Shown: one piece after another, positions 1 to 50,122 of the stretch
Layout: every line of letters begins with the position of its first letter
Numbering within the stretch: the first letter of the stretch is position 1
From: a virus
Lineage: Duplodnaviria; Caudoviricetes
IMG/VR virus record: IMGVR_UViG_3300031673_000076
Span: 1-50,122 of that record
DNA length: 50,122 nt
Reading direction: 5' to 3' (one strand)
The notes under the pieces: generated by a model
Databases searched by the model: none
The model's input: only the letters and a program-made list of their open reading frames with translations
Told to the model about the DNA's origin: nothing
Position numbers and translations under genes: made by a program

Positions 1-136
1 GTCAATATAGCATCTGATATGCCCGAAACATCCACAGGTGGAGGAGGTGCAGTATAGGTTATTGACAGATAAGGTTCATTGCCAGCGGTTTCGGAGGAAT
101 TAAATGCGCAATATTCATCATACGTTGGTACGGAAT
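1..136. repeat. Terminal overlap copy 1 (circular assembly)
   Basis: Identical to 49987-50122 except G127 vs A50113; an ORF reads in frame across the join. Confidence 0.95.
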
Positions 137-626
137 TGTCATAGTCCTCTTTTGATATTAATACTATCTTTAATGTACTGTTCTTGGCAGCAAGAACGGC
201 AGAAAGCCCAGCGGCATTGAATACTATTTCGTTCCATCCCGCCGAATAGTCTACGGAATTCCATGCATTATTTAGAATCGTGCCATTATATGCCCCGCTT
301 GCCTGATGCCCATCGAATAAATCAAAATCCTCTTTAACAAGTGGATCGCTGTAAGTTGATAAGTGAATATAAATATCAAAATCAGTAGTTGAAAAATCAG
401 CTGCACCGTTCAAAAATAAAGAAGCAGCGGTCAACGAAACCATGTCGGGAATTTGGAATGAAGCAAATGGTCTACGGATACCATAAATCGGGGTAACCAA
501 TTGTCCTATATATAATATAATAGTTATTGCTTGATTTCCTGCAATCGCATTTCTTGCAGTATCATAATTAGCGTTTGCACTGGTTATATAACCATCATTT
601 GAAGCTTTTACATCAGTGATAGGCAT
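1..626 (-). CDS. 5' part of a junction-spanning ~290-aa virion protein (DNRLRE/CBM96-like beta-sandwich followed by Ser/Leu repeats); continues at 49986-49740
   Basis: Manual translation from ATG 626: MPITDVKASNDGYI...FNSSETAGNEPYLSITYTAPPPPVDVSGISDAILT, open to base 1 and in frame with ORF 49740..50021; absent from the ORF track. Confidence 0.8.
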   Translation of the reverse strand, partial: MPITDVKASNDGYITSANANYDTARNAIAGNQAITIILYIGQLVTPIYGIRRPFASFQIPDMVSLTAASLFLNGAADFSTTDFDIYIHLSTYSDPLVKEDFDLFDGHQASGAYNGTILNNAWNSVDYSAGWNEIVFNAAGLSAVLAAKNSTLKIVLISKEDYDNSVPTYDEYCAFNSSETAGNEPYLSITYTAPPPPVDVSGISDAIL

Positions 627-628
627 AC

Positions 629-937
629 TTAAACCCCCATCAATCCCTCGGCAAAGACTAACTGCTCCACCGCATCTCCGTAACCCTCACGCCCATCGGC
701 AAACTGAATATAACTCCAGAATGTCCAGAGACCGGGCTGATCCAATGCGATTACAGCAGATGTCGTCAAATCATAGTAGATGATGCCTATTGTGGCATTT
801 GACACCAATGCCGTGAAATTTACCAGTGTTCCGTCTGGTTTTCTCGCCCTAATCTCTTTAGTAAGCGCCCCTGATATATCCTGATTGCATGTCAGTTTAA
901 TCTTGAGTGCCGTTTGCCCTTCAAATATATTGCTCAT
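629..937 (-). CDS. BppU N-terminal-like (Ig-like) baseplate/fibre attachment protein
   Basis: RKPDGT...G.IYY...LDQPGLW pattern; position in tail cluster. Confidence 0.55.
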   Translation of the reverse strand: MSNIFEGQTALKIKLTCNQDISGALTKEIRARKPDGTLVNFTALVSNATIGIIYYDLTTSAVIALDQPGLWTFWSYIQFADGREGYGDAVEQLVFAEGLMGV

Positions 938-1743
938 ATCGTTGACTCCTTATCCAGCAAAACAGTGATAAGTGAATATTTATTCAATAGTTTATTAATA
1001 TCTGATTGATGGTCTACCATTTTTGTGATTGCCGAAAGCAGGGATAAAACCTCGACATTGACTAATCCGCCTGTAATATTGAGAATTGCCATCAATACTG
1101 AATCCGATAATCCGGAAACATTGACACCCGCCGGTATCGTCAGTGATAATAGAGTATCAAGAACCGAATCGGATAACCCGGAAACGCCGAATCCTGCCTT
1201 GAGAAATAGAGCCGTCAACAATTCCGATTCAGATAGCGCCGAAACATCATATCCGGACTTCAAGGCAAGTAATGATAACAACTCAGAATTGGAAACCGTA
1301 GAGACAAAAAAACCTTGCCTTAGTGCCAGTGCCGAAACCAAAACTGCATTCAGTAATCCGGAAACATCGGCACTTGATTTCAATTCCAATAGTGAATCCA
1401 GAACCGAATCGGAAAGTCCTGATAATCCAGCGCCGGATTTCAGTTCTAATAAAGTATCAAAAACCGATTCCGATATGCTTGATAAGTCGGAACTTGACTT
1501 TAAAGCAAGTAATGAAGCCAATACCGAGCCAGATAAACTTGAAACGTTATACCCTGATTTCAGGGCAAGCAGTGCGTCTAATAAAACATTTGATATAGCG
1601 GATACATCAATGCCGCCGGCGGGGACTGTATACTCATGGATTAACCACGATTGTCCATAGCTCCATTGAGGGTTAGTCGTTGTTCCACTTGAACTAATGA
1701 GCTTGGACTGTCCCATGCTCCATGTCGGTTCATTCACTGCCAT
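934..1743 (-). CDS. Virion protein with ~9 tandem 20-aa Ser/Leu-rich repeats
   Basis: Repeat of the form VSGLSDSVLDSLLELKSGAG with 60-bp periodicity. Confidence 0.7.
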   Translation of the reverse strand: MAVNEPTWSMGQSKLISSSGTTTNPQWSYGQSWLIHEYTVPAGGIDVSAISNVLLDALLALKSGYNVSSLSGSVLASLLALKSSSDLSSISESVFDTLLELKSGAGLSGLSDSVLDSLLELKSSADVSGLLNAVLVSALALRQGFFVSTVSNSELLSLLALKSGYDVSALSESELLTALFLKAGFGVSGLSDSVLDTLLSLTIPAGVNVSGLSDSVLMAILNITGGLVNVEVLSLLSAITKMVDHQSDINKLLNKYSLITVLLDKESTI

Positions 1744-1915
1744 TATTTAGTCCAGTCTTCACGGTATCGATCAATTCCTGTCGCAATACTTCAAGTTCCT
1801 TTTTCTCCTTTGAATGGCTTGAAGTATAACCATCAGCATTAACTTCTGTATACATGATCTCATAGTCAATTTTCTTGTCAATATATACAAGCAATTTTTC
1901 TATGACTGTTTTCAT
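1730..1915 (-). CDS. Hypothetical protein
   Basis: ORF tightly packed within the operon. Confidence 0.5.
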   Translation of the reverse strand: MKTVIEKLLVYIDKKIDYEIMYTEVNADGYTSSHSKEKKELEVLRQELIDTVKTGLNNGSE

Positions 1916-3718
1916 TTAGCTTATCACCACCATCGGGTCAATGTAGATTTTATCTCCGCTGTCATACCAGCTCACCTTGCATCGTATTCTTACCTTGCTC
2001 GCTGTTGCTGCGTTCATCGTAATCTCAAGATACTCTCCCCAGTCATCCGCATCGGCACGGGCAGGCATGGGATTGTGGGCACTTACAGACCGCACAGGCA
2101 GATGACCATCCGCATGTCGTCCCATAACGTATTCACTGGTATCATCATATGTTTCAATAAACTCGCCCTCAAGCCAAATATCAGCGGCATCCTTTGCATC
2201 AGAAGCGTTTATCTCTGCTGTGTTCTGAACATAATACCGATAGGTTTTGCTTCCTGCCGTCTGTTCAAATTCATGCTCGAATACAGTCTCAGCCCAATCA
2301 TCTATCGCCGCATTGGCAGCACTTCCACCATTACAGTCAATTTCAATAACTGAGTTTGCGCCACCACTTCTCTGGTTCGGGTCAACACTACAATCATTAC
2401 TCAGGATTTTGCCATTATTGAACCATGTACAGTGAGCACCAAGTATTTTTCCATAGTTTTCAATTGAGACTTTATTGAGAATTGTTAATGATAGGTAAAC
2501 TGACCCATTTATGCCACCAAACTTAACATCTTTTCCTGTTAACATAAGACCAGTCAAGTATATATCATGATCTCCGTTATTGAGTGCTATACCTATATTT
2601 ACATTATTTAAAATACATAGAGTGCCCGCAGAATAAAGACCATTGTCTCCCATATTGTATATAGCACAATCGGACAGAGATAATATTTTACCATCCTCTT
2701 CAGAGAAGAAACCACGTTGGGAACTCCCGGCATTATTCCCACAAATAATACAATATTTCAAATTAAGATATGAAGCACCGAAACTTCCACGTATAAGGGG
2801 TACATTCTGATTATTCACAAAAAGACATCCAATAAGGGACAAATTTTGCACTCGGTTTATTCTAACAGTGCCATAAGAATCAACAGAGTTCCTTAAATCA
2901 AAGCACTTATAAACATTATTATTTGCATCACTAATAATTAATTGATAATCATTAGCTCCAAAATCAATCACTGGCAAATCATGAGCATCCGCATCCCATG
3001 TAGTTCTCAATAAACCAATATCGGGTCGGTCATCATAATCCTCATCTTCTTTTATCTCGAAGTTTGCTCCTGGAGCAGTTGTTCCCGCATATTCTCTATC
3101 GAGCAGGAAGCCGTCATATATTCCCCCGGCCGCCTGATTAACGTCAGCCGTGACTGCACCACAACTTATCTGTTCATCTGGTGTGAATAAAGCAGGTAGT
3201 CCAGTCGCAGGATCATATGTAACCAAGTACAATGTTGAACCATTGATGTAATGTATCTTACCTTTTATTCCACTTGTTCCGCCTGTTATCACATTGCCGA
3301 CTGCGAAAGTACCACCTTGTAAATTATCATAAGGAAGTTTCACAATGAGAGCTTCGATAAAGTACCAACCGTCATCGGCATCGTTGTTCTTGATGAGCCG
3401 TGCCATATGTCTGCCACGGACACCAGCAACGGATGTGCCAATAAGAGCAGATTCGCCATTCATAAATGTGATTGTGCCGGCTATAGACGCACGAGGCCAT
3501 GCTATATGTCTGATTGGACTCGATAGTGTACCATCGGCAGTAGGAGCAATGTCGCTCGTAGGATTGGCAAAACTCGATAACCGCCTGTGCCAGATTTTAT
3601 CGCCTGCGGAGTTGGCAGCTTCCATCGCTTTCTCAATGGAAAGCCAGGGATTGGTGTCCCAGTCTGCCCCTGTATCACCACCGCCAACGAATGTTGTATC
3701 GCAGAACTTATTTGCCAT
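1916..3718 (-). CDS. Tailspike-like parallel beta-helix (pectin-lyase-like) protein
   Basis: N-terminal G.D.G.DW..PW.SI.KA motif; Asn/Gly/Cys-rich beta-helix rungs. Confidence 0.6.
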   Translation of the reverse strand: MANKFCDTTFVGGGDTGADWDTNPWLSIEKAMEAANSAGDKIWHRRLSSFANPTSDIAPTADGTLSSPIRHIAWPRASIAGTITFMNGESALIGTSVAGVRGRHMARLIKNNDADDGWYFIEALIVKLPYDNLQGGTFAVGNVITGGTSGIKGKIHYINGSTLYLVTYDPATGLPALFTPDEQISCGAVTADVNQAAGGIYDGFLLDREYAGTTAPGANFEIKEDEDYDDRPDIGLLRTTWDADAHDLPVIDFGANDYQLIISDANNNVYKCFDLRNSVDSYGTVRINRVQNLSLIGCLFVNNQNVPLIRGSFGASYLNLKYCIICGNNAGSSQRGFFSEEDGKILSLSDCAIYNMGDNGLYSAGTLCILNNVNIGIALNNGDHDIYLTGLMLTGKDVKFGGINGSVYLSLTILNKVSIENYGKILGAHCTWFNNGKILSNDCSVDPNQRSGGANSVIEIDCNGGSAANAAIDDWAETVFEHEFEQTAGSKTYRYYVQNTAEINASDAKDAADIWLEGEFIETYDDTSEYVMGRHADGHLPVRSVSAHNPMPARADADDWGEYLEITMNAATASKVRIRCKVSWYDSGDKIYIDPMVVIS

Positions 3719-3965
3719 CGGTCACCGCCTTTATGGCATCAGCCACAATCTTGTCAACCTCCACTTGAGTATAAATCTTCTCAGGAGTGACGGGGTGCTC
3801 AATATCATACTGCACTTTCTGAGCCAGTTCCGCCATCTTTGCAGCGTCTGGTTTGCCCGATACTTCTCTCGTATGTACGAGGGTTTTTCCATCGTAAAAC
3901 TCAAGGAAAGTGTCCCACCCCCAGGGACGCTGAGTTTGCGAAAGGATTTTAACTGTTAATGCCAT
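3708..3965 (-). CDS. Small tail-associated protein/chaperone
   Basis: RBS and position in the tail cluster. Confidence 0.45.
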   Translation of the reverse strand: MALTVKILSQTQRPWGWDTFLEFYDGKTLVHTREVSGKPDAAKMAELAQKVQYDIEHPVTPEKIYTQVEVDKIVADAIKAVTDGK

Positions 3966-3977
3966 GGTTTACCTCAA

Positions 3978-4781
3978 TCAATCGAGCGTGATCGACAATG
4001 CACCGGCGGGGAAAGAAACAGTATCGCCATTCCCAACCACCCGTGCTGTTGTCAATGTTCCATAAAATAGAACCTGTCCGGTTGCCAAGGTATCGCACAA
4101 AGCGAAGTGCGTAATCGTTCCCCAAGCACCTGAAGCCTCAGCGAATGTAATTACACTGGTATTAAACGATACTCCAGCTACCGATATTTTCCAAGTATCA
4201 TATGGAATTCTCGCATAGCCGCCAGCCGCTGGCTCATGAATAGTTGAACCCGTGTCGGCATCCACTATCGTCACCGTTGCAAAAGCAACGTTCAGGTGTG
4301 TCGGTGCTGTATAGGATGTTCCTTTCAGGCAGTGGTCGAGCAATTTGTCAGCGAGATAATCACTCATTGCCCCGACCTGCCATGAGACGTCAAGATCGCC
4401 GACTGCAATTGATATGTTCATACCGGCAGTGACTGACTTGTTCGGTGTGACCTCACCGTAGCATAAAACATTCCCGGCGCCACTTGCTGAATCCACAATT
4501 GCAAAGTGAGTGATTGTTCCCCAGGCACCAGTAGCTATTGCGAAAGTAACAATCCCCGAATTCGAGGTTGCCCGTGCTGCTGCCGCCGCCCAATCCGCAT
4601 CAATCGCCACCCTTGCATATCCGTTTCCAGCCGGCTCCGTCAGGGTTGCCCCAGTGGCGGTTTCACCGGGATCCGCCGTGCAGAGTGCAACGTACAAGTT
4701 TGCCGGTCTTGACCATGCGCCAACTTTTAATACGTGGTCGATTAATTCATTTTCCAAATAATTCGTTAATTTCCCAGCCAT
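3978..4781 (-). CDS. Phage minor tail/fibre protein with two tandem copies of one domain
   Basis: Both halves carry YL.. ..L.VA..T...EP..GYAR...TF..A.GAWGTITHFA..D..G.VL.YG. Confidence 0.7.
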   Translation of the reverse strand: MAGKLTNYLENELIDHVLKVGAWSRPANLYVALCTADPGETATGATLTEPAGNGYARVAIDADWAAAAARATSNSGIVTFAIATGAWGTITHFAIVDSASGAGNVLCYGEVTPNKSVTAGMNISIAVGDLDVSWQVGAMSDYLADKLLDHCLKGTSYTAPTHLNVAFATVTIVDADTGSTIHEPAAGGYARIPYDTWKISVAGVSFNTSVITFAEASGAWGTITHFALCDTLATGQVLFYGTLTTARVVGNGDTVSFPAGALSITLD

Positions 4782-4790
4782 AATTTCCTC

Positions 4791-5213
4791 CTATGTAGCC
4801 CGTGCAGGTACGGGTTCTCGTAAAATTAATGTGAATTTACCAACATAAATATTTGAAGCCCACGGCGTTATCATTGAGAAATTACCGCCGTCCTTCACGT
4901 ACACTGAATAAGTCTTGCTGTCATAGGGAAGTTTTAGGGTATGGAGTCCCGAACTTTCCACAACCGCCTTGAAAGCGTTAAAATTAGTGAGTAAAGTAGT
5001 TGTGCTGGTTGCCCTGATATAGCATTCCAAAACTATATCACGGGGTTCGAAGTATATATCAGAGACGTCAGTATAATGTTCCTCACCATCCTCATCCAGC
5101 CAGTTATGCCCGGTCTCACCCTTTCTCTTGAGGAAGTCATGTACGCCAAAGACCTTCATAACCTTTATTCCGTACGTAGCGTATAAATCAACACCGTCAA
5201 ATAAGTATATCAT
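4791..5213 (-). CDS. Distal tail protein (Dit)-like
   Basis: Directly follows the tape measure gene; DGVDL...YG...W.DEDG...F.L.LREP.P. Confidence 0.6.
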   Translation of the reverse strand: MIYLFDGVDLYATYGIKVMKVFGVHDFLKRKGETGHNWLDEDGEEHYTDVSDIYFEPRDIVLECYIRATSTTTLLTNFNAFKAVVESSGLHTLKLPYDSKTYSVYVKDGGNFSMITPWASNIYVGKFTLILREPVPARAT

Positions 5214-5214
5214 A

Positions 5215-8013
5215 TCATGCGCCTCCTGTTACTCTCAAGAATCCCTGAGACCGTTCAATCGAAGCCAATTGTGCAGAGATAGTCCGCAAGAAAGCTGTAT
5301 TTTCTGCGATTCTCATTGAATATGATACAAGGGTGTTTATGCCGTAAGTATTATCCCGTATTTCTTGTGAAGCATTCAAGATACCGTTAAGGTTCCCATC
5401 TTTAATTCTGCCAAGTTCTTTATATATGTCGGGTAGATACCAAGAATTACCGCTTATCTCTTTTTGACGGTTAAAAATCCATTCAAGGTTAGTGGTATTC
5501 TGGTATATATCGTCGAGATAATAAGCCAGGTCACGGATTTCAAGGGTAGCATTAAATATCCCTTCGAGTTTGCCAGCATTTATATTCCCAAGTTCAGCCA
5601 ATGACAACTTTGAAATATTCAGCATCTCGACCGTATTCATGCGCATTGCATTGAACTGACCGGCAAGCAATCCTGCCGTCCCTTCGCTTACACCTTTGAT
5701 GGCACCTGAGATACCTGTTTCTTTTGTCTTAGATATCCCCGTTAAATCAAAACCCATACTCTCAGTAAATAATTTCAAATCTTTCCATTTTGCTTCCATC
5801 CCCAATTGAATAGTTTCCCACATTGTTTTTAAATCTTCAATCTCCCAACGCTCAAGACCACCCTCACCATAAATAGCAAACATCTCATAAAAAGCAGAAA
5901 GATACCTTGTCATAATATCACGTTTAAATGCTTCCATGAGAGCATTCTTCATCAAATCCTCAAAGGTATCTGCAAAGACCTGAACGAAATCGAGTCCCTG
6001 AGATAATCCTGCGGCTATCGAATCGGCTATACTTTCGGTCATGGTCGCTGTCAAAATACGGTCTATTTCTTCCTGAATTCTAATCAATTCAGTACTTAAT
6101 TCTTTTGTCTGGTCTCTCCGCTCAAGCATGAATATTGCGAGTCTGTCTTTGTGTGCCTTGGTTATCTGAGCTTCTATTTTAGCCTGTTCCTCAAGAAGTG
6201 ATTGAATCTTCCTGAGTTGTTCTATTCGCTCATTCCCGTAGGTTACATCTAACAATCCTTGTTGTTTTTCAAGTTCTGTAGTTATGGTTTTTAGTTTATT
6301 TCCAAGCTTGGAATACGGTTCTGAAGCCATTATACTGTCCATTATGGTAGAAATCATAGTGTATGCCGTTTCTATAATTGATAGAATCCCGCTTATCTTG
6401 CCCCAACCTGTAGTAGACGGTTCTTTTATCTGAGTCAAAGCCTTTGTTATCTCTGATACATCGCTCACTATCTTGCCGAGTTTAGTATCAAATAGACCAA
6501 TAAGAGAGCCGAGTGATCTGAAAGCATTTCCAAGTTCCCATATACTTTGTAAACGTTTACGATTTGATTTCTCAATAGCTTCTTCTATCTTTTTATTATG
6601 TTCTTCTTCAGCTTTTAAATTATCTTCGTGTTCCTGCTCTTTCAGTTCCTGAGATTTGATTTGCCACTCTTCCTGTTCCTTAAATAGTTCCTCTTCAAAT
6701 TCCTGATTATCGGCAAGTTCCTGTTCTCTATATTCTTGTGACTTTATTCTCCATTCTTCCTGACCTTTCAGTAGTTCATCTTCAAGTGACTTTTGATCTT
6801 CCAGTCGTTTTTGATTAGCATCGGCAATCGCATCCGCTGTTTTCGCCGCTTCCGTTGCCTGCAATTTGAGAGTCTCAATAGCATCTTTTAAAGCCTGTGC
6901 CCGTACTTTGGCTTCTGGTGTCTTCTCATACATTATTTCATCTACTCTTGCTGCCAAATCCTCAAGAGCTTTCAAACCCGCTAAGTACCTGTTCTCAAAT
7001 TCAACATTCGCTATCGCCATGTTTTCGGCGGTTTCTTTGGTGAATCCCGGCAAGATTCGCATTCCTGGAAACGCTGCCATAATACCTGTGAATGCCGTAA
7101 ATGAACCACCAATCTTATCAATGAGCATAGCCATTCGTATCAACTCAGCTTCAATCGCTATCACGACAAGCCTGAATCCAGTTCCCCAGTCATCAATCAC
7201 ATCTTTGTTATTCTCAAGAGAAGTTTTCAGATCGGTTACGCCCTTCATAATATCGTCAACTATATCGGCAAGAGCGGGTGTGAAAGCCTGTCCGAGTAGT
7301 ACTTTTACATCCTCAATCGGTCGTTTTAGAGACAGAAGTTTCTTCCCAACTGTTCCATAAGCCGCTTCATAAGTACCAGCGATATTTTTCCCCGCTTCCA
7401 AGACAGCGTTCATTCTGATTTGAGCCTGTTCAACGGCGCTCAATTCATCTGCATTTCTTCCAAGTGTCTTCGCCGCCTTATTGTAAGCATCCTCAAAATT
7501 GACCATAATACCGATATTTCTCAATATCAGAGTATGACCTGACTGAATTCCATGAATCATAGTCTCAAATGTTCGAGATGAATCCATATTGGCTATTACT
7601 GCGGCATCCTGAGCTACACGGGCAAGTTCAGTCGCTTTGGTAAGGTCGAGTTCTGATTGCAACATACGGATAAGATTGACTCTTGACTCAATCATGGTGA
7701 TGCCAGTCTTTTCAAGACCTTTTTGAAATTCGAGCATCTGTTCATTCGAGTAACCGGCAGTATTCCCAACAGTTTGCATCACCACACCAAGCGTCTCAAA
7801 CCGGGCAGCCAACTTTATAGACTCCTCCATTATTTTCTTGAAATGGTAAATAGCGCCTGCAGAAAGAACGGCAAAGATGTCCATCGCTGAAATATTTCGT
7901 ACAAACCCCGCAAGGATACCCTTTGCCTGAGTAGTACCAGCCTGTAGACCTTTATTATCTATCCCAGTTTTCCAATAGAGTGAATCACCAACGTTAAGCA
8001 TACTTATGTTCAC
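5215..8013 (-). CDS. Tape measure protein (true start possibly 8001)
   Basis: 932 aa, helical and Ala-rich, central coiled-coil repeats, C-terminal AGLLAGQFNAMR motif; synteny. Confidence 0.85.
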   Translation of the reverse strand: MNISMLNVGDSLYWKTGIDNKGLQAGTTQAKGILAGFVRNISAMDIFAVLSAGAIYHFKKIMEESIKLAARFETLGVVMQTVGNTAGYSNEQMLEFQKGLEKTGITMIESRVNLIRMLQSELDLTKATELARVAQDAAVIANMDSSRTFETMIHGIQSGHTLILRNIGIMVNFEDAYNKAAKTLGRNADELSAVEQAQIRMNAVLEAGKNIAGTYEAAYGTVGKKLLSLKRPIEDVKVLLGQAFTPALADIVDDIMKGVTDLKTSLENNKDVIDDWGTGFRLVVIAIEAELIRMAMLIDKIGGSFTAFTGIMAAFPGMRILPGFTKETAENMAIANVEFENRYLAGLKALEDLAARVDEIMYEKTPEAKVRAQALKDAIETLKLQATEAAKTADAIADANQKRLEDQKSLEDELLKGQEEWRIKSQEYREQELADNQEFEEELFKEQEEWQIKSQELKEQEHEDNLKAEEEHNKKIEEAIEKSNRKRLQSIWELGNAFRSLGSLIGLFDTKLGKIVSDVSEITKALTQIKEPSTTGWGKISGILSIIETAYTMISTIMDSIMASEPYSKLGNKLKTITTELEKQQGLLDVTYGNERIEQLRKIQSLLEEQAKIEAQITKAHKDRLAIFMLERRDQTKELSTELIRIQEEIDRILTATMTESIADSIAAGLSQGLDFVQVFADTFEDLMKNALMEAFKRDIMTRYLSAFYEMFAIYGEGGLERWEIEDLKTMWETIQLGMEAKWKDLKLFTESMGFDLTGISKTKETGISGAIKGVSEGTAGLLAGQFNAMRMNTVEMLNISKLSLAELGNINAGKLEGIFNATLEIRDLAYYLDDIYQNTTNLEWIFNRQKEISGNSWYLPDIYKELGRIKDGNLNGILNASQEIRDNTYGINTLVSYSMRIAENTAFLRTISAQLASIERSQGFLRVTGGA

Positions 8014-8806
8014 CTATTTTATGTTGTTGTAAATCACTAAAATATACTTTCCAGTAATTTCTTTTATAATTTGTTTTCATATGGCACTTTTTACATAGAC
8101 TAATTAAATTATCAGGCAAACTATTCATTTTATCATAATCTATATGATGTATGTTAAGTGTATCATTATTATCACCTTCGGATATGCCACATAATTGACA
8201 TTTATATTCATCTCTTAATCTTATTAATTCTTTCAATTGTCTATTAAAGTCAGTACTATATGGTGCAAAAGATATTCCACCCATCCAATTGACACTTTTT
8301 TCCCCCAGTTTCCCATATTGATAATTCTTTTCACCTTTTTTTGATTCTCCCATATTTTTTCTATGTTCATCTGAAAACTTTATGCCTTTTCGATTTTCAC
8401 TCATTTTTTGTTTATATTCTGGATTTTCCCATAATTTTTTATTTGCCTCGCTCATTTTTATTCTTGTATTTTCTGATATTTTTTTACCCTTATTTGCCTC
8501 GCTCATTTTCTTTAGCGATGCCCGTGTATGTGTTTTCCCATAAAAAGGATTATTTATACCTTGTTTTTTCCCTATTTTATTTATGCTTATTTTCCTTTTG
8601 GTATCCTCGGTATGATGTTTGCCAAGCATTGGTGGTATTCGTAGTTTAGCAACCTCTCTCATTATTTTTAATGTCTCTTCTGAATAAATACCAGTTTTAC
8701 CTTTATTCCAGGGTATATTCCCTTTATGTGCCTCACTATTTTTTCTTTTTGATTCTTCTGTCGGTTTATATCCTTTGTGCGGCATTATCATTTCCTTAAT
8801 TATCAC
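7994..8806 (-). CDS. NUMOD3-repeat HNH homing endonuclease
   Basis: Repeated GK.HT.E.K.K.SE motifs; RD.YKCQLCG...IHHIDY...NLISLCKKCH; AT-rich. Confidence 0.9.
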   Translation of the reverse strand: MIIKEMIMPHKGYKPTEESKRKNSEAHKGNIPWNKGKTGIYSEETLKIMREVAKLRIPPMLGKHHTEDTKRKISINKIGKKQGINNPFYGKTHTRASLKKMSEANKGKKISENTRIKMSEANKKLWENPEYKQKMSENRKGIKFSDEHRKNMGESKKGEKNYQYGKLGEKSVNWMGGISFAPYSTDFNRQLKELIRLRDEYKCQLCGISEGDNNDTLNIHHIDYDKMNSLPDNLISLCKKCHMKTNYKRNYWKVYFSDLQQHKIGEHKYA

Positions 8807-10010
8807 GTTTACGCTTGATTGCGTATTTCTTTAAATTTGATTGACAATGCACGTCATTCCACACGTCCCAGCGGAGAGGGAGCCGGTTTTCATTGAGCCT
8901 AATCCCATTATTGAGATGCTCGCCCGCTTTCTCATAGTTCCCATCTTCAAATTCAAGCAAACTCAAAAAATTCAGAATTTCAGGGATCACTATTCCAGCA
9001 TTTGTTGTGCATAACTTGTCATAGGGCGACCCGGGTTGTCCGTATAAGTATAAGGCTTCCTCAAAAAGCTCCTTTGCCTTTTCCTTCTTTTTTATCTTTA
9101 GATAATACTGACCCATCAAAAGGTATATACTTATGACCTTATTAGAATATTTCAGCGATTCTTTTCGCACTCGTTCAGCACTTTTTAAATCATTCATTTC
9201 AAGATAGGCGCTGATGCAGTTTACAAAGACTTCCAAATATGAGAACCAACCCTCGTTAAAATCAACTTTCCTTATCAGTTCAATCCACTTTTCACTGAGT
9301 TCCACCGTCTTGGGGAAATCATTCACGGCATAATATGTTTTTACCAAATGTGTGAGTATATGCAAATCTTCTGGGTTCTTAGCATACTCCGCCTCCAGCA
9401 TCGGCAGACTCCGCTCTTTCTTTTTCTCAAATAGTTCTACCTTTTGAAAAACATATCCGTAGTGATTGAATATGACATTGTCAAGAAATAGATATGGCGG
9501 GTCAACACGTGGCTTATTATGAATGCAGAACTGATATAATGGTTTGCCGTTATTCATAAATATTCGGGGCTGAAAGACTTCGGCATACTGGTTCTTGTCA
9601 ACTGTGTAGAAATTCCGAAGTTTAATGAAAATGGTAGGTTCGGTAGTCTGTGGATTCAGTACGGCATCTTCAAGAAAATAAAGGGAATTCTGAGTCAGTT
9701 CCTCGTCAGCATCCACTATCATGAGTCGTTCACCGGTGGCATATTGTATTCCGTAATTCCGGGCAGCCGAGAAGTCCCAGGGGATGAATTTTTTCTGATA
9801 TATTTTGTCAGTGAATTTCTTGGCAATTTTCAGTGTTTTATCAGTGGAGCCAGTATCAACTATGATTAATTCAGCAAGTGGCACCAGTGTATCATCGTCT
9901 TTCATTTGAATGATTGGCAAGAATGAGTCGAGGCATCGTTGTAGGTTGCTCTCCTCGTTTTTGACGATTAAACAGATTGAAAGTTTTGGTTTTCCCTTTA
10001 TTCTATTCAT
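8796..10010 (-). CDS. Glycosyltransferase family 2 with C-terminal TPR-like repeats
   Basis: LSICLIVKNE, IVDTGSTD.T, DFSAARN, DADE (DxD) and HYGY motifs; helical C-terminus. Confidence 0.92.
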   Translation of the reverse strand: MNRIKGKPKLSICLIVKNEESNLQRCLDSFLPIIQMKDDDTLVPLAELIIVDTGSTDKTLKIAKKFTDKIYQKKFIPWDFSAARNYGIQYATGERLMIVDADEELTQNSLYFLEDAVLNPQTTEPTIFIKLRNFYTVDKNQYAEVFQPRIFMNNGKPLYQFCIHNKPRVDPPYLFLDNVIFNHYGYVFQKVELFEKKKERSLPMLEAEYAKNPEDLHILTHLVKTYYAVNDFPKTVELSEKWIELIRKVDFNEGWFSYLEVFVNCISAYLEMNDLKSAERVRKESLKYSNKVISIYLLMGQYYLKIKKKEKAKELFEEALYLYGQPGSPYDKLCTTNAGIVIPEILNFLSLLEFEDGNYEKAGEHLNNGIRLNENRLPLRWDVWNDVHCQSNLKKYAIKRKRDN

Positions 10011-10243
10011 GTTATTAACTCCGATAGGTCTTTCACTTCATACTCCGAGTTATCCTTTGAATCATATTGAGGTACCGACCGTGCCAGCATCATTAAATTA
10101 ACCCATGAGTATTTCCACATAATATCTTCCCATGTGAACCCAAAATAATTGATCAGGCTCCCGATGATTTGCCAGAGGTTGGATGGTTTTTCATCGTCCC
10201 GATCAGGTTTATTTGGTTGATCGAGACGATAGATGCCAAAAAA
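10007..10243 (-). CDS. -1 frameshift extension of the tail assembly chaperone (gpGT-like)
   Basis: T TTT TTG at 10243-10237; -1 frame is open (GIYRLDQ...LWQIIGSLINYFGFTWEDIMWKYSWVNLMML...ELIT*) and its TGA overlaps the GT2 ATG. Confidence 0.75.
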   Translation of the reverse strand, partial: FFGIYRLDQPNKPDRDDEKPSNLWQIIGSLINYFGFTWEDIMWKYSWVNLMMLARSVPQYDSKDNSEYEVKDLSELIT

Positions 10244-10737
10244 CTTTTTACCCCCATCATGGTCGTAACCAGTATGATAAGTTTCAAAAGTTCATCAGCA
10301 TTCAGGTTATTATTTAAAAATCTTTCAAGTTGACATCTTCTTAACTTATTCCATAGAGTCAATTTCCTGTTAATGATCGCATAGGATATTATTCTGAGTA
10401 TACTGTCCTTATATTTTACAATGTAATCCAAACCCAATTGAAATAATTGTCCGTCATCTTCAATCGTCTTGATGTCCATCTCCATCAGAATCTTAGATAT
10501 ATTAAGTAATGGGTTCAGGTGAATCCGATATATGCGAAACTTTCTGCTGGGTTTCAATATCTTCAGTTTATGGAGAATATTCTTGGTTTTATAAGTAACC
10601 TCGAAATCCACCCCCTCGTCAAGTATCGTACTTAATGCCTTGAGTTCAATATTCTCTTTGCCAGTGTTTACTTCCCCTTCAAGTACTCGCATTCTATTTT
10701 CTAATTCAATCTGTTCTCTGGTTTTTTCCCCTTCCAT
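10153..10737 (-). CDS. Tail assembly chaperone (gpG-like)
   Basis: Lies between tail tube and tape measure genes; slippery site near the 3' end. Confidence 0.75.
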   Translation of the reverse strand: MEGEKTREQIELENRMRVLEGEVNTGKENIELKALSTILDEGVDFEVTYKTKNILHKLKILKPSRKFRIYRIHLNPLLNISKILMEMDIKTIEDDGQLFQLGLDYIVKYKDSILRIISYAIINRKLTLWNKLRRCQLERFLNNNLNADELLKLIILVTTMMGVKSFLASIVSINQINLIGTMKNHPTSGKSSGA

Positions 10738-10791
10738 TATTCCCCTCGATTATTTTATGAGGAGTCTTTTTCAGGGACTCCCCATATTAAG

Positions 10792-11322
10792 TTAAACTTG
10801 GATGATTCGGCATGGTGTTTTGTATGCTGCCACTGAAGTATCAGGGCAGAGAGCCTCCACCTTGAAATTAAGTTGCCCGGTATCATTCCTTGCAAATTTC
10901 AAATCTGCGCCAACAGTCAATGATCCTCTGGCTATCTGGATTTTGATTTTCTTGAGGTTTACCGTATCAGAAATAGCCTCAAAAGCAAATTCTCGTATAG
11001 CTAAGGATGTTGCCGGCATCTTGTAACATGTCGTACCGCTCACCGATCCACCGAATGCAAGAATCAACATACTCGTTCCCAAATCCCGTGAAGCGAACTC
11101 AAGATATTGAGATGCATCCGTACTTATTGATACATCGGGTGTTGATTTATCTTCGACCATTATATTGGTCACAGTGGGAGGTTCTTTTACATAATGGGCA
11201 CTACCGGGAACCAGATTCCCTAAAGTGATTAATGCGGCAGGTATTGTCCCAATGGTTGTAATTACACCATACCGCAATTGTGAAAACCCCACGATGCGTG
11301 TGCCTGTTTTTATACTTCCCAT
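10792..11322 (-). CDS. Major tail tube protein
   Basis: Size, beta-rich composition and synteny after the tail terminator. Confidence 0.7.
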   Translation of the reverse strand: MGSIKTGTRIVGFSQLRYGVITTIGTIPAALITLGNLVPGSAHYVKEPPTVTNIMVEDKSTPDVSISTDASQYLEFASRDLGTSMLILAFGGSVSGTTCYKMPATSLAIREFAFEAISDTVNLKKIKIQIARGSLTVGADLKFARNDTGQLNFKVEALCPDTSVAAYKTPCRIIQV

Positions 11323-11334
11323 AACATTATCTCC

Positions 11335-11742
11335 TTATGGTAAAAACTGAATTGTACAATTTACCCGTATCGAAACGTAAGACATGCCAGGTTGGTCATA
11401 ATCAGAAATCAATAACTGACTGTTAATTTCAGCATTGAAATATGACGACCCGACCGTGTATGCCTCGATAGCGGTTATTACTTTCGTTGCGATTGCCCGC
11501 AACTTAACATTATCAGGTATTCCGGGAGCGATGTCCGGACAATGACAATTTATTATAGCCGTGCAGTTCTGCAGGTCTATGTCCTGTCCGCCGGTGATTG
11601 GCAGTGAAAGAATTACTATATCCCGTTTTATCGAGTCAACTGGTTTCCTGTCACGGTACACTCTTCCGTCAAGAAGTGCCGTTATCGCCACTACGTTAAT
11701 GAGCGGGTACAGGGTATCAATCACATCAAATGTGGTTTTCAT
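11335..11742 (-). CDS. Tail terminator-like protein
   Basis: G.VY...P.DS...DIVI pattern; synteny. Confidence 0.65.
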   Translation of the reverse strand: MKTTFDVIDTLYPLINVVAITALLDGRVYRDRKPVDSIKRDIVILSLPITGGQDIDLQNCTAIINCHCPDIAPGIPDNVKLRAIATKVITAIEAYTVGSSYFNAEINSQLLISDYDQPGMSYVSIRVNCTIQFLP

Positions 11743-12194
11743 TATGACGCCCCCAACATCTTCTTAATCTGCTTACAAAGTTTTTCGCCCATCTGGGCAC
11801 CCCCCGTGATAACATCATAACCTTTCGACTCAACGGCAGCGGCATATTCCATTCCGGCGGTTACAACGAGAACGAAACCGTCCGGGAATGTCTCTGCTAA
11901 TTCCGTCATTAATGCCTCACCAGCACTGATACCTTCTGCACCCTGTTTTACCTGTTCGAGTTGTTTCTCTTTGATTATACCGTCTTTAATGACGGCATAA
12001 CCTATTGAACTGCGCAAATTACCTGTGCGGTCATGAAAACTGCCGCCTGCGGGTGTTTTTTTCCTTGCGTAATTCGAGACCTTGATTCCGATAAAAGAAA
12101 GTACTTCAAAAGCTCTTCGCTCCTTATCATTGGCAAACTTATCAATGTACCGGTTTATGTCGGATTGTGTGAACTCTGGTATCAATCCTGGCAT
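11742..12194 (-). CDS. HK97 gp10-like neck/tail completion protein
   Basis: DRTGNLRSSI and AGMEYAAAVE motifs. Confidence 0.85.
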   Translation of the reverse strand: MPGLIPEFTQSDINRYIDKFANDKERRAFEVLSFIGIKVSNYARKKTPAGGSFHDRTGNLRSSIGYAVIKDGIIKEKQLEQVKQGAEGISAGEALMTELAETFPDGFVLVVTAGMEYAAAVESKGYDVITGGAQMGEKLCKQIKKMLGAS

Positions 12195-12499
12195 TTTATC
12201 TCCACATGCTTCTGATAAGCAAATAACTGAACTATGATATGGTCAGCATTAAAAAATGTGAGCTTCGCATCCTTTGGAATTGTACTCACACCAGTAAATA
12301 GAGGGGTAAATACCTCCCATTCGTAATTCAGAACAGCCCCGCCGGCGCCAGTAATAAATCGAGAGACGGCTGAATGTGGCTGTATATCACATAACACTCC
12401 GATAGTATGGACTGTGCCGGGAGTCCATGTTCCAACGGTATTGTAAGTCCCGGCAGAAGCCCATGAGAACACGGCGGTATGTGGGTATTTGCTTACCAT
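12182..12499 (-). CDS. Head closure protein (putative)
   Basis: Synteny and size. Confidence 0.55.
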   Translation of the reverse strand: MVSKYPHTAVFSWASAGTYNTVGTWTPGTVHTIGVLCDIQPHSAVSRFITGAGGAVLNYEWEVFTPLFTGVSTIPKDAKLTFFNADHIIVQLFAYQKHVEIKCQD

Positions 12500-12795
12500 A
12501 TCTGCGTACCGTCAACGGTTGCTATTACAGGCTCAATAACCCACTTTTTTAGAATCTCCCGTCTCATTGACATTAAAGTCCCTTTTGAATAGTCAATATA
12601 CCGAGAGCCTTCTTTCAGAATGGGATGCCCGCACATCCACAAATAAATATCTGCGGCAGCCAACTCAACTACCTGCTGATTAGCTGCCGTATAAGTTGCC
12701 TTCGGATTAGTAACGCCCCTGTCTATGAGAGTTTTATTTAAAAGGTTGTCATTCTCATATTCCAGAAGGCTCTGAAGTGCCTCTTTGATCGTCAT
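12493..12795 (-). CDS. Head-tail adaptor (putative)
   Basis: Follows the capsid gene; MTIKEAL...LIDRG...EG pattern. Confidence 0.6.
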   Translation of the reverse strand: MTIKEALQSLLEYENDNLLNKTLIDRGVTNPKATYTAANQQVVELAAADIYLWMCGHPILKEGSRYIDYSKGTLMSMRREILKKWVIEPVIATVDGTQIW

Positions 12796-12816
12796 CTTAT
12801 TACTCAGTTAAATTGT

Positions 12817-13896
12817 TTATGCCCATGTAGTTGCATGGAGTGTGTAAAGGTTTATACAATCATTAACAGAAGGCCATGAGGGAAAAGCATTCGCTTCCCC
12901 AACCGTCCATTCACAGACGGGATTTGTTTCTGAATACTTTTGTATCAGGATATTTTCCTGTTTAGCCAAAGTTGCCTGTTTGGGCGGATTCATTTCCGTT
13001 GCTATCGGGCCGAAATACATATCACCGACAGCCAACTCAGGAATGAATAATACATGACCAGTTACCCATGGTGTAACTGTGCTCTGCGTATTATCTTGAT
13101 TTTCCAGAATAAGAGTCTGGTCAACTAAAATAATTTGTGGCAGACCCATACCTTCAAGCATGGTATTGGCGATTGCAAGTGTAGGTGCCAATCTTACTTT
13201 TGTTCCGCCATAAAGGTATCCGAAACAGTAATTCTGCACTTGTGTCGATGCCTGGAAATATCCCCAGTCAGTATAGTCCATGAGTGCATATTTCAGCTTA
13301 ATACCCCATCCTCTGGCTTCAGTTTGAGCAGTTATAAAGTCAGTGATTGGCGTTGTAGTGCCAACCGCGGCAGTCCATACAACCGCAGCGCAATTTTTGT
13401 TTGCGGATGCCATCTGAGAATCTATATTTGATGTGGTTATAATACCCGCATTGGACGTTGCCGAAAGTCCGATATAACTCTGTGATAATAGACGAAGTGC
13501 AAGAAATTCGAGTCTTGCTTTCACGCCCTCAAAACAGAATTTAACATCGTCAAATACCAGTTTCATGATAGTTTTCTGCTCGGTATTTGCCATCGCTTTC
13601 AAAATGCTGTATTTATTCAAATCGGTCTCACGCATCGGCCTGCTGATCCTAATGGCTGGTATATCTCCTTTCAACGTAGTCACTATCGGACGCCGTTTAA
13701 TTGGAGCACTTGAATTATATGCAACAACATCAGCCATTACTGGCTTGCCTTCCGATCCTACAAGCGTTTCATAATCAAGAAACGGCGTTATTTGTGGAGG
13801 AAAGAAATCAGGCCAGAAATACTGTTTAATACCTCTGTTTGACAAATAGGCTGTCAAATTTTTCTTATTTATCTCACTTAACAATGAGTATTCCAT
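12817..13896 (-). CDS. Major capsid protein (lambda E-like family)
   Basis: FFP...MADVVAYNS..P...R...G.IP.I motifs; 359 aa; strong GGAGG RBS. Confidence 0.9.
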   Translation of the reverse strand: MEYSLLSEINKKNLTAYLSNRGIKQYFWPDFFPPQITPFLDYETLVGSEGKPVMADVVAYNSSAPIKRRPIVTTLKGDIPAIRISRPMRETDLNKYSILKAMANTEQKTIMKLVFDDVKFCFEGVKARLEFLALRLLSQSYIGLSATSNAGIITTSNIDSQMASANKNCAAVVWTAAVGTTTPITDFITAQTEARGWGIKLKYALMDYTDWGYFQASTQVQNYCFGYLYGGTKVRLAPTLAIANTMLEGMGLPQIILVDQTLILENQDNTQSTVTPWVTGHVLFIPELAVGDMYFGPIATEMNPPKQATLAKQENILIQKYSETNPVCEWTVGEANAFPSWPSVNDCINLYTLHATTWA

Positions 13897-13910
13897 TAGA
13901 TTTCACCTCC

Positions 13911-14573
13911 TTACACGAATCTTATGCGATCGGTTAATGGTGTTTTAACAGCTTCAGTAGGTGCGCTAAATGGCATACGTGATTCATTAACTTCACCACG
14001 TGTCACTGCACCAGCTGTTATGTTAGTAAGAGTCGTTCCATCATCCTTACGGACACGAATCGAATCAAGAAGCAAACAGTCCGCCTTATATAATGGAGCT
14101 GCTCCCGTTGCGAGTCCACCAGCTAAGGCTTGCTGAAGTTTTGTACCGGTAATTGCGGTACAATGAAGTCCACCACTTCCGGCTGTCAGAAGGATAATAT
14201 CTGTGCCGACGCCGTTCGTTTTCGTACCGATAGTAATAGCTGCGATTGTCACGGCTGTTCCACGGTTGTCCACCATGATGTATTCACCAACCTTAAAATT
14301 CTGGCCGGGTACACCTGGAATATTGGCGCTGTACACATAAATGCAGACACATGCTGCTGTGCCAAGTGTGCGTTTCAATGTTGCTGTTTTGACAGGATTA
14401 TATAATCCCGCCGTTGAAGCATTTTTGTGCAGTGGCGTTCCTGCGAATAGTTCAAGTGTTGAGGTTGGTATGTTGGTTGTAGCTATTGTCACACCGCCCT
14501 TTATATCACTTAAAATATCCAGAAATACAGGATAATACTGCTTTTCTGATTCTGCTGTAATTGCTAAAGACAT
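13911..14573 (-). CDS. Head decoration protein, Thr-rich
   Basis: Between scaffold and capsid genes; GG.T...AGTP...G.VNE..MP...L..I.FV. Confidence 0.65.
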   Translation of the reverse strand: MSLAITAESEKQYYPVFLDILSDIKGGVTIATTNIPTSTLELFAGTPLHKNASTAGLYNPVKTATLKRTLGTAACVCIYVYSANIPGVPGQNFKVGEYIMVDNRGTAVTIAAITIGTKTNGVGTDIILLTAGSGGLHCTAITGTKLQQALAGGLATGAAPLYKADCLLLDSIRVRKDDGTTLTNITAGAVTRGEVNESRMPFSAPTEAVKTPLTDRIRFV

Positions 14574-14589
14574 ATTTTATTCACCTCTC

Positions 14590-15321
14590 TCATTTCTTTT
14601 GTGAATTTACTTGTTCAGCGGCGAGTCCTCCGGTATTTGCAGTTGCAGTTTCGCTTTTTGCAAAATCAATTATAGCGCTTTCTCCAACAGTCATTCCGGC
14701 TAAGCCCTTCTTAACCGGGCTTAAATCTCCGCTCTCAATTTTCTTGTCTATTACTGATTGCTCACGGGTAAGTATCTTGTCTCCAAAATCCTTCACCGCT
14801 GCCTTGACGCCCTCAAGATTGTCAACCTTGATATAAGAGGCAAAATCTTCTGTCAATCCTGCCGTCTTAAGTTCCTGTTTCACCGCAGCCGTGATTCTTT
14901 CAGATGTGGTAACCGTTGAGAAATTCTGTATCAATTCTTTAAGGGTTTTGACTTCATCTCTCAGGGTCGCCATCTCTTTTTGCTCCGGTGTGAGGTCTTT
15001 GGTCTTGAGTTCATCATCTTTCTTCTTTTTATCCTCATCGGCAGTCTTTTTCAGCTTTTCTTCTTGAGTCTTCGTGTATTGGGTAATCCTGCGGTCAGTC
15101 TCGCTCTGGATGTACCGTGTCAATGAATCCTCAAGCCCTGCATTTTTAACCGCTGCGAGAAATTTATCTTGTGTCAGATTTTTCAAACTGTCCATGTCCG
15201 TTTTCAGTTGCGTTACTGCCCCTGCAATCTCGTCCACCGTTTTGACTGTAATCTGATCAAACAGTTCTTCGGCAAGACCTGCCTTTTTCAGTGCTTGCTT
15301 AATCTCCTGCTCATATAACAT
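14590..15321 (-). CDS. Capsid scaffolding protein
   Basis: Charged coiled-coil with QSETDRR motif; synteny. Confidence 0.75.
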   Translation of the reverse strand: MLYEQEIKQALKKAGLAEELFDQITVKTVDEIAGAVTQLKTDMDSLKNLTQDKFLAAVKNAGLEDSLTRYIQSETDRRITQYTKTQEEKLKKTADEDKKKKDDELKTKDLTPEQKEMATLRDEVKTLKELIQNFSTVTTSERITAAVKQELKTAGLTEDFASYIKVDNLEGVKAAVKDFGDKILTREQSVIDKKIESGDLSPVKKGLAGMTVGESAIIDFAKSETATANTGGLAAEQVNSQKK

Positions 15322-15350
15322 TTGAATATGCTCCTTTATTTGATGTTAAT

Positions 15351-15380
15351 AAAAAAGGCTGATGCATAAAGCACCAGCCT
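15351..15380 (-). terminator. Intrinsic terminator upstream of the scaffold gene
   Basis: AGGCTGGTGC-TTTAT-GCATCAGCCT followed by a T-run. Confidence 0.65.
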
Positions 15381-15448
15381 GGTTGTTCCATAACCGATAT
15401 TATTAATTCAATAAATTATTTAATATTTTATTTTATAAACCCATTATT

Positions 15449-15640
15449 TCACTTCCTTGTTTCGTGAATTATAAAAGTCGTAAATTCGCCATCTTCAAAA
15501 CATGGTGATATATGACCATAATAGGGCAATCCTGTGCTTGATAAAATCGTTTTATCTTTCACTAATGTATCAATTTCGTTTATTAATGTATTTATGTCAA
15601 GAGTTTTTTTTGATTGCTCTGTTTTGAGAAAGGCTGCCAT
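15449..15640 (-). CDS. Small protein, YezD/DUF2292-like
   Basis: YG.I...F.DG......HET.K pattern. Confidence 0.4.
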   Translation of the reverse strand: MAAFLKTEQSKKTLDINTLINEIDTLVKDKTILSSTGLPYYGHISPCFEDGEFTTFIIHETRK

Positions 15641-15645
15641 CCTAT

Positions 15646-15888
15646 CTATTCCTTACAGTATTTTTCATAAAGAGCGGATGCCTTCAACCCGATACTTGCA
15701 TGTCCTGAAGTATTCGCTCGTGCAATACATGCCCTCAGTGCGGGACACGAAATTTTACCCTTATCATTTCCGCTCCATACCTTGTAAGGAAACTTCTTAC
15801 CAGCCATCAAGAAAAAACTCTGCGGAAGTTCCTCACGTTCCTTATCGGATGGCGCTGTCCACGTCCCACTTTTTACCACATTAGCCAT
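15646..15888 (-). CDS. Small head-module protein
   Basis: RE.LP.S.F.....KFPY......AL.A..ARA pattern resembling phage head-associated domains. Confidence 0.5.
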   Translation of the reverse strand: MANVVKSGTWTAPSDKEREELPQSFFLMAGKKFPYKVWSGNDKGKISCPALRACIARANTSGHASIGLKASALYEKYCKE

Positions 15889-15892
15889 TTTA

Positions 15893-16189
15893 TTACCTCC
15901 GTTTTAATGCATTTTTAAGTTTCTGAGTCGCCATCTCTACATCCGCAGGAATGGCAGGCTCAAATAGAATGCCATTATGTGATTTACAATGTGCCCTCGC
16001 TTCTCCTTCAGTCCACGTAGTTATGGGATAGCGGTATGCCTGTTCCACTGATCCCGATGTTGTGCCATGTTTCAGCACACCAAAAAGTATCCGATATGAT
16101 TTGCCGTTATGTTCCCGCTCACGTGAGCCAAGTATGGTCATGGTTTCGGGATTGCGAAGTCGGCAGGAATGTTCAGCATGGTACGGCAT
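15893..16189 (-). CDS. Small head-module protein
   Basis: MPY..EH.CRL..P...WT..EAR.HC..H....FEPA pattern, recalled from head maturation proteins. Confidence 0.5.
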   Translation of the reverse strand: MPYHAEHSCRLRNPETMTILGSREREHNGKSYRILFGVLKHGTTSGSVEQAYRYPITTWTEGEARAHCKSHNGILFEPAIPADVEMATQKLKNALKRR

Positions 16190-16192
16190 GGT

Positions 16193-16954
16193 TTATCCCT
16201 TCATTTTCCTCACAAAGTCCATGTGGATTCGCTTCAACTCTTCAAATCTCATGAATATGATGTCGGTATACTGGTATCTTGTATCGAGTCCGTACATCTC
16301 GATATTCACCGCCTCAAATCCGATATGTTTAAAATTGCCGAGAATATCCTCAAGTGGAATCACCTCATCAACTATCTGTTGCATCCCGCTGAGTTCCTGT
16401 TTCATGACCACCTGGAATCGTGCATCGGGAATGTTCAGGTAGACGGTTGTGTGATCATGTGAATGTGCCTCCACCGTAGACAAGAATGATATTACTTTAT
16501 CAGGTGGAATATGCTCAAGAACATCAGCCATGACAATAACATCAAACTTCTTACCCAATATAATATCACAATTATCGGCAATCATATAGGTTATGTTTTT
16601 ATGAGCCGAATGCTCTTTCGCAAACTCAATCAACTTAGGGGATATGTCCACCGCCGTAACGACTGCTCCCAAGCGTGCCATGAATACCGATGTGATTCCA
16701 GTACCACAACCCAAATCCAGCACGGTATTCTTGTAACTAATAATCGAACCGAGCTTCTGTTTTATGTGCAAATGTCGGGGATTATCCCGCTTGTGATCAA
16801 CTTTCAGGTGATCCAGGAAGTTATCATAAAATTCTACAATCGGATCATTTGTTACTGGTAGACTTTCTATAGTTCCCCCTTTATTGACTGTTTTTGAACT
16901 GGCTTTGGCTGTTATCTTTCTGTTATATGCTCTTTTTGGTTTTACCGGTGTCAT
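16193..16954 (-). CDS. Class I SAM-dependent methyltransferase (small-molecule/sugar type)
   Basis: VLDLGCGTG, AVDIS, FDVIVMADVLEHI. Confidence 0.9.
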   Translation of the reverse strand: MTPVKPKRAYNRKITAKASSKTVNKGGTIESLPVTNDPIVEFYDNFLDHLKVDHKRDNPRHLHIKQKLGSIISYKNTVLDLGCGTGITSVFMARLGAVVTAVDISPKLIEFAKEHSAHKNITYMIADNCDIILGKKFDVIVMADVLEHIPPDKVISFLSTVEAHSHDHTTVYLNIPDARFQVVMKQELSGMQQIVDEVIPLEDILGNFKHIGFEAVNIEMYGLDTRYQYTDIIFMRFEELKRIHMDFVRKMKG

Positions 16955-16987
16955 ATTTTTTACCTCTCCAATTTCATAACAAGTAAG

Positions 16988-17332
16988 TTATATTAATTTT
17001 ACCATATTACCATTGTTGTCATATAATCTACCCGTTATACTCCAATAGAATTTTCCAGATACCATTCCAATACATGCACTACAGCGTATAGTTTGTTGTC
17101 TTGTTAAATTGTATCTCTCAAGTATTATTTTAAATAAATGACATTTTGGTTCCATGAGTAATTGTGGGCCTGTTTTATCGTAATATGCCTGTTCTAAAAA
17201 TTGACAACCTATCCCGCAATCTTTCCCGTTAAAATCAATTTCTGCTTCTGAAGGAAATTTTATTGTAGTTTTCATTTCTTTCCTCCTAAGTTTAAAATTG
17301 CAAGTATATTTCAACTCGCTCATACTTTTCAA
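16988..17332 (-). CDS. Cys-rich hypothetical protein
   Basis: CGxxC...C...RCxxC; likely start at MKTTIK (17275). Confidence 0.5.
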   Translation of the reverse strand: MKSMSELKYTCNFKLRRKEMKTTIKFPSEAEIDFNGKDCGIGCQFLEQAYYDKTGPQLLMEPKCHLFKIILERYNLTRQQTIRCSACIGMVSGKFYWSITGRLYDNNGNMVKLI

Positions 17333-17519
17333 TGATATTAATTAATTCCTGTGCTCCTTCAATATCAGCGCAAACCAATCCCATTAAGAAAGGTATAAAT
17401 TGTTCATCAACAATTCTCGATATTGAAGATACCTCCTCTCCTTTTTGTAATGCCATACACAATCCCTTGGCTAATGATTCACTTTTACTTATTGGTCTCC
17501 ACATTAAAGATGCACTCAT
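17292..17519 (-). CDS. Hypothetical protein
   Basis: Translationally coupled ORF. Confidence 0.55.
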   Translation of the reverse strand: MSASLMWRPISKSESLAKGLCMALQKGEEVSSISRIVDEQFIPFLMGLVCADIEGAQELINIIEKYERVEIYLQF

Positions 17520-18508
17520 TTCTTTCCCCCCAACCTATCAATAAGTTTTATCAGTTGTTCCATTTGATTCTCCCGTGTCCAGCCCCGCTTTATGATGTAA
17601 TCACGGGTATCATTATTCTCTGATCTCAGAGCTAACACCGTGCCATTCCCCAATACTTTCACATCATAATAGAATAGCCGTTCAGCTTCCTCGATTGAAT
17701 TAAATACCCATCCTGCAGGATACAATTCCTTTGCCCCGTAAAAGTTATGAATAATAGGTTGCAACCCATGTGCAGCCCCCTCCATGATGTTGTACGGATG
17801 CCCCTCGTGGATGCTGGTGCTGAGGATAAACCGCTTGTGCTCGTAGAAAGTGTTCATGTCCTTGACGAATCCATAGAACAGCACATTATCTTCAATGCCA
17901 AGTTCCTTTATGATGTACTTCAGGTAGATTTCAAACCGCTTGTCCTGAAAGGCACCGGCTACGTGAAGTTTCCATTGCTTATCTCTATTAACCAGTCGGC
18001 TCATTATCTGTATAGCCAGTGCCGGCTCTTTCTTGTGATTGATGTTCGCCACGTATGCGATGTTGAATTCATCACCCTTAACCAACTCCACTGATTTTAT
18101 GCTGTCGAGATCGATGCCGTTATACACTATCTTTGTGCATACCTTTTTCTCAAGGTCAGGGATTTGCTCCTTTACTATTGCCCGGATATGGGGTGCCACG
18201 AATACCAAGTAATCGACTACCGACCAGTCCACCTGCTTCGGCATATCTGATAAGGCTTCATAACTGTGCAACCGGATTATGATCTTCTTTTTCTTAGCCT
18301 CATACATCCGGGAAACGATCATAGCGACCTCGTTTGCCCATTCAATCCAGATGATGTCAGCCCATGCAACGGCGCTCTTGATTTCCTGATTCGTTGCCAC
18401 ATAGTACCTTAATATTCTATATTTATCTAATCCCTCAAACTTCTGTATTAAAGGTTCTATAAACGAATCCAATCCACGAGCACAGATAAATGCGAGCTTC
18501 TTCTTCAT
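17516..18508 (-). CDS. Glycosyltransferase family 4 (GT-B fold)
   Basis: YNGID, KKEP and STSIHEGHPYNIMEGAAHG (EX7E) motifs. Confidence 0.9.
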   Translation of the reverse strand: MKKKLAFICARGLDSFIEPLIQKFEGLDKYRILRYYVATNQEIKSAVAWADIIWIEWANEVAMIVSRMYEAKKKKIIIRLHSYEALSDMPKQVDWSVVDYLVFVAPHIRAIVKEQIPDLEKKVCTKIVYNGIDLDSIKSVELVKGDEFNIAYVANINHKKEPALAIQIMSRLVNRDKQWKLHVAGAFQDKRFEIYLKYIIKELGIEDNVLFYGFVKDMNTFYEHKRFILSTSIHEGHPYNIMEGAAHGLQPIIHNFYGAKELYPAGWVFNSIEEAERLFYYDVKVLGNGTVLALRSENNDTRDYIIKRGWTRENQMEQLIKLIDRLGGKK

Positions 18509-18738
18509 TTCTTTCCATCTTTCTGAATATCAATACATTCTTGACAGCGTTCATAATGAGCAACAAATTTATATATTTTATATTCTGAGTAATTCTCTAT
18601 TATATTTTGATATAAACAACAGAAATCTTCGCTTCCTCCGATTGAATGAATTAAATATTTACAATCTTTTCCACAATATTCTTCATTTTCTTCTTCAATT
18701 TCAATCTCAACTTCAACATGAATTTTAAGTTTCTTCAT
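18505..18738 (-). CDS. Cys-rich hypothetical protein, similar to 16988-17332
   Basis: CGxxC...C...RCxxC. Confidence 0.55.
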   Translation of the reverse strand: MKKLKIHVEVEIEIEEENEEYCGKDCKYLIHSIGGSEDFCCLYQNIIENYSEYKIYKFVAHYERCQECIDIQKDGKK

Positions 18739-18926
18739 ACTCCGCTCTCCAATTTGTTATAAAGTGCTTCCCTGAATCCCTCTTTATTTCCAAACTCACG
18801 CCAGAACCCTCTACGTCTCTGCCGTGTATATCCCGCCGATAACATCCAATTATCAACTGCTCTGAGCATATTCAAGGCACGTTTCACCCGCCAGAGATAG
18901 TACTTCTCTTTGAGACTTTTAAGCAT
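18735..18926 (-). CDS. Basic hypothetical protein
   Basis: Translationally coupled ORF. Confidence 0.55.
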   Translation of the reverse strand: MLKSLKEKYYLWRVKRALNMLRAVDNWMLSAGYTRQRRRGFWREFGNKEGFREALYNKLESGV

Positions 18927-19426
18927 TATGGTTCTATTCCCTCTTTTTTATTGATAGTTTTTTTGATTGTTCTGCCACAAAATGGGCAAATATTCTTAAG
19001 AGTGTCGGCACAAAAAGATTCATAATATCCGCATTCACACTCCACATATCCGCCACATCCGCAGGCATTTTCTTCTATTTTTCTCTGCCATGCACGGCAC
19101 CCCGAATCATTGTCATGTACTTTCTTTCTCATATCTTCAGACATGCCATAAGGATATGTGATATATCTTGTCGGTATCCTTGGTTTGCTATTATCCCAAC
19201 CATCATTAATTTTAGCAAGAGCCTTTTCGCATTTTGAACATATTGCGTTTTCATCAGATAGCCCTAATAGACAGTTAAATTCCTTGTGGGTTAAGTCATA
19301 TTGAGCGATAGACTTTACGATTTCACGCAATCTCTTTATTTCTGATTCATGTTCTCCTATTATCCGCCAAATATTATCCTCAATATGCTTTATATTCTTA
19401 ATTTCATGCTTTTCATTTACTTTCAT
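18926..19426 (-). CDS. Multi-Cys zinc-finger protein (paralog of 21458-21967)
   Basis: CSKC, NACGCGG, CECGY, CPFCGR. Confidence 0.7.
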   Translation of the reverse strand: MKVNEKHEIKNIKHIEDNIWRIIGEHESEIKRLREIVKSIAQYDLTHKEFNCLLGLSDENAICSKCEKALAKINDGWDNSKPRIPTRYITYPYGMSEDMRKKVHDNDSGCRAWQRKIEENACGCGGYVECECGYYESFCADTLKNICPFCGRTIKKTINKKEGIEP

Positions 19427-19436
19427 GGTTTCCTCT

Positions 19437-19703
19437 TCACGGTGTTGTCCTGATTTCTTTCAAAGGATTACACTCGGTCAGTTTAGGATTAGTTTTTATA
19501 ACATCAATTTTCAGATGAGCAGAAGTAACATATGCTTTTATTTCATTAGAATCCCATTGCATGCGTTCTTCAATAGTCGGCTCAAATTCTATTGAACCTT
19601 CAAAAATATCATCTGCATTGCCATCAATGAATGAAGTCATTATATGTTTTATTACTTCTCGTTGCTCTTTATATAATATATTGCTCAAATATATTTTGCT
19701 CAT
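19437..19703 (-). CDS. Hypothetical protein
   Basis: ORF with RBS. Confidence 0.55.
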   Translation of the reverse strand: MSKIYLSNILYKEQREVIKHIMTSFIDGNADDIFEGSIEFEPTIEERMQWDSNEIKAYVTSAHLKIDVIKTNPKLTECNPLKEIRTTP

Positions 19704-19761
19704 GGTTTCCCCTTCTCTATTGGTTCAAATTTTATCCCGTGATCGCCCTTGTAAATTTCTC

Positions 19762-19790
19762 TTGACAAATTTCTTTCCCTAATTTATATT
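19762..19790 (+). promoter_or_regulatory. Sigma70-type promoter, antisense to the late operon
   Basis: TTGACA-N17-TATATT. Confidence 0.7.
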
Positions 19791-19796
19791 CTCTTT

Positions 19797-19882
19797 CGTG
19801 TGCTTTGCGCACCCCTTGACTTGGTTACAAGTCTTGGTAAACGGCGACCCCGCCAGTTTATTCTGGTGTTTCGCCGTTTTTT
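19797..19882 (+). ncRNA. Putative ~85-nt three-hairpin small RNA
   Basis: Promoter, then hairpins GTGTGC/GCGCAC and GACTTG/CAAGTC, then terminator AAACGGCGA.../TCGCCGTTT with T-run. Confidence 0.55.
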
Positions 19883-19883
19883 A

Positions 19884-21461
19884 TTATTCTTTCCAATACC
19901 ATTTGCCTTTTCCCTTGACTAATAAATGCTCAATACCTTTATTTTTTGCCTCCCTCAATATTTGATTTATTCTGTCTTTATCCCAATCATCATAATTTAA
20001 TAATATATTTTTTGCTCTTCTTACTGTTCGTTCTTTATAGATACTATAGTTTTCTTTAAGTTTATATTCTGGCAAGTTAAGTTGCCATTCAATATGATCC
20101 TTTGTCATTGCTAATGCTTTTTGTTGCAATTCAGCTTTTTCTATTGCCAGTTTTGCCTCTTTGGCTGGTATTCCAAGTCTATTTCTTAAAACTTCTAACC
20201 ATTCTTTTCTTTTATTCATGGGAATTATCAGCCCCTCTGGGACTTCATACATTTGTAACCAACGGTATCTGCCTTTTGTATCTATGTAATGATGTCTAAC
20301 AAATGAAGGCACGGCGTCTATATTAGAAGGCAATAATGTCTTAGGCAATCTTTCCGAATCTATATCTAAAACATCACTCACAAGATTATTTGAACACCCA
20401 TAAAAATCATTCCAGCCCTGACCTAACCCGCCTTCATTAACATCAATACTACCAACCATATTTGAAATATTCTTTTTTGTAATATTATCTACAGGTGGTA
20501 TTTGAACTATGGCTGGCATCAACTCATTTTGTATTAATTTTAATTCATCAGAGAAATTACCCCTTATCCAATAGGGGGGGGTGGTATAACCAAGCAACTT
20601 CTCCCCGTGCTTCTTGAGGAAGTTTACCATATTCGCTGGCAGTGCCGTTGTAAACTGCCTTTGGTCTATGTTCCCCGTCTTGAGATAATCCACGAAGTCC
20701 TCAGTACTCAAGGTTTCCCAAGTAGCAAAACACAAACAGCAAGGATGCCATCCAACAAATTCAAATCCTTTGGGGTATGTCCCTTTCAAATCATCACAAA
20801 TATCTTCTTGTGGATGACTTGCTGATAACTGGACAGTTACCCCCGTTACAAATGGCAGTTGACTATTCTGAGTATAATCGGACATCCGGAACGCCATATT
20901 AGTCTCGGTTGCCGCAAGTCTTACTGACTGATACTCAATGTTCTTGCCCTTAAGAAGAGTCCCCTTGTACTGGATTGGCTTCCCCGCAAGATACCGTGTC
21001 ATCTCTTTCGACAGTACCACCGCCGACTTGCCCTCAGCGATCCCCGTTGCAAGGAATGTCTCTACTTCGCCCTTTGCCCCGTTTCCAAGCGCCCATACAC
21101 GCTCACTCAGGTTCATGCCGTTCTCGGTGCGGTTAAGGAAGGAATTGAGCGCCGGTATATTCGGACTCCGGAAACTCTGATATAAATCATTTGATATTTT
21201 GACATTCTGGAAGTACCCGCTGATTGCTTTGTTGTTCATTTCATTCGCAAGCATCCAATGGCGCCGGATCCCCTGCTCGATGTTGGCTTTCAATCCTTCA
21301 CGCAGGTTCTCTATATTTCCCTCAAGAACCGAAGCAAACCGCTTGCCCTTGACGGTGGTGAACCGTTTGGCAATATCCTTACTGGCATTGTCAAGTATCC
21401 TGCCAACCTGCTTATTGCGCTTGGCTATGTCGATTATGTTCTGTTTCTCAAATGAATTCAT
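19884..21461 (-). CDS. Minor head protein (SPP1 gp7/MuF-like) with long C-terminal extension
   Basis: NLSERVW, RLAATETNMA, DICD.L.G.YP, GWHPCCLC; ~220 further residues. Confidence 0.85.
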   Translation of the reverse strand: MNSFEKQNIIDIAKRNKQVGRILDNASKDIAKRFTTVKGKRFASVLEGNIENLREGLKANIEQGIRRHWMLANEMNNKAISGYFQNVKISNDLYQSFRSPNIPALNSFLNRTENGMNLSERVWALGNGAKGEVETFLATGIAEGKSAVVLSKEMTRYLAGKPIQYKGTLLKGKNIEYQSVRLAATETNMAFRMSDYTQNSQLPFVTGVTVQLSASHPQEDICDDLKGTYPKGFEFVGWHPCCLCFATWETLSTEDFVDYLKTGNIDQRQFTTALPANMVNFLKKHGEKLLGYTTPPYWIRGNFSDELKLIQNELMPAIVQIPPVDNITKKNISNMVGSIDVNEGGLGQGWNDFYGCSNNLVSDVLDIDSERLPKTLLPSNIDAVPSFVRHHYIDTKGRYRWLQMYEVPEGLIIPMNKRKEWLEVLRNRLGIPAKEAKLAIEKAELQQKALAMTKDHIEWQLNLPEYKLKENYSIYKERTVRRAKNILLNYDDWDKDRINQILREAKNKGIEHLLVKGKGKWYWKE

Positions 21462-21967
21462 TCAAGATTTACCTTAAGTAACATATTTCCAAGGTTAATA
21501 GATTCAAATAGATTTGGATATAATTTCACCGTTGTTATTCTACCGCAGAAAGGACATGCTTTTGGTTGTTCTCTGATGCAAAATGTTGATACGTAACCAC
21601 AAATACAGGTGTGTTCACCTCCACATCCGCAAGCATTAGTTATGATTTTCTTTTGCCATTCCTTGCAATAACGACCCTTGACATCAATAAAATCTACTTC
21701 TTGTGTTTCCTGATTCGGGAAAGTAACAGATATTACATTTTTGCAATCATGAATTTCAGGCAGAACTTTATCACACTCTGAACAAACGGCATCTTTATTT
21801 GCCTTCCCTTCAGGACATTTGAATTTATTTTCACCGCTTTTCAATTCATAATACAGATTGTTTGCCTGACTTATTAACTTTGTAAGCCGATCTCTTTCCT
21901 TTTCCCATATTGCTTTGTGTTTTTCGATTACTTTAATATCATCTTCATACATGATATTCCCCTTCAC
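21458..21967 (-). CDS. Multi-Cys zinc-finger protein (paralog of 18926-19426)
   Basis: CSEC, NACGCGG, CICGY, CPFCGR. Confidence 0.7.
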   Translation of the reverse strand: MKGNIMYEDDIKVIEKHKAIWEKERDRLTKLISQANNLYYELKSGENKFKCPEGKANKDAVCSECDKVLPEIHDCKNVISVTFPNQETQEVDFIDVKGRYCKEWQKKIITNACGCGGEHTCICGYVSTFCIREQPKACPFCGRITTVKLYPNLFESINLGNMLLKVNLE

Positions 21968-21976
21968 ATGTTAATT

Positions 21977-22246
21977 TCAAACAAATTCATCAGGATCCCC
22001 GTATATCAAATCAAGCAATCTATTCATCTTCTCATTCCCTTGAAACATCGCCCTGAACGGCAGACTTGCCCTATGGATTTCAATTAATTTTACAGCCAGA
22101 TCGTTCAGGCTCTGCACATTGACTATATACTTGCCTTCTTCTGTCTTTATGGCAGAAATGGAACCCGTATCACAGCATTTTTGAATAAAAACAGGGTTCA
22201 GTCTTGTCAATTCTGAGGCTTCATCAATGTTCAAAAACGGTTTCAT
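21977..22246 (-). CDS. Excisionase/MerR-like HTH protein
   Basis: FL.I.EA.E...L....I...C..G.I.A.K...G.Y.V. Confidence 0.65.
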   Translation of the reverse strand: MKPFLNIDEASELTRLNPVFIQKCCDTGSISAIKTEEGKYIVNVQSLNDLAVKLIEIHRASLPFRAMFQGNEKMNRLLDLIYGDPDEFV

Positions 22247-23628
22247 ATATTTACCGACTCCGCAAACGACTTCAAAGCTCCTGATTCCTTTTCTAACTCT
22301 TCCAATTCTTTAGTGGCATCCTGAATCAGCGGATTACTATCAACTGCCGATTTCTGACTCATTATCGGTTCACCTCCCCGTGCCAATGACAGGCTGCGAA
22401 TAAGAGCCTCCAAATCCTCCGGAAGCACATCATTAAATACCACATCAATATCGGCTTCATCGAGTGATTTCGCTTGCCCCTTATCTATAACTCCGAGCAC
22501 GGACTTCATCACGCTTATTCTGCGCTCCATGCCCTCGCCGAATATCTCCTGCTTATCTTTCGCCTTGAACAGAGCATCTGAGAACATCAATCGCAAGGCT
22601 ATCCCGGATACTGCCGACATGCCTTTCACATTAGAGAATGACAGGTCAGGCGTGTTGGTCATGCCGTAGATAATATCTTTCAGAGTCTCGATTTCAAGTT
22701 TGATCGATTCCGGCGCCTGATCCCATGATACATATCTGACACCGCCCGGATATGTAACTTCACCTGTAATGGAGTTCTCTTCTTTTTTAACCCTGACTAC
22801 CTTGCCCACATCCTCTTTTTTTGGCATATTGTCGACTTCGCCCTTAATTTCAGTAATCGGCGATCCATTGTAATCATTTGCGTCACCGAAATTGCTGATT
22901 AGATATTCAAGCCTGTTTATCTCCGTTTTCACATCCTCCCATTCCGGATCATCCTGTTCATAATAAACAACTGGTATTTTCCCGAATAAATTGGGTGTTG
23001 TTTTCTGTGTCCAGCCAGCCGTACCTTTTATTGCAGTGATTATTTGGGAGGCTGTGTAGATATTTGCATGGTCAACGGGTTTTCCCTTCTCATCAGTCAG
23101 CTTGTATGTAACGGTGAAAGCATCCATATCACCGTATTCATCATAATGCGGGTAAAACAGATACGATTCCCGCTTGCTCAGTAATGTTACACGTGCTTTC
23201 GCTACACCGTCCACAGCTTTAACGACTGACCATAATTCAGCAGCTTTCGTTTCCACAAACAGGTCACGGGCAAGACGTTTATCGAAGTAGTACAACTTGC
23301 ACTTTTTCCATAAATCCTGGATCAATTTAAAAACTTCCTCTTTGTCATTATTCAATACCAGCGACACAGGCTCACCGAATAAGAACGTGACCGCCGAATT
23401 CACGATACGTTTCTGGAATGGAATGGTCTCGGAGGTATGCTTAACAACTCTTGCGTTCTTTCCAGTCCCCACAGTTTTGGGCAACCGTGCTGTATCGTGT
23501 AGAATTTCATGATCGCCCATGTATGCTTTGCGATTATCGTCAATGGCTTTGTCTTTTTCCAGTGGATCAAGACATAATGCTGCCAATACTTTGTTAAAAT
23601 CCTTCTCTGCTAAAATATCATTAATCAT
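22243..23628 (-). CDS. Portal protein, SPP1 gp6-like
   Basis: FLFGEPV, N.FGKIPVVYY, TPDLSF, SGIALR. Confidence 0.92.
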   Translation of the reverse strand: MINDILAEKDFNKVLAALCLDPLEKDKAIDDNRKAYMGDHEILHDTARLPKTVGTGKNARVVKHTSETIPFQKRIVNSAVTFLFGEPVSLVLNNDKEEVFKLIQDLWKKCKLYYFDKRLARDLFVETKAAELWSVVKAVDGVAKARVTLLSKRESYLFYPHYDEYGDMDAFTVTYKLTDEKGKPVDHANIYTASQIITAIKGTAGWTQKTTPNLFGKIPVVYYEQDDPEWEDVKTEINRLEYLISNFGDANDYNGSPITEIKGEVDNMPKKEDVGKVVRVKKEENSITGEVTYPGGVRYVSWDQAPESIKLEIETLKDIIYGMTNTPDLSFSNVKGMSAVSGIALRLMFSDALFKAKDKQEIFGEGMERRISVMKSVLGVIDKGQAKSLDEADIDVVFNDVLPEDLEALIRSLSLARGGEPIMSQKSAVDSNPLIQDATKELEELEKESGALKSFAESVNI

Positions 23629-23723
23629 TTGTCAATCTCCTTTATAGTGAACATATTAAACCTTGCCATGAGTCACCGCCATGGGTGATGACGAGCCTTT
23701 TGTGAACATATTGGAATATAAAA

Positions 23724-23966
23724 TTAGTTTTTCACATTCATTCCTATCAGTTCCAACCTGCCGACTATACCTTCCTCTTGGTTACAATAGTGATTTGACG
23801 GGTTGTTATTAGTTAAAATGTCCTGTTTGGTATCACTCAAGATATGAACCCTTTCGTATGCTGGTATCTTGATTACATTCCCACACCGCATACAACGGTA
23901 AACATGCTCTATTTCCATAGCCTTTCCCTTTCTGTTACACTGGCAATCCCAGTGCATTCCAATCAA
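23724..23966 (-). CDS. Small Zn-ribbon hypothetical protein
   Basis: YRCMRCG...HYC; likely start at MEIEHV. Confidence 0.45.
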   Translation of the reverse strand: MIGMHWDCQCNRKGKAMEIEHVYRCMRCGNVIKIPAYERVHILSDTKQDILTNNNPSNHYCNQEEGIVGRLELIGMNVKN

Positions 23967-25191
23967 ATTTACTTTCCTCTGATTCGGGTCTAAACGATAT
24001 GCCGCTCAAAGCATACCTTAACTGGTCTATATAATGGTTATTCCTGTCAACCGGTGTGTTCATAACCTCGCCCTGCTTATTCTTTTGCCACTGATATAAC
24101 TGGAACTCATTGATGGCATTCTGGCAATCCCGGTGAATGATGACCTCATACTGTAAAATGAATTGTATCCCGTGATTTACCGACCCCTTGCCTGCCCATG
24201 CTGCCATAGAATTCAATCCATATCCTCTGAGTTCCTGTATATCTTTCGGCGCTGAGGGATCACAGCGAATCGGTTCGTTTCCGATAACCGGTTTGATCCG
24301 TTCCGCAATCACATCATTTGTCAACCCGTATTCATACATTTCGTGAGTGATATACAGTTTCTTCTCCTTTATTGCGCACCTCCCAAATGCTGTCGGATCG
24401 TTCGTAAAGCCAAAATCCAGCCCGTTATAATAAGTACCGAAGGCATCCCGCAATCCCGTGAGGTTCTCCACCCTCCAGTTCGTGAATATGAGATGTCCGA
24501 GAACCCCCCAGTTGCCGAGAGTATAGACGTTGTAATAGTATTCATTCTTTTCTGATTCAAGAAAGTACGAGTCTTCAGGAGCCAGGAATCGATTGTCTTT
24601 GTATGTAGTTTTGAGGATCGTGAGTTCGGGGTCTCTGTATTCCATATCCGTATCGTGGAAAGATTTGAAAAATTCTTTGTGTATCCAGTGAGTACGCATG
24701 ATAGGGTTGAATGAGAATGAAATACGTTTCGGAACTTTTGACTGTCCCCTGAGCCGTTTAGTGAGTTGCCGGTAGTCATCTTCACTGGTCTCAGTCGCTT
24801 CCTCAATCCAGATGTCGGTAATGACATCTTTGTTGGCTGGCTTAATGCCTTTGATTTTTTGTACATCGTCAAGTCCCGCAAATAAAGCCTGTCGGTTGTT
24901 TGCCCGTGGGCAGGTTATCGTCATTTCCGATTTGTTCACTTTGAAGTAATCCCATAGTTCCCATTCACTGATTACTGAGTTCATTTCATTAAATGTCGTG
25001 GTTCGGTGCGTATTCGCTGTGTTCCTTATTATCAGATAATTACGCTCACCTTGCAGTAAATCGGATATGGCACGTTGTGCAAGGAAATGACTCTTGCCCG
25101 AAGATGCACCACCAAAGAATATCTGGGTTCGGGTCTGATCTTCAACATAGGGTTTGAACGCATCATTTATCCGCCACTGCTTTATTATCAT
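23935..25191 (-). CDS. terL: Terminase large subunit, PBSX family
   Basis: GGASSGKS Walker A, IWIEEATE Walker B, GLDFGFTNDP nuclease motif, NHYIDQLRYA. Confidence 0.95.
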   Translation of the reverse strand: MIIKQWRINDAFKPYVEDQTRTQIFFGGASSGKSHFLAQRAISDLLQGERNYLIIRNTANTHRTTTFNEMNSVISEWELWDYFKVNKSEMTITCPRANNRQALFAGLDDVQKIKGIKPANKDVITDIWIEEATETSEDDYRQLTKRLRGQSKVPKRISFSFNPIMRTHWIHKEFFKSFHDTDMEYRDPELTILKTTYKDNRFLAPEDSYFLESEKNEYYYNVYTLGNWGVLGHLIFTNWRVENLTGLRDAFGTYYNGLDFGFTNDPTAFGRCAIKEKKLYITHEMYEYGLTNDVIAERIKPVIGNEPIRCDPSAPKDIQELRGYGLNSMAAWAGKGSVNHGIQFILQYEVIIHRDCQNAINEFQLYQWQKNKQGEVMNTPVDRNNHYIDQLRYALSGISFRPESEESKFDWNALGLPV

Positions 25192-25684
25192 TCGTGCTGT
25201 CCACCAGTTCTAATTTCAGGTGCATATCACCTGTATGGTTCACATTCTCAATAAACATGACAAGGTGTTTCCCAATAAGTTCAAGTGCCTTCAGTTTATC
25301 ATAAAGTTTTACCTTGATAGTTCCGCCATCTTTTGTTTTTGTTTCCGATACTTCAGCTATTACGGAACATTGTTCCCTTGTTAAGAGCTTACTTTTTTTA
25401 ATATTAATCCCGGTTGTGCTCCATTCAAAGTAATCGCTCGCATTGGCAAAACCAATAAGTGCAAGTTCATTTAATACTTTATCAACTGTTATTTGTGTTC
25501 TTTCGGAGCGTTTATCGAAGGCTTTCTGGATAGCAGTCTGAATTTCAGGTTTTCTCAAGTTTTCATTTCCGATAGAATATGACGTTTTCTCACAATACCC
25601 CGCCCTTATAGCTGCTTGAGTAGCATTTAAGTCTTTCAGATATTCCTCAATGAATTGCTTCTGTTTGTTTGTGAGTTTTGCCAT
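25163..25684 (-). CDS. terS: Terminase small subunit
   Basis: LT.KQ..F.EEYL.DLNATQAAIRAGY; DKLKALELIGKHL. Confidence 0.95.
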   Translation of the reverse strand: MAKLTNKQKQFIEEYLKDLNATQAAIRAGYCEKTSYSIGNENLRKPEIQTAIQKAFDKRSERTQITVDKVLNELALIGFANASDYFEWSTTGINIKKSKLLTREQCSVIAEVSETKTKDGGTIKVKLYDKLKALELIGKHLVMFIENVNHTGDMHLKLELVDSTNDNKAVADK

Positions 25685-25805
25685 GATCGCTTATTCAGGT
25701 ATAAAGGTTTAGTGTAACAAATTATAATTAATTAATAATATTGATTGCATTTTCTCAAAAGTCAAGTGAAAACCGTGATTTTAATCCCAAGGGCGTATTT
25801 CAATC

Positions 25806-26168
25806 TCAAATCTTTTTTGATAAATCCAGAGTTATTCTACAGCTTCCATCCACTTTGTACAATCTGTAATATCCCAGTATATCTTCTAACTTTAGAGTAA
25901 ATTTCTCATTAATGATAAGTGCGGTATTTCTTAGACGGAATGTACTTTGTATCTTGTAAGCATTTTCGTCTTGATCTTTAGGTCTCAACGGCTCAATGTC
26001 AACAAGTTGGTTCTTGGGATCATACCAGATATGAGCATAGTACCCCGGTTTCAATTCAAATACCTTCATAGTTGATGTATTAAAATTAAAATATTGTTTG
26101 CTGATTAAACATACAGGATAATTGAATGAACTATGAGCAATCGGTTTCTTGCAAAGGATATATGGCAT
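25806..26168 (-). CDS. Hypothetical protein
   Basis: ORF with RBS. Confidence 0.55.
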   Translation of the reverse strand: MPYILCKKPIAHSSFNYPVCLISKQYFNFNTSTMKVFELKPGYYAHIWYDPKNQLVDIEPLRPKDQDENAYKIQSTFRLRNTALIINEKFTLKLEDILGYYRLYKVDGSCRITLDLSKKI

Positions 26169-26223
26169 AATATTTTACTCCTTATAAAGCTAAACCCAGA
26201 TGATAAGTTTAAAATCAAGTATT

Positions 26224-26424
26224 TTATTTTATATCCTTCATTGTAATATCTCCCGGAATCTCTTCCATGATGATGTGTTTACATGGAGTATAGGGGAAAT
26301 AATCATCAGTTAATTTATCATTAGCTAAATAAAATTCGCCAGATTTTGGTTTCCTTATTTCACCAGTTGCCCGATACCGTTTCCCGCCTTGTTCAACTTC
26401 CAATTCAAGTTTTAGGATTTTCAT
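26224..26424 (-). CDS. Hypothetical protein
   Basis: TGE.R.PK.GE.YL pattern; coupled ORF. Confidence 0.55.
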   Translation of the reverse strand: MKILKLELEVEQGGKRYRATGEIRKPKSGEFYLANDKLTDDYFPYTPCKHIIMEEIPGDITMKDIK

Positions 26425-26900
26425 TTAAAGTTCTCCATTATTTCAAGATGCTCTTTCTTGAGTTTTAACCATTTCTCACGTGTGATGTTTTCATTAACCA
26501 CTATTAATACTTCCCATCTGGGCTTTGCGCTGTATGCCTTAAATGTTATCCCATAGTATATTTGGCTATCATTTTTGATAAACTGTAATTTCTCAAGTGC
26601 ATCGGCAAGTTGCTTACGGCAGTTATCATCATCAGGTTTCTTGTCATAGTGGATATAACCGGCAAGTGCTGCTGCCTTCCACCAGGCAGACTTTGATTGA
26701 GGCACGGGGAAGTACAACCTTAAATGCACTTGTATAGGGTCAGTAATAGGTTCAGGGGGTCTAAAAGGTAGCATTTCGGTCATTAACGCATTCTCTGTAT
26801 ATTTCTGCTCTTTAGTCTGATAGGTTATACCTGACCGTGTATGATGAACGGTTGCCTTTCCAGTGGGTTCCTGATAAATCGTGAAACGTATTTCATTCAT
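26421..26900 (-). CDS. rusA: RusA-family Holliday junction resolvase
   Basis: KKPDDDN..K...DAL....NDSQI. Confidence 0.85.
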   Translation of the reverse strand: MNEIRFTIYQEPTGKATVHHTRSGITYQTKEQKYTENALMTEMLPFRPPEPITDPIQVHLRLYFPVPQSKSAWWKAAALAGYIHYDKKPDDDNCRKQLADALEKLQFIKNDSQIYYGITFKAYSAKPRWEVLIVVNENITREKWLKLKKEHLEIMENFK

Positions 26901-27142
26901 GATTTTATTTCCTTGCCATATCTGCGAAGTTTTTAACGATTATACCTATCCAGACTTTAATAATTGTGTCCCGGACATCTGCATCTATGCTTTCCCATAC
27001 GTTTCTCAAGTCTTTTCTGATTGTTAAATATTCAATTATTTCATTAACGGAATCTTTTGCTCTATCGTGAATTGTACGTATCATAACAACCTCCTATATA
27101 TTCCTTATCCTGTATGATAGAAGTATAAGAAACCCCATGCGT

Positions 27143-27340
27143 TTAACCGCTATGAGAAACATCAATGTCTGCCTCTATAATATTATCTCTAATCCATTTA
27201 GCCAAGAATTTAGCCCATCTCCAACCATCAAAACCAGATTGTGATTGGGCAAATCCTTCCATTTCCTCATCTGTTAATTGGTCAAATTCAATATTCTCCC
27301 ATTTCCCGTCTCTTTGAATTCTTACATAAGCACCCGTCAT
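27143..27340 (-). CDS. Hypothetical protein
   Basis: TG.YVRIQRDGKWENI...LT..E. Confidence 0.55.
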   Translation of the reverse strand: MTGAYVRIQRDGKWENIEFDQLTDEEMEGFAQSQSGFDGWRWAKFLAKWIRDNIIEADIDVSHSG

Positions 27341-27519
27341 TTTATATTCCTTTCTATTTTAATGTGCATCCTGATAGTATTTGCTTGGTTCAATGTTCTG
27401 CAATGGTTTCATGGCATACCACGCCGTGATGCCGTATACTATGCTAAGTATCAAAATGATTAGAATGCAGAACAACCTTGCATGCTTGTAAAAATATTTG
27501 TTACATCTTTGGAACATCG

Positions 27520-28329
27520 TCAAACTCCTTCGGGAAACTGATTCCAGATTTGCCCGTCCAATTCTGGCATCTTGACTATTTTTCCATTCACAATACCCTG
27601 TTTAAAAAAATATGGGACTCCAGCCTCAACACATTGGTCTTTCAATGACCGTGCCCAATTCATATCAAATGGACGGCGGTTTTGACCTGATTCACAACCG
27701 CATATCACCCAATCTAATACACCTGTTTCCCAATATCTGCCTTTATCTATATAGGTGGAACTTAATGAAATACCTTCCAGTAAAGGTTCAAAACTTACAA
27801 ACCGTTTGACCACTAGTATCTTCAAAAGCTCTTCAACACGCCACATATTATCTTGGTTTTCCACTGAAACTCCGAGCCAAATGTTCTTGGGTAGTATATA
27901 TTCTTTTCTGTATCCCCATAAATATTCAGTTTCTGCTTTTCTCTCTGCCATAATTGCAGCCATACCCATAGGACGCTTAGTTAAAAGTAGAAAGGTGTGT
28001 AGCGGAAGTGCTTCAATAACGTCCAGAACTGACATTATATAGGCTGTTTGTATATCACCGTGAAACAAATCTCCCATGAACGAAACACCGATCCGTGATG
28101 GTTTCTTGATATGAAAAGGTTCATCGAGCTTTTCTGGGCAAAATACAACCTTAAATGGATCGTCTTTTGAATAACCACGTGCTCCCATTCCTGCCAACCT
28201 TTTTGACATTATTCGTGCCCAACAATTTTTACATCCCTCACTGACGGGTGAGCATCCATGTGTGGGCGACCATGTCCAATCCAAGTACTCAATTTTTGTC
28301 TTTGCCATCGTCAAACTCCTTATTATCAT
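27520..28329 (-). CDS. DUF5131 / Gp37Gp68 family protein (three-Cys, radical-SAM-like)
   Basis: TWSP..GC..VSEGC.NCWA, MGDLFH, LLTKRP, WVICGCESG, FFKQ. Confidence 0.9.
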   Translation of the reverse strand: MIIRSLTMAKTKIEYLDWTWSPTHGCSPVSEGCKNCWARIMSKRLAGMGARGYSKDDPFKVVFCPEKLDEPFHIKKPSRIGVSFMGDLFHGDIQTAYIMSVLDVIEALPLHTFLLLTKRPMGMAAIMAERKAETEYLWGYRKEYILPKNIWLGVSVENQDNMWRVEELLKILVVKRFVSFEPLLEGISLSSTYIDKGRYWETGVLDWVICGCESGQNRRPFDMNWARSLKDQCVEAGVPYFFKQGIVNGKIVKMPELDGQIWNQFPEGV

Positions 28330-28750
28330 GGATGTTGCCGATCTTCCGGGCGTAATGATTTCCGTAAATATTTATGTCATATGTAGAATGATTCCCCTTA
28401 AATCCCCATCTATAATCTTCAAAAACGAGTATTGTTATTACATCACCATCATTAAAACTAAGAACAAACCTATCCCCCTCAAAACACCATTCGCCATTGA
28501 CTTTGATACCGGATTCAATAGCTTCCGGCTTGAGAATATTAATAGTACCCACCGGCATCCATCTTTTACTGTCTTTGTTTTCCGCATACATTGAAATCAA
28601 TGTGTTTTTGTAGTTACTTTCGGGATATAGGTATTCATCGGCGGCAGTGAAATATTGTTTTGCCTGCTCATAGGATATTATCCAAACATAACCGTCAATC
28701 TTATTGTCTTTTATCAGCCTAAGCATCATTTCAATCTGTGCCATCTTCAA
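28289..28750 (-). CDS. YopX-like protein
   Basis: G....FEGD and IGNIHDN.E C-terminus. Confidence 0.65.
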   Translation of the reverse strand: MKMAQIEMMLRLIKDNKIDGYVWIISYEQAKQYFTAADEYLYPESNYKNTLISMYAENKDSKRWMPVGTINILKPEAIESGIKVNGEWCFEGDRFVLSFNDGDVITILVFEDYRWGFKGNHSTYDINIYGNHYARKIGNIHDNKEFDDGKDKN

Positions 28751-28771
28751 GCTCCTTCGGTATCTCGCAGG

Positions 28772-29149
28772 TTAGTTCATTGCCTGATGTGTTTCCATGT
28801 ATTCAGTTGTCAGATTCTCACAGTAATGTTCCATTGCCCGTTCTCTTAAGCGTATTCTATGTTCCCTTTCCCTGCTTTCATTATATAATCTCATCGCCCA
28901 TTCCCGTTTTTCTTTGATAGTTACAGGGTCGTGTTTCTTACAATACCATTTACCATCACGATTAATAGTAGCATTGAAGATACAGGGATGATAATGAGGC
29001 CACCTTCCCGATTCCCGTACTTTTTCTTCACACTGATGTTTCTCTTTCATCCTTTTTATCCATTCCCATCTTTTTCCTTTATTTTTTTCATGTGTATCTA
29101 CCTTGCCTACTTTAGCACACATTTGACATATAACTTTCAGGATTGCCAT
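28772..29149 (-). CDS. Cys/His-rich hypothetical protein
   Basis: CxxC and GKWYCKKHDP. Confidence 0.55.
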   Translation of the reverse strand: MAILKVICQMCAKVGKVDTHEKNKGKRWEWIKRMKEKHQCEEKVRESGRWPHYHPCIFNATINRDGKWYCKKHDPVTIKEKREWAMRLYNESREREHRIRLRERAMEHYCENLTTEYMETHQAMN

Positions 29150-29171
29150 TTTACTTCCCCCTTTTTTATGG

Positions 29172-29519
29172 TTATCTAATCTTCATTTTGTTTGCCAATG
29201 ACATAATCGCTTGTTGAAATACTTCAGGTAATGCCTCTAATTGTTTTCCACCTTCTATTATTCTATCCTCTTCTTTTACAACATTTACATATTTTTTAAT
29301 ATCGGATTGTTTCTGCTTTGGTACATTATCAATCCAAGCTTTAATCCATTGTATCATATTTGACTGTTCTTCTTGAGTCATATATGACTTATTTTCATAT
29401 TTTATATTTGTTGGTATAGTTATATTCTGATTTAGTTTTTGTTTTTCTTTGGTTATCATTTCTTCTCCAAAGGGTCTAAATATCGTTTCTGATGTAACCA
29501 CGTTGAAGCATGTGGACAA
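29172..29519 (-). CDS. Hypothetical protein following the replication initiator
   Basis: Likely start at 29459, coupled to the upstream gene. Confidence 0.5.
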   Translation of the reverse strand: MSTCFNVVTSETIFRPFGEEMITKEKQKLNQNITIPTNIKYENKSYMTQEEQSNMIQWIKAWIDNVPKQKQSDIKKYVNVVKEEDRIIEGGKQLEALPEVFQQAIMSLANKMKIR

Positions 29520-30157
29520 AATTTATTATTCTCTCTTAAACTGATCATTCCCAATTCAACCTGTTTCTTAAAAGCAATAATTAAGTTCTTGGTATCTTGT
29601 TCATCAGGGTCAATTTTTATAAATTCTTTTTTAGCTTCTTCCTTTCCTACTTTTTTTGGGTATGCTTCCCAAAACTTTTCAAAACACACAGAGAGTACTT
29701 TACTATCCTTTACTTTACTATCCTTTACTTTACTTTGTGTATTTTCTGTTACAGAAATTATAGGTAACCCATATTTCTGTAACAGATATTCAGGTCTTTG
29801 AGGTATTTCTGCACCACGTTTACGATACACATCTTCAATATTATTAATAAATTTTTGACACCATATAACTTTTACCTTCCAAAATTCAGCATCAATAGCA
29901 TCAAGACTCACTAATGTATTTAGTATTTCTGTAGCAGAAATGTCATCAAGTAGGGTTTTTGATAACAGAAATTCCCAATTAAAAGAATTATTGCAATCGT
30001 AATAATGATTTTCTGTACTCCCAAGTATTTCAAGTAAAGTCCACCAAAATGCTTTCCCATTATTGCCATATTTAGTTGACAATATCTGAATTGTTTTACC
30101 ATGATTAACATAATGGGGAAAGTAATCGACTGTATTCTTTTTAGGTCTACCTGCCAT
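29456..30157 (-). CDS. Phage replication initiator (Lin1244/DUF4373-like)
   Basis: MAGRPKK..VDYFPH; FE.FW.AYPKK..K..A; PH.STWL.Q.RY. Confidence 0.8.
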   Translation of the reverse strand: MAGRPKKNTVDYFPHYVNHGKTIQILSTKYGNNGKAFWWTLLEILGSTENHYYDCNNSFNWEFLLSKTLLDDISATEILNTLVSLDAIDAEFWKVKVIWCQKFINNIEDVYRKRGAEIPQRPEYLLQKYGLPIISVTENTQSKVKDSKVKDSKVLSVCFEKFWEAYPKKVGKEEAKKEFIKIDPDEQDTKNLIIAFKKQVELGMISLRENNKFCPHASTWLHQKRYLDPLEKK

Positions 30158-30164
30158 TTACACC

Positions 30165-30671
30165 TCACACCCGTACCGTTTCTGATTCCCTTGTCCCCAC
30201 CATATCAAACATATCGAGTTGCTTTCTATCCCTTTCCCCGTCTATGTATGCCTGTGCTACCCTGAGAAGATTTGAAAGGTCTTGGATTGCATTGACCGGA
30301 AGTACATTTGAATCATCGCCACTCTCAGAATATGCCGTCTCCGGTTTGTGAGGTGTGTTGATGACAAGTGGTGCATTTGAATGATTAAGTTTAATAAGTG
30401 CGGTTATTGTAGCCCCCATGATGTCATCAGTCCATGAGAACGAAACGCCGATAACCCGTATCCTATCCAAAAAGTATGCGGGTAATTCGCAGATTTCTAT
30501 GACTGAAGATTTTAACAATTCGAGATGCTGGTAAAATTCAGCTTTTGCCCTATCAAAGCTTTCCAGTGTGAATTTGTCTTTATCTTCACGGTCATCTCTT
30601 GACTGTTCGTAATGGATGGTGATCTTCTCGTCCTTGCACTTGATCTTTGTGATAGTAATTTTATCTGACAT
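30165..30671 (-). CDS. Conserved phage hypothetical protein
   Basis: I.KIK.K...PLVINTP...YIDGER..QL..F. Confidence 0.65.
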   Translation of the reverse strand: MSDKITITKIKCKDEKITIHYEQSRDDREDKDKFTLESFDRAKAEFYQHLELLKSSVIEICELPAYFLDRIRVIGVSFSWTDDIMGATITALIKLNHSNAPLVINTPHKPETAYSESGDDSNVLPVNAIQDLSNLLRVAQAYIDGERDRKQLDMFDMVGTRESETVRV

Positions 30672-31018
30672 ATTACCGATTCCTTTCTTTAAATGGTGCT
30701 TTGCTCATTTATTCTCTTTCTTTCAATTCATCTAATGTGGCGATAAGAATAAGACATATCGCTACTCCTAAACAGTCGTAGTCTTTAAAATAAATCGCAG
30801 AAACAGTAATAAATCCAAACATTACCGCCAATATAGTTTTCATCTTTTAACCTCTTTTTCAATCAACTTGAAGTTTGCACATGCTTTTGAGGGCTGTGAA
30901 TGTTGACTTTGAGGATATAAACCTTTAAAATTTATACATGCAAAACAACTATTTCCCCAACATAATGGATATTTTTTCCAGTTTTTGCATTGCTCTACAG
31001 TAACCATAATCACCTCTA

Positions 31019-31195
31019 TTATTCACGTTGTATTATGTAAAGTATATCTTCAAGATCAACAGCAATTCTGTCCAATATATCCCATGCACGATCCGTCTTT
31101 TCTTCACCGATTGATTTATCAATTATGAAATCCCGAATATCGGTTATAACATCCTGAAAGGAAACGACTTTTCTTCTTAATTCATGACCTCTCAT
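31019..31195 (-). CDS. 58-aa hypothetical protein directly downstream of tRNA-like element 1
   Basis: Manual translation MRGHELRRK...YIIQRE*; GAGG RBS. Confidence 0.5.
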   Translation of the reverse strand: MRGHELRRKVVSFQDVITDIRDFIIDKSIGEEKTDRAWDILDRIAVDLEDILYIIQRE

Positions 31196-31227
31196 TTAAT
31201 ACCTCAAATTAAATTGCTAATTTCTAA

Positions 31228-31382
31228 GCAGGCGAGCAGGATTCGAACCTGCAATAGGACTTTTTAAGTGAACCTTTTTAGTACCTCAGCTTTGTACTTC
31301 AGCTTCTTGGTATCCTTGCGTGGGATCACGACCACGTTAATTCAAACTTTCGTTAGCGTCTACCAGTTTCGCCACCGCCTGC
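31228..31382 (-). ncRNA. tRNA-like element 1 (acceptor, D and T arms; ~100 nt replaces the anticodon and variable arms)
   Basis: GCAGGCGG-TG-GCGAAACTGGTAGACGC...GCAGGTTCGAATCCTGC-TCGCCTGC; no encoded CCA. Confidence 0.7.
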
Positions 31383-31387
31383 ATTAG

Positions 31388-31660
31388 TTATAACAAATGG
31401 GATATTGCTCTTTGTGCTGCTCCCGCCCCATTGTCACGATCATATAATCTTTCATCGAACTCATCATCTCTCGAAAGATCAATTTTTATAACACGACCTT
31501 TTAAATAATCGAAATATGTGTATTTTTTAAGATATCCCTTAGCTTCCTCTATATCCATATCGCCTGGAACCATTTGTATAAAGCCAAGTCCTTGAACTTT
31601 TGCCCTATCATAAAGAGCTTTTAATACTTCTTCTTTTTTTAATCCGAGAATGCTAATCAT
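31388..31660 (-). CDS. Conserved phage hypothetical protein bracketed by tRNA-like ends
   Basis: VL.ALY..AK.QG.G...FDYL.GRV.K.DL...LYDRDNG.G.A. Confidence 0.75.
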   Translation of the reverse strand: MISILGLKKEEVLKALYDRAKVQGLGFIQMVPGDMDIEEAKGYLKKYTYFDYLKGRVIKIDLSRDDEFDERLYDRDNGAGAAQRAISHLL

Positions 31661-31680
31661 TGTTCTTTCCTTTCTGTTTA

Positions 31681-31768
31681 GCAGGCGGGCAAGGATTGGT
31701 GCGCTCGATTTGATATAATATCCTGCTATTATCTACTATCTCCGTAGTTCAAGATCGCCACCGCCTGC
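31681..31768 (-). repeat. tRNA-like element 2 (same termini, unrelated interior)
   Basis: GCAGGCGGTGGCGA...AATCCTTGCCCGCCTGC; perfect 8-bp terminal stem. Confidence 0.7.
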
Positions 31769-31773
31769 ATTAT

Positions 31774-31995
31774 TCACGTATTCAATATCTTGCCACTTTC
31801 AAGGATAGTATATTTATGATCACTTCTTTCCCAACACGGATAACAATGTCTTTCACCATTCCACACGAACCAATCTGAAAAAGGTAATCCACATTGAGAG
31901 CAGGTAGGTCTCCCCGTAGAAAATCCCCATACTTTAAAAGCATGTTCTCTTTCTTTCATCTTTGCGAAACGAATTATTCTTTTTAATATATTCAT
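31774..31995 (-). CDS. Small zinc-finger protein bracketed by tRNA-like ends
   Basis: CSQC...CYPC; strong RBS. Confidence 0.6.
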   Translation of the reverse strand: MNILKRIIRFAKMKEREHAFKVWGFSTGRPTCSQCGLPFSDWFVWNGERHCYPCWERSDHKYTILESGKILNT

Positions 31996-32012
31996 TCTCC
32001 TTCCTTTCTTAA

Positions 32013-32022
32013 GCAGGCGGGC
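32013..32022 (-). repeat. 3' half only of a third tRNA-like element
   Basis: GCCCGCCTGC identical to the 3' end of element 2, followed by RBS and ATG. Confidence 0.55.
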
Positions 32023-32037
32023 GAAGAGGTTGTAAGG

Positions 32038-32391
32038 TCAATCATCATTTTGTATCACCAGCAACTTATCTACCCATTCCTCAACATTAACAGACTTGAC
32101 AATATCAAGGACGACTTGAGCGTTTTCCGAAGTTGAATAATGACGCCATTTGACAAATTCTTTGATACATCTCCAGAAATATTCTTCACCAGATGGTTTT
32201 GATATTGGGCATACTGGACAAGGATTTTTCCCAATACCTTTTAAAGCAGAAAAATATGTATCCCTAAATTCACAATACCCACATTTCTCGTGATTCGTAT
32301 CACCGGTGGCTACAATATTTTCCCATTTCTTGATTGACTGGTCTTTAGCCTTTGTCAAATCTTCAATAAGTTGTTCTCTTGTCGGTATCAT
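32038..32391 (-). CDS. Cys-rich hypothetical protein
   Basis: KWE.I...CGYC...CPVCP...C. Confidence 0.6.
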   Translation of the reverse strand: MIPTREQLIEDLTKAKDQSIKKWENIVATGDTNHEKCGYCEFRDTYFSALKGIGKNPCPVCPISKPSGEEYFWRCIKEFVKWRHYSTSENAQVVLDIVKSVNVEEWVDKLLVIQNDD

Positions 32392-33131
32392 AATGGCAAT
32401 TCCCCCGTGAATTCAGTTTCGGGTTCCGGCTTCGGTTGCACGTCTGTTTCTGTTTTGGTTTCTGGTTCTTTCAGCCCAGCATCAATACATTTCTGGTTCA
32501 TCTTGTCATCGAGACTCTTGTTGACAACCTCGTATTCGGGATCCCTGTAATCTTCGACCTCTTCTCGGAAACTTAGACCTTGCAAAACATCTGCAAAGTT
32601 ATCTCTGAGATTGAAAGCACGGGCACGGTGGAAAAGCATACGTTTAGGGTATTTCCCCCAAGTATCTGCTTTTGAAGGATTTCCCCAAAGTCCAGCCCGT
32701 TTCGCATCGGCAACCGTGAATCTTGTAATGACAGGGTTGTCATCGTCTTTGCGTTTGCTTTCGATTTCATACCCGAAGTTATCTTCGAATTCTGCACCGC
32801 CGATAATTTTGGATTTGAAGTATTCCATTTTCCCGCTTTGCCGTACCATCCCCATAATCAGATCACCCCAGAAAGAAGGGCGCCCGTTCACAACCATGGT
32901 ATTCTGCAATGCCGTTATCGGTGCAAGACCGTGTTCCATACCGTATGCTATGGCAATTGCAATTTCGGCAGGTTTTCCCCTGAATTGCTTTGGGCAGAAA
33001 TCGGTTTGTGCTATCGTGCTGGCATAGCGAACCAGGTCATCATAACTGGTAAGTTCTATACCCTTTCCATTAATAGTAATTTTAGCTTTTTTTAGATTTG
33101 GCAGGGTTGTCATTTCATTATCTTTTTCCAT
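32388..33131 (-). CDS. RecT/Redbeta-like single-strand annealing protein
   Basis: P..FRGKP..I.IAI.YG.E.GL.P..ALQN..VVNGRP..WGD; W.KYPKRML..RA. Confidence 0.85.
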   Translation of the reverse strand: MEKDNEMTTLPNLKKAKITINGKGIELTSYDDLVRYASTIAQTDFCPKQFRGKPAEIAIAIAYGMEHGLAPITALQNTMVVNGRPSFWGDLIMGMVRQSGKMEYFKSKIIGGAEFEDNFGYEIESKRKDDDNPVITRFTVADAKRAGLWGNPSKADTWGKYPKRMLFHRARAFNLRDNFADVLQGLSFREEVEDYRDPEYEVVNKSLDDKMNQKCIDAGLKEPETKTETDVQPKPEPETEFTGELPL

Positions 33132-33143
33132 TTAATTACCTTC

Positions 33144-33989
33144 TTATATCAAATTAAGTTGATTTTCTGGAAGTAGACTGAATGTTCTATGGCAAAAAGG
33201 ACATTCAATCAGATTCTCTAATTGTTCCCTTAATAATTCTTTTTCTTTCCGTTCGGCTTCGGCTTTCTCCTCAAGTGCCTTCCGTTCAGCCTCAGCCTTC
33301 GCTTTCTGTTCGGCAAGAATCTTTTCCTGTTTCTTGCGTTCAGTCTCACGTTCTTGTTTTGCCTTTTCCTCAATAGCACGTTTCTCGGCTTCGGCTTTGG
33401 CTCGTTCAGCCAATATCTGTTTTTCTTTTGCCACTGCTTCATCTTTGAGCCTTATATTCTCAAGACGGATTCTTTCACGTTCCTCGGCTTCGGCTTTCTC
33501 TTTTGCAATCCGCTCCTCTTCCATCCTGCGCTCAACTTCACGCCGTCTTTCGTCCTCCTCTTCCTTCTGTTTGATCTCGACATAATGTTCCTGTTGGTCG
33601 AGATACTCCTCGATGGGAATGATAAGAGCTTTTAGTACATTGGCAATGCCGTCAATGGCTTTGCCCTCACGTAACGATTGTTCTTTAAGTTCTTTACGAG
33701 CTTTCTCAATATCAGTTCTCTTGTGTTGCAGAAAGAGTCGACCCGTTCTCGCCATTTCCATTTCGGCTTTCTGTGAAGCATTAGTTACAATTATTACCTT
33801 TGCTTTCTGCGCCCAGTCATCGGCGATCAAAAAGTAGTCTTGAAACTTCTCAAGGATAAAATTTGCTTTGGTTTGTTCGAGACCGCTTTCCTTTACGATT
33901 ACCATTAACTTGTTGTCAGCATCCATTTCAAATTCCTCTTCTTTCAATTTTGAGTTTCCGATAACTTGATTCTTTAACCGTGAATCCAC
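33144..33989 (-). CDS. Coiled-coil protein of the recombination module (likely start 33926)
   Basis: R..IEK.RKELK...L..GK.ID followed by an E/K/R/A-rich coil and C-terminal CPFC. Confidence 0.6.
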   Translation of the reverse strand: MDSRLKNQVIGNSKLKEEEFEMDADNKLMVIVKESGLEQTKANFILEKFQDYFLIADDWAQKAKVIIVTNASQKAEMEMARTGRLFLQHKRTDIEKARKELKEQSLREGKAIDGIANVLKALIIPIEEYLDQQEHYVEIKQKEEEDERRREVERRMEEERIAKEKAEAEERERIRLENIRLKDEAVAKEKQILAERAKAEAEKRAIEEKAKQERETERKKQEKILAEQKAKAEAERKALEEKAEAERKEKELLREQLENLIECPFCHRTFSLLPENQLNLI

Positions 33990-34824
33990 ATCGTGTTATT
34001 TTATCATACCTAACTACGATTCCTTCCCCGATATTGCCTGCCGTATTATCACCCAAATATGAAATCAATGCCCGTTCCCAGGCATCCAATTCCTTTTCTA
34101 AAGGCTTCATAACTTCTTTCTGTTCATCATATTCCCGTTTTACGTCAACGTATTTCAAATAGACTTGAGTCGCTTCCGGCGGCAGGGCAACGATGTTCTC
34201 ATTGCGTTTGATTGACTTGAGCGTTTCTATGGAGGGCAACGGTGAATCAGGTGGTTTGATTTTAGGAATAACATACTTATTCCACCAAAAAGAACCAAAT
34301 TTTTCAATCTTCTGAATTATTGGCACGTTGCGCAGAATCTTATAATGTCGTCTCTCGATGGGATTTGATTCGATATAAACGCCAACCAGAACGTATTCGA
34401 TTTCTGGACGGCACAATAATTGAGTTTGTACTTGCAAATAAAATGCTTCCGGAATCTCAATACTTCCCTGATGCCCCCAGTCTTTGAAAGAATGCGTGAA
34501 TTTGGCTTCGATATGAGTCGGCAGGTCAAGTGCAAGAGCGTCAACATGGCACATGAAGATATTGTTATGAGGGCAAATGAATTGTAAACGTTCAGGTGTT
34601 AAATCTATTCCAGTATCATAACATGCACCGACCCATTTACATATATCCTCCTCATTATCTATACCTTTTTGCATTGCTTCTGTTATTTTCTTATTGATCA
34701 CATCGTAAACTTTAGAATAGTAGATGTCTAACTCGTTGTGAAATGAATCAATTCCGAATATTGCACTAATGTCAGAACCACCCAAGTGCCGTTTTCTTTC
34801 GAGTCTCTGAGCTTCAGTCAGCAT
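33928..34824 (-). CDS. YqaJ/lambda-exonuclease family protein
   Basis: R...LGGSDISAI.G, HVDA, IEAK, YLQVQTQL. Confidence 0.88.
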   Translation of the reverse strand: MLTEAQRLERKRHLGGSDISAIFGIDSFHNELDIYYSKVYDVINKKITEAMQKGIDNEEDICKWVGACYDTGIDLTPERLQFICPHNNIFMCHVDALALDLPTHIEAKFTHSFKDWGHQGSIEIPEAFYLQVQTQLLCRPEIEYVLVGVYIESNPIERRHYKILRNVPIIQKIEKFGSFWWNKYVIPKIKPPDSPLPSIETLKSIKRNENIVALPPEATQVYLKYVDVKREYDEQKEVMKPLEKELDAWERALISYLGDNTAGNIGEGIVVRYDKITRCGFTVKESSYRKLKIERRGI

Positions 34825-34983
34825 GTCCCTTAAATCCTTCTAATTTCTGAGGTTCACATGAAACAATCTTATTGGAAACTAAATTCTTATATTTAACCAT
34901 TCCTTTTGACCGTGAACAATTTCTTTGAATGATTTGTATTTTTTCATTCCCTCTGAATAAAATCATACCCGCTCTTAATTTCA

Positions 34984-35187
34984 TTATTCCACCACGACTT
35001 TCAATGTTTTGACAATTTTTAACAGGGGACGGCGTTTAATCAAAGTATAAAGAACTCCCTCTTCAAAAAGTTCGGGTTGTTTCGTCATATGTGATTTAAG
35101 TTCTTTCATTGATTCATATGTCCCGTTACCAGTTACTATCAAAAACATTTCATCTCCGTCAACATCTTGTAATCTACATAGTTCCAT
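34984..35187 (-). CDS. Hypothetical protein
   Basis: ORF with RBS. Confidence 0.5.
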   Translation of the reverse strand: MELCRLQDVDGDEMFLIVTGNGTYESMKELKSHMTKQPELFEEGVLYTLIKRRPLLKIVKTLKVVVE

Positions 35188-35199
35188 CGGATTCTCCTT

Positions 35200-35451
35200 T
35201 CAGTCATTTTCTATTAAATCCCAGTAGTTCATGGCGTTTTCCTTACCGATTATATCCAGTAGCATTTCCATGTTAAGCCGGTCAAGGATGCAGGATTCGG
35301 GAATTGATTCAATGATTAAAAGCAACCTAAAATCTCCTTTGGTCGGTCTTATTTCACATTTTCTGCATTTCAAATCAATGTCAAGCGTTTTGGTTATTTC
35401 CATTAATACTTTAACGGGTTTATCGACCGCTTCCTCTGTCTTTGTTTCCAT
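35200..35451 (-). CDS. Hypothetical protein
   Basis: ORF with RBS. Confidence 0.5.
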   Translation of the reverse strand: METKTEEAVDKPVKVLMEITKTLDIDLKCRKCEIRPTKGDFRLLLIIESIPESCILDRLNMEMLLDIIGKENAMNYWDLIEND

Positions 35452-35464
35452 TGAATCAATCTCC

Positions 35465-35980
35465 TTAATTTTCTTTCAAATTAATATATTTTGCTTTTAC
35501 ATTCACGCCTTCGGGTATAGCAGTCAGGCTACCCAGATAGAGACCGCCGCCAGCACTGAGGTTCACGCCTTCGGGTATGGATGTCAGACTACTCAGATAG
35601 AGACCGCCGCCAGCACTTAGAGTTACGCCTTCTGGTATGCTGGTCAGGCTGCCGAGATTGAGAGAACCTTTAAATATTAATATTTTGCCATCCCAACGGT
35701 CTCTCCATGCTTGATATAATTGTTTAATAGCTTCCCCCGTCATTTCATCCGTCCACCAGTTAGGTCTTTCATCATCAAACTTGAATTTCATACCTGCAAC
35801 TTCAAATAGACTCGTCACAGGGATTAATTCAACCGGTGTTTGATAAAAAGATGCCGGGGAATTATTATCTTTGATTTTATACTTATCCCTGATTTTTTCA
35901 TGTGAATCTTCGTGCCGTAGAGTATATATCTTGACGGTTTCGCCTGTTTTAACTGCTATGCCCGATATTGCCTGGCACAT
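35465..35980 (-). CDS. Protein with three 22-aa LRR-like repeats
   Basis: LxLxSLTSIPEGVxLSAGGG with 66-bp periodicity at ~35490-35670. Confidence 0.75.
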   Translation of the reverse strand: MCQAISGIAVKTGETVKIYTLRHEDSHEKIRDKYKIKDNNSPASFYQTPVELIPVTSLFEVAGMKFKFDDERPNWWTDEMTGEAIKQLYQAWRDRWDGKILIFKGSLNLGSLTSIPEGVTLSAGGGLYLSSLTSIPEGVNLSAGGGLYLGSLTAIPEGVNVKAKYINLKEN

Positions 35981-36110
35981 TTTCTTTTCCTTTCTTTTAG
36001 TATTTTCCTTAATTCTTCAGGTTTCATATCTTCCAGCGTATCAATAATCATGAATACGCACATATACATACCCATCAAAGAATACCATAATGCCAATTCA
36101 AGCACTATTT

Positions 36111-36308
36111 CTAACGTAGTGAACATATTATTTTCCCGTTTAAATCTTTGACAACGGCGGTCATGATATTTTTAACACCACCGCACAGATTCTTTGCTTC
36201 AGTTATCCCTTCTCCAAACATTCCTTCACTGGACGTTTTCTCAATTGGGATAACCGAACACTGTGAATTACCCTGGCGATCAATACAATCCACTATTATT
36301 CTTGTCAT
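36111..36308 (-). CDS. Hypothetical protein
   Basis: Translationally coupled ORF. Confidence 0.45.
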   Translation of the reverse strand: MTRIIVDCIDRQGNSQCSVIPIEKTSSEGMFGEGITEAKNLCGGVKNIMTAVVKDLNGKIICSLR

Positions 36309-36883
36309 TTTTTCATACTCATAGTTAGTCGTGAATTTTCGTAGACCTTCGTGCCCGTTTCATTAATTATTTCATTTCCCCAAGCATCCCAGCCTTCTGT
36401 TTTCTGACGAGCAAAGAGTTCTATGCATGGACATAACCCAGTATTTTCAATTATTTTTCTTACTTCTTCTGGTTTTTCAGAATGCCTCAAAGCCTTTGTC
36501 TGAATGAAATTTGGTATCTGCATTCTAAATGCCTTTATATTTCCTTTTATACCGAACCAGCATTCTTCTACCTGCCCTCTGAACCAGAAACCCATACCAA
36601 GAGACATTATCTTTCGCCAGTATATTTTAGTCTTATAACGATATCCCCATGATTCCATTACGAGCATACCTTCTTTTTGCATAGGGCAAGTTACCCAAAG
36701 AAATAATACAGAATCTTTACATGATATCTCTTGCACTGGCAAATTGCTTATATCTTTAACAGTCATTGTTGAATATTTTGATTCAGCTCCGCTTTTAAGA
36801 GAACCTCCAGTTCTTTTGTTCTTATATTTCCACGGTGGATCAGCATAGATTATCTGGTATTTCTTGTTTGGAAATGGTATCAT
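36305..36883 (-). CDS. MT-A70 family adenine methyltransferase
   Basis: IIYADPPW, LFLWVT, HSEKP, IELFAR, GWDAWGNE. Confidence 0.93.
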   Translation of the reverse strand: MIPFPNKKYQIIYADPPWKYKNKRTGGSLKSGAESKYSTMTVKDISNLPVQEISCKDSVLFLWVTCPMQKEGMLVMESWGYRYKTKIYWRKIMSLGMGFWFRGQVEECWFGIKGNIKAFRMQIPNFIQTKALRHSEKPEEVRKIIENTGLCPCIELFARQKTEGWDAWGNEIINETGTKVYENSRLTMSMKK

Positions 36884-37320
36884 ATGTCCTTAACCTTCGT
36901 TCCCGTCTCATTTTGACAGAATTCAAACATGTACCGTGTTATCAAACTCTGTAGTTCAATCAGGAAGTCAACGTTATTAGCATTATCAAGTATGACAAGT
37001 CCGAGGGCGGGATCACATTTTGTGACAAGCCATCTCAGGGCTTCAATAGGTTTTCCTGATGCACAGTAAAATTGCGGTAATTCTTTAACCTTGAGAGGTC
37101 GTTCACCTTCAAGTATCTTGTAAACCTTGATAGCCGAACATCCCATAGCATCCGCAATCTGCTCAGGTGTCGGAGTATTATTGCCATGCCTCAGTATGAC
37201 ATGATTGTAAAGTAAACGGCTGAATTCGGAGGGTGAATCTTCGGGCATTATCAAATCCCCAATTTTAATTGTGAAACCGTTTCTCAAAAGGTATATGTTT
37301 TGCTTAGAATATTTTATCAA
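36880..37320 (-). CDS. HTH regulator, CII-like
   Basis: EQIADAMGCS...YKILEGER helix-turn-helix; early-operon position. Confidence 0.5.
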   Translation of the reverse strand: MIKYSKQNIYLLRNGFTIKIGDLIMPEDSPSEFSRLLYNHVILRHGNNTPTPEQIADAMGCSAIKVYKILEGERPLKVKELPQFYCASGKPIEALRWLVTKCDPALGLVILDNANNVDFLIELQSLITRYMFEFCQNETGTKVKDI

Positions 37321-38257
37321 TAATGCTTATGAGATATGGAACATGAATATGAAAATCTGGTTCTTTTTGTTGCCGTTCACGAAGGTAATCAATGACTTGC
37401 AAGAAATATGCAGTGTCCACACCAGTAAGTTGATCTTCAAGTACATTGACATCACACAAATCGAGTTCACTTAATTGCAGACATATCTTCAACATCTGTC
37501 CTGCATTAATATGCCAACCATGCTTGATGAATTTACGGACACGTATAAATGAACATACTGGATATAAAGAACCGACATATCGGAGTTCTTTTGCGAGAAT
37601 ACTTTCTAAAGCTTCGGGTCGAAGCGTAAGTTTTCCTCCATCTGATTCCCAATAATTTGTACAATGCACAAAATCATAGTTCTTGTGAATTTCATCTGCA
37701 TTGCCACAGAAACGAACAATAAGTTGAATTTGGTTTGATAAAGTGATAGCGTTGGACGTCATAAATACTGGACGATATTTCTCTTTTTCAATTTTATCCA
37801 GTTCCTCACCATCGAGTCCATCGGCATCTGTAAGAATATCTTGCATAATGCCAGCCACATAATCCTCACCTTCCTCAAGAGGTCTGCCTTCAAAAAAACG
37901 GTATTGACTCTCAGGTGTTTTTTCCCCGGCTATACCAACCGAATTTATTTGTATACGTACTCTATTACCATCTGATTGAATAAATGGATTGATATTACGT
38001 CCACACTGGCTACCTTCTATACTATGCAGTTTCTTGAATTCATTTACATAATATTCTGCTACCAGTTTTAATGTCTCAAAATTAGTGAAATAAATATCAA
38101 AGTCATTTACCTTTTCATTCATGAGCAATGAGACAATAGCCCCTCCCGTAATAATGGTATTCTTTCTTACTGCCTCTTGAAGAGCAGTATCATGGATTGA
38201 GTTTACCCATTCATTAAATTTCTTTGATAGTACAGCTTTAACAATTCGACGATTCAT
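37304..38257 (-). CDS. Pol-beta superfamily nucleotidyltransferase-like protein
   Basis: ITGGAI.SLL....VNDFDIYF (GG...DxD); NAITL, IQL, YDFVHC; R..KF...G. Confidence 0.7.
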   Translation of the reverse strand: MNRRIVKAVLSKKFNEWVNSIHDTALQEAVRKNTIITGGAIVSLLMNEKVNDFDIYFTNFETLKLVAEYYVNEFKKLHSIEGSQCGRNINPFIQSDGNRVRIQINSVGIAGEKTPESQYRFFEGRPLEEGEDYVAGIMQDILTDADGLDGEELDKIEKEKYRPVFMTSNAITLSNQIQLIVRFCGNADEIHKNYDFVHCTNYWESDGGKLTLRPEALESILAKELRYVGSLYPVCSFIRVRKFIKHGWHINAGQMLKICLQLSELDLCDVNVLEDQLTGVDTAYFLQVIDYLRERQQKEPDFHIHVPYLISIIDKIF

Positions 38258-38321
38258 GTTAATACCTTTCTTTTTTGTTAATTTCCAACATGTATAAAAT
38301 TGCCCCTTTTTTATACTGACA

Positions 38322-38591
38322 TCAGTTTCTGTTTAGTTTAAATTTAACACCATGAATCTCAAGAATCGGCTTGACTACAAGAACGGAAAGGAAGCTATGC
38401 CCGAACTTCGAACACTGTGCACGGGCTTCAACGATCCCCTGATTAAACGGCTGGTCGAATTCGTATCCATTGTAAGCGAATATCCGGCTCTGGACATGCC
38501 CGTTTGCAGTCGTGTAGACAACACGGTAAAGGTCGCCGTGATACGGATTTGGGAATAGACTTTTGATTGAGGATGTCATTTCATGCCTCAC
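38322..38591 (-). CDS. Hypothetical protein
   Basis: Translationally coupled ORF. Confidence 0.4.
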   Translation of the reverse strand: MRHEMTSSIKSLFPNPYHGDLYRVVYTTANGHVQSRIFAYNGYEFDQPFNQGIVEARAQCSKFGHSFLSVLVVKPILEIHGVKFKLNRN

Positions 38592-38845
38592 AGTCGATTG
38601 AAGATTTCCATGCTCTCGGAAAGCGATTTAGGAATAAATGGAACATTTGGTTTTGATACAATTTTCTGAGATTGAAGGAAACGAGAATTTACGGGAATCC
38701 TCCATAATGCCCGTCCATTTGAACCGAAGTTCTTTGCGCCGTCAATCTCACCATAACGGCACTTTTTACGAATCGTCTGTTGAGTTAATTGAACAAGCCG
38801 GGCAACTTGACCAACTGCCAAAAATTGTGGAGAATCATTGTTCAT
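38588..38845 (-). CDS. Excisionase-like HTH protein
   Basis: FL.V.QVA......QTIR..C..G.I.GA...G.....WRIP. Confidence 0.75.
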   Translation of the reverse strand: MNNDSPQFLAVGQVARLVQLTQQTIRKKCRYGEIDGAKNFGSNGRALWRIPVNSRFLQSQKIVSKPNVPFIPKSLSESMEIFNRL

Positions 38846-38904
38846 TGTTATGTGCCCTTGAAATTGTTAAGAAGGCATCTACAATGCGTCAGGTTGAACA
38901 ATCT

Positions 38905-39117
38905 CTATTGAAGTGGTACATTATTATCATTACCATTATCCTCAATGGATTCAGCAGCCTGGTCAAAGAAATCACTAACCTTGCCCTTGAAAACTATTTG
39001 ATTAAGTATCGGATTGGATTTGACAACAATTTCAGTCAATGTTTTATTTGCTTTCTCATTGTCTTTATTTGTCTTACAGATGGGACAGTCTACGTGATAA
39101 CCAAAATGATGAGGCAT
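38905..39117 (-). CDS. Hypothetical protein
   Basis: AAGGAG RBS; CPIC. Confidence 0.5.
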   Translation of the reverse strand: MPHHFGYHVDCPICKTNKDNEKANKTLTEIVVKSNPILNQIVFKGKVSDFFDQAAESIEDNGNDNNVPLQ

Positions 39118-39118
39118 G

Positions 39119-39334
39119 TCATATCTCCTTATTATTGTCAGAGGGGAGCACCCGACCAGTATGCTCCCCTCCTATATCCAGCCGGAGATGGGAATGAAAC
39201 GCACTGTGTGATACGTCTTTTGCACCAACGGCGGATAATGCCATGTCCAGATTGAATTGGCAGATTCTCAGATTTTCATTGATTATTTTTGCTTTCTCAA
39301 TACATTTGTCAAGTTCGGAGAGGTGGTCGGTCAT
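39119..39334 (-). CDS. Hypothetical protein
   Basis: ORF in the early operon; its 3' part overlaps a strong hairpin. Confidence 0.4.
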   Translation of the reverse strand: MTDHLSELDKCIEKAKIINENLRICQFNLDMALSAVGAKDVSHSAFHSHLRLDIGGEHTGRVLPSDNNKEI

Positions 39335-39342
39335 GTGGTACC

Positions 39343-39654
39343 TTATTTTGCGATGGGTTCTGAAGATATAAGGGCGATTTTTTGTGAATGTAATCTGTCA
39401 AGTAAATATTGAGGATCATTACTTAAGTATCTGATTTCCTCTAAATTTGTAGTTTCCTTGTTTTTAAAAAACCATTGATTCTCATGAATGATTTGTTTGG
39501 ACGGACTGTCAAATTTAGTACTGTTAAAAATACAGGTGAATATGGCAGCGAGATTGGAATTTGAATTAAAATCAATTAGAACAGTACATCCATGATAGGG
39601 ACGGTAGTATTCAATTTGTTTCAGTCGGAGTTCGGCCTTGTTATCTTTGCACAT
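39343..39654 (-). CDS. Hypothetical protein
   Basis: ORF following the cro-like gene. Confidence 0.45.
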   Translation of the reverse strand: MCKDNKAELRLKQIEYYRPYHGCTVLIDFNSNSNLAAIFTCIFNSTKFDSPSKQIIHENQWFFKNKETTNLEEIRYLSNDPQYLLDRLHSQKIALISSEPIAK

Positions 39655-39665
39655 GATTGAGCACC

Positions 39666-39911
39666 TTATGAGGTTACGAGTTCTTTTCCTGTTATTTTGG
39701 CAACTATTTCATATTTGTGTTTATTGAACCAGTCATCAATTATTCGTTGGGAAAGTTTGTTTGGGGTGCTTTTACCCATGACGATCTTGTGAAGTGTTTT
39801 CCAAGACATACCAGTTTCTTCAAAGAAACGTGTTCCAAATTCATCCCACGTTTCACGGAGAGCAACCCTATATTCATCAATTATAAAGTATTTATTTTGC
39901 ATTAATTTCAC
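39666..39911 (-). CDS. Cro-like HTH repressor
   Basis: First gene divergent from cI; ETGMSWKTLHKIVMGK.TP. Confidence 0.65.
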   Translation of the reverse strand: MKLMQNKYFIIDEYRVALRETWDEFGTRFFEETGMSWKTLHKIVMGKSTPNKLSQRIIDDWFNKHKYEIVAKITGKELVTS

Positions 39912-39933
39912 CTTTCATTGAAGTGTTAAATAT

Positions 39934-39962
39934 AAAATATACCATTAGGATTAGTTTGTCAA
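39934..39962 (-). promoter_or_regulatory. Early lytic promoter
   Basis: TTGACA-N17-TATTTT upstream of the cro-like gene. Confidence 0.65.
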
Positions 39963-40020
39963 GGGAAAAATGAGAATTTATTGAATTATTTTTAATAATA
40001 ATTATCCTATTGGTATATTT
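39935..40020. promoter_or_regulatory. Inverted pair of putative operators ATCCTAWTGGTATATTT
   Basis: 39935-39951 (minus) and 40004-40020 (plus), 16/17 identical, in the cro-cI gap. Confidence 0.55.
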
Positions 40021-40067
40021 ATAAGTATTTACTTGACTTATAAAATTTTATATATGAAATTACTGTT

Positions 40068-40823
40068 ATGAATAATCGTGAAATAATAGATAGTTGGATT
40101 GAATTGATTAGAGCAAAAACAGGGCTAAATAAATATGGCTATAAGAATTTAGCTGTAGATTCTGATATATCGCCTACATATTTGTCTGGAATTGTTAATG
40201 ATATAAAGAATATCGGGAAAAAAACGGAAAGAAATCTTGCCAGAGGTATAAATAAAAGAACGAATTTTGATGTACATCACAGTGATATTTGTAGAGGTGC
40301 TGGATATTATGAGAATAGAAAACGTGTAGAAGAAACTTATAGATTTGCCACAGAAAATAGTGTCAGTGAAGCCATTGAAAAACTTAAAACTCCACCAATC
40401 GACTCAAATGTCAGTTTTATTGAAATTGATTTGACCGATACCATACCATTATTAGTAAAGTGTAGGGTAGGTGCTGGTACTTATTGGGTGGACTCATACC
40501 CTGTGGGTGAAGGTATCGGCGAAGTTCCCCGTTATGGCGTAAAAGGCAAAAGGGTTTTCGCAGTCGAAGTTGACGGGGAATCTATGTTGCCCGATCTTCA
40601 AAATGGTGATATATTGATAATTGATTCTGATAAGATTTTTACAGATGTCAAGGGCGGGATCGCAGTTATTAGGCACGGTGATGACAGGATATTGATTCGG
40701 AAAGTTTTTATTAGAGGTGATTATTATTTACTTGAACCATCTAACAAGGAATATGAACCTGACCTTATACCATGCAAAGAAGTGCAGTTATATAAAATCG
40801 TAAAATCAGTGAGGTCTTGGTAA
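40068..40823 (+). CDS. cI: CI-like repressor (HTH plus S24 autopeptidase)
   Basis: N-terminal HTH; Ala-Gly site in VGAG; V.GESM.P catalytic Ser; IRKV Lys. Confidence 0.9.
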   Translation: MNNREIIDSWIELIRAKTGLNKYGYKNLAVDSDISPTYLSGIVNDIKNIGKKTERNLARGINKRTNFDVHHSDICRGAGYYENRKRVEETYRFATENSVSEAIEKLKTPPIDSNVSFIEIDLTDTIPLLVKCRVGAGTYWVDSYPVGEGIGEVPRYGVKGKRVFAVEVDGESMLPDLQNGDILIIDSDKIFTDVKGGIAVIRHGDDRILIRKVFIRGDYYLLEPSNKEYEPDLIPCKEVQLYKIVKSVRSW

Positions 40824-40824
40824 A

Positions 40825-41178
40825 ATGGAAACAACAATATTATTATGGTTGTTATTCGGTTTTATCTCCGCCATTGTGGGTGCAAAAAAAGGCGAAGGTT
40901 GTCTGGGATTTATATTCGGTGTTCTTCTGGGGCCAATCGGATTATTGATTGTGATTGCATCTTCTGGAAACCGAAAGATATGTCCTTATTGCAAATCGAA
41001 AGTTCACAAAGATGCTTTGGTATGTCCGCACTGCCAAAGGGATTTAAAGTCAAATATCTCAGTCATTGGTATATCCAATATTCCAGAATATAAGGAATCA
41101 ACAAGTCATAGTTGGTTTTGGAGCTTACTGGGGAAAGAATATGGTAGATTGCAAGTATATCTAAGGAAAAAAGAATGA
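40825..41178 (+). CDS. Membrane protein with zinc ribbon (lysogeny accessory)
   Basis: Two hydrophobic helices (LLGPIGLLIV) plus CPYC...CPHC. Confidence 0.75.
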   Translation: METTILLWLLFGFISAIVGAKKGEGCLGFIFGVLLGPIGLLIVIASSGNRKICPYCKSKVHKDALVCPHCQRDLKSNISVIGISNIPEYKESTSHSWFWSLLGKEYGRLQVYLRKKE

Positions 41179-41414
41179 TGCAAAGATGGCTTGCCATGAT
41201 AAACAACGGGTTCGGTCGCTGTCAGGAATGTCTGAAACCATTCTACTATTCATGGTGGCTGACAACCAGGTTCCCTCTTAAATGTCGATTCTGCGGGAAG
41301 GATGCCGTCCTTCGTGTGGAGCGTGGCGAGCTTTCTCCTGACGATCAGATCATTATCTACAATGAAATTAAACGCCTCGAAGATGCGCATATTAAAGATT
41401 TCTCAATACAATGA
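41175..41414 (+). CDS. Small zinc-ribbon protein
   Basis: CQEC...CRFC; ATGA-coupled on both sides. Confidence 0.6.
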   Translation: MMQRWLAMINNGFGRCQECLKPFYYSWWLTTRFPLKCRFCGKDAVLRVERGELSPDDQIIIYNEIKRLEDAHIKDFSIQ

Positions 41415-42496
41415 ACCCTCTGAATAAACCGACTCTCTATAAACGCAAGGACTCGAACTGGTGGTGGTCATCTTGGTATACTGATGGCAAGCAAAAACGT
41501 AAATCCCTAAAAAAACTTAACCTCTCAATAGACAGGTATTCCAAAGAGGAAGCCGAAGATATACTTAATGGTCATCTCGGTATTATCCCGCCAGTTCCTG
41601 ATCGTGGAGATGAAACTCTTGCTTGGCTCAGGGATAAGTTCTTGCTCACAATCGAAAGAGAAGGCGTGAGAGAAACCACGGTCATAGTATATCGTGCAGC
41701 CGTTAATCATCTTATATCTCTTCTCGGTGAGGACTTTCCAGTATCGGAAGTGTCAAAAATACCTCACGTCAAAAAATATCAGAACTATCTATTTGATAAA
41801 GGTCAGAGGTCCACATCTATAAATTCTAAATGCAGGAGTCTAAGAGCCATATTTCAAAGGCTTTTAGACAATAATATCATAACTGACAACCCATTTAAGC
41901 GGTTCAAGTCATTACGTGAAGTTAATTTATATAAAAACAATAACTTTCTTACAATAGAGCAGATTAATAAATTCTTTGAAGAGGTCCACAGGGCAAGAAA
42001 TCAGGAGAATGTAAGGTTATTCAGGATTCTTCTTTTTACCGGCAGGCGGGTAACTGAGATACTCGAACTTGGGCGGGAAGATATTGACACTGACAATAAA
42101 AGATTCCAGCCCATGAACATAAAAGACAAAAATAAAGTAAAACGGTGGAAGGCGATGCCGGGTGAAGTCATTGAGGATTTTCAATTTTTCATTAACCAAT
42201 ACCCTTTCAGTAAATTCCCTTTACAGATATGCCGGCGTGATACATTGACGAAAACGTTCAGGCGGTGGCGTATAAGAGCAGGATTGCCGTCAAATATCCA
42301 CTTACATTCCCTCAGACATAGTTTCGTAACCCATGCCCTGGATCATGGCGAGCCAGTTTGGAAAATCAAAGACTACCTTGACCACTCTACGGTACTTGTC
42401 ACCGAAGGCTATGCTCACACCCATGTAACCGAAACGGTTGAAACGGGGATAAAAATGCCTGTGACAAGTGCACAAAGGGGAATTAGAAAACGGTAA
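41411..42496 (+). CDS. int: Tyrosine integrase
   Basis: TGRR..EI, HSLRHSF, LDH......T..YAH; SAM-like core-binding domain; N-terminal arm-binding domain. Confidence 0.95.
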   Translation: MNPLNKPTLYKRKDSNWWWSSWYTDGKQKRKSLKKLNLSIDRYSKEEAEDILNGHLGIIPPVPDRGDETLAWLRDKFLLTIEREGVRETTVIVYRAAVNHLISLLGEDFPVSEVSKIPHVKKYQNYLFDKGQRSTSINSKCRSLRAIFQRLLDNNIITDNPFKRFKSLREVNLYKNNNFLTIEQINKFFEEVHRARNQENVRLFRILLFTGRRVTEILELGREDIDTDNKRFQPMNIKDKNKVKRWKAMPGEVIEDFQFFINQYPFSKFPLQICRRDTLTKTFRRWRIRAGLPSNIHLHSLRHSFVTHALDHGEPVWKIKDYLDHSTVLVTEGYAHTHVTETVETGIKMPVTSAQRGIRKR

Positions 42497-42523
42497 AATG
42501 TGATTAGTGCCGTGATTACTGCC
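42461..42523 (+). repeat. Putative integrase arm-type sites
   Basis: GTGACAAGTGCA (42461), GTGATTAGTGCC (42500), GTGATTACTGCC (42512); GTGATT/AATCAC recurs at 42665, 42679 and 42720. Confidence 0.5.
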
Positions 42524-42557
42524 CCTGCAATTCCAATAATATCATAGACTGTCAGTA

Positions 42558-42615
42558 AGACTTAAAATCTCGGGGGCTTTATGCCTGTACGGGTTCGATT
42601 CCCGTTCCCGGTACA
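42558..42615 (+). other. attP core: 3' half of tRNA-Leu(UAA)
   Basis: AGA-CTTAAAA-TCT anticodon loop, long variable arm, ACGGG-TTCGATT-CCCGT T-arm and 3' acceptor strand; 5' half absent; immediately downstream of int. Confidence 0.88.
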
Positions 42616-42621
42616 ATAAGC

Positions 42622-42662
42622 AAGGCACATCGGAGGGTTTGACTCTTCAGTGCCTTTTCTTT
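42622..42662 (+). terminator. Terminator after the tRNA fragment
   Basis: AAGGCAC...GTGCCTT followed by TTCTTT. Confidence 0.5.
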
Positions 42663-42731
42663 ACAATCACGATTTAAGGTGATTTATGATGCTTATCTGT
42701 CAATCATAAATAAGGATTTAATCACGTTTTG

Positions 42732-43406
42732 TTACAGTTTTAAACTTGGCTGAAAGGCTATTTTTAATTTGTAACCTTTTATCCTATTTTCTGTTCCCCA
42801 CATTGGTTGTAAATTACTTAATGCCCAACATCTCTTGAAATCAAGATGTTCAGGTGAATCAAAATTAAATGCAGATATTGGAATTTTATGATCGATTTCC
42901 CATTCACCGTAATTATCCCAACTCATGCCTTTTGTAAATTGTTTCTCAAGATGTCTTTTGAGTTTATTCAAAGTATAACCTACGAGATTTTCCCAATGAC
43001 ATCCTTTTTTATTACCATTTAATGAAAAGCTTATTGCACTTGATATATTACCATTGAGTCTATATTTTATATTGGTTTTTCTTTTCTCTTTGAGATATTT
43101 AGAAAAATATATATTTCTTTTATTGCACAAATAATCTATTTCTTGAGCTGGTGTTAATATTATTTTATTTGATAAATCAAGTAAAGATTTTTCTAAATCT
43201 ATAGAATCGATAAGACCCAAATAATTATTTAATATTCCTATTGCTTCCTCTTTAGTATGTTTATCAATTAATAATCCTATCTTTTTGCAGGACTTTCTTT
43301 TTTGTTTGCCTTCGATATACCATGAATACCACCACCATCTTGAATCTGGGCGTTTATATAAGTTGGGTTTATTATATTCATTTTCTGATATTCGGGTTTC
43401 TTTCAT
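42732..43406 (-). CDS. HNH (endonuclease VII-like) nuclease fused to a copy of the integrase N-terminal domain
   Basis: HLEKQF..GMSWDNYG.WEIDHKIP...NLQPMW..EN..K; residues 12-66 are 37/55 identical to integrase residues 5-59. Confidence 0.88.
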   Translation of the reverse strand: MKETRISENEYNKPNLYKRPDSRWWWYSWYIEGKQKRKSCKKIGLLIDKHTKEEAIGILNNYLGLIDSIDLEKSLLDLSNKIILTPAQEIDYLCNKRNIYFSKYLKEKRKTNIKYRLNGNISSAISFSLNGNKKGCHWENLVGYTLNKLKRHLEKQFTKGMSWDNYGEWEIDHKIPISAFNFDSPEHLDFKRCWALSNLQPMWGTENRIKGYKLKIAFQPSLKL

Positions 43407-43412
43407 CGCTCC

Positions 43413-43601
43413 TCACTTTCTTTTAGTCCAATATCTCACAAAAGAATCATTACAAAACCTCACATAATTCGATCTTACATTAAGAGGATAATAACCTCTT
43501 CTTTCGCAATAATCCTTTACTTGTTTCCATGTTGCGCCAGTTGTTTGACGTAACCTTCTAACTACAAAAATCCAATTAGCTATTTCCATTTCACTCCTCA
43601 C
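43413..43601 (-). CDS. Hypothetical protein (possible HTH)
   Basis: GAGGAG RBS. Confidence 0.55.
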   Translation of the reverse strand: MRSEMEIANWIFVVRRLRQTTGATWKQVKDYCERRGYYPLNVRSNYVRFCNDSFVRYWTKRK

Positions 43602-43606
43602 TTTCT

Positions 43607-43855
43607 TTATTCCGTTGCAATAAGTTCATTGTTAAGATAAACTTTCGATATATTTACTTCATCAGTTTTCCAACCAATATCACTGTTTCTCCATCTTCTG
43701 AAAAATTCAAGTTCGGCAAGTTTTTGATCATGAGCATTCACTACTACCGAACCAACGACAATTGCATCCCACTCAAATTTGAATTTCATTTCACACCTCG
43801 CTTTTTGGCTTCCTGCCAAGTTCACTTTCGCTTCTCGGAATCTGCCATTTGGCAC
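43607..43855 (-). CDS. Hypothetical protein (likely start MKFKFEW)
   Basis: GAGGTG RBS before the internal Met. Confidence 0.45.
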   Translation of the reverse strand: MPNGRFREAKVNLAGSQKARCEMKFKFEWDAIVVGSVVVNAHDQKLAELEFFRRWRNSDIGWKTDEVNISKVYLNNELIATE

Positions 43856-44168
43856 TTCCGCATTTAGGGCACTGACCGGGAACTGGTGTACGTTTATACC
43901 AAAAGTTATGGCATCTCAGGCAATGACATAATGCAGGATCATTCAATTTTTCAAAGCAAAATACACAAACGTAGCGTTTGCCTTTCGGAGTATCAACCGT
44001 GTAATCGTCATTTGCTTTGATTGGACGGTTACAGAATTCGCAAGCAAGTTGCATGTGGAATATTGGCTGACCGTTTTCATCAACTACAATTGATTCATCA
44101 GCGATTATTTTCTTTTCGTTTTTCATTTCATTCCTCTTCATTAAAATATTTCTCTTCAAATTCATCAC
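43791..44168 (-). CDS. Double zinc-finger protein
   Basis: CEFC, CVFC, CLRC, CPKC. Confidence 0.65.
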   Translation of the reverse strand: MMNLKRNILMKRNEMKNEKKIIADESIVVDENGQPIFHMQLACEFCNRPIKANDDYTVDTPKGKRYVCVFCFEKLNDPALCHCLRCHNFWYKRTPVPGQCPKCGSAKWQIPRSESELGRKPKSEV

Positions 44169-44439
44169 ATATCATCAAGGCATCCCATACACCTTCATTC
44201 AATACCTTTTTACCTTCCTCTTTGTGTGACATATTAAAGAGTTCACGTTTTAACTGATTAAATTCAGATTCTGCATGAATCAAGTAATCAATTTCTTCAC
44301 CGTCAATCTGGCGAGCAAGATAACCAGTTATGCCAGTCAGTTTGACATCCGCATCCATATTGATTACATGGCTTGTTTTGTTGATAATGATGCTCTCGAT
44401 TTCTTTGAGTCTTTTTTCTGTTAATTCTGTCGGTTTCAT
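44128..44439 (-). CDS. Hypothetical protein, first gene of a separately promoted operon
   Basis: AAGGA RBS directly after a promoter. Confidence 0.6.
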   Translation of the reverse strand: MKPTELTEKRLKEIESIIINKTSHVINMDADVKLTGITGYLARQIDGEEIDYLIHAESEFNQLKRELFNMSHKEEGKKVLNEGVWDALMICDEFEEKYFNEEE

Positions 44440-44464
44440 TGTTTTTTCCTTCTTTCTGAAATAT

Positions 44465-44493
44465 AAAATAGCATATATTCAGGAATATGTCAA
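44465..44493 (-). promoter_or_regulatory. Sigma70-type promoter with extended -10
   Basis: TTGACA-N14-TGC-TATTTT; same CCCTTGACA...TATTTTATATT context as the promoter at 39934-39962. Confidence 0.7.
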
Positions 44494-44558
44494 GGGGAAT
44501 CGTATAATCATTAAAAGATTTTCAGAATTATTTATACGTGTGAAAGGAATTACACGAA

Positions 44559-44601
44559 TAAAAAACCCTGCAAGGTGAAGAGGAAAAAACCTTACAGGGT
44601 T
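44559..44601 (-). terminator. Terminator at the end of the late/lysis transcript
   Basis: AACCCTGTAAGG.../CCTTGCAGGGTT followed by a T-run. Confidence 0.7.
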
Positions 44602-44644
44602 GCTGACACACCGAGTGGGGAGTGTCGTTAAATTATACCAGATT

Positions 44645-45022
44645 TTAAGCAGGAACTTTGCCTCCAAACACTTCAATAATTGAACCTGCAAATTCCTGAA
44701 CGTCTTTCCAAATTGCAGCTTTCTCTTCATCTGTTATATCTTTGCCACCGGGACTATTAGGGCGGCGGGCGTTTCGTGCTGTCTGGTAAATATCAATAGC
44801 TTTTTGAACTGGTATTTTGCTTTTTAATATTCTTTTACCCCAGACGGATCCGCCCCAGAAACCAGCAATAAACATAAATACTAAACCTATAATAGATTGT
44901 AGCGCATTATCTACGATCCATCCCTTCGTAGAACTTAAAACACCTGCGGATGCCAGACCCGCAATCAGAAATAACAATGCGAAAATAAACATGATGTTCA
45001 GTAATCTTTTCATAATAATCAT
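44645..45022 (-). CDS. Holin-like membrane protein
   Basis: Two hydrophobic segments and a charged C-terminus; lysis cluster. Confidence 0.55.
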   Translation of the reverse strand: MIIMKRLLNIMFIFALLFLIAGLASAGVLSSTKGWIVDNALQSIIGLVFMFIAGFWGGSVWGKRILKSKIPVQKAIDIYQTARNARRPNSPGGKDITDEEKAAIWKDVQEFAGSIIEVFGGKVPA

Positions 45023-45030
45023 CTCCCTGT

Positions 45031-45321
45031 TTAAATTATGTTATCCCATTCCCAAAAATCAATATGTCGCAGAAACCGATACGTTACTTCCCATATAATA
45101 CATGCAGAGACCGTCAAGATTGACATAGGAACGATTTTAAGCTGCCCGGTGATATAAAGTATGTACCCGAATGGTAAAGCATAACTGCACCATTTCAAGG
45201 CGTGCCATAATAGATTTAATTTCTCAGCCCCCTTTCCGTGATCAATGGCGTCCATACAGGCGTTTAAAAACCATGAAAAAAGAATTATGAATATTGCTAT
45301 TTTCACTTTACACTTCTCCAT
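45031..45321 (-). CDS. Membrane protein of the lysis cluster
   Basis: Three hydrophobic segments; A.MD...WH..KW. Confidence 0.55.
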   Translation of the reverse strand: MEKCKVKIAIFIILFSWFLNACMDAIDHGKGAEKLNLLWHALKWCSYALPFGYILYITGQLKIVPMSILTVSACIIWEVTYRFLRHIDFWEWDNII

Positions 45322-45704
45322 AGTATTGGTCTTGTGTCAAGATGAATGAATGTCGAATGTTTCTCGATACCCCCAAATATAAGTTCTAAAGCCATCCCGT
45401 GCATCGCCCCCAACCGCCTAATGAACTCATCGTCGTCCACGCCGCCACTCCATCCCGGTCTCGCATCAGTGGCGAAATCCATGTGCCACGACCCCTTCGA
45501 CCCTCCTATCGCCTTATTATGTTCCAAACACCTGTACCCGGAATTGATCACGATGGCGAACCCTAACCGTTGACGTGCCGTCTCCAGCTTCTCCATGTGG
45601 CGAAACAGGATGTCCCCAATGCGTATTCGCTGGCAGCACGGGCACCGGCACTCCCTCAGCGTGAAATGGTCGGTTATGCTTTCATTGGCGGTTATTGCCA
45701 TCAT
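45303..45704 (-). CDS. Peptidase M15 family endolysin
   Basis: HF...E..C.CC, INSGYRC..HN..IGG...S.H....D, FIHLDTR. Confidence 0.9.
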   Translation of the reverse strand: MMAITANESITDHFTLRECRCPCCQRIRIGDILFRHMEKLETARQRLGFAIVINSGYRCLEHNKAIGGSKGSWHMDFATDARPGWSGGVDDDEFIRRLGAMHGMALELIFGGIEKHSTFIHLDTRPILWRSVK

Positions 45705-45925
45705 TCCCTCTTTAATAAATCCTTTACATCATTTTTTATCTCTGTAATATCCGACTTCATGGAGTTCAGTTGAGCCAGAATACCCGAATGCTCCGAACAG
45801 AATGGGGGTGGATCACACTTCTCAGGTGGATCGGCTTTACCGTTTCTTTTGATAAGAGCGACAACAATGACTGCGGAAGCTCCTATGATTCCAGAGGTTA
45901 TGACGGCTGCAAGTTCGGGACTCAT
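45701..45925 (-). CDS. Single-pass membrane protein with coiled coil (holin/antiholin-like)
   Basis: N-terminal TM helix; C..H...I.EIK.DVK.LL. Confidence 0.6.
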   Translation of the reverse strand: MSPELAAVITSGIIGASAVIVVALIKRNGKADPPEKCDPPPFCSEHSGILAQLNSMKSDITEIKNDVKDLLKRE

Positions 45926-46113
45926 TTTTCACTCTCTTCTTCGGGTTTTATGGGTGTAACGGTCTCATTCTGTATTGTTCCCAGTAACTCTTTCAAGGCA
46001 AGATGCTTATTGGATAGTGCCATATCCCGTTGCTGTAAAGCATAGATATTCGCCTTGGTTTGCATGAGTTCGGTTTCAATGGCGATCATTTGTTTCAAGA
46101 TAAGGTCTGTCAT
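45922..46113 (-). CDS. Small coiled-coil protein
   Basis: Translationally coupled ORF. Confidence 0.55.
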   Translation of the reverse strand: MTDLILKQMIAIETELMQTKANIYALQQRDMALSNKHLALKELLGTIQNETVTPIKPEEESEK

Positions 46114-46259
46114 AATTCCCCCTCTAAGTTATAATCCACCCATTCAGTTCCATCATACCAGATATAACCAACTTCTACATGAGGATCATCCCCATCATAT
46201 TCCCAACCATTACATTGAGCGTACTGCATCATAATTATAAATAATAAATATTTCCACAT
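46110..46259 (-). CDS. 49-aa peptide with hydrophobic N-terminus
   Basis: Manual translation MWKYLLFIIMMQYAQCNGWE...EGEL*; RBS and ATGA coupling. Confidence 0.45.
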   Translation of the reverse strand: MWKYLLFIIMMQYAQCNGWEYDGDDPHVEVGYIWYDGTEWVDYNLEGEL

Positions 46260-46272
46260 TTATCCCACCTTT

Positions 46273-49200
46273 CTAAGTTGCAATCAATCCATGTGTACGG
46301 CAGGCAGCGAGTAAATCATTGAGCCTCAATATCACTGAGGTAGCATCGGTAGCATTGGCGATTGCCGCCCCCTGTGCACCGACAACCTTATTGGCACCGA
46401 CGTAGTAACTTGGCGTTAATATTCCATCATGACGTATTATGGTTGTATATGTACCATCAAAAAGAAATACGCAACCTCCTATACCAGTGGTCATTGCTAC
46501 TAATCCTGGCGGATTTCCTGCTGGACACGCATCCACTAAACCACACAATTCATTATCACTTGCATCAATTATGCCGATTGCATCATTAACCGTATCCATG
46601 ACGGCTCTCGTATTCCCGGCTGGGGAAGTTTGTATTCGCCTTCCTGTCAACGTCCCTGCCGTAATATCATCAGCTGTCAATGCACCCCGTACCGTAAGCG
46701 TTGTCCCATTCCACGAAACATAATTGTTTGCATCACCGGTGAAATAAAACTTACCATCAGAACCGATATACGATTGCCATGCCGCCCCACTGTGATAACC
46801 GAGATGTGTGGCATCACAGTATAATCCTGCACCTGATGGTGTTGCTGGCAAGTATTGAATTTGATAAGCGGTATTGGCACTTGTCTGGTCGGCATTCGGA
46901 TCAGTACACTTCGCCTCAGTACGGGCTACAACAATTGTCCCTGTAGTGATGAATCCACCATTAATCGTAGTCTGACCATAGGTGAATGAAATTGCACGTA
47001 TCGTGCCGACAACGGAATGAAGCACCCCAACCAAGAAATAGTAATACGTGGGATCGGCGTCCACCTGTCTGGCAATCGAGTCCAGCACAATCATGTTATT
47101 GACATTCGTGTAGTCTGTCTTGTGGCATTTCGCATAAATGTAATAGACAGTCGTATCGGTCAATGTAGTATAATCATTGACAAACAGTGTCCATGTCAGG
47201 ATTCCTGCGGGGTCAATCGTGAAATGAGACAGGTATCCGGCGCTTGCGTGGAACTTCGCCTTGCTACCGAGATAATTCGGCTCCACGATAACATTCTTGA
47301 GATAGAACTGCCCGGACTTGTTTCCCACCGAGAGCATACTGGTTTCTATTGACAGAGGTCGTATATTCCCTGTATCAAAGTAATCGTCGGGGTCGAATAT
47401 GACGCTCCGCAGTTCCTCAGTAGTGCACCAGTTACGGCGGTGAGTCAGTATATCACCAACTTTGTCAAGTTCAATCTTCCGAACTACGTTAAGGTTATCG
47501 GCATAAAGTCGCTGAATAAGTTGAACCTCATAATTATCGGAGAGTTCAACCGTGTATTTGTAAGGATTCATTAATTGCTGGGTCAGATAGACGATTCTTG
47601 TCAGAACATTAGTTCCCAAGTCAGTATCAACAACCCTGATAAAATCGCCTATCTTGAGTGAGATACTGTTTGTCTTGAGGTATTTCCAGTCCAGAGCGAG
47701 AGTGTAATTGACACGGGGACTGGAGTTCTCATCCAGATATGCCAGCGCCTTTGTTTTCAGTTCATCTTCGGCTGCCGTGATATATGCCGCCGGCATCTTA
47801 ATATCGAGCAATTTATAGGTATCATTGACAGCGGGTTTCAATGTGGCATTTGGTATTTCAAAGTCTTGCCGGTCTTTTGATACTTTAATGGTGAAATCAC
47901 CGCCGGGATTGTTCCACACAAATGAAACGACCTCACATTCATATCCCGCACAATCCCCTGTCTGGAAATGAATCTTTGGAGCAACCCCGTCAAGCCAATA
48001 GGTGTTCAAGTCAAAATCAATCACATTATCAGTGAATTTCTTTATATCTGCACCATCAACGGCTGAAATCGTTCCTGTCCGAGTCGGGAATATCTCTTCA
48101 AAGATTTTAGTGAATTCAATTATACCATAGTTTGTAACATTTTTCTCAAGATAGCTCACCAATCCATCTATATAAGGAGTCATTACATCCCGTCTTTCAA
48201 TCTGCACGGCATCCCAGTAACATTCGCCGACTCCTCCGAGATAGACTGTTAATGATGTTTGCCCTGGCGCCGTTGTAATTGTCAAAGACAACCGTTCCCA
48301 TCTGCTCAAACTTTCTGCGGTTATTGACGGATATGAACCATTTATCTGAGTCATCATTCGTATTGACGTATAAGCAACTGAATACATATAACAGGAAAGG
48401 ACATAGGTGGTATTAGCCTCACATGCGATTGCCTGAGATGAACCATCATTAGTTCCACTTCCAATATGGTGATAAACATATGTTCCGAGGGGCACTGGCG
48501 TCCCGTCTGGCATAGTCGAAGGAAACGAAATCTCTTTTATTGAAACATCATCAATATAAAATGTAATAGAATTAGCACTATTTACCCAAATGGTTAATAA
48601 ATCACTTGTACCAGTATATTCATAAGTAGTTTCCACTATTACCCATGAACCTACTGTATTCTGGTTGGAAAGAGTAACATTATCGAACTGAATCCTTACC
48701 GAACCAGATACCAGACTTGATATATACATCCATAAAGTAATTTTATAAGTTTTCCCTACAATAAGTCCCGATATGTTTTGACCGACTCCATCGTATAAGG
48801 CAGTTCCCGTCTTCCAACTATATGTACCACTATGAGCTTGCTCATTACTTTGTTCACATATTACCGGAACGTTTTTTGGATCCCAATCACTATCGGCTTC
48901 CATAGTTCCATTTATAACGAGTTCTTTATCCCATTCCACAATTTCACGTGTGTCAGGCGTTCCCCATTGATCCCAGTTTGTGAAATCACCTGTTTCAAAG
49001 CCGGGATTGCCTAACAGGTTCTTGGTCGGTGTCGGCATCAGTCTCTTGCATATACAGTTTGGAACGCCCTCGATAGTTTTCGTATAGGTTGTGTCCAGAT
49101 TCTTTTCCGAACCGAAGGCGTACAGTCGTGTAACAATATTCTTATCACTGACAATATTCCGTGTGAAATTGAAAAGCCCTGTCCGATACTGTACGGTGAT

Positions 49201-49740
49201 CCCCATGTCAGAGCCGACCTTATCGGTGAATCGGATTTCCTTTCCCACAAAATAGAACTCGGCATTGAATTCATTGCTGAGCCGAACCAGAACCTCCGCA
49301 CAATTCTCACCGCTGAAATGCAGGAGTTTATAGCTCACATCAGTCTGGTCGCATGTTCCCTTTGTCCAGCCGGTGCCGACACGGTTCAGGTTTGTAACCA
49401 CGAGTGCAATAAAATCCTCGGCATCACCCACAAGGTCGAATTCGCTCATATTGTCCAGCATCATCTGTACTTTGGCGATGTCATAGTACTGGCTCTCAAA
49501 TGTCATTGTATATTCGTAGTTATTACTTGAGTTTTTGGTGACTATCGGGAGGGTATTCACATAGTATCGGATACCGTTATAGACGATGTAATCTCCAATG
49601 GCTATGTTGAGGATTTGACGGGATTCGCAGGCAGAATGAATGACGTTCTCTCCAAACAACCGTTGCTGCAAAATTGTCCGCTCATCAATATGGAATGAGC
49701 AGGTGACACCGCCGCTTCCTCTATAGATATTCAATTCCAT
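46273..49740 (-). CDS. Large tail tip/hub (Tal-like) host-specificity protein with inserted CBM4/9-like domains
   Basis: IGDYI.Y.G, IVTRLYAFGS.KNL, F.EIFP.R.G, F.TG..AGYE, A..YL.E...P.V.Y; carbohydrate-binding insert at ~49020-48170. Confidence 0.85.
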   Translation of the reverse strand: MELNIYRGSGGVTCSFHIDERTILQQRLFGENVIHSACESRQILNIAIGDYIVYNGIRYYVNTLPIVTKNSSNNYEYTMTFESQYYDIAKVQMMLDNMSEFDLVGDAEDFIALVVTNLNRVGTGWTKGTCDQTDVSYKLLHFSGENCAEVLVRLSNEFNAEFYFVGKEIRFTDKVGSDMGITVQYRTGLFNFTRNIVSDKNIVTRLYAFGSEKNLDTTYTKTIEGVPNCICKRLMPTPTKNLLGNPGFETGDFTNWDQWGTPDTREIVEWDKELVINGTMEADSDWDPKNVPVICEQSNEQAHSGTYSWKTGTALYDGVGQNISGLIVGKTYKITLWMYISSLVSGSVRIQFDNVTLSNQNTVGSWVIVETTYEYTGTSDLLTIWVNSANSITFYIDDVSIKEISFPSTMPDGTPVPLGTYVYHHIGSGTNDGSSQAIACEANTTYVLSCYMYSVAYTSIRMMTQINGSYPSITAESLSRWERLSLTITTAPGQTSLTVYLGGVGECYWDAVQIERRDVMTPYIDGLVSYLEKNVTNYGIIEFTKIFEEIFPTRTGTISAVDGADIKKFTDNVIDFDLNTYWLDGVAPKIHFQTGDCAGYECEVVSFVWNNPGGDFTIKVSKDRQDFEIPNATLKPAVNDTYKLLDIKMPAAYITAAEDELKTKALAYLDENSSPRVNYTLALDWKYLKTNSISLKIGDFIRVVDTDLGTNVLTRIVYLTQQLMNPYKYTVELSDNYEVQLIQRLYADNLNVVRKIELDKVGDILTHRRNWCTTEELRSVIFDPDDYFDTGNIRPLSIETSMLSVGNKSGQFYLKNVIVEPNYLGSKAKFHASAGYLSHFTIDPAGILTWTLFVNDYTTLTDTTVYYIYAKCHKTDYTNVNNMIVLDSIARQVDADPTYYYFLVGVLHSVVGTIRAISFTYGQTTINGGFITTGTIVVARTEAKCTDPNADQTSANTAYQIQYLPATPSGAGLYCDATHLGYHSGAAWQSYIGSDGKFYFTGDANNYVSWNGTTLTVRGALTADDITAGTLTGRRIQTSPAGNTRAVMDTVNDAIGIIDASDNELCGLVDACPAGNPPGLVAMTTGIGGCVFLFDGTYTTIIRHDGILTPSYYVGANKVVGAQGAAIANATDATSVILRLNDLLAACRTHGLIAT

Positions 49741-49986
49741 TAATAACCCCTTATAATCCCGTGTGTTATTTCCTCACCGGCGACCGTGAGATGATTACGG
49801 GTATACAATTTTATCAGTTCCGAACCAGATACGTAAAAGATACTTGGGAAAAATAAACCTGAATTCAAAACTGAATTAGATAAACCACTCAATTGTACAT
49901 CTCTTGAAATCAATAAATCTGATAATAATTCAGAATTGGAGACAGATGAAACACCAATCTTAGCTGTTGTCAGTGATAACAAAGAT
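49740..49986 (-). CDS. 3' part of the junction-spanning virion protein
   Basis: In-frame continuation; 873 nt in total; its stop overlaps the ATG of the large tail gene (TAATG). Confidence 0.8.
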
Positions 49987-50122
49987 GTCAATATAGCATC
50001 TGATATGCCCGAAACATCCACAGGTGGAGGAGGTGCAGTATAGGTTATTGACAGATAAGGTTCATTGCCAGCGGTTTCGGAGGAATTAAATGCGCAATAT
50101 TCATCATACGTTAGTACGGAAT
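49987..50122. repeat. Terminal overlap copy 2 (circular assembly)
   Basis: Matches 1-136 with a single mismatch. Confidence 0.95.

What the first reader, a model, noticed from the sequence alone, without database searches (positions are those of the whole stretch)
41411..43406. HNH nuclease carrying a copy of the phage's own integrase arm-binding domain, facing the integrase across attP
Seen: integrase residues 5-59 (NKPTLYKRKDSNWWWSSWYTDGKQKRKSLKK...KEEAEDILNGHLGII, 41423-41587) and HNH residues 12-66 (NKPNLYKRPDSRWWWYSWYIEGKQKRKSCKK...KEEAIGILNNYLGLI, 43373-43209) are 37/55 identical by hand alignment. The two genes converge on the tRNA-Leu attP and its GTGATT repeats. The nuclease motif (IDH...N...EN) looks intact. 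Known: N-terminal beta-sheet domains of lambda/Tn916-type tyrosine integrases bind arm sites, and related AP2 domains occur in HNH homing endonucleases, but there they are distant relatives. Inference: this may be an att-arm-guided nuclease. It could cut attP/attL/attR of rival elements using the same tRNA site, drive homing of the integration module, or compete with Int as a directionality factor. After integration the two genes would sit at opposite prophage ends.
Basis: partly seen in the sequence, partly recalled or inferred. Interest (0 to 1): 0.88.

Follow-up and report, generated by a model that had tools for sequence, protein, structure and literature searches.

The report
Phage nuclease carrying integrase's docking domain
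A temperate soil phage encodes, right beside its chromosomal attachment site, an intact DNA-cutting enzyme whose DNA-targeting head is an old copy of the phage integrase's own N-terminal docking domain, so it probably cuts DNA where the integrase docks, though this is untested.

Summary
Int (41411-42496, +) and a 224-aa nuclease gene (42732-43406, -) converge on a 235-bp spacer. Int residues 2-84 match nuclease residues 9-89 (44/83 identical, E 1e-23).

The spacer holds the 3' part of a tRNA-Leu(UAA) gene, flanked by 2 + 3 GTGATT repeats.

The C-terminal domain belongs to a very large phage-borne family: 35,811 representative clusters. It has a confident beta-beta-alpha model and an intact DH...N...N motif. 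Its relatives carry other N-terminal modules, mostly zinc ribbons.

The integrase-like head was found only in this phage. Three related integrases have no such neighbour. Synonymous sites between the two copies are saturated (pS 0.78) against pN 0.25. The predicted beta-strands are 15/18 identical to Int.

Best reading (about 0.4): a homing-type nuclease retargeted to the integrase's arm sites. Binding, cutting and role are untested.

Earlier unchecked notes of this scan report similar fusions beside attP in at least seven other genomes.

Verdict: new variant of a known kind.

The parts
41411..42496 (+). Tyrosine integrase, 361 aa
   Evidence: Pfam Phage_integrase on residues 179-338 (E 6.9e-18) and SAM-like core-binding domains on 73-165. 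phrog_1 integrase on residues 6-338, E 1.8e-44.
41414..41662 (+). Int residues 2-84: N-terminal (putative arm-binding) domain, linker and start of the core-binding domain. This is the segment shared with the nuclease.
   Evidence: BLASTP 44/83 identical, E 1e-23. The same segment is conserved in three related integrases.
42500..42517 (+). P-arm: two direct GTGATT repeats (42500-42505 and 42512-42517), 12 nt apart. Candidate arm-type sites.
   Evidence: (D3: 12-nt units, 92% alike).
42559..42614 (+). 3' part of a tRNA-Leu(UAA) gene (anticodon loop, variable arm, T arm, 3' acceptor strand). Probable attP core region.
   Evidence: The 27-nt stretch matches 11 genome loci exactly; the 7 loci scanned are all tRNA-Leu(taa). 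Alignment A3. No complete tRNA by ARAGORN.
42665..42725 (.). P'-arm: three GTGATT repeats (42665-42670 on -, 42679-42684 on +, 42720-42725 on -). The last lies 6 bp from the nuclease stop codon.
42732..43406 (-). Chimeric nuclease gene, 224 aa (P0001). A GGAG-type ribosome-binding site precedes the ATG, and the start lies 6 nt after the stop of the upstream 62-aa ORF.
   Evidence: The identical gene occurs in contigs of two studies.
43140..43382 (-). Nuclease residues 9-89: integrase-derived head. The model gives strands 15-18, 24-31 and 34-39 and helix 52-63, followed by a linker.
   Evidence: AlphaFold2 on a 5-sequence alignment gives pLDDT 81-90 over residues 11-60. The strands are 15/18 identical to Int.
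42735..43124 (-). Nuclease residues 95-224: HNH / His-Me finger domain. Contains D172-H173 (42888-42893), N198 (42813-42815) and N207 (42786-42788).
   Evidence: pLDDT 94-98 for most of the domain, with strands 169-173 and 199-203 and helix 204-210. These columns are nearly invariant in 86 sequences. phrog_1035 'endonuclease VII', E 4.6e-9. 35,811 representative relatives.

Best explanation
The gene at 42732-43406 is an intact, free-standing member of a very large phage-borne family of modular HNH (His-Me finger) nucleases of the homing-endonuclease type.

In this phage lineage the family's usual N-terminal DNA-binding module (mostly a zinc ribbon) has been replaced by a copy of the first ~85 codons of a tyrosine integrase gene. 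Its closest known relative is the phage's own int, 235 bp away. The copy covers the small three-strand-plus-helix N-terminal domain, the linker and the first turn of the core-binding domain.

Because the sheet residues are almost the same as in Int, the nuclease most likely docks on the same repeats that Int's N-domain reads. The candidates are the five GTGATT sites in the P and P' arms. It would then nick or cut DNA a short distance away.

The most likely role is selfish. It would cut the att region of related phages or prophages that share the integration module but lack the gene, and be copied in during repair. Its own genome would be spared because the gene itself replaces the DNA next to the outermost P' repeat, where the catalytic domain would reach.

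Shown: the paralogy, the intact motif, the modular family and the attP anatomy. Inferred: arm-site binding, cleavage, self-immunity and homing.
For: Paralogy: 44/83 identical, E 1e-23.

Direction of transfer:
- The shared segment runs on into the linker and first core-binding helix. That part is conserved in three other integrases.
- Of the 89 family ORFs found in 80 loci, 49 carry at least 2 CxxC motifs, 12 an HTH-like head, 14 other heads, 13 short or cut heads, and 1 (this one) the Int-like head.

Closest to its own Int, over 58 aligned columns:
- nuclease vs IntW, 37 identical
- nuclease vs the two other integrases, 28 and 26
- IntW vs those two integrases, 31 and 29

The head has been kept. 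Synonymous sites are saturated (pS 0.775) while pN is 0.248. Predicted strands are 15/18 identical to IntW, against 9/18 to each of the other two integrases.

Fold: strand-strand-strand-helix at pLDDT 81-90. The three best PDB hits are AP2 DNA-binding domains. The language-model look-alikes are Tn916-type and lambda-type integrase DNA-binding domain clusters, scoring 0.93-0.94 (a lead only).

Nuclease intact: plus phrog_1035. PDB fold hits are nearly all Cas9 HNH domains, though weak (best E 0.046).

Homing-type family:
- At least 573 of 600 candidate stretches in IMG/VR encode a relative.
- 7 of 80 loci hold 2-3 copies.
- N-terminal modules are shared with other nuclease families in L038 and L057.
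- One member matches NUMOD3.

Sporadic distribution: the gene is absent beside three related integrases.

Target anatomy: 2 + 3 repeats flank a tRNA-Leu core, with the last repeat 6 bp from the gene's stop codon.

Precedent: HEG/non-HEG domain shuffling and the chimeric nuclease Odn (PMC10448857 passages; PMC8263062 abstract).
Against: - No allele lacking the gene, and no second copy of the fusion, was found. Homing therefore has no comparative support.
- The phage's own attP keeps all five repeats, so self-cutting has to be explained away by an untested geometric argument.
- The repeats are only moderately unlikely by chance (0.6-1.8% of shuffles). Nothing shows that either protein binds them.
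- The head has no significant match to any Pfam arm-binding family, to lambda Int's N-domain (hhalign E 0.054, probability 1%), or to any solved or viral predicted structure (no hit at E <= 0.001).
- The nuclease domain misses Pfam's HNH threshold: 8 of 86 members match at E <= 1, best 0.043.
- At 53-64% identity the two heads could have drifted to different DNA specificities.
Confidence: 0.4

Rival explanations
1. An ordinary homing endonuclease whose head merely descends from an integrase. The head was captured by a local duplication or recombination next to int, and has since drifted to read some other target. The position beside attP is then a historical accident, or reflects that attP-adjacent DNA tolerates insertions.
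For: The duplication is old: synonymous sites are saturated and nucleotide identity is 113/174. 21 of the 58 head positions differ. The family swaps heads freely. The fusion is a singleton.
Against: The predicted strands are 15/18 identical to the resident Int, against 9/18 to the other integrases. The third strand is identical in the two window proteins. That pattern is not expected if the specificity had moved.
Confidence: 0.25
2. An Odn-like weapon. The nuclease uses integrase-type specificity to destroy competing phages, prophages or satellites that use a related integration module at the same tRNA-Leu site. Its role would be exclusion rather than self-propagation.
For: There is a direct precedent. 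ICP1 Odn joins a copied DNA-binding domain of a satellite's origin-binding protein to a nuclease and cuts at the iterons (PMC8263062 abstract; coliphage homologues in PMC10448857). A 19-residue relic of a related integrase start exists in another genome of the probable host phylum, so related elements do circulate.
Against: No rival element with matching repeats was identified. The head is closest to the phage's own Int, not to a foreign one. The self-targeting problem is the same as for homing.
Confidence: 0.15
3. A modulator of site-specific recombination. The head competes or cooperates with Int at the arm sites, acting as an integration inhibitor or a directionality factor. The nuclease domain would be auxiliary, for instance nicking to relax or bend att DNA.
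For: The head shares Int's probable specificity. The gene sits at the end of the minus-strand operon that runs on from the endolysin gene (phrog_894) at 45303-45704, so it would be made when excision, not integration, is wanted. No recognisable excisionase was found near int.
Against: All catalytic columns are intact and the C-domain is a typical member of a mobile nuclease family. Three related integrases work without such a partner. Known directionality factors are small DNA-bending proteins (recalled), not nucleases.
Confidence: 0.12
4. A decaying or neutral relic of a chance gene fusion, with no present function.
For: Singleton. No expression data: no RNA holder was listed, which is no evidence either way.
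Against: The frame is open for 224 codons, with a ribosome-binding site and coupling to the upstream ORF. The catalytic columns are intact. pN is far below the saturated pS. The identical sequence occurs in two studies.
Confidence: 0.05

Closest known systems
AP2-domain HNH homing endonucleases (His-Me finger group 2, HNH_3 / I-HmuI-like; 'IPA-HNH' genes of phage ICP1)
   Same: A phage-borne HNH nuclease joined to a small strand-rich DNA-binding domain of the integrase/AP2 kind. The architecture is modular and the genes behave as mobile genes (PMC5714182 passage; PMC10448857 passages). The best PDB hits of my head model are AP2 domains (not significant).
   Different: In those proteins the HNH is N-terminal and the AP2 C-terminal. 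Here the order is reversed and the nuclease belongs to another family with no Pfam model. Their AP2 domains are not close copies of a resident integrase. Here the head is 53-64% identical to the integrase 235 bp away, and the gene abuts attP.
Odn (Gp88) of Vibrio phage ICP1, and its coliphage homologues
   Same: A chimeric nuclease whose DNA-binding domain is copied from a site-specific DNA-binding protein of a mobile element. The nuclease is thereby aimed at that protein's repeated binding sites (PMC8263062 abstract; PMC10448857).
   Different: The nuclease domain there is T5orf172, not HNH. The donor is a replication initiator of a foreign satellite, and the target is the satellite's origin. 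Here the donor is an integrase, closest to the phage's own, and the presumed target is att arms. Activity is shown for Odn and not here.
N-terminal arm-type DNA-binding domain of lambda Int and Tn916 Int (Pfam PF09003, PF02920, PF14657)
   Same: The position at the very N-terminus of a tyrosine integrase, ahead of the SAM-like core-binding domain. The predicted three strands plus helix. Repeats on both att arms in a 2 + 3 layout like lambda's P1, P2 / P'1-P'3 (the layout of lambda is recalled).
   Different: No significant sequence, profile or fold match. This sequence type is rare: matches in 3 of 168, 1 of 401 and 3 of 401 genomes of three phyla. At least one of the last three is spurious.
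Terminase-associated HNH proteins of cos phages (HK97 gp74 type; recalled)
   Same: A small phage HNH protein.
   Different: Those genes lie next to the terminase genes. Here the large terminase is at 23935-25191, 18 kb away, and the head is of integrase type.

Membership tests
Integrase arm-type DNA-binding domain (lambda/Tn916 kind) | Sits at the N-terminus of a tyrosine recombinase, before the core-binding domain | tested here: met
   In Int the segment precedes SAM-like domains (73-165) and the catalytic domain (179-338). The same holds in three relatives.
Integrase arm-type DNA-binding domain (lambda/Tn916 kind) | Three-stranded sheet packed on one helix | tested here: met
   The AlphaFold2 model of nuclease residues 1-75 has strands 15-18, 24-31 and 34-39 and helix 52-63, with pLDDT 81-90 over residues 11-60. 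This is a prediction from 5 sequences.
Integrase arm-type DNA-binding domain (lambda/Tn916 kind) | Significant sequence or profile match to a curated family or to lambda Int | tested here: not met
   No Pfam hit for either head, even at E <= 10. hhalign against lambda Int residues 1-70 gives E 0.054, probability 1%.
Integrase arm-type DNA-binding domain (lambda/Tn916 kind) | Fold match to solved members | tested here: inconclusive
   The top three PDB hits are AP2 domains at E 0.28-0.66, and none reaches E <= 0.001. In BFVD, integrases and homing endonucleases appear among the top 50 but none is significant.
Integrase arm-type DNA-binding domain (lambda/Tn916 kind) | Binds repeated arm sites flanking the core | not testable with these tools
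   Candidate sites exist: 5 GTGATT repeats.
HNH / His-Me finger nuclease | Beta-beta-alpha metal finger | tested here: met
   Strands 169-173 and 199-203 and helix 204-210, at pLDDT 94-98. PDB fold hits are nearly all Cas9 HNH domains but weak (best E 0.046, none <= 0.001).
HNH / His-Me finger nuclease | Catalytic His after Asp in the first strand, plus Asn/Asn (or His) metal ligands | tested here: met
   D172, H173, N198 and N207 are present and nearly invariant in 86 aligned members.
HNH / His-Me finger nuclease | Passes a curated family threshold | tested here: not met
   No Pfam or NCBIfam HNH call for this protein. PF01844 matches 8 of 86 members at E <= 1 (best 0.043) and HNH_4 matches 7 of 86. 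Only phrog_1035 'endonuclease VII' matches, at 4.6e-9.
Free-standing homing endonuclease gene | Conserved nuclease joined to interchangeable DNA-binding modules | tested here: met
Free-standing homing endonuclease gene | Sporadic, often multi-copy, in phage genomes | tested here: met
   Met for the family: 7 of 80 loci hold 2-3 copies. The gene is absent beside three related integrases and absent from 168 genomes of the probable host phylum.
Free-standing homing endonuclease gene | Cuts the allele that lacks it and is copied in by repair | not testable with these tools
   No allele lacking the gene was found.
Odn-like chimeric anti-element nuclease | DNA-binding domain copied from a site-specific protein of the targeted element | tested here: inconclusive
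   The head is a copy of an integrase domain. Its closest known relative is the phage's own Int, not a foreign one. Only three other integrases were available for comparison.
Odn-like chimeric anti-element nuclease | T5orf172 nuclease domain | tested here: not met
   The C-domain is HNH-like.
Excisionase / recombination directionality factor | Small DNA-bending protein without catalytic domain (recalled definition) | tested here: not met
   224 aa with an intact nuclease domain.

The most novel reading that the evidence does not exclude
Temperate phages repeatedly and independently build 'attachment-site-directed nucleases' by joining a copy of their integrase's arm-binding domain to whatever mobile nuclease domain is at hand, and they park the gene on attP. 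Such enzymes would read the integration module's own address code to cut the attP/attL/attR of elements that share it. That would drive the spread of the cassette or evict rivals from a shared tRNA site, and would be a so far undescribed layer of conflict over integration sites. This window would be one instance built on a nuclease family not covered by Pfam. Earlier unchecked notes of this scan describe others built on HNH_3, PacI-type and T5orf172 domains.
Probability: 0.3. Interest if true: 0.8.

Novelty: new variant of a known kind. Interest (0 to 1): 0.6.

Why it matters
If the head still reads the integrase's arm sites, this is a natural nuclease addressed by an integration module's own code. 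It would show that homing-type nucleases can be retargeted by borrowing a domain from a housekeeping phage gene, as Odn did from a satellite's replication protein. It would also point to competition or gene drive at phage attachment sites, which is not part of the textbook picture of integration. It offers a simple test bed as well: two proteins, one 235-bp DNA, five candidate sites. If the head has drifted to another target, the case is an ordinary example of module shuffling in homing endonucleases.

Tried and rejected
Searches for a second copy of the integrase-like head all failed:
- Word-index protein search with residues 1-75: only the query itself among 14 candidates.
- Profile of the two heads against longer proteins: only the window's two proteins among 732 candidates.
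- tblastn against 50,697 GenBank phage records: one chance hit in a tape measure gene.
- IMG/VR scans with Int, A2 and A5: nothing, apart from L014, a chance WWW-containing stretch in a 2002-aa ORF.
- Metagenome scan: one related integrase, L027, with no fusion.
- Genomes: matches in 3 of 168, 1 of 401 and 3 of 401 genomes, none in a nuclease-sized frame with a nuclease domain. L109 is spurious, being antisense to a 466-aa ORF.

Head-only relatives below them could not be listed.

A small integrase HMM (four relatives plus lambda Int) found no tyrosine recombinase within 10 kb of the family nuclease in any of the 79 viral loci. Its sensitivity is limited, so this is weak evidence.

Pfam on 10 family members with unusual heads found no arm-binding domain.

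tblastn of lambda Int residues 1-70 against GenBank phages matched 80 records, one place each. All annotated features seen under the match were integrase or excisionase, or a hypothetical protein or nothing. So no lambda-type fusion occurs among the listed cultured phages.

Other negative or uninformative results:
- PADLOC: no hit.
- PDB by sequence: only chance RecA hits.
- Promoter and terminator scans were uninformative (27 promoter-like sites against 21.9 expected).
- The first whole-protein model mis-built the head as helices, because unrelated heads were aligned over it. The head was therefore refolded alone.
- The terminase-associated HNH reading was rejected on position.

Reads:
- No RNA holder was listed.
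- In run X2, bins 42642-42779 had no cover. With roughly 4x fragmented contigs, that proves nothing.
- No joints were seen.

Complex prediction was not used, because no protein-protein binding claim is made.

Literature. Four searches and the passages read show no description of an integrase arm-domain/nuclease fusion. This covers the held library only. Supplements are closed, and the supplementary tables of PMC10448857 that list domains associated with HEG nucleases might bear on this. Magnani 2004, Wessler 2005 and Sitbon & Pietrokovski 2003 were seen only as references inside those passages. Structures and arm-site layouts of lambda and Tn916 Int are recalled.
Full report
WHAT IS THERE. The window is a whole IMG/VR virus record of 50,122 bp, estimated 93% complete. 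It carries:
- major head, portal and large terminase genes;
- an endolysin, and a CI-like S24 repressor at 40068-40823;
- a tyrosine integrase at 41411-42496 on the plus strand (Pfam Phage_integrase 179-338, SAM-like domains 73-165).

A 224-aa ORF at 42732-43406 lies on the minus strand. It is the last gene of the long minus-strand operon that runs through the structural and lysis genes. It has a GGAG-type ribosome-binding site and starts 6 nt after the stop of the preceding ORF. The two genes converge on a 235-bp spacer.

THE OBSERVATION. BLASTP aligns Int residues 2-84 with residues 9-89 of the 224-aa protein: 44/83 identical, E 1e-23. The similarity does not stop at the small N-terminal domain. 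It runs through the linker into what, in the integrases, is the first helix of the core-binding domain. At the DNA level the 58 best-aligned codons are 113/174 identical. Third positions match at only 28/58, so this is an old copy, not a recent duplication or an assembly artefact. In a second, independent soil study an identical 599-nt contig spans the joint between head and nuclease domain.

THE ATT SITE. ARAGORN finds no complete tRNA. A 42-nt exact search found nothing in the species-representative genomes. The 27-nt T-arm plus acceptor stretch matched 11 loci exactly, and all 7 that I scanned place it in a tRNA-Leu(taa) gene. The alignment shows that the phage carries the gene from the anticodon loop to the 3' end (about 42559-42614) and lacks the 5' half. 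This is the classical form of an attP core that rebuilds the tRNA on integration.

Flanking the core are five GTGATT repeats: two direct copies on the Int side, and three on the nuclease side in mixed orientation. The window holds 44 in all. Shuffles of the spacer reach five copies of any 6-mer in 0.6-1.8% of 5000 trials. I read these as candidate arm-type sites, plausible but unproven.

The best tRNA matches include a Latescibacterota genome and a MAG of the same phylum; G002 appears in the 'phylum of G001' list. That MAG holds a 12.9-kb contig with a 38%-identical integrase and a syntenic upstream zinc-ribbon ORF. The host is therefore probably in that phylum (inference).

THE NUCLEASE DOMAIN. 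Residues ~95-224 define a very large family. It has 35,811 representative clusters at E <= 1e-3 and 18,541 at <= 1e-10. No Pfam, NCBIfam or PADLOC model reaches threshold; only phrog_1035 'endonuclease VII' matches, at 4.6e-9. The AlphaFold2 model is confident here (pLDDT 94-98 for most of the domain) and shows strand 169-173, strand 199-203 and helix 204-210. D172-H173, N198 and N207 are nearly invariant in 86 members. PDB fold hits are almost all Cas9 HNH domains but weak (best E 0.046). I accept it as a divergent HNH / His-Me finger domain with an intact active site.

The family is viral. At least 573 of 600 candidate stretches in IMG/VR encode a relative, and none was found in 168 genomes of the probable host phylum. 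In the 79 viral loci plus the window there are 89 family ORFs, with 2-3 copies in 7 loci. Their heads are:
- at least two CxxC motifs in 49;
- an HTH-like module in 12;
- other in 14;
- short or cut in 13;
- integrase-like in 1, this one.

In L038 and L057 the zinc-ribbon head is shared with a different HNH family in the same contig. This is the behaviour of free-standing homing endonuclease genes. It matches published statements that HEGs shuffle domains with each other and with non-HEG genes (PMC10448857).

THE HEAD. Folded alone on a five-sequence alignment, it gives three strands (15-18, 24-31, 34-39) and a helix (52-63) at pLDDT 81-90. That is the topology known, from recall, for the lambda and Tn916 integrase arm-binding domains and for AP2 domains. 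The evidence for family membership is otherwise weak:
- no Pfam hit;
- hhalign against lambda Int residues 1-70 gives E 0.054 at 1% probability;
- the best PDB hits are three AP2 chains at E 0.28-0.66;
- no significant BFVD hit;
- ESM Atlas look-alikes are Tn916- and lambda-type integrase DNA-binding clusters at 0.93-0.94, a lead only.

So it works like an arm-binding domain by position and shape. Membership of the curated families is not shown.

WHOSE COPY. Only three other integrases with this head were found: G001:C79, G023:C89 and metagenome contig L027. There is also a 19-residue relic in G015. Over 58 columns the nuclease head shares 37 residues with the window's Int, against 28 and 26 with two of the others. 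Int itself shares 31 and 29 with them. In the predicted strands the figures are 15/18 against 9/18. Synonymous differences are saturated (pS 0.775) while pN is 0.248.

The simplest reading has three parts. The first ~85 codons of an int gene of this lineage were joined long ago to a family nuclease domain, replacing its usual head. Both copies have been kept under purifying selection. The DNA-reading sheet has stayed the same in both. None of the three related integrases has such a neighbour, and no other instance of this fusion exists in any collection I could search. So it is a lineage-specific event.

HOW IT MOST LIKELY WORKS. My best explanation (about 0.4) is a homing-type nuclease retargeted to the integrase's arm sites. 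The head docks on the GTGATT repeats and the HNH domain nicks or cuts nearby. The outermost P' repeat lies 6 bp from the gene's stop codon. In this genome, therefore, the DNA within reach of a nuclease bound there is the gene itself; in a relative lacking the gene it would be something else. That is the usual way free-standing homing endonuclease genes avoid cutting their own genome. This step is inference.

The rivals are:
- an ordinary homing endonuclease whose integrase-derived head now reads another site (0.25);
- an Odn-like weapon against rival elements using the same integration module (0.15);
- a modulator of integration or excision (0.12);
- a relic (0.05).

COMPARISON WITH WHAT IS KNOWN. 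AP2-HNH homing endonucleases already join an integrase/AP2-type fold to an HNH domain (PMC5714182; PMC10448857). In those the domains are in the opposite order, the nuclease is of another family, and the DNA-binding domain has no close kinship to a resident integrase. ICP1 Odn shows that a phage nuclease can be aimed by a domain copied from another protein's site-specific DNA-binding module (PMC8263062 abstract).

What is new here is the donor (an integrase arm-type domain closest to the phage's own), the place (on attP) and the nuclease family (no curated model). My four literature searches found no description of such a fusion.

After I had reached this reading, the scan's own notebook showed that similar fusions beside attP had been noted in at least seven other genomes, on several nuclease families. 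Those notes are unchecked AI notes and I could not test them. My one indirect test, lambda-type heads in GenBank phages, found only integrases.

VERDICT. This is a new variant of a known kind (a chimeric, module-swapped homing-type nuclease). Interest 0.6.

Noticed in passing
window 41175-41414 (+); L015 1077-1502: The 79-aa zinc-ribbon ORF whose stop overlaps the int start resembles, by eye, the C-terminal part of the 141-aa ORF just upstream of the related integrase in G001:C79. It is therefore a conserved partner of this integrase family. It may be its directionality factor or another cofactor.
   Followed up: partly
L026 1501-1560 (G015:C640): A 19-residue relic of this integrase-type N-terminus ends in a stop and is followed by frame-less DNA. 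In its few residues it is slightly closer to the nuclease's head than to the window's Int. It is too short to weigh.
   Followed up: partly
P0002-P0243; L029-L107: The C-terminal nuclease domain defines a family of 35,811 representative clusters. No Pfam, NCBIfam or PADLOC model reaches threshold. It is mostly viral, and phage contigs often hold 2-3 copies (three each in L035 and L038).
   Followed up: partly
L038 10273-11160 and 15238-16113; L057 9644-10357 and 10930-11466: Within one contig, the same zinc-ribbon plus lysine-rich N-terminal module is attached to two different HNH-type nuclease domains. This is direct evidence of module shuffling between nuclease families.
   Followed up: partly
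window 42567-42614 (run X2, record 13): A 294-nt contig of the second soil study shares only the tRNA-like core (1 difference) and then runs on as unlike sequence. It could be a host tRNA-Leu gene (attB) or an att junction. The flanking letters were not shown.
   Followed up: no
window 42786-42844 and 42900-42942: Many short soil-metagenome contigs, 90-95% alike, pile up on the two most conserved nuclease motifs (summed depth up to 66). Relatives of this nuclease family are therefore abundant in those soils.
   Followed up: no
L023 9093-11615 (G001:C79): In the related element the integrase is followed not by a nuclease but by an 840-aa ORF that looks, by eye, like a type I restriction-modification methylase. 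No tRNA fragment was seen in the 150-bp spacer. A tRNA-Tyr lies 3 kb further on.
   Followed up: partly
window 42620-42660: A hairpin followed by a T-run lies just after the tRNA-like core, on the plus strand. It would terminate the int transcript inside attP (one search lists 42632-42648).
   Followed up: no
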